Source: Salpingoeca rosetta | Taxonomy: Eukaryota > Protista > Choanoflagellata | NCBI GenBank assembly: GCA_033442325.1 | Contig: JAWQFM010000014.1 | Coordinates: 431,048-494,251, forward strand | DNA: 63,204 nt | Direction of reading: 5' to 3' | Shown: in pieces, positions 1 to 63,204 of the stretch | Position numbering within the stretch: position 1 is the stretch's first letter | Layout of the letters: each line of letters starts with the position of its first letter | The notes under the pieces: model-generated | The model's database searches: none | Seen by the model: the letters and a program-made list of their open reading frames with translations, nothing else | Told to the model about the DNA's origin: nothing | Made by a program: the position numbers and the translations under genes

Positions 1-977
1 GACACGGGCGAGTGTGTGTGCCAGAATGGGTACATTGGAGACTCGTGCCAGGCCGCGTGCGACCTCGACGTGTGCCAGAACGGCGGCACGTGCACGATGG
101 ACGAGACAGCGGACCGCGGGTACACATGCGACTGCCCATCGGTAAGAAAGCACCGGAAGAGCGGGAAGGGAAGAATGCATTGTGCCTTCTGCGTGGAATA
201 AGAGCGAATCAAAGCGTTGTTGTGCTGGTGTAAGGGTCACGTGCAACAAGAAAGAACACAATATGTTGTGCCTTCATGATGCTGACTAACAGTGCTTTCC
301 ACAACATTCAACGTTTCGCAGGGGGTTACCGGGTACACGTGTGATCGAGACATCGACGAGTGCGCGAGCAGCGACAGCAACGGGTGCGACGAGGCGCGCG
401 GGGTGTGCAGCAACACGGCCGGGTCGTACCAGTGCAGCTGCGAGAGCGGGTGGCAGCTTGCGTCCAACGGGCGCGACTGCGAGGACGTGAACGAGTGCGC
501 GGATGAGGCGGACAACGAGTGCGACGCGCTTGTTGGCTCGTGCACGAACACGATTGGGTCGTACACGTGCAGCTGCGGTGCCGGGTATGAGCTGGACAGC
601 GACGGGCACACGTGCGAGGATGTGGACGAGTGCTCAAGGAGCACGCACGAGTGTTCTTGCAGTAGCGCGAGCACGTGTGGCTCGTGTGTGTGTGCACTTG
701 TCCTGACGGCTTTGTGCTGGATACATCGGGTCACAACTGCCACTTCTTCTACTACACCCCTGTTGGCGAGACGACCACGACAACAAGCACAACGACAACC
801 ACGACCAGCGAGCCTGCGATAATGATGACTGTTGCCTCGACAACAACAACATCGGGGTCAGTGTCGACGTCTGCTGTTGGCCCGGTGCAGATGCTGCTGA
901 CAGAGCCTGAGCTACGCCTGCCTGACGAGAAGGACATGCAGCTTGCTGGCGATGCGGGCATGGGGTGGGGTGTGTGA
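1..977 (+). CDS. Calcium-binding EGF-like repeat protein (3' part; gene starts upstream of the window)
   Basis: EGF and cbEGF repeats: CQNGGTC...YTCDCP, DIDECAS...CSNTAGSYQCSCESG, DVNECAD...CTNTIGSYTCSCGAGY, DVDECS...CTCPDGFVLDTSGHNC, then a Thr-rich stalk. Intron 142-321 (GT..AG). The frame changes in a (TG)n run near 684-695. A possible final TM exon lies at 1381-1544 (GIVIVIVLCLLVSLFL, short tail, TGA 1542-1544), low confidence. Confidence 0.8.
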
Positions 978-1851
978 TTTCGGTGTTTGCGTCTGTTGCG
1001 TAAGCGTCTGAGATTGTTGCAGTGCTGTATGTATGTTGTTGGGGAGGGGAGTAAAACGTGGCCGCCGCGCCTTTGTGTGAGATGTTGGTGTCGTGTAGCG
1101 TTGTGACGGTGGGTTGTGTGTGCGTTCTGGTGCTGTGTGGACCGCTAAGGCCGCCGTGTAGAGGTTGTGGCCACTGACTTGTCAGCTGGGCACTTCCAGG
1201 GTTGGCTGGTCACAACACACAAGCACCGGCGCATTCATGGCCGCTTGTCATTGCGCTGTGCGTCGCCGCACCTTGCACTTGGCAAAGCGTTGTCTTGTGG
1301 GGGTGTTGGGAGTGTTGCTTGGTAGCATGTATGTTGTGCGTTTGTTTGGCAGCTACATTTCGCCGCTCTGCCCGTTGTAGGCGTTGGCACATGGGTTTAC
1401 TTTCTGTTTGCAAAGCTCATCGTCCGTGGGATTGTGATTGTGATTGTGTTGTGCTTGCTTGTTTCCTTGTTTCTCGATTTGGGGCAGCGAGAAAGAAGGC
1501 GGCAAGCAAGCACGACGGAAAAAAGTCATCTAAGCGTCACCTGAAGGGTAATTCTTGTCAAATTTTTATTTGGGCTTGGCGTCCCAACCCAATTGCACTT
1601 CCAAGCACGCAAAAAGGCGTGGAATGACGCCGCGTGCATTCCAATGTCCACGCCCAGGCAAGAATGTAACAAAAGACGCGCCTAAACTGAGGGTTTGACA
1701 CACAGAGACGCACACAGATGCACCATTTACACACATACACTGCGCCGACAACACACGCTCAACGCATACACGCAACTCCAAGCATACAAACGCACACTCA
1801 GGGCCGTCGGCTCCTTCTCCATCGACCAGCAACTAGGGACTGACACGTGCC

Positions 1852-3804
1852 ATGGGCTTGACGGGCTACGGCAGCGTTGCCGGTATTCTGGGCAAGGACT
1901 GGGCGAGCAGGCGCTCCACGATAAGCACGCAAGATCGCGTGTGCGGCGTCGAGCTCCATGGCGTCATCCACAGGTTTCTGTGGAGGCGTGACAGGACATC
2001 ACTACGGCAGCATATGCAGAATCCAGCATGCAACCAGCTGAGCCAGGCGTGCTGTGCCCGAATCACCGGCCGAATCGTGCGACACGTCCAGACTCTCACC
2101 AAGATGTTCCGGCGCGTCATCATCGTCGACGAGACCCCGACGGCGTACAAGCTGCGGGACTCGGGAACCCCAAGCTGCTTGGTGAGACAGCTGCGCGCCG
2201 CCATCGAGCAGAAGACCAGCGCCGAGTTCACAACCGCACCGGGCGAGGCCGACCACCAGCTAGCAGCAATGCTCCGTCGCAAGGTGAGACGTGCACAAAC
2301 AAGCTTCAGCGAGGCTGCACTCGCACCAACGCAGCACCCACACACGCCGCACATGCACACACAGATGAAAAGCATGTTGACACACCCTCACGCCACTCAC
2401 ATTCATGCACACACACACACACGTACGTGCAGGAGATACACGTCGCGCTGTTCCCCTCGTCAGACAGTGACATGCTGCTGCACGACGCAGGGGATGGCAT
2501 CATCGTATTCCGCCACACACTGCAGCGCAAGGCGGGTCGCGTGGGGCTTCGTGGCGTCTGCATTCGCAAACGTCACAAGCTTTGCATGGCAGATGGCATC
2601 GTGGCGATCTTGGCGGGCTGCGATGTCTTCAAACGCGCCGGTTAGTGCATGTCCCAGCACCTGATTTGCAAACTGCGCCTCAATCCACACTCATAGTCAC
2701 ATCAGCAATGTTTATGGTGTGGTCACTGGGTATCAACAAAGAGCAAGTGTCGCATTCTCATCAACAAGCACAACTGCAGGTGTTGCACGGAAGCGGGCGC
2801 AAGCGTTGTTTGAGGCCGCAATGGCGGCGGAGGCGGCCGCTGCTGCCACGGCCGACACCACTACCACCACAGCCACAGCCACAGCTGACACAACCGCCGA
2901 CACCACCGCCGATACCACCGCTGCTGCCACTACCGACACCACCACCGACACCACAGCCACGGCGGCCACCACCGCCGACACCACAGCCCCAGCCCCGCCA
3001 CAGCCAACCGGCTGGGGTTCTGGCCCGCGGTAGCTGCTGTCGACCGGCACATCCGGGCAGACGGCGACTTCATCGCCGGTGCCGTCGCCTTCTTCTGCGG
3101 ACCGGTGCGCCTCGACGGCCGGGAGCAGATGCTGGCGCCGATGCCGGACAACTTCAGCACCCTACGGCCGCCCCTGAACCAGGACAACGACCCACATCAA
3201 CACTGCGTCCCAGGGCGAGCAAGGGTGATGAAGAAGATGAGCAGGCGGACAGGCAAGCGGGTCTTCAGGCGGATCAGCAAGCAGATCCACCCAAGCATGC
3301 AGCTTGCCCAAGAGTCCCCCCGTGTCCCCCAGCGCGTGCAAGAGCGCGAGGCAGGCAAGCAGGTTCAGACCCGAGCGCAGACGAAGGAGCAGGAGAAGCA
3401 GAGGGCGGAGACGCACGTGGCGGGCGGGAAGAAGAAGAAGGATGACAAGGAAAAGAAGAAGAAGAGGAACACGAAGAAGAAGGATACCGCAAGTGTGGAC
3501 GGCGGGGATGATGCCCGCTCGTTCTTCTGGCACGCGGATACAGCTGCAGTTATACCAGAGCCCGCGTCACCAGCAATCCCCGAAGCCAAGGCCGAGACAC
3601 CCGTGCAGCTGCAGCACCAGTGGGGGCTTGTCAGTGTCGTGCCCCATGGCCCCGACACGACGGCACCTTGTCTGTCAGACAAGATCATTGCCGCCCACAA
3701 GAAGCGTCAGGAGAAGAAGGCAAAGGAGAAGGCTGAGAAACGGGCGAAGCAGCAGGCCGCGAAGCAACAACAAGAACAACAAGAACAACAACAACAAGAA
3801 CAAG

Positions 3805-3901
<97 letters not shown>

Positions 3902-3935
3902 GCAGCAGCAGCACCAGCTGCAGCAGCAGCAGTAG
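1852..3935 (+). CDS. FEN1/XPG/Exo1-family (PIN-fold) 5' nuclease with H3TH motif and basic/poly-Q tail; possibly the N-terminal half of a fusion with the downstream Fanzor ORF
   Basis: Exons 1852-2283, 2433-2640 and 2780 onward (introns 2284-2432 and 2641-2779, both GT..AG and frame-consistent). XPG-N/I motifs in order: MGLTGY, VCGVELHGVIHRF, VIIVDETPTAYK, FTTAPGEADHQLAAM, VALFPSSDSDMLL, AILAGCDVFKRA|GVARKRAQALF (H3TH). An apparent frameshift between about 2889 and 3030 leads into ORF 3105-3935 (K-rich NLS-like segments, poly-Q). Confidence 0.8.
3764..3932 (+). repeat. (CAA/CAG)n poly-glutamine tract
   Basis: Long caacaa/cagcag run read in frame as poly-Q in ORF 3105-3935. Confidence 0.95.
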
Positions 3936-4235
3936 AAACAACAACATCAGCAGCTTGCGGCTTCGGCCATTCACAGTCCCACGCGGCACCACATTCCCCA
4001 CCACAAAAAAGGTTAAGTACGCACCATTAATCAAGGAAGGTGGATTTTTTCCTTTAAGGGTTCAACTTCAATTGGTTCTCTTCTATTTTTGCAGAAGAAA
4101 CAATGTTTCTCATGAAGGGGTTTTGATGGTTCCAAACGCAGAACCAGCCGTATTACGGTAACCTTTTGGCGAGGGGGGGACCGGGCGTACGGGTCGCCTG
4201 ATGCCGCCTTTAATCAGCCTCGCTGCCCCCTAACG

Positions 4236-4335
4236 NNNNNNNNNNNNNNNNNNNNNNNNNNNNNNNNNNNNNNNNNNNNNNNNNNNNNNNNNNNNNNNNN
4301 NNNNNNNNNNNNNNNNNNNNNNNNNNNNNNNNNNN
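4236..4335. other. Assembly gap (100 N) with low-quality flanks
   Basis: N run. The sequence at about 3940-4235 loses coding character and looks like a read end. Confidence 0.98.
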
Positions 4336-6655
4336 GAAAGGCAAAGAGCAAGCCGTCGCAGGTGGCACTGTGTGTTCGCCAATCCGGGCCATGACAAGCG
4401 CAGCTGTCGCTAGACGTCACAGAGCAACCCACAGCCACAACAGCAGAAGCAGAAGCAGAAGCATAAGCAGACACAGAAGCAAAAGGCACCCCAGTCGGGG
4501 CAGACACAAAGCTCACCACCACTGCCACCAACTGCCACCACTACCACCACTGCCAGACCTCGCAAAGGCCAGGGCGTCGTTGCTACAGCTGCGCAAGTTG
4601 AATGATGAGTTACAGGCAGCGGTGCGTGAGCGAGACGAGGTACAGAAGGTGGTGGACGACCTCCTCGATCCAGTGGAGCATGACAGGGCCGTGCGCAGCC
4701 TGAAGGACAAGCAGGTGGTGGCTGACACGAAGCACCGCCACTTCCTGCACGCGCTGCAGGCCCTGAAAACAATGCTTCTGAATGAGCTACAGGAGTTTCA
4801 GGCCTGCAGAAGGGCTGCCAAGAGCCGGAAGGAGGCGCTCGCAGAGGAGCACGCGGCCAAGCAGGAGGCGCTCGCAGAGGAGCACGCGGCCAAGCAGGAG
4901 GCGCTCGCAGAGGAGCACGCGGCCAAGCAGGAGGCGCTCGCAGAGGAGCACGCGGCCAAGCAGGAGGCGCTCGCAGAGGAGCACGCGGCCAAGCAGGAGG
5001 CGCTCGCAGAGGAGCACGCGGCCAAGCAGGAGGCGCTCGCAGAGGAGCACGCAGCCAAGCAGGAGGCGCTCGCAGAGGAGCACGCGGCCAAGCAGGAGGC
5101 GCTCGCAGAGGAGCACGCAGCCAAGCAGGAGGCGCTAGAGAAGCACCAACAGCGGGAGGTGGCAGACCTCGAGCAGCGACAAGTACAGGAAATTCGCGAC
5201 TGTACCCTCACCGATGCTTACGCCAGGAAGATAGCGGACGTCCACAGGAGCACATGGTTAATGACGAAGAAGGGCATGGCGGTGTCCTCATGGACCGGGA
5301 GCATCCTGGAGTTTCACACGGCCCTGAAGACACAACAGCAGCGGCAGGAGGAGAACGACACATTCAAGTTCCACATGAGTAGGCAGGCAGCGCGCAACAC
5401 CATCCCCGTGGATGCCGTGAATCTCAAGCAAACGAGGGGCATGTTTGCGGTGATGTGCGTGGACAAGCTCCGTGTAGCAGAGCCGCTACCCGCTGCGAAA
5501 GACTTTCGCGGTCAGGCAAGGTTCACATTGGATGCGTCGGGGAGGTACCACATATGTGTGGCCTCCAACTTCACCCGAGGAGCACCTGATGACGTGGGAA
5601 CGCTCGGGCAAAGCTTGCTCCAGGTTGAGAGACCTGTGCTGGCAGGGTGCGACGACGGCCTGCAAGAGGTGGAGGAGGAGGAAGAGGCACGTGCAAAGTG
5701 CGAGGAACATGGCGGCGGGGACATGGCCATGCAGGCGTTGGAGGAGAAGGCACGTGTGAGGGAGCGGAAGATGGGCGAGGTGGCACGGCGGTTGCAAGCG
5801 GAGGCGAGGGAGGCGCGCAGGCGGTGGGTGAGGCTGAGACGGGCCAAGGCGATAGACAAGCAGACACAGGAAGCAGAGGCAGAGTTTCAGGCAGCACGAG
5901 AGCGACATGCGGCGCACCTGGACTGGCGGCGGCGGCTGCGAAAGCGGCGGCGACTTCTGCGCATGAAGGAGCGCAACGCTCTCCTGCGCGAGAGACGTGG
6001 CGGTGTTGTGTCCATTGACCCAGGCGTCCGCGTGCCATTCACGCTGTGGACGGCGTCTGGGACCGTGTCCATCGCGCATGACGCCATCGAGGAGCTGCGC
6101 ATGCTTCTCAGGAACGCCAATGACATCCGTGCTGATGCCGACCTCCTGGAAGTAGCGGTGCAGGAGGGCGAAGCCCGGGGCGAAGGCGACGTGGCAGCCG
6201 CGCGACGGCGGCACCGGCAGCAGCTGCGCGTGGTGAGGGACCGCGTGGACCACCTTCATCGAGTCGTCGCCAATTATCTTGTGATGTCGTTCCGCGTCGT
6301 GCTGCTGCCGCGCTTCGGCACCAGCCGGATGATCCGCCGGTCCGGTCGCCCGTTTGGCCGCGACACGGCTCGCTCCATGGGCGTCTGGGCACACTACCGC
6401 TTCAGGCAGCTGTTGTTGGACCGCGCGGAGAGGGAGCCTGGGTGCACGGTTGTGATCTGCGATGAGGCGTGGACGTCGAAGACCTGCGGCCGCTGCGGGC
6501 GGCTGCACCACAGCCTCGGCGCTGACGATGTGTTCGCATGCCCCCACGACAGCTGCAGATATGTCGCCGGCCGCGACGCCAACGCAGCCCGCAACATTCT
6601 GTTGCTGTGGCTGTACCGGAACGACATCCAGCTTGCACCGGTGCCAGCTCCTTAG
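4336..6655 (+). CDS. Fanzor2/IS607-TnpB-like RNA-guided endonuclease with long N-terminal coiled-coil extension (open to the gap; true start not visible)
   Basis: WED-like FKFHMSRQ...EPLP...ARFTLDASGRYHICV. RuvC-I VVSIDPGVRVPFT (D codon 6017-6019). HLHRVVANYL. RuvC-II VVLLPRFGTSRMI with the Fanzor-type Pro (6308-6310). WAHYRFRQLL. Relocated catalytic Glu in VICDEAWTSKTC (6464-6466). Zinc finger CGRC...CPHDSC. RuvC-III GRDANAARNILL (D codon 6575-6577). Stop TAG 6653-6655. Confidence 0.92.
4831..5136 (+). repeat. 33-bp coding tandem repeat, 9 full copies plus a partial (EALAEEHAAKQ)
   Basis: Unit ggaggcgctcgcagaggagcacgcggccaagca starts at 4831, 4864, ... 5095, with a partial copy at 5128. Copies are nearly identical (one gcg/gca synonymous variant). 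Confidence 0.97.
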
Positions 6656-6840
6656 CCGCGCACGGGGGAGGGAGGAGTAATCGCCGACACAGCACATGTT
6701 CACACGTCGAGCGATTGGGGCGGGGCAACCAAGAGAAGAGAAGCCGGGAGGCGAACGAGGACGAGGGGAAAGCGGCGTGCACCGGGCAAAGTCCTTCAGC
6801 ACGCACATGCTGCAGCTTGTGCCTGCATGCTGGCTGGACA
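6600..6840 (+). ncRNA. Candidate omegaRNA scaffold of the Fanzor
   Basis: Position at and after the ORF 3' end is where TnpB/Fanzor omegaRNAs are encoded. Visible stems: aatcgc-cgac...gtcg-a-gcgatt (6679-6716) and cagca-c-gcaca...tgtgc-ctgca-tgctg (6797-6832). Boundaries are inferred. Confidence 0.45.
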
Positions 6841-7653
6841 CAGGTGTGTGTGTGAGTGCTTGTGTGTGTGCCTGTGTGTGTGTGTGAATGTGTGCTTGTG
6901 TGTGTGTGTGTGTGCTTGTGTGCTTGTGTGTGCTTGTGTGTGTGTGTGTGTGTGCACGCGTTCATCATCGTCGAGATCTTGCCGAATTTTGTTGAAGGTT
7001 TTCACAAATCTTCCAAACTTGCGATTTTTCGAGGTTGCTGTTGCCAACGATTGTCGACAGCAGAGAACAGACGACCGCGCTCCTTTCTTTCTCTCCTCAC
7101 CTCCTCGAGCTCTCACCCCACTCCCACTCACATACCCCCCCCTCCCCTAACACTCACACAACACACACGACACACCAGCTCGCACGTGTGGCTCGCATGT
7201 GAAGCACCCCTACTATCCCCTTCTTCCTTGTTTTTTTCTCTTTGATCCCACCCCCTCCCTTCCCCCGTTTTACAGGTTGTTGGGTACCTGCTGATCTACT
7301 ACGGTCAGCTTCGTAAAAACCCAAAGGTGAGCGGCTTGACGGCGTGATGTGTGAGTTTGTATGTGTATGTGTGCGTGAATGTGTGTGTGTGTGTGTTTGA
7401 GTGTGTGTGAGTCTGTGTGTGTGTGAGTGTGTGTGAATGTGTGTGTGTGAGTGTATGTGTGAGTGTGTGTGTCAGTGCGTGTGAATGTATGTGCGAGTGT
7501 GTCTGTGTGTGTGTCAGTGCGTATGATGAGTGCGAGTGGATGACACAAGATATGAACCTGAAATGTCAAGCGAAAATATCCCCGCAAGCACTTACACTTC
7601 TTTTGCATTCAACTTCCGTCAACAAAGCGCACCGTCGTGGTTGGCGTACGACA

Positions 7654-11262
<3,609 letters not shown>

Positions 11263-11492
11263 TGTGTATGTTGATGTCGTGGGGACGGTGATGGTATGCC
11301 GAGAGGTGTGTTGCGGATCAGTAAAGAAAGCAATCTTGAAGTGAACTGCCATTCCAATGATTTCAGTCATCATTATTGCAACCGCCATCATCATATTGTC
11401 TATTCTGTTGTTACACAGCACACATATTCATCTCAGCCTCTCAATCGCAACAACGCAACACGAAATGTTTCTTCCGCTCTTATTGTGTCACA

Positions 11493-23240
<11,748 letters not shown>

Positions 23241-23773
23241 CTTCGAAAAACGTGGCGGCAGTGTTCCAACAACGACCGGAGCCCACAATCCAGCGTCAGA
23301 ACGCACCCACGACAGGAAAAATGCAGTGTCTTGCTCTCACTGCTTCATACACCCCGCACACACACATGACACGCATGCACACGTACACGGCACAACTCAC
23401 GGGCACAACCCACGCATCCACACACCACGACCCACACTGCACACACACACATGTGCGCCACCAACCTTCTCTTCTTCCTTGCTTCTTGCTGTTTGCTGTT
23501 CCGCTGCTGCTTTGCTGCGTTTGTGCTGGTGGCGGTTGCATGCGAAGATTGGTGGATACTTTTTACAGATTTTCCTTGCTTCAGTTTTTTTCTGTTGACA
23601 GAAGAAAGAGAGCAGATACGAGAAAGACGTTGTTGCTTTTGCATTTGTGTCCACCAGTCTCTGCCTCTCACTCTGTTCGCAGTCGCCCTCACGTCAACGT
23701 TCTCTTTCCCCTTGAGCTGCCAGCTTGTTCCCCTCCTCCACGGACATTTTGGGACTGCCACAACACACCCGCC

Positions 23774-26179
<2,406 letters not shown>

Positions 26180-26544
26180 ACGTTGCTCGCATGCATGCAT
26201 CACGCGCAGAAAGAAAGGGAAAGCGAAGAGGTGGGGAAGGGAGGGGATGCATACACGCGCGCAGAGCAAGTCGCAGAGAGACATGGCAGAGACACAGAGA
26301 GAGACCACGTTCAGGCGCAGCACACAAAACGCAAAGAAGAACCAAAACTTTGCGTCGTCAGTCGAGTGTCTTGCTTGAGAGTCCTCCCAAGCAAGCAAGC
26401 AAGCAAGAAGTGACACTGGCTGACCTACCCGCACTTTTGGTGTGCTGATCACTCCACCCACCCACTTCACCTGCGTTGTCTCCCTTGCCATCGACGCCTT
26501 CCAAACCCGCCTTCCCGCCTTCCCCACCCTCCAACCAGCGCACG

Positions 26545-34318
<7,774 letters not shown>

Positions 34319-34337
34319 ATGAACATGATGTGCGTGC

Positions 34338-34435
<98 letters not shown>

Positions 34436-34926
34436 CTGTTTGCTTGCGACTGTCGAAATGCCTTTGATTCTGTGAAAACTACATGTCTTGTTTCATCGAC
34501 CGCATGCGTTTCCTCTGCTTCTGAACATGCATGTGCACACCCCTGTTCACGTGGTGTCCGTGGTTCTGCTTTCCATTCCACCACCAGTTATGACCGCAAT
34601 ACATGAGCACGGCACCGTTCATGGCTGGAGGTGCTGCTGATGATTCAGTCGGTGTGGAGAGAGACGATGCACAGTGATGACCGAGTTTATTGGTTATGGT
34701 GCACGTTCAGAACATGGCACTCGCAATTGAATCATCGCATCTTGCTTGCACCTGCACGCAATCAAACTATCTCCACAAGACCACACTCAAGCACACCCAC
34801 GCAGACACACATACACACTCTGCGCGTGTGCACGCAACCTCACAATGTCTCCTCCACTTCATCTCCATCTCCATCCTCATTCCCGTTCCCCTTCCCCTTC
34901 TGCTCGTTCTGCTTCTGTCCTATTGC

Positions 34927-42697
<7,771 letters not shown>

Positions 42698-43117
42698 CAC
42701 AATGCTTGGATAGGTGTGCGTGTGTGGTGAATGTGTGTGTGTGTGTGTGTGTGTGTCTGTGTGTCTGTGTGTGTCTGTGTGTGTGTCTGTGTGTGTGTGT
42801 GTCTGTGTGTGTGTGAGCACGTTGCGCTGTGTTGTTGGGCTGCTTCGCGCAACGTGGGTTGTTGGCGATTGGTAGAAGATGCGAGTGAATTTTCTACAGG
42901 CAATTGCCGAAACCGACAGCAGCCACCAACTGCACAGCTCCAATCTCCACAAGCACCAAGCACAGGCACCAAGCAGCCTTTTTGCTTCTTGCCCCTCGAC
43001 GCACACAACACAACACCACCCTCCCTCTCCCTCCCCCCCCCCCCCCTTCTCTCTCCGTCCTCCTTCTCCGTCCTCCGACCTACCTACACACACGCCCGCA
43101 GCGCGTGTCTTGGCGAG

Positions 43118-43477
43118 ATGGCTCGGCACATATCGGTGACGATTGCAAGGGAGATGGAGGAGCAGCTGACCGCTGTGGAAAACCATCTCCGAAACAACGT
43201 GCATGTGCACAACTTGGTGGTGATCCACACCAGCGACAACTCGTTGTTCCGCTTCCAGGCAACGAACCGGCGCGCCCGCGAATGCATTGAGGCCTTACAG
43301 CGGCTCGGCGTTGGCCACGCCTTTGGCTCCATGGAGATTATGGACGTCAAGTCTGTGATTCCCCGCATCTCCAATCACCCGACCATGGTGCGCGGGCAGA
43401 AGAAGCAGCGCGAGTACAACCCCACCAACTCCCTCACCCTCGAGGAAATCTACGAAACGGTCGAAAAGGGCTACCGT

Positions 43478-43565
<88 letters not shown>

Positions 43566-44847
43566 GACGCTACCTACTCCCTTTGGCTATGCCCGCTTTG
43601 CTGCTGGCTGGTGTGCGTAGCCACTTCGTCTCGCTTGACTTGAACTGACCTTTGTTTGTTGTCCTCTGCTCATCGCTGCACCTGCGCCTGCGCATAGACT
43701 TGACGTTTGAGTACTTGGGCATGTGCTCTGCGGCCTCGATTGTGTGTGCGGTGGGCCTCGTCACAAATAGCGACCCGTCTGTCGTTGCCAGCATGCTTCT
43801 CTCCCCTCTCATGGTATGGCCGTCTTCCTTCGCCACAACACGGTGTTTCCTAGTGGTCACACACACACGCACGCACTTGTGCTTTTGCTCACCCCCACGC
43901 ACATTCACACATTCACACACACACACACACACACACTTGTGCTTTTGCTCACCCCCACGCACATACACACATTCACACACACGCACATACACACATTCAC
44001 ACACACACACACACTCGCATGCACACTCCCGCACGCACACTCTCTGTGGACATTGCTCAGGGCCCAATTCTGGGGATCACGCTTGGCACGGCGTGCATGG
44101 ACTGGGGCGTGACGCTCAAAGCGCTGCGGAATGAACTGATTGGCGTACTGCTCACGCTTGCATTTGGCATCATTACTGGGTTCATCGTCAGCTTCTATGG
44201 CGAGGAGGAGTGGGAGACGGACCAGATGCAATCGCGCGGCACGGTACGGAAGTGTCGTCGCCTTGTTGTGCTTTGTCGTGACATGCTATGTTGCGTTACG
44301 TCCTGTCTATTCATCCATTCCATCCATTCATCCATTCCATCCATTCCCTCCATTCACCCACCCACCCATTCATCCACCTATCCAGCCACCTATGTTGCTC
44401 CTTTGACTTGTTTTTGTCTCCGCTTGCCGTCATCCACTCACATCCAAGCACGCGTGTGCGTATGCGTATGCACATGTGCCCGCTCACCCTTCGCCCCTGC
44501 TCGCTCCTCTTCGTCCACAACACGCGCAGGTTGGCGGCCTGGCCCCCGGCGTTCTGATTGCGCTACCGTGCGGCGTTGCGCTTGCCATCTCCGTCACCTC
44601 TGCAGACAGCACCATTCTGGTCGGTGTCGCTATTGCCGCTGCCCTCCTCCCGCCCATTGTCAACGCGGGCCTTGAGTTTGCCTTTGGGCTCGTCAAGGAG
44701 CTGCCCCTCACGCCAGAGCAGGAGCCCAGGCACCTCAAGCATGGTGAGACAGCGGTGGTGGTGGTAATAGTGGTGGTTTTGTTTGGATGTGTGTGTGTAT
44801 GTGTGTCAATGTGTGTGATCAACATCCACACCATCCTCCAGTCACAC

Positions 44848-44903
<56 letters not shown>

Positions 44904-45701
44904 GCTTTGTACGGTCACCAGCCGCCAACAGCTTCCTGCTGTTTCTGCTCAACTGGATTGCCATCTACTTTGGCTGTCTCCTCGTCTTTGCGGTCAAGCG
45001 CGTGCAGCCCCGCATCTACCACGCTAAACCGGTCAGGGAGAGAGAGTGTGTGTGTGTGTGAGTGTGTGTGTGTGTGTCTGTGTCTGTGTGTCTGTGTCTG
45101 TGTCTGTGTGTGTCTGTGTGTCCGTCTTGTCTGTCCGTATTGATTGTCCGTCTTGTCTGTCCGTCTTGTCTGTCCGTCTTGTCTGTCCGTCTTGTCTGTG
45201 CGCGTTCGTCTGTCTGACCCACATCTCTTCATGCGCACGTTTCTATCACCACTACATAACCTCTTAACTCCCACCATGCTCATCCCCGCCCCCCCAAAAA
45301 AAAAAAACCACCACTGCCACCACCGTTAGCGCGCGGAGACGATCCGGGCGCTGGCTGATGCGCCCCTGCCACCACCATCATCATCACTGGCCACCAACAC
45401 CGCTGACGGCGACACCCGCGCTGCTGCTGTTGCTGGTGGTGGTGCTGCGACGGTCACGCTCCTGTACTCCGACGACGACGATGATGATGATGATGATGGT
45501 GATGGTGATGGTGACGGTCACAACGATGGTGTCAACGATGGTGTCAACGGGCATTCCACTGCACACGGCGGTGCCATACGCCAACACCGCCACCGTGGTG
45601 ATGGCCGCACGAGGGGGTCGGCGCTGCGCGTGACGACTGTGACGACAGAGCACACGCCGCTGCTGCGGGACGCAGACACCAGCAGGGACGTCGTCTTGTG
45701 A
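43118..45701 (+). CDS. DUF389 (TIGR00341-like) integral membrane protein
   Basis: [39 protein letters not shown]|[34 protein letters not shown]-terminal tail has an acidic patch and a dileucine motif (TEHTPLL). Stop 45699-45701. Confidence 0.85.
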
Positions 45702-45984
45702 CACGCAACACCATTCATCGTGTCGAATGCGATTTCATCAGCAACCGAGAGGGAGGGGGGATTTTGCTTGCTTGGGTTGTTCGTATTGTTTGGATTGTGC
45801 CCTGGCTGTGTTCGCGTGGTCCATGGGTGTTTTGCTTCGTGTTACGCTCGCTCTTCTTGCTGCCAGATTGGTGACTAGGTTCGTTTTCGTGTGACTACAA
45901 CACAACTGCAGTCAACACGCTCAACGCCAGAAAAAAATTGGGGGGGGGGGCAAGGGAGGGGAGAGACACTTGGGCACTAACGCG

Positions 45985-46070
<86 letters not shown>

Positions 46071-46270
46071 GAGCAAGCGAAAGCGAACAGAGCAGCGCCA
46101 GAAGAGTGGCGGGACATGATGTGGGTGTAACGTGTTGGTGAAGACGACACGGCACAACAAAAACAGCGGGTGATGTGATGACATCAAAAGGCAAACAAAA
46201 AAGAGCCGCGGGGCGAGCACACACGTGCGGGGCGGCGGCAGGAGGCGTGGAGCAGCAGCACGGGCCGTGC

Positions 46271-47498
46271 TTAGTGCTGCGTGGGCCTGAACTCCATGGA
46301 CCATGGGCAGTCAGCCGGGTCCACGCACAAGGGCGCGTGAGAGACGACCTTGGCCGTCGACACGTCCACGCCAACAATGTCAAAGGGGGCGGTCTGGTTG
46401 TTGGACGACTGGAACTGCGCATAGATGACGCCGCTGCGCGAGTCGACGGTGACAATGTTGCCGTTGATGACGGAGTAGCCGGGCACGACGCCGATGCGGG
46501 ACACGCTGCCCGTGTTGGTGTTGAGGCGCAGGAGGGTGCGGGCGCCCTTGCTGGCGTCGTAGCCAAAGCCAATCATCTGCTCGCGCTGGATGTCGTAGGA
46601 GAGGGTGTAGATGCCGTTGGTGTCTGGCTCCTTGATTGTCTTCTTGAGCGTGCCCGTGATGGCGTCAAAGCCCAGCAGGTCGAGCGAGATCTCGCCCGAG
46701 CTGTTGGCGGCAAACTGCAGCCAGACGAGGTTGTTGGTCTGGTCAAAGGCGTGCGCGCCACCGAGCACGTTGATGTAGCCGCAGTCGGCGAGGTGCTTTG
46801 TGGCGCCGGTGCGTGGGTTGACGCGGAAGAGGTGATGCTTGTTGTCGGCCTGGAGCCCGAGGCAGAAGACCTCGCCGTTGCTCTCGTCGACGTCCACGGC
46901 CTCGCCCACGCCAATCAGCGCGGAGCTCACAAACGGCAGCTTCACCTTGTTGGCGATGGTGCCCTTCACCACATCGATTCCAATCAGATCAATCTCCCTG
47001 TGTGTGAGAGTGTGAGCGTGAGATTGTGTGTGTGTGTGTGTGTGCGCGCGCGCGTGCGGTTGTGTGCGGTTGTGTGCGTTTGTGTGTGTCGGTGTATGTG
47101 ACAACATTGGCTTGTGGGATCGAGGAAGCAAGGTGCGACGCACAAGACACGTTTTACATGACAGGCGTGCGCACGCATCTCACACCCGCAACTCACTGGT
47201 TTGTGAGGTTGAAGCCAAGCATGTAATAGATGCCCCTGAGCGTGTCCATGGAGGCGAGGTTCTGGGCCTGCGCTTCGTCAGGCAGGGGAGCAGAGACGGG
47301 AGTGGTCTTGCCGGTTGCTGGGTCAATCGTGACAAACCCAAGTGTGGAGTTGATGCCGTACATAATACCATCGGGTGCAGCGAAAGCTCTGATCGCTGCT
47401 GTTGTTGGCGCTGCGCCGCACGCCAGCACAACACCAACGACAACGGCGGCCAGCGTCGTCGCCGCCACTGGCGCTCCTTTCATCAGCTTCATCATCAT
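46271..47498 (-). CDS. Secreted protein, probable beta-propeller (two exons)
   Basis: Signal peptide (ATTLAAVVVGVVLACGA). Repeated xDPxTG / NPRTG / DAITG / NTNTG blade-like motifs. Intron about 46998-47196. Confidence 0.75.
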
Positions 47499-47730
47499 CG
47501 ACCTGCTTGCTTGTCTTCGCTCTCTTGCTTGCTTTGCTTGTTTGTCTTGTTGCTCTTGTCTTCCTTCTTGTTGGCTGGCGCTGTTGTTTTGGTTGTGGAG
47601 AATTGATGAATATCTTATGCAATAATTCTAGCCCAACGAATTTCACGTGTCGTTTTTCAACAATAATCGTCATCGACTATATTCAGTTGTTGGATATTTT
47701 GTGATGTCGTAATGCAATTTGTGTTTGCCC

Positions 47731-47790
47731 GATTCGCCACCACGATTCGCCACGATTCGCCACGATTCGCCACGATTCGCCACGATTCGC
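47731..47790. repeat. 10-bp tandem repeat (cacgattcgc)x5 plus a partial copy
   Basis: Exact copies at 47741-47790, in the divergent intergenic region. Confidence 0.95.
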
Positions 47791-48508
47791 TGCTGTCCTT
47801 CCTGCCCTCCTTTGTGGTGGCGGAATGTGGGTGCACAACATGCAGCAAGCAGGGCCGTTGCTGCGCGAAGCATGCGGCTGCCGTGCATAGCTTCCATGCC
47901 AGTCGTGGTGCAAGACAACCAGCAAGGGAGGGGTGACGGTGGAACGGCGCTGGTTGGCTGGCCACACCACAACAACAATACACGCGGCGGCGTGCTGACC
48001 CTGAACGCGACCTTGCTTGAGCGAGCACTGCTGTTCCTTGCACCAGTCATCAACTGCAAGAGCGAGAGAGAGTGTGTGTGTGATAGTGTGCATGTGAGCG
48101 TGAGTGAGTGTGTCCTTTGACAAACGCTTTCGGACAAGCCAACCTGCAACAACAGCGCATACACCGCCACAGCATAGCACACCGCCACATACATACAAAC
48201 ATACAAACACACAACCACACGCCCATCTGCGTGAATCTTGCATCGGACAAGCAGACACAACAACCAAACGAGCCACAACATCAAGCAAGGTGCGTGTGTC
48301 TGTGTGTGCCTGTGTGTGCCTGTGTGTGTGTGTGTTAAGGTTATCACATGCGGCTTGGACCACAATCACATGCCCGTGTCATTTCATCGCCCTTGCTCGC
48401 ACCTCACACACGCACACGCAAACACGCACGCACACGAACACAACACAACAACACAATACAACACAACACAACACAGAGCACATTCATTTCAACGTCACAC
48501 AATTTGGC

Positions 48509-51305
48509 ATGAGATTGCTGGTGGCTGTCGCCCCAGCGGTAGCACGACTGCTACTGCTGCTCGCGCTTGCGCTCGCGCCATGCACAGTGGTGGTGCAAGC
48601 GCTGGCCCAGGACGTGCAAAAGGAGGTGGTGGCCCAGGGCCTGCTGATCCCCACAGGGGCGCGCGTGCTGCCGGACCAGAAGCGCGTCATCATTGTGGAG
48701 CAGGTTGGCACCTTGCAGATCCTGGACCTGACCACCAACGCCAAGCAGACGTACATGACCATGAGCAACATCAACGCCAACGGCGAGAAGGGCCTCATGG
48801 ACTGCATCCTCGACCAGGACTTTGAAACGAACAACTACTTCTACTGCTACTTCAGCCCCATTGCCCCCGAGGGCGTGCGCATCTCCCGCTTTACGCACGT
48901 GCAGAACGCCGGCGGCGCGTCAAGCCGCGGCGACATCAACTCCGAGTTTGTCGTCTGGCAGGGCGAGCAGCCGTACACGGGCGCAGACTACGCCTTTGGC
49001 ACGGTGCACTATGGCGGGCAGCTGAGCTGGGGGCCCAACGGCCTGCTGTATGCAACGCTCGGTGATGAGACAAAGCGTGAGTGGGTGCAGTCCAACAGCA
49101 ACGAGAACGGTGACCCGCGCCACAACGGCTGCATCATCCGTGTGCACAAGGACGGGCAGATCCCCGCCGACAACTTTGGCCACGCGCGCGGCGTGCCCGG
49201 GTGCTGGGCATATGGGCTGCGTAACGGGTTCCGGTCGTCCTGGGACATCCCCACAGGCCGCTTCTTCATTGCAGAGGTGGGTGGGAACGAATTCGCGCCC
49301 GACTACGACAACGCATGGGAGGACATCCACGTGCTCACGCCAAGCAGCAACGGCGAGAACCTCGGCTGGCCGCTGTGCGCGGGGCCTTGCGACAACCCAC
49401 AGTTCCCCACCTGCAGCTGCGCAACAACCAACAACCCCATCTACACGTACGAACACACCGCCGCGCAGCGCGGGTGCGTCGTGGGCGGGTACGTGTACCG
49501 TGACAACGGCTTCCCGCAGGAGTACAAGGGCTCGTTCGTCTTTGGCGACTACGTGCGAAACTTTGTGCAGCTGCTGCAGTTTGGAGCGGACGGGAAGGTT
49601 GCCAACGTGAAACACCTGGACGACCTGGCGGGCCCCATTTCCATTGCGCCAGGCAACGACGGCTCCATCTTCGTGACCACCATTGCAGGCCAGCTTATCC
49701 GCTACTCGTACACGGGCGACCTTGGTGGCGTCACCACCACCACCACCACCACTGCCGCCGCCACCGACCCCGTCACCACAATGAACCCAATCACCACACC
49801 GGACCCAATTACAACACAGGGCGGTGGCGGTGGTGGTGATGCGACGAGCTGTAAGGGCCGGTGCAACATCTACGATGCAGCGGCACCCTGCCAGTGCGAT
49901 CCAAACTGCCTCGACGTAAGTCACACATGTGTGTGTGTCTGTGTCTGTGTCTGTGTCTGTGTGTCTGTGTCTGTGTGTGTGTCTGTGTGTGTCTGTGTGT
50001 CTGTGTCTGTGTGTGTGTGTGTGTGCAGTTGTAAATGTGAACACTTGCTTGCTTGCTTGCATGTGGGTTTGCTCTTGTCGTCACAGAGAAGCATCTGCAC
50101 TACTTACGTCGTTCCATCTCACCCTACCCTTTTCCTTCTTTCCCCTTCCAAAACCACCACTGGCGCTGTCCTGGCAGTATGGTGACTGCTGTGGTGACAT
50201 CGATGTTGTGTGTGGGGACGGCGTCACAACAGCGGCGCCCACAACGCAGGCACCAACAACACAGGAGCCAAGCACGTCCACAGTTGTGGGCAATGATCCC
50301 GCCAGCTGTAAGGGCCGGTGCAACATCTACGACGCTGCTGCGCCCTGCCAGTGCGATCCAAACTGCCTCGACGTAAGTCACATGCATGCACACACACACA
50401 CACGCACGCACACACACACACACACGCACGCACACGCACACGCACACACGCACACACGAATGCCGCTCTTGTGGTGTTGTTCCTGTATGGTTTGCCGTGT
50501 GGTGGATCTGTATGCACAGTGACCACTACCACTGCCTGTTGTCACGCCAGCCATGGCAACTGTGTATCTGCACTGACCCAAACCTCCCTGACCACAAACA
50601 CATGCTCTCTCGTGGCCATTGTGCGTGCTTTCACTCACCCAAATCGTCTCGCTTCGCGTCTCCTCCCCTGCTTTCTTGGCTGTTCTCCCCTATGCCACCG
50701 CTCCCCCCCCCAACACTTCTTCGCCAATCTGCGCAGTATGGCGACTGCTGTGCTGATCACACCGCAATCTGTGTTGATGGCGGTGGCGGCAGTACAACGG
50801 CAGAACCAACCACGGAAGCACCGACAACAACCAGCACCACCACAACCACAACCACCACTACAACAACAACCACCACAACCACAACCACTACTACGACCAC
50901 GACCACGACCACGACCCAGACAATCACCACACAGGGCGGCATCGACATGCGCACGCCGCCACCGCATCTGCAGTTCCACGATGGCCCTGCCGCGTGGACA
51001 CAGTGCCAGATCAAGACGTGCAACACGGCCTACAACCGGGTCCATCCATGCCAGTGTGATTCACACTGTGGCCTCTTCAGAGACTGTACGTTTCGTTATC
51101 TGCGCGCGCGTGCCGGGGGGAGTGTCTGCGTGTGTGCTTGTGTGTGTGTGTGTGCTTGTGTGTGTGTGTGTGTATGTGCTTGTGTGTGTTTGTGTGTGTG
51201 GGTGTGTGCTTGTGTGCTTGTGTGTGTGTGTGTGCTTGTGGGTGTGTGTGCTTGTGTGTGTGTGTGCTTGTGTGTGGGTGGGTGTGGGTGGGTGCTTGCG
51301 TGTGC

Positions 51306-51338
<33 letters not shown>

Positions 51339-51623
51339 GTGTGTATCAGTCCTTGCACACTTACCAAGATGCGCATTCATGTACATCCGCGTCCGTCACT
51401 CACCTTTCCCCCTTCCCCGTCCCCTCATCCCCCTCCCCCTGCAGGCTGTGCCGACTATTCATATCTCTGCTGCGAAGATATTCCAAATCTGCGCCAATGC
51501 GAGCGCCAATGCGAACAAAAGGCGGCACAAGAAGGGGTGGGCTACGTGTACGAGCTTGTCTCCTTCTCTCCAGCCGATCCCTGTGACGTGCGGTGCATCT
51601 GCACACTCGCGCCGCAGGCATAG
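48509..51623 (+). CDS. Secreted glucose/sorbosone dehydrogenase (GSDH)-type beta-propeller with three somatomedin-B-like domains and Thr-rich linkers
   Basis: Signal peptide. GEKGLM...DQDFETNNYFYCYFS, HYGGQLSWGPNGLLYATLGD, WAYGLRNGFRSSWD, AEVG...WEDI, GENLGWP, GGYVYR...FPQEYKGSFVFGDY. SMB domains SCKGRC...CQCDPNCLD|YGDCC (x2) and CQCDSHCGLFRDC|CADY. Stop 51621-51623. Confidence 0.9.
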
Positions 51624-52358
51624 GAATAGGCCGTCGGCAGACTTCAAGCAGGAATAAAGGGAAGACCTGCCACACAACAAAGGAGCGCGACGCAATCGCA
51701 CCAAGTACACACTATGCTCCGCCATGATCGTTGTGGCATCATGATGGTGCTGGCGCGCGTGTTCGCTGCTGTTACTGGTGCTGCTTAATGACGTGGAAAT
51801 GATGGTTTGCTGATTGAACATGTGTTTTATTTACACTGCGGAGCGTTGGGTATGTACAAGATCCTGTTATGGATGGTGAGTGATGTGACATGGCAGAGTT
51901 GCTGACGTTGACAGTTGGTGGTGCTTGTTCATGGTGCTCGTTGGTGGTGCTCGCTGGTGGTGCATGTTTTCCACGCGTGTCTCTCGACATGGCCCCCTCC
52001 CCCTTATTTTTTCGTTTGATTCTTCCGTTGTTGTCTGCATTGGTTCTCAACCATGATGGATCGGCAATATATTGTAGCAATTACAAAGCAAGAAACAAGC
52101 GAACAAACGAGCGAGCGAACGAGCGAACAAGCGAGCAAACGGGAGACCAAAACATGTGTGCATGGTCAACAGCCAACGCCATACGGCACAGGCGCCACGC
52201 AGCACACGAGTACAGGCCACGAAATGAAACCACACGTGCATGTACACGTGCACGTGCACACACGACGCCGCCCGCTACGCGACACGGTCGTGACACAGTA
52301 TGGGCAGCCACTCTTTCTCGTCACTCTTCCTCATCCCCCCCCCCTCTAACGGCGCACG

Positions 52359-52583
52359 TCAGGGAATGTACTCAAACGGAGCTGTGTCCTTGAAGCACTG
52401 GTCGTAAACTTGATCAACATGCTTATTTGCCTGTGCTGCGGGTATGTCGAACACGGCCTGCAGGGAGAGGGACGCACGGCGCTTCACGCACACCTGATGC
52501 TGCTTTGCTACAGCAAAGTTGCCCCGGTTCAGCTCGTTCTTGAAGAAGCAGTCCCCACTCAGGTTTGCCGCACGCACCTGCAT

Positions 52584-52656
<73 letters not shown>

Positions 52657-53385
52657 GAGCGTGCACGCGAGATGGGTATAAAAGCAGGGTCGAGGGCAGA
52701 TAACGTGAGAGAGAGAGAGAGAGAGGACGAGAACGTGTGGGAAACGAAAGACGCTGTGGACAAAGTTGGCGTGGCTTCACAATACAGTCGCACACGCACA
52801 GCAAGTATGCACAACAGTGATGCACGCTCACACACACGGTCACGCACACACGCACACACGGTCACGCACACACACACACACATACACACAAATGCATGCA
52901 CACACGCACGCACGCACACATGCATGCATACACAAATGCGCATACACACGCACGCACCTCTGTGCACGCGAGATGGATTGGGTTTCTAAAGTCGAGCTTT
53001 GCGCGGCAGTTGTCGTAGGCGTGGATGAGCTCATGTGTCATGATGGTTCCCGCATTGTCCCGCGAGTACAGCTTATCTGCACACAGTACAATCTGTGCGC
53101 ACAAACGCAGCAGGAACAGCACGCGGTGATGAGGGCACACGTCTTTACACGGGTGATGCAATTGTCTGAAATAGCGCGAAGCGGCACGCACACAAGAGCA
53201 GACGCACGCAAAGCAAAACCCCGCACAGCAAACACACACACACACAGACACACACACACACACACACACAGAGCACAGCACAGCGCAGCACAGCACACCT
53301 CGTTGCGATCTGCATCAAATGCCCCACTGACAGGGCACTGTTGGCAAACAAAGAACTTCTTCACATCGACGGGACTGCAAACACA

Positions 53386-53440
<55 letters not shown>

Positions 53441-53888
53441 ACACACACACACACACACGCACGCACACACGCACACATGTATTTCAGAAAGGGTGAGCGA
53501 TGTGGACTTTGTTGCAGAGCCACCGCATTCAATTCAGGCGTGCATGTATGCACTCAGGTGTTCTCACCAGCCGATCTTCTTCAAGTTATCCAGCATGAAC
53601 TTGACAAAGGGGTCTGCAACACCACCACACCACAACAGCAGACATGGCAAGGGTTACGTGGACACGCAAGAGTCCCAGCTGCGCAAGCATAGACCAGAGC
53701 AACGGCGAGAACAGCCACAGCCACAGCCATAGCCATAGCCACAGCCACAGCCACAGTCACATGTGTGCACTGCAGTGCTGATGCTGCCACAACGCACCTT
53801 TGTCCACCAGATGATTGACCCATTTGTCGTGACGCTCTTGCTGCTTCTCTGTGCAGTCTGTGAATGCGCCGGCCTTGACAGCAGCCAT
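52359..53888 (-). CDS. ATP23: Mitochondrial inner-membrane metalloprotease ATP23 (peptidase M76)
   Basis: DPFVKFMLDNL, SGAFD, IVLCAD...MTHELIHAYDNCRAKLDF.NPIHLACTE|VRAANLSGDC, HQVCVKRRASLSL, CFKDTAPFEYIP*. Confidence 0.95.
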
Positions 53889-55500
53889 TGTGTATGTGTG
53901 TGGTGTTACTGGTGTTGCCGTTCGTCTGTGCGCTCTCTCCTGTTTGCAGGAAGATTACAGAGGTTGCCGTCTCGTGGGTCGTCCACCTCTCCCTCACTGC
54001 CAAGAAGCAAGCCGGTTGGTTATTCTTCGCCAGCACCCCCACTGCGCCAGTGTCCAGTGTCCAGTGCCCGGTGTCCAGCAGCCCACCTCCTGTCGTCCTA
54101 CAAGCAGCCAGCGGTCAACAGACACCCCCAACGCATTGCCAAGCACACACGCCAGTGAGTCCTTCCAAGCCAGACACGCACGCACACACACAAACACAAA
54201 CACATGCACGAAGTGCGATCCATGTGTGTTTGGTTTTGGTGATGATGGCTGTCCTCCCTGACTCCGTCCCTCACTCCAGCCCCTGCCCTGACTTTCTCCC
54301 TCGCTCCGGCCCTCCCTGACTCTTCAACGAGTGCACGAGCCTTCGCTCCCTTGACCACATCCACTCCAAACCCCGCGTCCCATCAACAACAACACCACAA
54401 CCACCTTGCTGTGTGCTTTGCCTCGTGTGCTCCTCTTCTTCGCTCCCGTCTTGTCGTTCCTCCCTCTTCTCCTTTTTTTCGCCGTGTTGTAGAAAATTGT
54501 TTGGAATCATTATCAAATCCTCCTCGTTCCTCTCTGGCTTTGTGTGTCGATCAACAACAAACTGCTGTGCCGGTTGTGGGGGACAAAAGGGGGCAGCAAG
54601 CACGAAGCGAAAACAACGTACGCCTGTTGCTTGCTTGGCTTCTTGCTGGGGTGTGTGTGGCGTGCGTGTTGCGTGCTTGTGTTGTGTGTGTCGTTCCTCC
54701 TTGCCTCTCACTCGCTCGCCCGCTCGCACGTTGCTGAGCAAGAAGACAGGACTCTCTCACGCTCACTGGTTCACTTATTTCGGTCCGCTTTCTCTGCACC
54801 CCACCAGCCCAGGTCGTTTCGTTGGCGTTTGCCGAAACCCAACCCGCCGCCAACGTTCATACTCCCTCCCCATCTCTCCCTGTCTCTTTTGATTGTCTCT
54901 GCTGTCGGTTACTTGACGTCAACATCTGCCTTTCCATCTCTTCATTTTCTTGAGTCACGTTAGACTGTCTTCACACACACACACACGCACGCACGCACAC
55001 ACACGCACGCACACAAGCACGCTGCATTTGCCGAGCGCGTGCAGTCCCATCACACCACACCACATCAAAAGCACGCCGCTGCCACACAAGCCCGTTACTT
55101 GCTGCCAACTGCCACCCGTTTCCTCCTTGCCTCGCTCGGTCGTTTGCACGTTGCTTTCCCTCGTGTGCATTCATTCGTGGCCACAGTTACCGTTCCGACC
55201 AACCATCTCTCCCCCCTCCCTCCCTGAACACGCGCCTGCTTTTTCTTGTGCATGTGCCAAGTTTTGATACCCACTTGCTCCTTTCATTTCCTTTCCCGTC
55301 GTGATTGTTGCTGTGACGCCTGGTTCTCCTTTCTCTCCACCTCCCCTTCACGCAGCGTGTGCCCAGCAGATAGTCTTGTTTCTCGGCCACTTTTGCTGCC
55401 ACCCCTGCTTCACGTGCACAGCGCACACAACACCACACCGTGCAGTGCACACCCCCAACACTTGCCAACCCCTTCCACCATTCGCTCCCACACGCTCGCC

Positions 55501-58011
55501 ATGGACGCACGTGCTTTTGCACACCGAGCTGCGCTGGACGGCGACGTGGACACCTTGAAGATGCTGGCCAACACAGACACCTCCGCCCTGATGGCGCCGA
55601 CAGACACGGGCATGACCCCGTTCCTCACCTGCTGCGCCACGGGCCAGCTTGCCGCCGCCCAGTGGTTTGTGACACAAGGGTTTGCCACCATTGACGAGTG
55701 CGAGCACACCGTCAACGCAACCGGGCTGCACCTCGCGGCGGCCCGCAACCACCACGCCGTGGTGGAGTGGCTGCTCAGCGCAGCGCCCCACCTCGTCGAC
55801 GTGCGCACCAAGGAGAACGCCACGCCACTGCGCATTGCCGCAGAGCTCGGCTCCCGCGAGCTCGTCTCCCTCCTGCTCCACTTCCACGCAGACCCGACCA
55901 TCTCCGACAGCCAGGGCCTGACGCCGCTCGCGGTGGCCGTCAACGCGGGCCACCAAGGGGTCGCCTCCCTCCTCCAGCAGGCATTGCAGGGGCAGCGCGT
56001 TCCCGTCATCTCGCCACCAACCGCCACCGCCGGCAGCAGCAGCTCCAACGACAGCAGGAGCGCCTACCACGGCTCAGCACCCGCCGCCACCAGCAGCACC
56101 AGCGGTGAAGCCGTTGACCCCGCGAGCGGCGGTGCGGAGGGCGACGCGAGGGACGGGCGGCCAACAACACCGCAGTCGCCAAAGCTGCGGCGGCTGAGCG
56201 AGGACACGGGCATCCAGCAGATCCTGGACACGATCAGCCCGGGCAACTACGCGCTCTTCTCCCTGGAGCGCCTCAAGGAGACGCTGGAGGACAACGTGGC
56301 CATGAGCGGGCCCGCAACGTCAACTACCAGCAGCAGCGTCGCCACCGACGTGCCCTCCTCCCTCACGACAACGCCACCGCCGCCACCAGCAACACACGAG
56401 CAGCAACAGCAGCACTCACGTGTGATGTTCTCGATGGGTGCACCGTCCACGGCTGCCCCGACGCCACTCGTTTCCTCGTCATCGTCGGCACCAGCCACGG
56501 CAACCTCGGAATCGTTGTCGCTGTTCTTCCGCTCGGCGCTCAAGACCGAGCCCGAGCCCGAGCCCTCCGCCTCCGCCACACAGCCGCCATTCCAAACAGC
56601 CTCCGCAACTACTACTACTACAACAGCAACAGCAACAGCGACAGCGATAGGGTCGACGGCGCGCGCCCCGCTGCCGACGCTCAAGTCGCCGCTGCTTCGC
56701 ATCAACGACGAGGACGACGAGGCCACGCGTACACACCCGCACGGCAGCGACGCGATGACGATGACGAGCGGCAACCCGCTCATGCGCAGCATCACGGACG
56801 ACCTGCGCTCCATGGACAGCGACCAGTCGATTGAGTTCTCCGTGGACTCGGACTGGGCGTCAGACACGTCCTCCGTGTACTCGCCGCACGACCCATCGGC
56901 GACCACAGGCAGCACCAGCGGCAGCACGAGGGCAAGCACCACAAACATCGGCGCCATGCTACCTCGCACGGGGAGCCGGCAGGGCAGCTCGACAAACCTG
57001 ACGGTGCCTGCAAGCACGGGACGCGGCGGCTCGCGGCGCGGGGGCGGCCGTCGTGGGCGCTCGCACATCTGCCCGCACTGCCACAAGAACTTCAGCTGCA
57101 GCAGCAACCTGAAGCGCCACGTGCGCGTACACACAGGCGACAAGCCGTACCCGTGCGAGGTGTGCGAGAAGACGTTCACCAACAGCAGCAACCGACGCAA
57201 GCACGAGCGGTCATGCCTGAACAAGCTCGTTCGCACGGGCGCCATCCGAAAGCTGCGGGTGACGCAGGAGTTTGCCGACTACCACCGCTCCCTTCTGGCA
57301 GGCCTCGACCTGCCCATGCAGATCATCCCTAATCCAACACCCGCTGAGCAGCAGCAACACGAGCAACACCAACAACCGCACCAACAACAGCACCCACAGC
57401 AGCCACAGCAGCAGCACCAACAACAGCGGCAGTCGACGCCAACAACGTCTGCCCCATCGTCGGCGCGCCTACCGAGCTCCCACCACCACCAACAGCAGCA
57501 GCAAGAACAACAACAACAACAACAACAGCACCAACACCAACAACAGCAGCAACAACAGCAGCAGCAGCAGCGCCACGTGAGCCAGAGCGGCATGCCGTCG
57601 CTGCACGTGTCAACGGCGTCCCCTGCGCTGTCGCCGTTTTCGCCGGGAGGGCCCTCATCCTCCATGCTCTCCCCGTCCTCCCCCTTCAATCTCCCCACCA
57701 CGCCACGCAACGACGCCATGTCGCCACACAGTGCGTGGTTCACGGCGCAGTCGCCCATGCAGCAGGTGCTCAGCCCAGGCGTGGCCAGTGCCACCAGTGC
57801 CACCAGCCCCATGCTGGGCGTACCGGGCACACCCAGCGCAACCGCTCCCGTTGCCTACAGCACGAACAACGGCACGAGCGGTGGTGGCGGCGGTCGGGTG
57901 GTGGCTGGTGGCCGTACACCGGGGAACAGGGGCGGTGGTGATGCAGACATGTCGCAGTTCATCGCAGACTGGGTGGACTCCATCTTCGCGCAGCCAACGC
58001 AATCCTGGTGA
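55501..58011 (+). CDS. Intronless ankyrin-repeat plus C2H2 zinc-finger protein with poly-Q/S-P-rich tail (putative transcription factor)
   Basis: About 5 ankyrin repeats ([28 protein letters not shown]). Two fingers: [51 protein letters not shown]. Confidence 0.9.
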
Positions 58012-58834
58012 CACCACCACAGGGTGGTGCATTTGGACGGGGAGAAAGTTGGTTTGTGTTGGTTGCTTGGTTGCTTAGTTGCTTGGTTGGTTGATAGCGT
58101 ATGGGGTGGTGACGGTGCTGATGATGATGACTCGAGTGAATAGTGAGACGAGATGTGCCATATGTTCTGCCTGACTCTTTTTGAGACTGTACACACCTCC
58201 CGAGGTTGCTGTCATTGTCGCTATCGCATTGTTTGTTCGTATGTTTATGCGTCGTTTGTCCTCCTTGTTACCTGCGTGTTGTTGGGTTGCGCATGCCGAA
58301 TACAGCGACAACCATGTCATGCATGCCCGTTCGTTTAGCTGTCTTGCTGTCTTGTGTTTCGTGACCCCTCTTCGCCCCTTTGGCTGTCACATGGTGATGG
58401 ATGGGGCTTGGTCGGTAATTCTTTTTCATGTGTCAGTGGTTTGGAATGTACATGTGTGGCTGTATGCAGACGGCGTGTGTGTGTTTGCTTGTATGGTGAT
58501 GGCCTGTGCATGTACTCTTTCTGTGTATTGTGACCACCGCGTGCAAGTGCTGCATGCGCGCTTCCTTAAGGCACCCTGTTCTTGCGCTTTGTTCGTTCTC
58601 TTGAGATTAGAAGATACACCGACACGAACGACAAAAAGGGTGGGGGGGGGGGGAAGACGAAGGGGGACGACTGACTGGGACCAGGAAACAAGTGAGGGGA
58701 AATGGATGAAAATACACGCGCACACGAAATATGCACGCCATGCTTGCAGGCAAGCAAGCCTGGGCAGCACGCTGCCATGAACGATGGGAGAGTTCCTGCA
58801 CCACGTTCGTCGTTGCGTCATGCCTGTGGGTGTC

Positions 58835-61878
<3,044 letters not shown>

Positions 61879-62037
61879 ATCCGACTACTACTTGTGCTGT
61901 CGTCCAGAAAATTGGAGGAGGCTTTGCTTGTTGTTTGTTGTGGTGCATTCTTCGTGCTGTTGCCTCGTGTTTTGGTGTGTGTCCTTCCACGTCCCTGCCT
62001 CCACGTCTCCACCTTCTTCTTCATTGAACAGCTTGCG

Positions 62038-62569
62038 ATGAACTCCGTTGGCGTGACAAGTGTGGTACTGCTGCTGGCTGTTGGCCTGTGTCTTGCGGGT
62101 ACACAGGTACGACCGCGTTGTGTTGTGTTTGTGTGTTGTGTTTGTTGTGTTGTGTACGTGTGTGTACGTGTGTGTACGTGTGTGTACGTGTGTTTACGTG
62201 TGTGTGTGTGTGTCACACGAACAGTCTGTTTTGCTCGCCCACATTCACACCCACACTCACACTCACACTCACACTCACACTCACACTCACACTCACACTC
62301 ACACTCACACTCACACTCACACTCACGCGACACCAACAACGACGACCACAACAACGATGACGCGTGAACCATCCAAATAGGGCTTGGCCGGTGCGAAGCA
62401 GGTGCCAAAGACGCTGTTTGGTGGCTGGCTCTTCCTCGACAACGAGGATGCACCCTTCAACGGAACGCTCGCCGGGTTCCTGCCACCAAACACCAACTAC
62501 ATGTGCGTTTGCGAAAAAGCGGCGCCTCGTTGCTTACTGTGCTCCTGGTGGACCAAAGACCCACACCCA

Positions 62570-62602
<33 letters not shown>

Positions 62603-63147
62603 GATGCTGACGTTGTTGCGAGGCGCGTTGGCGTTTATCGAAGAGTGGTGCTGACTTGACACTGACCATCATTCGTGACGTGACTCGTTTCGCAGCATCC
62701 TGTCGTTTGTGGACCCTCGCACCATGGTTCTCCCGGAAAACATGATTCAAACCATCAAGTCCTTCCCCAACCACCTTGTCATGGTCTCTCTCGGCGGTCA
62801 GACCATGGCCGGCAAGTGCGTCACATTTTTTTGTGTTAAATGTGTGTGTGTGTGTGCGTGTGTGCATGTGTGTGTGTGCGTGTGTGCATGTGTGTGTGTC
62901 AATGTGTGTGTGATAAGTTTGCGTTGACTGAAGACATGTTACCTCACCTTTTCGCTTCTCCACCTCTGCTCATGTCACGCCACGTTCTCCTCCCCCCCCC
63001 CCGCCGTCCTCATACAGCTGGGACTGGCTCGCATCTGAGGAGCAGGCCCGTGCCGCCGCTCGCACCGCCGCTTCCTGGGCTCAGTGCGTTCCTTCTGTGT
63101 ACCCTCGTGTGGCTGTGCGGTTGTGTGTGTGCGTGTGTGCGTGTGCG

Positions 63148-63204
<57 letters not shown>
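62038..63204 (+). CDS. Secreted protein, probable GH18/chitinase-like TIM barrel (5' part only)
   Basis: Signal peptide [21 protein letters not shown]. Exons give [21 protein letters not shown] (SxGG motif) and [14 protein letters not shown]. The DxxDxDxE motif is not reached within the window. Confidence 0.55.

Follow-up and report, generated by a model that had tools for sequence, protein, structure and literature searches.

An unusual arrangement in the Salpingoeca rosetta window (the whole stretch of 63,204 nucleotides analysed here) raised the question whether an EXO1/FEN1-like 5' nuclease and a Fanzor RNA-guided nuclease belong to one genetic unit, and whether they form one protein or two. 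An earlier note on the letters alone had described a spliced PIN-fold nuclease with Exo1/FEN1 acidic motifs upstream of a Fanzor2-type nuclease with intact catalytic motifs, without transposase and with a suspected erroneous stop in between.

A copy of the mobile element SAl-1

Judged from its sequence, segment 1682-7619 represents a single copy of SAl-1, a Fanzor2 mobile element of S. rosetta (Table 1). This element was described as a Fanzor2 transposable element from Salpingoeca sp. ATCC 50818 (Bao & Jurka 2013, PMC3627910), which agrees with the Fanzor2 type assigned in the earlier note. Three copies were reported there, with the right end alone known and a one-exon protein of 400 aa. That protein is identical to window 5450-6655 and the right end in the window is the consensus end of the supplement (PMC3627910), i.e. 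the same element was described by its right third only. The published form was devoid of the left end, the true N-terminus and the XPG nuclease, whereas the complete unit found here is about 6.5 kb long with a predicted product of up to about 1,650 aa.

A second full copy, C29 (L051, 7068 to 521), displayed 91-99% identity to the window element, with unrelated flanks on the left and right, and both the XPG gene and the Fanzor lay inside the repeated unit. The right end was common to four copies and the left end to two. At least four insertions with differing flanks were recorded, sharp common ends being observed at four loci, and copy number in the genome was only 2-5. Neither TIRs nor TSDs were seen at the ends of the element (1682..7619). 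Likewise, no Resolvase domain or serine recombinase occurred in SAl-1 or was detected in the genome, as expected from the earlier claim that a transposase is missing. Older fragments were present in C33, where homology begins at 3042, within a putative 44-nt intron.

Both nuclease parts were 99% identical between copies, with too few substitutions for a demonstration of purifying selection. In copy C29, one nucleotide was missing at each of window-equivalent 5430 and 5444 and exon 1 contained an N gap, copies C27 and C4 were interrupted by N runs, and the window copy contained an assembly gap and indels; no assembled copy was demonstrably intact.

Table 1. Features of the SAl-1 copy in the window (window coordinates).
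Feature	Position	Strand	Characteristics
SAl-1 copy, whole element	1682..7619	+	left end CTAAACTGAGGGTTTGA, right end ...CATTCAACTTCCGT
XPG/EXO1-like nuclease, exon 1	1852..2283	+	start MGLTG (annotated gene start); GVELHG, IIVDE, APGEAD
Intron 1	2284..2432	+	GTGAGA...GTGCAG, phase 0; spliced junction aligns unbroken with XPG_I regions of other loci
XPG exon 2	2433..2640	+	SSDSD; ILAGCD (H3TH) begins here
Intron 2	2641..2779	+	GTTAGT...CTGCAG, phase 1; in-frame join gives ...CDVFKRAGVARKRAQ
XPG exon 3	2780..3016	+	rest of H3TH, then hypervariable ACC/GCC repeat linker
Putative intron, 44 nt	3017..3060	+	holds frame-1 stop TAG 3031-3033; identical in C29
Basic K/E-rich (NLS-like) linker, then polyQ (~3761-3932)	3061..3932	+	continuous with Fanzor frame in C29 and C27
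TAG stop	3933..3935	+	CAG in C29 and C27
Garbled letters matching Fanzor N-terminus	3936..4235	+	KVRIYPSRVQRQWLNTYFAAATEAYNAAV, HTH_OrfB_IS605-like; 76% identity to C27, many indels
Assembly gap, 100 N	4236..4335	.	579 bp in C27, 666 bp in C29; C4 covers part
CCHC zinc knuckle, Q/K-rich stretch, PPLPPL stretch	4336..4560	+	knuckle CTVCRQSGHDKRSC in paralogues; indels in window
Coiled coil with 33-bp tandem repeat (EALAEEHAAKQ)	4561..5149	+	9 units in window, 7 in C29
Fanzor core: WED/REC with E/R-rich insertion, split RuvC, C4 zinc finger	5150..6655	+	Pfam TNB E=1.3e-14
3' non-coding part	6656..7619	+	(GT)n microsatellite; final ~130 bp conserved; kept in 4 copies

Two nuclease parts and their reading frame

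The spliced PIN-fold nuclease was recovered with its motifs. Introns 1 and 2 (149 and 139 nt) are both GT-AG and in frame, and the acidic codons are E 1951-1953, D 2128-2130, E 2245-2247 and D 2251-2253 in exon 1, followed by D 2463-2465, D 2469-2471 and D 2622-2624 in exon 2. Single exons matched Pfam weakly (XPG_I_2, E=0.084) and a six-frame search returned neither XPG_N nor XPG_I at the locus. The spliced protein scored 27.1 bits (E=1.3e-10, one target) against an I-region profile built from seven Pfam-validated loci of the S. rosetta genome plus the public protein P0074 (see below), the top score of 2000 shuffles being 6.5 bits. In tblastn it aligned with XPG loci at E=2e-5 to 1e-3, spanning the exon 1/2 junction. 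ESM features of exon 1 were nearest to XRN_N, Asteroid/XPG_N, FEN1 and 5_3_exonuc_N (0.83-0.88), all PIN-like 5' nucleases; AlphaFold gave a pLDDT of 54 for exon 1 alone. The ACC/GCC repeat of exon 3 is read in another frame in C29, with equal total length.

The Fanzor part matched Pfam Cas12f1-like_TNB (E=1e-13), had 4965 homologues at E<=1e-3, and its core is identical to PTSG_12268. The claim of intact catalytic motifs was borne out, with RuvC codons D 6017-6019, alternative E 6464-6466 and D 6575-6577 falling on columns that are invariant in alignment A1; the C4 zinc finger is likewise intact. The 3' non-coding part would be the expected site of a guide RNA; no Rfam match and no fold signal (z-scores -0.83 and +0.66) were obtained for 6656..7619.

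Between the two parts, the TAG at 3933-3935 is probably a sequencing or assembly error, as had been suspected. Whereas 20 public runs were listed for window 5150-7600, none was listed for 3925-4235, so the latter letters look like read-end errors. The clean paralogue sequence of 3936..4235 matched Pfam HTH_OrfB_IS605 (E=0.0012, under the curated cut-off). In place of the 100 N, the paralogues indicate about 0.6 kb of true content, open in one frame in C29, C27 and C4 and encoding a helical segment, proline-rich repeats and an acidic stretch. Single-base indels adjoin the gap in the window, and the equivalent of L051 3558-3603 (inside window 4336..4560) was left out of later database searches. 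In C29, a single 983-aa frame extends from window-equivalent 3105 through polyQ, TnpB N-terminus, CCHC knuckle and coiled coil to the WED region, and the C27 frame is also continuous through polyQ into the Fanzor. Gap and TAG are best read as defects of the assembly, not biology. The Fanzor frame, previously said to be open back to the gap, is literally open to 4336, but at 4336 to about 4520 it differs from the frame of C29, C27 and C4, which read the CCHC knuckle.

Upstream of this frame, no other combination than introns 2284-2432, 2641-2779 and 3017-3060 reproduced the annotated gene 1852-3935 (583 aa), the last being the sole GT-AG intron to do so. The most likely product appears to be a single polypeptide of about 1,650 aa in which this putative 44-nt intron links the two parts. 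The single long protein of the earlier note is supported from 3061 onward; the annotation connects this frame with the XPG exons, and P0074 provides an XPG-Fanzor protein encoded by a single ORF elsewhere. The size given in the earlier note (1,300 aa or more) was too low. Without the 44-nt intron, the XPG frame stops at TAG 3031-3033 in the window and in C29, and the intron is doubtful because it is far shorter than its neighbours. It is possible, although we regard it as rather doubtful, that the same element carries and co-expresses two proteins acting together in trans, an XPG nuclease of about 299 aa and a Fanzor of about 1,330 aa starting from an ATG near 3131. The start of C33 homology inside the putative intron also fits such a module. 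Yet the stop and the next ATG lie only about 100 nt apart, too close for a eukaryotic promoter or terminator to fit between them, the reference annotation links both frames, and the fused form is known as a single ORF in P0074. SAl-1 carries an EXO1/FEN1-like nuclease predicted to process DNA ends, probably in one protein with its RNA-guided cutter. No publication describing such a pairing was found.

Recurrence and possible function

XPG and Fanzor also occur together in at least two further S. rosetta families. In C2/C7, a repeat contains canonical XPG_N, XPG_I and H3TH at 2-3 kb upstream of a Fanzor TNB, all on one strand; in C8 and C12, XPG matches precede a Fanzor-like RuvC-I by 3-4 kb, also on the same strand. 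Outside the S. rosetta genome the pairing is rare. No XPG_I motif was observed in the surroundings of 160 Fanzor-like loci (80 viral, 80 metagenomic), and P0074 was encoded by an unrelated public contig (Logan SRR20381884_155488, L052) as a 1307-aa single ORF with XPG_I (E=2.6e-8), OrfB_IS605 and TNB. Its parts follow the order of SAl-1, with an XPG part (in P0074 with MGIRDL..., GEADAM, KDTDHL, VSDYSKG..VGPKRA), a long linker and then a TnpB/Fanzor RuvC with zinc finger, the RuvC parts being about 45% identical. Unlike SAl-1, it is uninterrupted, with a compact intron-free gene context and a full-length arch region. The XPG parts gave no BLASTP alignment with each other, and SAl-1 and P0074 did not group in a poorly resolved RuvC tree.

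We favour, with moderate confidence, an explanation in which gap and TAG are defects and SAl-1 encodes a fused PIN 5' nuclease and Fanzor serving resection-assisted homing without transposase. The complete element specifies, 5' to 3' on one strand, a three-exon EXO1/FEN1-type PIN 5' nuclease, a basic NLS-like polyQ linker, and a Fanzor whose N-terminal half is unusually expanded (HTH-like start, proline-rich repeats, CCHC knuckle, coiled coil) and whose rearranged RuvC, with zinc finger, is intact. Once expressed, and with the 44-nt intron removed, the Fanzor and a guide RNA may cut a target, for instance the empty allele or a flank-specified site. The attached 5'->3' nuclease would then resect or process the cut ends and steer repair from end-joining to homologous recombination with the element-bearing copy, by which SAl-1 would be copied or retained. 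Homing alone is insufficient for its spread, given at least four insertions with different flanks.

It is fairly unlikely that the copies are recent duplicates of a now dead element and that the XPG-Fanzor pairing no longer serves any function in S. rosetta. The defect or gap in every assembled copy, the low copy number and the scarcity of substitutions are what decay would leave; yet both nucleases retain every catalytic residue, the nuclease parts are near-identical, most window defects fall in letters absent from all listed public runs, and three families share the architecture. A domesticated, immobile host gene family, e.g. for RNA-guided defence or repair with a 5' exonuclease degrading the cut target, is improbable: the lack of transposase, TIR and TSD and the host-type introns would suit it, but not the sharp common ends amid unrelated flanks at four loci, the near-identity of the copies or the classification as transposable element (PMC3627910). 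Chance adjacency (a host XPG-like gene beside an inserted Fanzor, or a gap joining unrelated sequence), suggested at the outset by the gap and by how weakly the XPG exons matched Pfam, and named in the earlier note as what could undo its reading, is rejected as scarcely credible, since C29 displays the same order and spacing, ungapped there and with different flanks, and C27 and C4 also bridge the gap region.

Comparison with known systems

SAl-1 resembles viral and IS607-type Fanzor2 elements (e.g. mimivirus ApmFz2; PMC10530073, PMC11832414) by its split RuvC, the replaced canonical RuvC-II glutamate (LLPRF in SAl-1), the alternative glutamate (DEAWTSKTC motif), the C4 zinc finger and the absence of TIR and TSD. 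Those proteins are about 500 aa long, whereas SAl-1 displays large REC insertions and a 5' nuclease upstream. Some of them are accompanied by a TnpA serine recombinase (PMC3627910), in contrast to SAl-1.

TnpB is presented in PMC10055086 and bioRxiv 10.1101/2023.11.20.567912 as a guide-RNA homing nuclease that promotes retention of its transposon through DSB-stimulated recombination. SAl-1 shares with the IS200/IS605 system (Meers et al., PMC10055086) a transposon-borne RuvC nuclease whose cut would stimulate recombination restoring the element. In bacteria, host enzymes of the RecBCD type carry out resection and a TnpA transposase moves the element, whereas SAl-1, which lacks a transposase, would supply a resection-type nuclease itself.

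The XPG part is related to EXO1, FEN1 and GEN1 (Rad2-XPG family) by its N-terminal MG..G, the acidic EAD, SDSD and GCD motifs and an H3TH-like ILAGCD..G.A.K.A. It differs by a Glu in place of the first Asp, by its location within a transposon and by its probable fusion to an RNA-guided nuclease. Only about 38 residues lie between its acidic positions two and three, compared with about 72 in FEN1 and EXO1, which suggests a short, more GEN1-like arch.

Engineered Cas9/Cas12-exonuclease fusions also join a 5' nuclease to a programmable nuclease and bias repair, but are artificial. Academ (AcademX) transposons encode an XPG nuclease and a DDE transposase without RNA-guided nuclease. SAl-1 is comparable to the former by a 5' nuclease placed on a programmable one and to the latter by the recruitment of XPG by a eukaryotic DNA transposon.

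The SAl-1 element and its Fanzor

The element copy in the window was repeated over its whole length on contig C29, with 91-99% identity. Four copies (on C14, the window's own contig, and on C29, C27 and C4) shared exactly the same last base (...CATTCAACTTCCGT, window 7619) and diverged completely beyond it, and the two with a readable left side had unrelated flanks up to a shared start at window 1682 (CTAAACTGAGGGTTTGA). Resemblance between copies upstream of the left end was weak and not above that of shuffles. Neither inverted repeats nor target site duplications were seen in the ends and flanks of the two left and four right junctions. Two older fragments (about 84% identical) lay inverted and 23 kb apart on contig C33. 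They covered only the middle of the element (window 3042-3560), their homology beginning inside a putative 44-nt intron (see below), and both were bordered by runs of N.

The right end of the window copy and its last 400 residues were identical to SAl-1, one of the two S. rosetta Fanzor2 families of Bao & Jurka (PMC3627910 and its supplement), so that the Fanzor of the window was already known. Their SAl-1 entry lists three copies and a protein of 400 aa in one exon, and defines the right end alone (PMC3627910). It does not describe the upstream nuclease, the true N-terminus or, more generally, the left two thirds of the element. Placement of SAl-1 in the Fanzor2 clade is taken from Bao & Jurka (PMC3627910, Table 1 and supplement); the RuvC tree built here covered near homologues only and was poorly resolved.

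The Fanzor ORF corresponded to annotated protein PTSG_12268 (XP_004993744.1, scaffold GL832966.1 of GCA_000188695.1). Its frame (frame 2, + strand) was open from the assembly gap to 6655 and contained the C-terminal half of a TnpB/Fanzor protein, with 4965 homologues at E<=1e-3 in a representative protein library. The Cas12f1-like_TNB C4 zinc finger (PF07282) was intact and matched above cut-off (E=9.6e-14 and 1.3e-14). Likewise, the split RuvC site was intact (see table). Its canonical RuvC-II position read LLPRF, with the Glu replaced, and an alternative Glu was found in DEAWTSKTC, which follows the [DE]xxTSxxC motif; a rearranged RuvC site with an alternative Glu has been described for Fanzors (PMC10530073). 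A 33-bp tandem repeat at window 4830-5136, coding for EALAEEHAAKQ, comprised nine units in the window and seven in the C29 copy.

The earlier note had found no transposase next to the Fanzor, and this held: region 1682-7619 displayed no other domain match, and Resolvase (PF00239, the domain of IS607 TnpA) had no match in the 55-Mb S. rosetta assembly while control genomes did match. The TnpA serine recombinase is carried by some Fanzor2 elements only (PMC3627910). For a guide (omega/f) RNA at the 3' end, no Rfam match was obtained, and folds of window 7480-7619 and 6560-6840 were no better than shuffles (z-score of +0.66 for the latter).

Coordinates of the features of the SAl-1 element and of related XPG-Fanzor loci (XPG, EXO1/FEN1-like PIN nuclease)
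Feature	Location	Strand	Remark
SAl-1 element, window copy	window 1682-7619	+	
XPG exons 1 to 3	window 1852-2283, 2433-2640, 2780-3016	+	ORF from ATG 1852
XPG introns	window 2284-2432, 2641-2779	+	GT-AG, joined in frame
Putative 44-nt intron	window 3017-3060	+	GT-AG
Gene of the reference annotation	window 1852-3935		583-aa product
Assembly gap in the element	window 4236-4335		100 N
PPLPPL-coding stretch	L051 (C29 copy) 3558-3603		window ~4490-4565; left out of subsequent database queries
PTSG_12268	window 4391-6655		707 aa
RuvC triad codons	window D 6017-6019, E 6464-6466, D 6575-6577	+	invariant or near-invariant columns of the homologue alignment
Middle fragments	C33:191178-191704 (L048); C33:167997-168468 (L049)		
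P0074 ORF	L052 (Logan contig SRR20381884_155488) 1555-5478		1,307 aa, uninterrupted
C2/C7 XPG-Fanzor element	G000:C2:2274374-2277907 (L054 2875-6408); repeat on C7 (L055)		
C8 and C12 XPG-Fanzor loci	C8:1606397-1610941; C12:271321-275387	-	EXO1-like XPG 3-4 kb upstream of Fanzor-like RuvC-I, same strand
Other assembly gaps in the window	29739-29838; 60517-61092		

The assembly gap and the N-terminal region

That the gap might be a mis-join was ruled out by the paralogous copies. At its position C29 has no gap and displayed 666 bp of real sequence; C27 displayed 579 bp and C4 a partial sequence, and the three shared one common frame open across the region. After ...KKPSTHQRSRKVRIYPSRVQRQWLNTYFAAATEAYNAAV..., this frame codes for repeats rich in proline, an acidic stretch and, last, a CCHC knuckle (CTVCRQSGHDKRSC). 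The gap thus hides about 0.6 kb of coding sequence. Judging from motif and domain similarity, the first part of the bridging frame is the predicted TnpB N-terminus. HTH_OrfB_IS605 (PF12323) was detected in the C29 Fanzor at E=0.0012 (18.7 bits, under the 21-bit cut-off), where homologues displayed the same domain at E=1e-9 to 1e-12, and motif RIYPSRVQRQWLN was similar to those of homologues P0006 and P0101. This WED/HTH_OrfB_IS605 segment, readable in C29, was garbled or inside the gap in the window.

The suspicion that the stop at 3933-3935 was an error found support, as the TAG is CAG in both C29 and C27. Many homopolymer changes and single-base indels set the window apart from its paralogues on either side of the gap, and positions 3937-4235 were just 76% identical to C27. 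In a k-mer search, none of the public runs listed carried window 3925-4235; for window 5150-7600 there were 20, of which 11 carried more than half of its words. Together with the common frame of the paralogues, this makes errors at read ends the most likely cause of the stop and of the frameshifts near it. The Fanzor frame had also been noted as open back to 4336; this was literally correct, but the frame is not the native one between 4336 and about 4520. PTSG_12268 begins right after the gap, and about 4415-4560 is spliced out in its annotation. The N-terminus of this annotated protein is an artefact that the assembly gap has created; the Fanzor really starts near window 4010. Two more assembly gaps were found in the window (see table), and a drop in GC content (0.38) at window 60001-62000 is possibly artefactual, as it coincides with the 576-N gap.

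The upstream nuclease and its possible junction with the Fanzor

The spliced ORF upstream of the Fanzor displayed motifs of the Rad2/XPG family. MGLTG at the N-terminus, GVELHG and IIVDE, recognised by eye, would represent the N-region; APGEAD, SSDSD and ILAGCD came next, with GVARKRA after these. Of the seven canonical acidic positions six were kept, while the first has Glu for Asp (GVELHG). Only about 38 residues separate the second and third acidic positions, a spacing that points to a short helical arch. An ACC/GCC repeat at window 2830-3000 was hypervariable between copies and read in different frames. In C29, exon 1 is interrupted by an assembly gap.

Searches with single exons were weak since intron 1 splits the I-region motif. 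Pfam gave XPG_I_2 on exon 2 (E=0.084) and no match, XPG_N included, on exon 1; only chance-level matches (E>=0.17) were obtained with exon 1 among PDB sequences. The locus was not listed in a six-frame Pfam XPG_N and XPG_I search of the genome. A local I-region profile was built from seven genome loci passing Pfam XPG_I plus P0074, with SAl-1 left out. On the spliced protein it scored 27.1 bits (E=1.3e-10 with a single target, Z=1) against 6.5 bits for the best of 2000 shuffles, which supports an XPG-type I-region in this gene. In tblastn with the spliced protein, APGEADHQLAAMLRRK|EIHVALFPSSDSDML spanned the splice junction in alignments with four XPG loci (E=2e-5 to 1e-3), which validated intron 1. 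The candidate H3TH segment IVAILAGCDVFK matched IAAILAGCDYTK of the C2 XPG at 9 of 12 residues. Nearest ESM features of exon 1 were the XRN_N, Asteroid/XPG_N, FEN1, 5_3_exonuc_N and PIN-like_DDX60 clusters, at 0.83-0.88, under the 0.9 level and thus leads only; exon 2 gave no usable ESM match. A single-sequence AlphaFold model of exon 1 alone was all-helical and unusable (pLDDT 54). No protein other than the query itself was returned in homologue searches that used exon 1, the P0074 N-terminus or the C29 middle region, the last being swamped by low-complexity words.

Whether nuclease and Fanzor form one protein depends on the region between them. In C29, one 983-aa frame ran from window-equivalent 3105 through a basic linker, polyQ, the TnpB N-terminus, the knuckle and a coiled coil to the WED region, where two 1-nt deletions (window-equivalent 5430 and 5444) broke it; the RuvC half followed in a 401-aa ORF. 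The XPG frame (frame 1) stopped at TAG 3031-3033 in both the window and C29, and the long frame (frame 0) was open from 2889. Among all GT-AG options, only the putative 44-nt intron, combined with the two XPG introns, yielded the 583 aa of the reference product; the annotation therefore links the XPG part to the long frame. If the gap is filled from the paralogues, a fusion would come to about 1,646 aa. A single polypeptide joined through this intron is the reading that we moderately favour. A module of two separate proteins is also possible, because the 44-nt intron is much shorter than its neighbours.

Recurrence, proposed function and relation to known systems

Three further sets of loci displayed a nuclease of this type upstream of, or joined to, a Fanzor or a Fanzor-like sequence. 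Protein P0074, from a public run unrelated to the S. rosetta genome, carried XPG_I at residues 160-202 (E=2.6e-8), N- and H3TH motifs that could be recognised and, at 1069-1256, OrfB_IS605 and TNB. All lie in one uninterrupted ORF, whose neighbours on both strands are closely spaced genes without introns (LRR_6, AAA, unknowns). No similarity was found by BLASTP between its XPG part and the SAl-1 XPG exons. SAl-1 and P0074 did not group in the poorly resolved RuvC tree, which neither supported nor contradicted a single origin. On C2, repeated on C7, exons with canonical XPG_N (E=3e-7), XPG_I (E=4.5e-11) and H3TH lay 2-3 kb upstream of a Fanzor (TNB, E=7.7e-5) on the same strand, within one repeated unit; by eye, this Fanzor appeared diverged and SAl-2-like. 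CA-repeat introns separated the exons of this element and its H3TH segment was tandemly duplicated. The C8 and C12 loci, which look like duplicates, probably represent a third XPG-Fanzor family. The S. rosetta genome displayed at least 14 XPG-family loci, above the usual FEN1/EXO1/XPG/GEN1 set.

The pairing is not general. The XPG_I motif was absent from 0.98 Mb around 80 viral and from 0.41 Mb around 80 metagenomic Fanzor-like loci; no XPG gene occurred among the neighbours of the closest Fanzor homologues, and the P0074 N-terminus recovered 0 loci in viral contigs.

Eukaryotic breaks are readily sealed by end joining unless their 5' strands are resected, which is the job of EXO1-type enzymes. 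In bacteria, TnpB is directed to the vacant site by a guide RNA that the transposon encodes, and recombination then mends the resulting break and brings the element back (PMC10055086; 10.1101/2023.11.20.567912). As the most likely mode of action, a Fanzor with a CCHC knuckle, a basic NLS-like linker and a domain of EXO1/FEN1 type would make its cut and at once process the ends, so that homology-directed repair would copy the element into the break. With so short an arch, other substrates are conceivable, branched DNA in a GEN1-like reaction among them, and degradation of the target could be an alternative role. The homing model does not account for SAl-1 copies reaching four unrelated sites. 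In its full extent, the proposal is tentative and rather doubtful: a eukaryotic selfish element that needs no transposase of its own and whose single polypeptide would join Fanzor RNA-guided cutting to EXO1-like 5' resection, forcing its own break into homologous recombination, as a natural self-contained gene-drive or homing device recurring in several element families of S. rosetta, a genetically tractable choanoflagellate.

Fanzors are eukaryotic RNA-guided nucleases under development for genome editing. How they benefit their elements in eukaryotes has to be explained in the face of end joining, which competes with homologous repair; a Fanzor that carries an EXO1/FEN1-type nuclease itself hints at a natural solution, a resected break repaired by copying. 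Culture, crosses and genome editing are available for S. rosetta, which makes the hypothesis directly testable. The record is also corrected for SAl-1, an element of about 6.5 kb and not a fragment coding for a 400-aa protein, and for PTSG_12268, an annotated gene cut short by an assembly gap.

Fanzor2, SAl-1, the rearranged RuvC and TnpB homing were already known. The earlier note knew of no characterised Fanzor of this architecture, and no Fanzor/TnpB joined to an XPG/FEN1/PIN nuclease was found in the searchable literature. Engineers fuse exonucleases to Cas enzymes, and the XPG-Fanzor pairing parallels these fusions. The window Fanzor displays the same altered RuvC-II arrangement as the rearranged Fanzors of PMC10530073. 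Like IS607-type transposons, SAl-1 copies displayed no terminal inverted repeats or target site duplications at the junctions compared; in contrast to them, the element lacks the TnpA serine recombinase.

What the first reader, a model, noticed from the sequence alone, without database searches (positions are those of the whole stretch)
5240..6655. Fanzor2-signature RuvC with intact rearranged D-E-D triad and C4 zinc finger
Seen: SIDPG (D at 6017), LLPRF (Pro where canonical TnpB has Glu), DEAWTSKTC (alternative Glu at 6464), CxxC...CxxxxC and RDANAARNI (D at 6575), with no stops in about 2.3 kb. Established: the Glu relocated next to the zinc finger marks Fanzors and their IS607-related TnpB ancestors; Pro at the old site with a W/L-x-HY-x-F motif resembles Fanzor2. 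Inference: probably an active nuclease in an apparent choanoflagellate host.
Basis: partly seen in the sequence, partly recalled or inferred. Interest (0 to 1): 0.8.

Follow-up and report, generated by a model that had tools for sequence, protein, structure and literature searches.

The report
Known choanoflagellate Fanzor2 nuclease gene (SAl-1)
This is a real Fanzor2 (eukaryotic TnpB-like, presumably RNA-guided) nuclease gene in the choanoflagellate Salpingoeca rosetta with every catalytic residue intact. The same locus was published in 2013 as element SAl-1, so only its possible link to a neighbouring FEN1/XPG-like nuclease is new.

Summary
**Observation:** confirmed to the base. The ORF at 4370-6655 (761 aa) carries D550 (6017), Pro647 at the old Glu site, E699 (6464), a C4 zinc ribbon and D736 (6575).

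**Identity:** Pfam TNB scores 1e-13. The best solved structure by sequence and by fold is mimivirus Fanzor2 (9b0l). D550 and E699 align with its essential D324 and E467.

**Host:** Salpingoeca rosetta (GL832966.1, PTSG_12268), between ordinary eukaryotic genes, so this is not contamination.

**Novelty:** already known. The protein and DNA are element SAl-1 of Bao and Jurka 2013, and the relocated Glu was described in 2023.

**Activity:** unproven.
- A 98%-identical second copy shows a longer ancestral N-terminus with a CCHC knuckle.
- In that ancestral frame this copy has a stop and a +1 shift, next to an assembly gap.
- The second copy has a frameshifting deletion.
- I found no omegaRNA signal and no transposase.

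**New lead:**
- A FEN1/XPG-like gene lies directly upstream on the same strand.
- SAl-1 falls in a four-member clade (support 98/97) with a 1307-aa single-ORF XPG-Fanzor2 fusion from another organism.
- First readers noted Fanzor and XPG-Fanzor loci on other pieces of this genome. Those notes are unchecked.

The parts
4370..6655 (+). Fanzor2 ORF (761 aa as read; annotated as PTSG_12268, 707 aa, from the ATG at 4391 with a predicted GT-AG intron at 4416-4556). The frame is open up to the gap, so the true 5' end is unknown.
4236..4335 (.). 100-N assembly gap. It hides at least 546 bp of upstream coding sequence that is present in the paralog L001.
4357..4413 (+). Remnant of a CCHC zinc knuckle (CTVCRQSGHDKRSC in the paralog), read in the ancestral frame. 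Here it is scrambled by four 1-nt insertions within 50 bp of the gap and closed by a TAG at 4411-4413 (C>T relative to the paralog). An extra A near 4530 then shifts the ancestral frame onto the ORF frame.
4830..5136 (+). 33-bp tandem repeat x9.3 (EALAEEHAAKQ units) inside the helical N-terminal (REC-like) region. There are 9 units here and 6 in the paralog.
5222..5575 (+). WED/REC-like part matching the family profile (residues 285-402; FKFHMSRQ...AEPLP...GRYHICV). Model pLDDT is about 75-93.
5726..5992 (+). E/R/A-rich insertion predicted as one roughly 89-residue helix (residues 453-541) between the WED domain and RuvC-I. Relatives have only about 15-25 residues here.
6017..6019 (+). RuvC-I Asp550, aligned with D324 of ApmFz2.
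   Evidence: PMC10530073
6308..6310 (+). Pro647 at the canonical RuvC-II Glu position (Pro in about 96% of 300 relatives).
6464..6466 (+). Relocated RuvC-II Glu699, aligned with E467 of ApmFz2.
   Evidence: PMC10530073
6485..6556 (+). C4 zinc ribbon of the TNB domain (C706, C709, C724, C729).
6575..6577 (+). RuvC-III Asp736.
6656..7619 (+). 3' non-coding part of the repeated unit. Similarity to the paralog stops sharply at 7619 (...TTCAACTTCCGT), the right terminus of published SAl-1. It contains GT-rich microsatellites. Places 6842-6965 were not sent to any search tool.
1852..3935 (+). Upstream same-strand gene (annotated, 583 aa, no Pfam hit on record) with FEN1/XPG-like motifs. My exon model is 1852-2283, 2433-2640 and 2780 onward. 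It may be functionally or physically linked to the Fanzor, but this is not shown.

Best explanation
The stretch is the C-terminal catalytic half of one genomic copy of SAl-1. SAl-1 is a low-copy Fanzor2 element of Salpingoeca rosetta, annotated as PTSG_12268. Fanzor2 is the eukaryotic branch of IS607-type TnpB.

Shown here:
- The protein has a TnpB-type WED/REC-like region, a split RuvC domain and a zinc-ribbon TNB domain.
- Its active site is the rearranged type: Asp550, Pro at the old Glu site, Glu699 next to the zinc finger, and Asp736.
- These align with residues shown by others to be essential in mimivirus Fanzor2.
- It sits among ordinary host genes.
- It shares a sharp right end (7619) with a second, 98%-identical copy.

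Inferred from homology only: if expressed and folded, it would bind an omegaRNA transcribed from the 3' end of the element up to the right end. It would then cut double-stranded DNA matching the roughly 20 nt that flank the right end, next to a TAM, using the single RuvC site.

My estimate that this particular copy makes an active nuclease is about 0.4. The catalytic core is perfect. However, the N-terminus is uncertain or damaged, the only other copy I could read is broken, and no guide RNA or transposase was found.
For: - **Motifs and domains:**
- **Sequence match to solved structures:** best hit 9b0l (mimivirus L79 = ApmFz2), E 1.1e-12. SIDPG aligns on GIDPG (D324) and DEAWTSKTC on NEYLTTKTC (E467). 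D324A and E467A abolish cleavage (PMC10530073).
- **Fold:** the AF2 model has mean pLDDT 74, with RuvC/TNB mostly 88-95. Foldseek's best hit is 9b0l, E 4.2e-11 over 481 columns. Cas12f and TnpB score about 1e-6, and Fanzor1 (SpuFz) only 1.7e-3.
- **Conservation:** all 6 invariant columns and the 32 nearly invariant columns listed for the 83-sequence alignment are labelled with this protein's own residues. D/P/E/D is conserved in 300 relatives.
- **Published identity:** the protein MCVDKL...LAPVPAP and the DNA 5386-7619 are printed as SAl-1 in the supplements of PMC3627910.
- **Host:** NCBI record GL832966.1 and the name PTSG_12268 [Salpingoeca rosetta]. The neighbours are an EGF/TNFR receptor, a RING protein and Nup160. 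The stretch is held by runs of 11 studies of one organism.
- **Tree:** SAl-1 lies apart from the cyanobacterial TnpB clade.
- **Paralog:** sharp right end.
Against:
- No omegaRNA signal. Fold z-scores run from -0.96 to +1.23 and there is no Rfam hit.
- No serine recombinase or other transposase among the neighbours.
- The branch is long (1.3 changes per column against a median of 0.5) and the composition is odd.
- The family's N-terminal HTH motif (RWTYN) is not recognisable.
- Two large helical insertions, one a recent tandem repeat.
- Relative to the paralog's long upstream reading frame, this copy has a TAG at 4411-4413 and a +1 insertion near 4530. The paralog has a frameshifting deletion of about 190 nt.
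- Some of these differences may be assembly errors near gaps.
Confidence: 0.85

Rival explanations
1. The Fanzor ORF is the 3' part of a larger gene or two-gene module. A FEN1/XPG-family 5' nuclease (window 1852-3935) would be joined or functionally coupled to the Fanzor2, as in the single-ORF fusion P0094. The flap/exo nuclease would resect or process the ends made by the guided RuvC cut.
For: - P0094 (1307 aa, one uninterrupted ORF on contig L002, GC 68%) has Pfam XPG_I (2.6e-8) plus OrfB and TNB. Its N-terminus matches FEN-1 (1.9e-8) and EXO1 (1.2e-7) in the PDB.
- SAl-1 and P0094 fall in one four-member clade, support 98/97.
- The gene directly upstream, on the same strand, has these motifs in order once two GT-AG introns are removed: MGLTG..., VELHG, IVDE, APGEADHQLAAML, SSDSDMLLH, LAGCDV, GGVARKRAQAL.
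- P0094's XPG-I region aligns to it in register.
- Language-model neighbours of exon 1 are all PIN/FEN-like: XRN_N, Asteroid/XPG_N, FEN1.
- The XPG-I motif occurs in none of the other 162 fetched loci (1.1 Mb).
- The paralog's Fanzor frame runs at least 182 codons further upstream.
Against: - There is no Pfam or PDB hit for the upstream gene's pieces and none on record for the annotated 583-aa product.
- BLASTP against P0094 finds nothing. The phmmer score is only 4.5 bits, the atlas scores are below 0.9, and the exon-1 model is poor (pLDDT 54).
- The annotation ends that gene at a TAG (3933-3935). About 300 bp with no coding signal, plus the gap, follow it.
- The other two clade members show no XPG domain.
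- Both SAl-1 and P0094 are long branches.
Confidence: 0.35
2. This copy is an inactive relic: a decaying, immobile Fanzor2 pseudogene whose C-terminal half still looks perfect only because the duplication is recent.
For: - Only 3 copies are reported and no transposase is present.
- The two readable copies are about 98% identical, so intact motifs say little about selection.
- This copy has a stop and a frameshift in the ancestral N-terminal frame, and the paralog has a frameshifting deletion.
- A tandem repeat is expanding inside the coding region.
- The branch is long.
Against: - A 754-aa ORF from the ATG at 4391 still covers the whole TnpB-like core.
- Every invariant and nearly invariant family residue is kept despite a long branch, which argues for past purifying selection.
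- There are fewer substitutions between copies in coding DNA (about 3 in 1220 nt) than in 3' non-coding DNA (5 in 466 nt). The numbers are small.
- The lesions lie within 200 bp of an assembly gap and may be errors.
Confidence: 0.4
3. It is a bacterial TnpB from a contaminant or from the food bacteria of the choanoflagellate culture.
For: Cyanobacterial TnpBs reach 33-40% identity over the RuvC part and share the same rearranged site.
Against: - The locus lies inside a 1.67-Mb S. rosetta scaffold between spliced eukaryotic genes. A second copy lies in a 2.08-Mb scaffold.
- Runs of 11 studies of the organism hold it.
- It is surrounded by microsatellites and polyQ coding sequence.
- The tree separates it from the cyanobacterial clade (97/86).
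Confidence: 0.01

Closest known systems
SAl-1, a Fanzor2 element of Salpingoeca sp. ATCC 50818 (Bao and Jurka 2013, Mob DNA 4:12, PMC3627910)
   Same: It is the same sequence. The published 400-aa protein equals residues 362-761 of the ORF, and the published DNA equals window 5386-7619. It is classed there as Fanzor2, with 3 copies and only the right terminus defined.
   Different: The paper annotated only the last 400 aa in one exon. Here the frame continues at least 361 codons further up in this copy, and at least 182 more in the paralog, including a CCHC knuckle. The paper mentions neither the upstream FEN/XPG-like gene nor the lesions.
ApmFz2 / ApmFNuc (mimivirus L79, PDB 9b0l), the biochemically and structurally characterised Fanzor2
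   Same: It is the best match by sequence (E 1.1e-12) and by fold (E 4.2e-11). It has the same rearranged site: D324/E467 correspond to D550/E699. It also has the same zinc ribbon and RD..A.NI motif.
   Different: Overall identity is only about 15-25%. SAl-1 has an insertion of about 150 aa before RuvC-I, a repeat-expanded helical N-terminal part and no recognisable HTH motif. It has no adjacent IS607 TnpA and no identified omegaRNA.
IS607-type TnpB of cyanobacteria with the rearranged RuvC site (the 'TnpB2' clade of Jiang et al. 2023; Yoon et al. 2023)
   Same: It has the same D/P/E/D arrangement, W/L-x-HY-x-F motif and C4 ribbon, with 33-40% identity over about 200 aa.
   Different: These are prokaryotic, compact, multi-copy IS elements. 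SAl-1 lies in a separate clade, sits in a eukaryotic chromosome and carries long disordered or helical additions.
P0094, an unnamed 1307-aa XPG/FEN1-Fanzor2 fusion on Logan contig SRR20381884_155488 (L002)
   Same: It is one of SAl-1's three clade partners in the RuvC tree (clade support 98/97, internal order unresolved). It is 41-44% identical over RuvC/TNB, and SAl-1 is P0094's own closest match. They share the RPFG/RVFG-type variant of the motif after LLPxF.
   Different: In P0094 the FEN-like domain and the Fanzor are one uninterrupted ORF with significant Pfam and PDB matches. In the window the FEN-like gene is spliced and far more divergent. It is separated from the Fanzor ORF by a stop, about 300 bp and an assembly gap.

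Membership tests
Fanzor2 | TnpB-type split RuvC domain with a C-terminal zinc-ribbon (TNB) domain | tested here: met
   Pfam PF07282 E 9.6e-14. NCBIfam guided_TnpB E 1.4e-18, but at 67.4 bits it is below that model's curated cutoff of 100. Family profile 254 bits.
Fanzor2 | Rearranged RuvC-II: an inert residue (Pro/Gly) at the canonical Glu, and an alternative Glu about 45-50 residues downstream next to the zinc finger | tested here: met
   P647 and E699 (52 residues apart). E699 aligns with the essential E467 of ApmFz2 (PMC10530073).
Fanzor2 | Encoded in a eukaryotic (or eukaryote-virus) genome, not in a prokaryote | tested here: met
   S. rosetta scaffold GL832966.1 between spliced host genes, with a second copy on GL832960.1. 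Runs of 11 studies hold it.
Fanzor2 | Closer to Fanzor2 and IS607-type TnpB than to Fanzor1 | tested here: met
   Best PDB hit by sequence and fold is ApmFz2. Fanzor1 structures (SpuFz, PpFz) score only E 1.7e-3 to 1e-2. It is placed in Fanzor2 by Bao and Jurka. I had no labelled Fanzor1 sequences to include in my own tree.
Fanzor2 | An omegaRNA encoded at the 3' end of the element, running into the right end | tested here: inconclusive
   The right end is defined at 7619. No segment folds better than shuffles, there is no Rfam match, and no reads could be laid.
Fanzor2 | RNA-guided, TAM-dependent double-strand DNA cleavage | not testable with these tools
   This needs biochemistry.
IS607-type mobile element | An adjacent TnpA serine recombinase | tested here: not met
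   No such gene is among the called neighbours within about 10 kb either side. Bao and Jurka list none for SAl-1. Many Fanzor2 loci lack it, so this does not exclude Fanzor2.
XPG/FEN1-Fanzor2 fusion (type: P0094) | A recognisable XPG/FEN1 (PIN-like) nuclease domain N-terminal to the Fanzor | tested here: inconclusive
   Ordered motif matches after splicing, a weak in-register phmmer alignment and PIN/FEN-like language-model neighbours. But there is no Pfam or PDB hit and the model is poor.
XPG/FEN1-Fanzor2 fusion (type: P0094) | Both domains in one reading frame or one transcript | not testable with these tools

The most novel reading that the evidence does not exclude
SAl-1 belongs to a small, undescribed Fanzor2 lineage that is physically coupled to a FEN1/EXO1-like 5' nuclease. 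The coupling is a single ORF in P0094, and an adjacent or spliced upstream gene in S. rosetta. In such a system the guided RuvC cut would be followed by built-in 5' resection or flap processing. In a eukaryotic nucleus that could push repair towards homologous recombination, which is the route by which TnpB-type nucleases preserve their element. I found no paper holding 'Fanzor' together with 'XPG', and none of 12 papers combining Fanzor or TnpB terms with flap-endonuclease or EXO1 terms describes a natural fusion.
Probability: 0.35. Interest if true: 0.7.

Novelty: already known. Interest (0 to 1): 0.3.

Why it matters
As given, the finding rediscovers a published element, so it adds little.

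Three things found here may matter:
- The published and annotated gene models are truncated. The true protein is longer and had a CCHC zinc knuckle.
- The copies are few and damaged. S. rosetta is therefore a doubtful source of an active enzyme until it is re-sequenced.
- A natural single-ORF fusion of a FEN1/EXO1-like nuclease with a Fanzor2 exists (P0094), in the same small clade as the S. rosetta element, which has a FEN-like gene next to it.

Engineered exonuclease-Cas fusions are used to change editing outcomes (from my own knowledge). A natural counterpart would bear on how eukaryotic TnpB descendants deal with eukaryotic DNA repair.

Tried and rejected
I therefore have no expression, splicing or omegaRNA evidence. 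One local script used the whole window file as a BLAST subject inside the sandbox and printed only coordinates.
- **Exact look-up** of ten Met-start variants of the ORF: none is in the collection.
- **Word-based homolog searches** with the N- and C-terminal parts of P0094 returned only P0094 itself.
- **Scans with P0094:** the metagenome scan found nothing. Viral scans with L002's neighbouring gene and with P0094's XPG part gave no usable locus.
- **Upstream gene:** Pfam and PDB searches on its pieces gave no XPG hit. BLASTP against P0094 found nothing. Single-sequence AF2 of exon 1 was uninformative (pLDDT 54).
- **Annotated 583-aa model:** trying to recover its exon structure by enumeration gave 107 solutions and was abandoned.
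- **Other S. rosetta Fanzor or XPG-Fanzor loci** noted by first readers could not be fetched with the collections on hand.
- **Contamination** was considered and rejected.
Full report
**The observation.**
The + strand ORF 4370..6655 has no stop for 2286 nt and encodes 761 aa.

| Motif | Coordinates | Key residue |
|---|---|---|
| SIDPG | 6011-6025 | Asp550 at 6017 |
| LLPRF | 6302-6316 | Pro647 at 6308 |
| WAHYRF | 6386-6403 | |
| DEAWTSKTC | 6461-6487 | Glu699 at 6464 |
| CGRCG...CPHDSC | 6485-6556 | C706, C709, C724, C729 |
| RDANAARNI | 6572-6598 | Asp736 at 6575 |

- Pfam gives Cas12f1-like TNB at E 9.6e-14.
- NCBIfam gives 'RNA-guided endonuclease TnpB family' at E 1.4e-18. At 67.4 bits that is below the model's curated cutoff of 100, because only its C-terminal half matched.
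One correction: the frame is open right up to a 100-N assembly gap at 4236-4335, so the ORF's 5' end is unknown.

**What it is.**
- By sequence, the best solved structure is 9b0l, mimivirus L79 (ApmFz2, the characterised Fanzor2), at E 1.1e-12. SIDPG lies on GIDPG (D324) and DEAWTSKTC lies on NEYLTTKTC (E467).
- Jiang et al. showed that D324A and E467A kill ApmFNuc. They also showed that Fanzors carry Pro or Gly at the old RuvC-II Glu and an alternative Glu about 45 residues on (PMC10530073).
- An AlphaFold2 model built on 83 sequences has mean pLDDT 74, with the RuvC/TNB part mostly 88-95.
- Foldseek ranks 9b0l first (E 4.2e-11, 481 columns). Cas12f and TnpB follow at about 1e-6, and Fanzor1 structures score only 1.7e-3 and worse.
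- In the 83-sequence alignment, the 6 invariant columns and the 32 nearly invariant columns are all labelled with this protein's own residues.
- Across 300 relatives the states are: D550 100%, P647 about 96%, E699 100%, D736 about 100%.
- The same table shows that 77 cyanobacterial TnpBs share the whole signature, including W/L-x-HY-x-F. The motifs mark the IS607-TnpB/Fanzor2 branch as a whole, not Fanzor2 alone.

**Host and contamination.**
- The 90% cluster of a truncated self-hit (P0031) holds P0176. This is EGD73462.1 / XP_004993744.1, 'hypothetical protein PTSG_12268 [Salpingoeca rosetta]', UniRef F2UAP6.
- Its locus is GL832966.1:409439-431703 of GCA_000188695.1, a 1.67-Mb scaffold. It matches the window with an offset of 5610.
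- The neighbours are a TNFR/EGF receptor, a RING protein and Nup160.
- Runs from 11 studies of one organism hold the stretch.
- In a careful ML tree of 56 sequences, the cyanobacterial TnpBs form their own clade (97/86) and SAl-1 lies elsewhere.

**It is already published.**
- Bao and Jurka 2013 list two Fanzor2 families in 'Salpingoeca sp. ATCC 50818'.
- Their supplements print SAl-1. Its protein, MCVDKL...LAPVPAP, equals ORF residues 362-761. Its DNA equals window 5386-7619.
- Their table gives 3 copies, only the right terminus defined, 400 aa in 1 exon and no transposase.
- Saito et al. 2023 also name choanoflagellates among Fanzor2 hosts.
- I found no paper pairing 'Fanzor' with 'Salpingoeca rosetta' and none naming PTSG_12268.

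**What the published model misses.**
- A family profile matches residues 533-754 (254 bits), and more weakly a stretch ending at residue 402 whose confident part, residues 285-402, is the WED/REC part. The HTH motif RWTYN is not recognisable.
- Two additions are peculiar to SAl-1.
  - The first is a 33-bp tandem repeat x9.3 (98% matches between units) that encodes EALAEEHAAKQ units inside a long helix.
  - The second is an insertion of about 150 aa before RuvC-I, of which about 89 residues are modelled as a single helix. Relatives have 15-25 residues there.
- A second copy, L001 on GL832960.1, is about 98% identical.
  - Similarity starts at the window's gap edge (4338) and stops sharply at 7619...TTCAACTTCCGT | CAACAAAGC here against | AAGACGAGG there. 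Unrelated genes follow in each copy.
  - In L001 the Fanzor frame stays open for all 546 bp available upstream (182 codons; chance about 0.003 at this GC content, my estimate). It encodes a CCHC knuckle, CTVCRQSGHDKRSC, and Lys-rich, NLS-like runs.
- Against L001, the window copy differs as follows:
  - four 1-nt insertions within 50 bp of the gap, which are probably read-end errors;
  - a C>T that makes a TAG at 4411-4413 in the knuckle frame;
  - an extra A near 4530 that moves the ancestral frame onto the frame of the ATG at 4391.
- L001 itself lacks about 190 nt (window about 5130-5322). That shifts its frame, which is why it was annotated as two genes of 263 and 290 aa.
- Neither readable copy is therefore cleanly intact, although some lesions may be assembly artefacts.
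- Substitutions between the copies are too few to test selection: about 3 in 1220 coding nt against 5 in 466 non-coding nt.

**Guide RNA.**
- By analogy with TnpB and Fanzor2, the omegaRNA should end at the right end (7619), and the guide should be the flank beyond it.
- No segment of 6600-6841 or 6966-7640 folds better than shuffled sequence (z from -0.96 to +1.23).
- Rfam finds nothing.
- The right end lies 965 nt past the stop codon, with GT microsatellites in between.
I kept those places out of every later search.

**The upstream gene and the fusion lead.**
- The annotation has a 583-aa gene at window 1852-3935, on the same strand, with no Pfam hit on record.
- Removing two GT-AG introns (2284-2432 and 2641-2779) gives a protein with FEN1/XPG-like motifs in the right order. 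These are MGLTG, VELHG, IVDE, APGEADHQLAAMLRRK-EIHVALFPSSDSDMLLH, LAGCDV and GGVARKRAQAL. The match to FEN1's acidic residues is judged from my own knowledge.
- GC3 supports coding sequence through about 3935. After that come about 300 bp without coding signal, and then the gap.
- Formal support is weak.
  - There are no Pfam or PDB hits on the pieces.
  - There is a 4.5-bit in-register phmmer alignment to P0094.
  - The language-model neighbours are all PIN/FEN-like but score below 0.9.
  - The exon-1 structure model is useless.
- Independently, the exhaustive protein search found P0094.
  - It is a 1307-aa uninterrupted ORF on a 10.7-kb contig of 68% GC.
  - It has Pfam XPG_I (2.6e-8) plus OrfB_IS605 and TNB.
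  - It matches FEN-1 (1.9e-8) and EXO1 (1.2e-7) in the PDB.
- SAl-1, P0094 and two metagenomic proteins form a clade with support 97 (quick tree) and 98/97 (careful tree). Both SAl-1 and P0094 are long branches, so caution is due.
- The XPG-I motif is absent from the other 162 loci fetched.
- An XPG-like same-strand neighbour arising by chance would be rare: a few such genes among roughly 11,600, by my estimate.
- I therefore rate a real link at about 0.35. Whether the two are one gene here cannot be decided across the gap.
- First readers flagged XPG-Fanzor arrangements on other pieces of this genome. I could not fetch those loci, so they remain leads.

**Mechanism and verdict.**
- **Shown:** a Fanzor2-type protein with an intact rearranged RuvC site and zinc ribbon, in a choanoflagellate chromosome, as one of a few near-identical copies with a defined right end.
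- **Inferred:** omegaRNA-guided, TAM-dependent double-strand cleavage, as in ApmFz2.
- **Activity of this copy:** about 0.4.
- **Novelty:** already known (SAl-1, 2013; the rearranged Glu, 2023).
- **Remaining interest:** the longer, CCHC-bearing gene model and the possible FEN/EXO1-coupled Fanzor2 lineage.

Noticed in passing
window 1852-3935 (+): Annotated 583-aa gene with FEN1/XPG-like motifs after splicing (introns 2284-2432 and 2641-2779), followed by T/A-rich, K/E-rich and polyQ low-complexity coding sequence. There is no Pfam hit on record. It lies directly upstream of the Fanzor on the same strand.
   Followed up: partly
L002:1555-5478 (Logan contig SRR20381884_155488; protein P0094): A single 1307-aa ORF joins a FEN1/EXO1-like nuclease (Pfam XPG_I 2.6e-8; PDB FEN-1 1.9e-8) to a Fanzor2 with an intact D/E/D site, in DNA of 68% GC from an unknown organism. 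The word-based protein searches, the metagenome scan and one viral scan found no close relative; the exhaustive search was not re-run with P0094.
   Followed up: partly
L001:8589-9200 (paralog on GL832960.1); window 4357-4413: The paralog's Fanzor frame continues at least 182 codons upstream and encodes a CCHC zinc knuckle. The published SAl-2 protein also carries a CCHC knuckle (CKCGRLGHSQRQC). In the window the knuckle is scrambled by near-gap single-base insertions and followed by a TAG.
   Followed up: yes
window 7619/7654 and L001 12274/12309: In both copies the right end of the repeated unit lies exactly 35 bp before the annotated start codon of an unrelated downstream gene on the same strand (a RING-finger gene here, an RLI-like gene in the paralog). 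With only two cases this could be insertion preference, promoter donation or chance.
   Followed up: no
window 4830-5136 vs L001 about 9620-9950: The 33-bp coding tandem repeat has 9 units in this copy and 6 in the paralog. The paralog's deletion of about 190 nt starts inside the repeat, between CACGCGGCC and CACACGGCC.
   Followed up: yes
window 4336-4390: Four single-base insertions relative to the paralog lie within about 50 bp of the N gap. They look like low-quality contig-end sequence, so gene models that touch this edge should not be trusted.
   Followed up: partly
loci L083-L162 (genome contigs): The nearest prokaryotic relatives are almost all TnpBs of filamentous cyanobacteria (Microcoleus, Okeania, Moorena, Calothrix and others), many in several copies per genome. 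All of them have the rearranged D/P/E/D site.
   Followed up: partly
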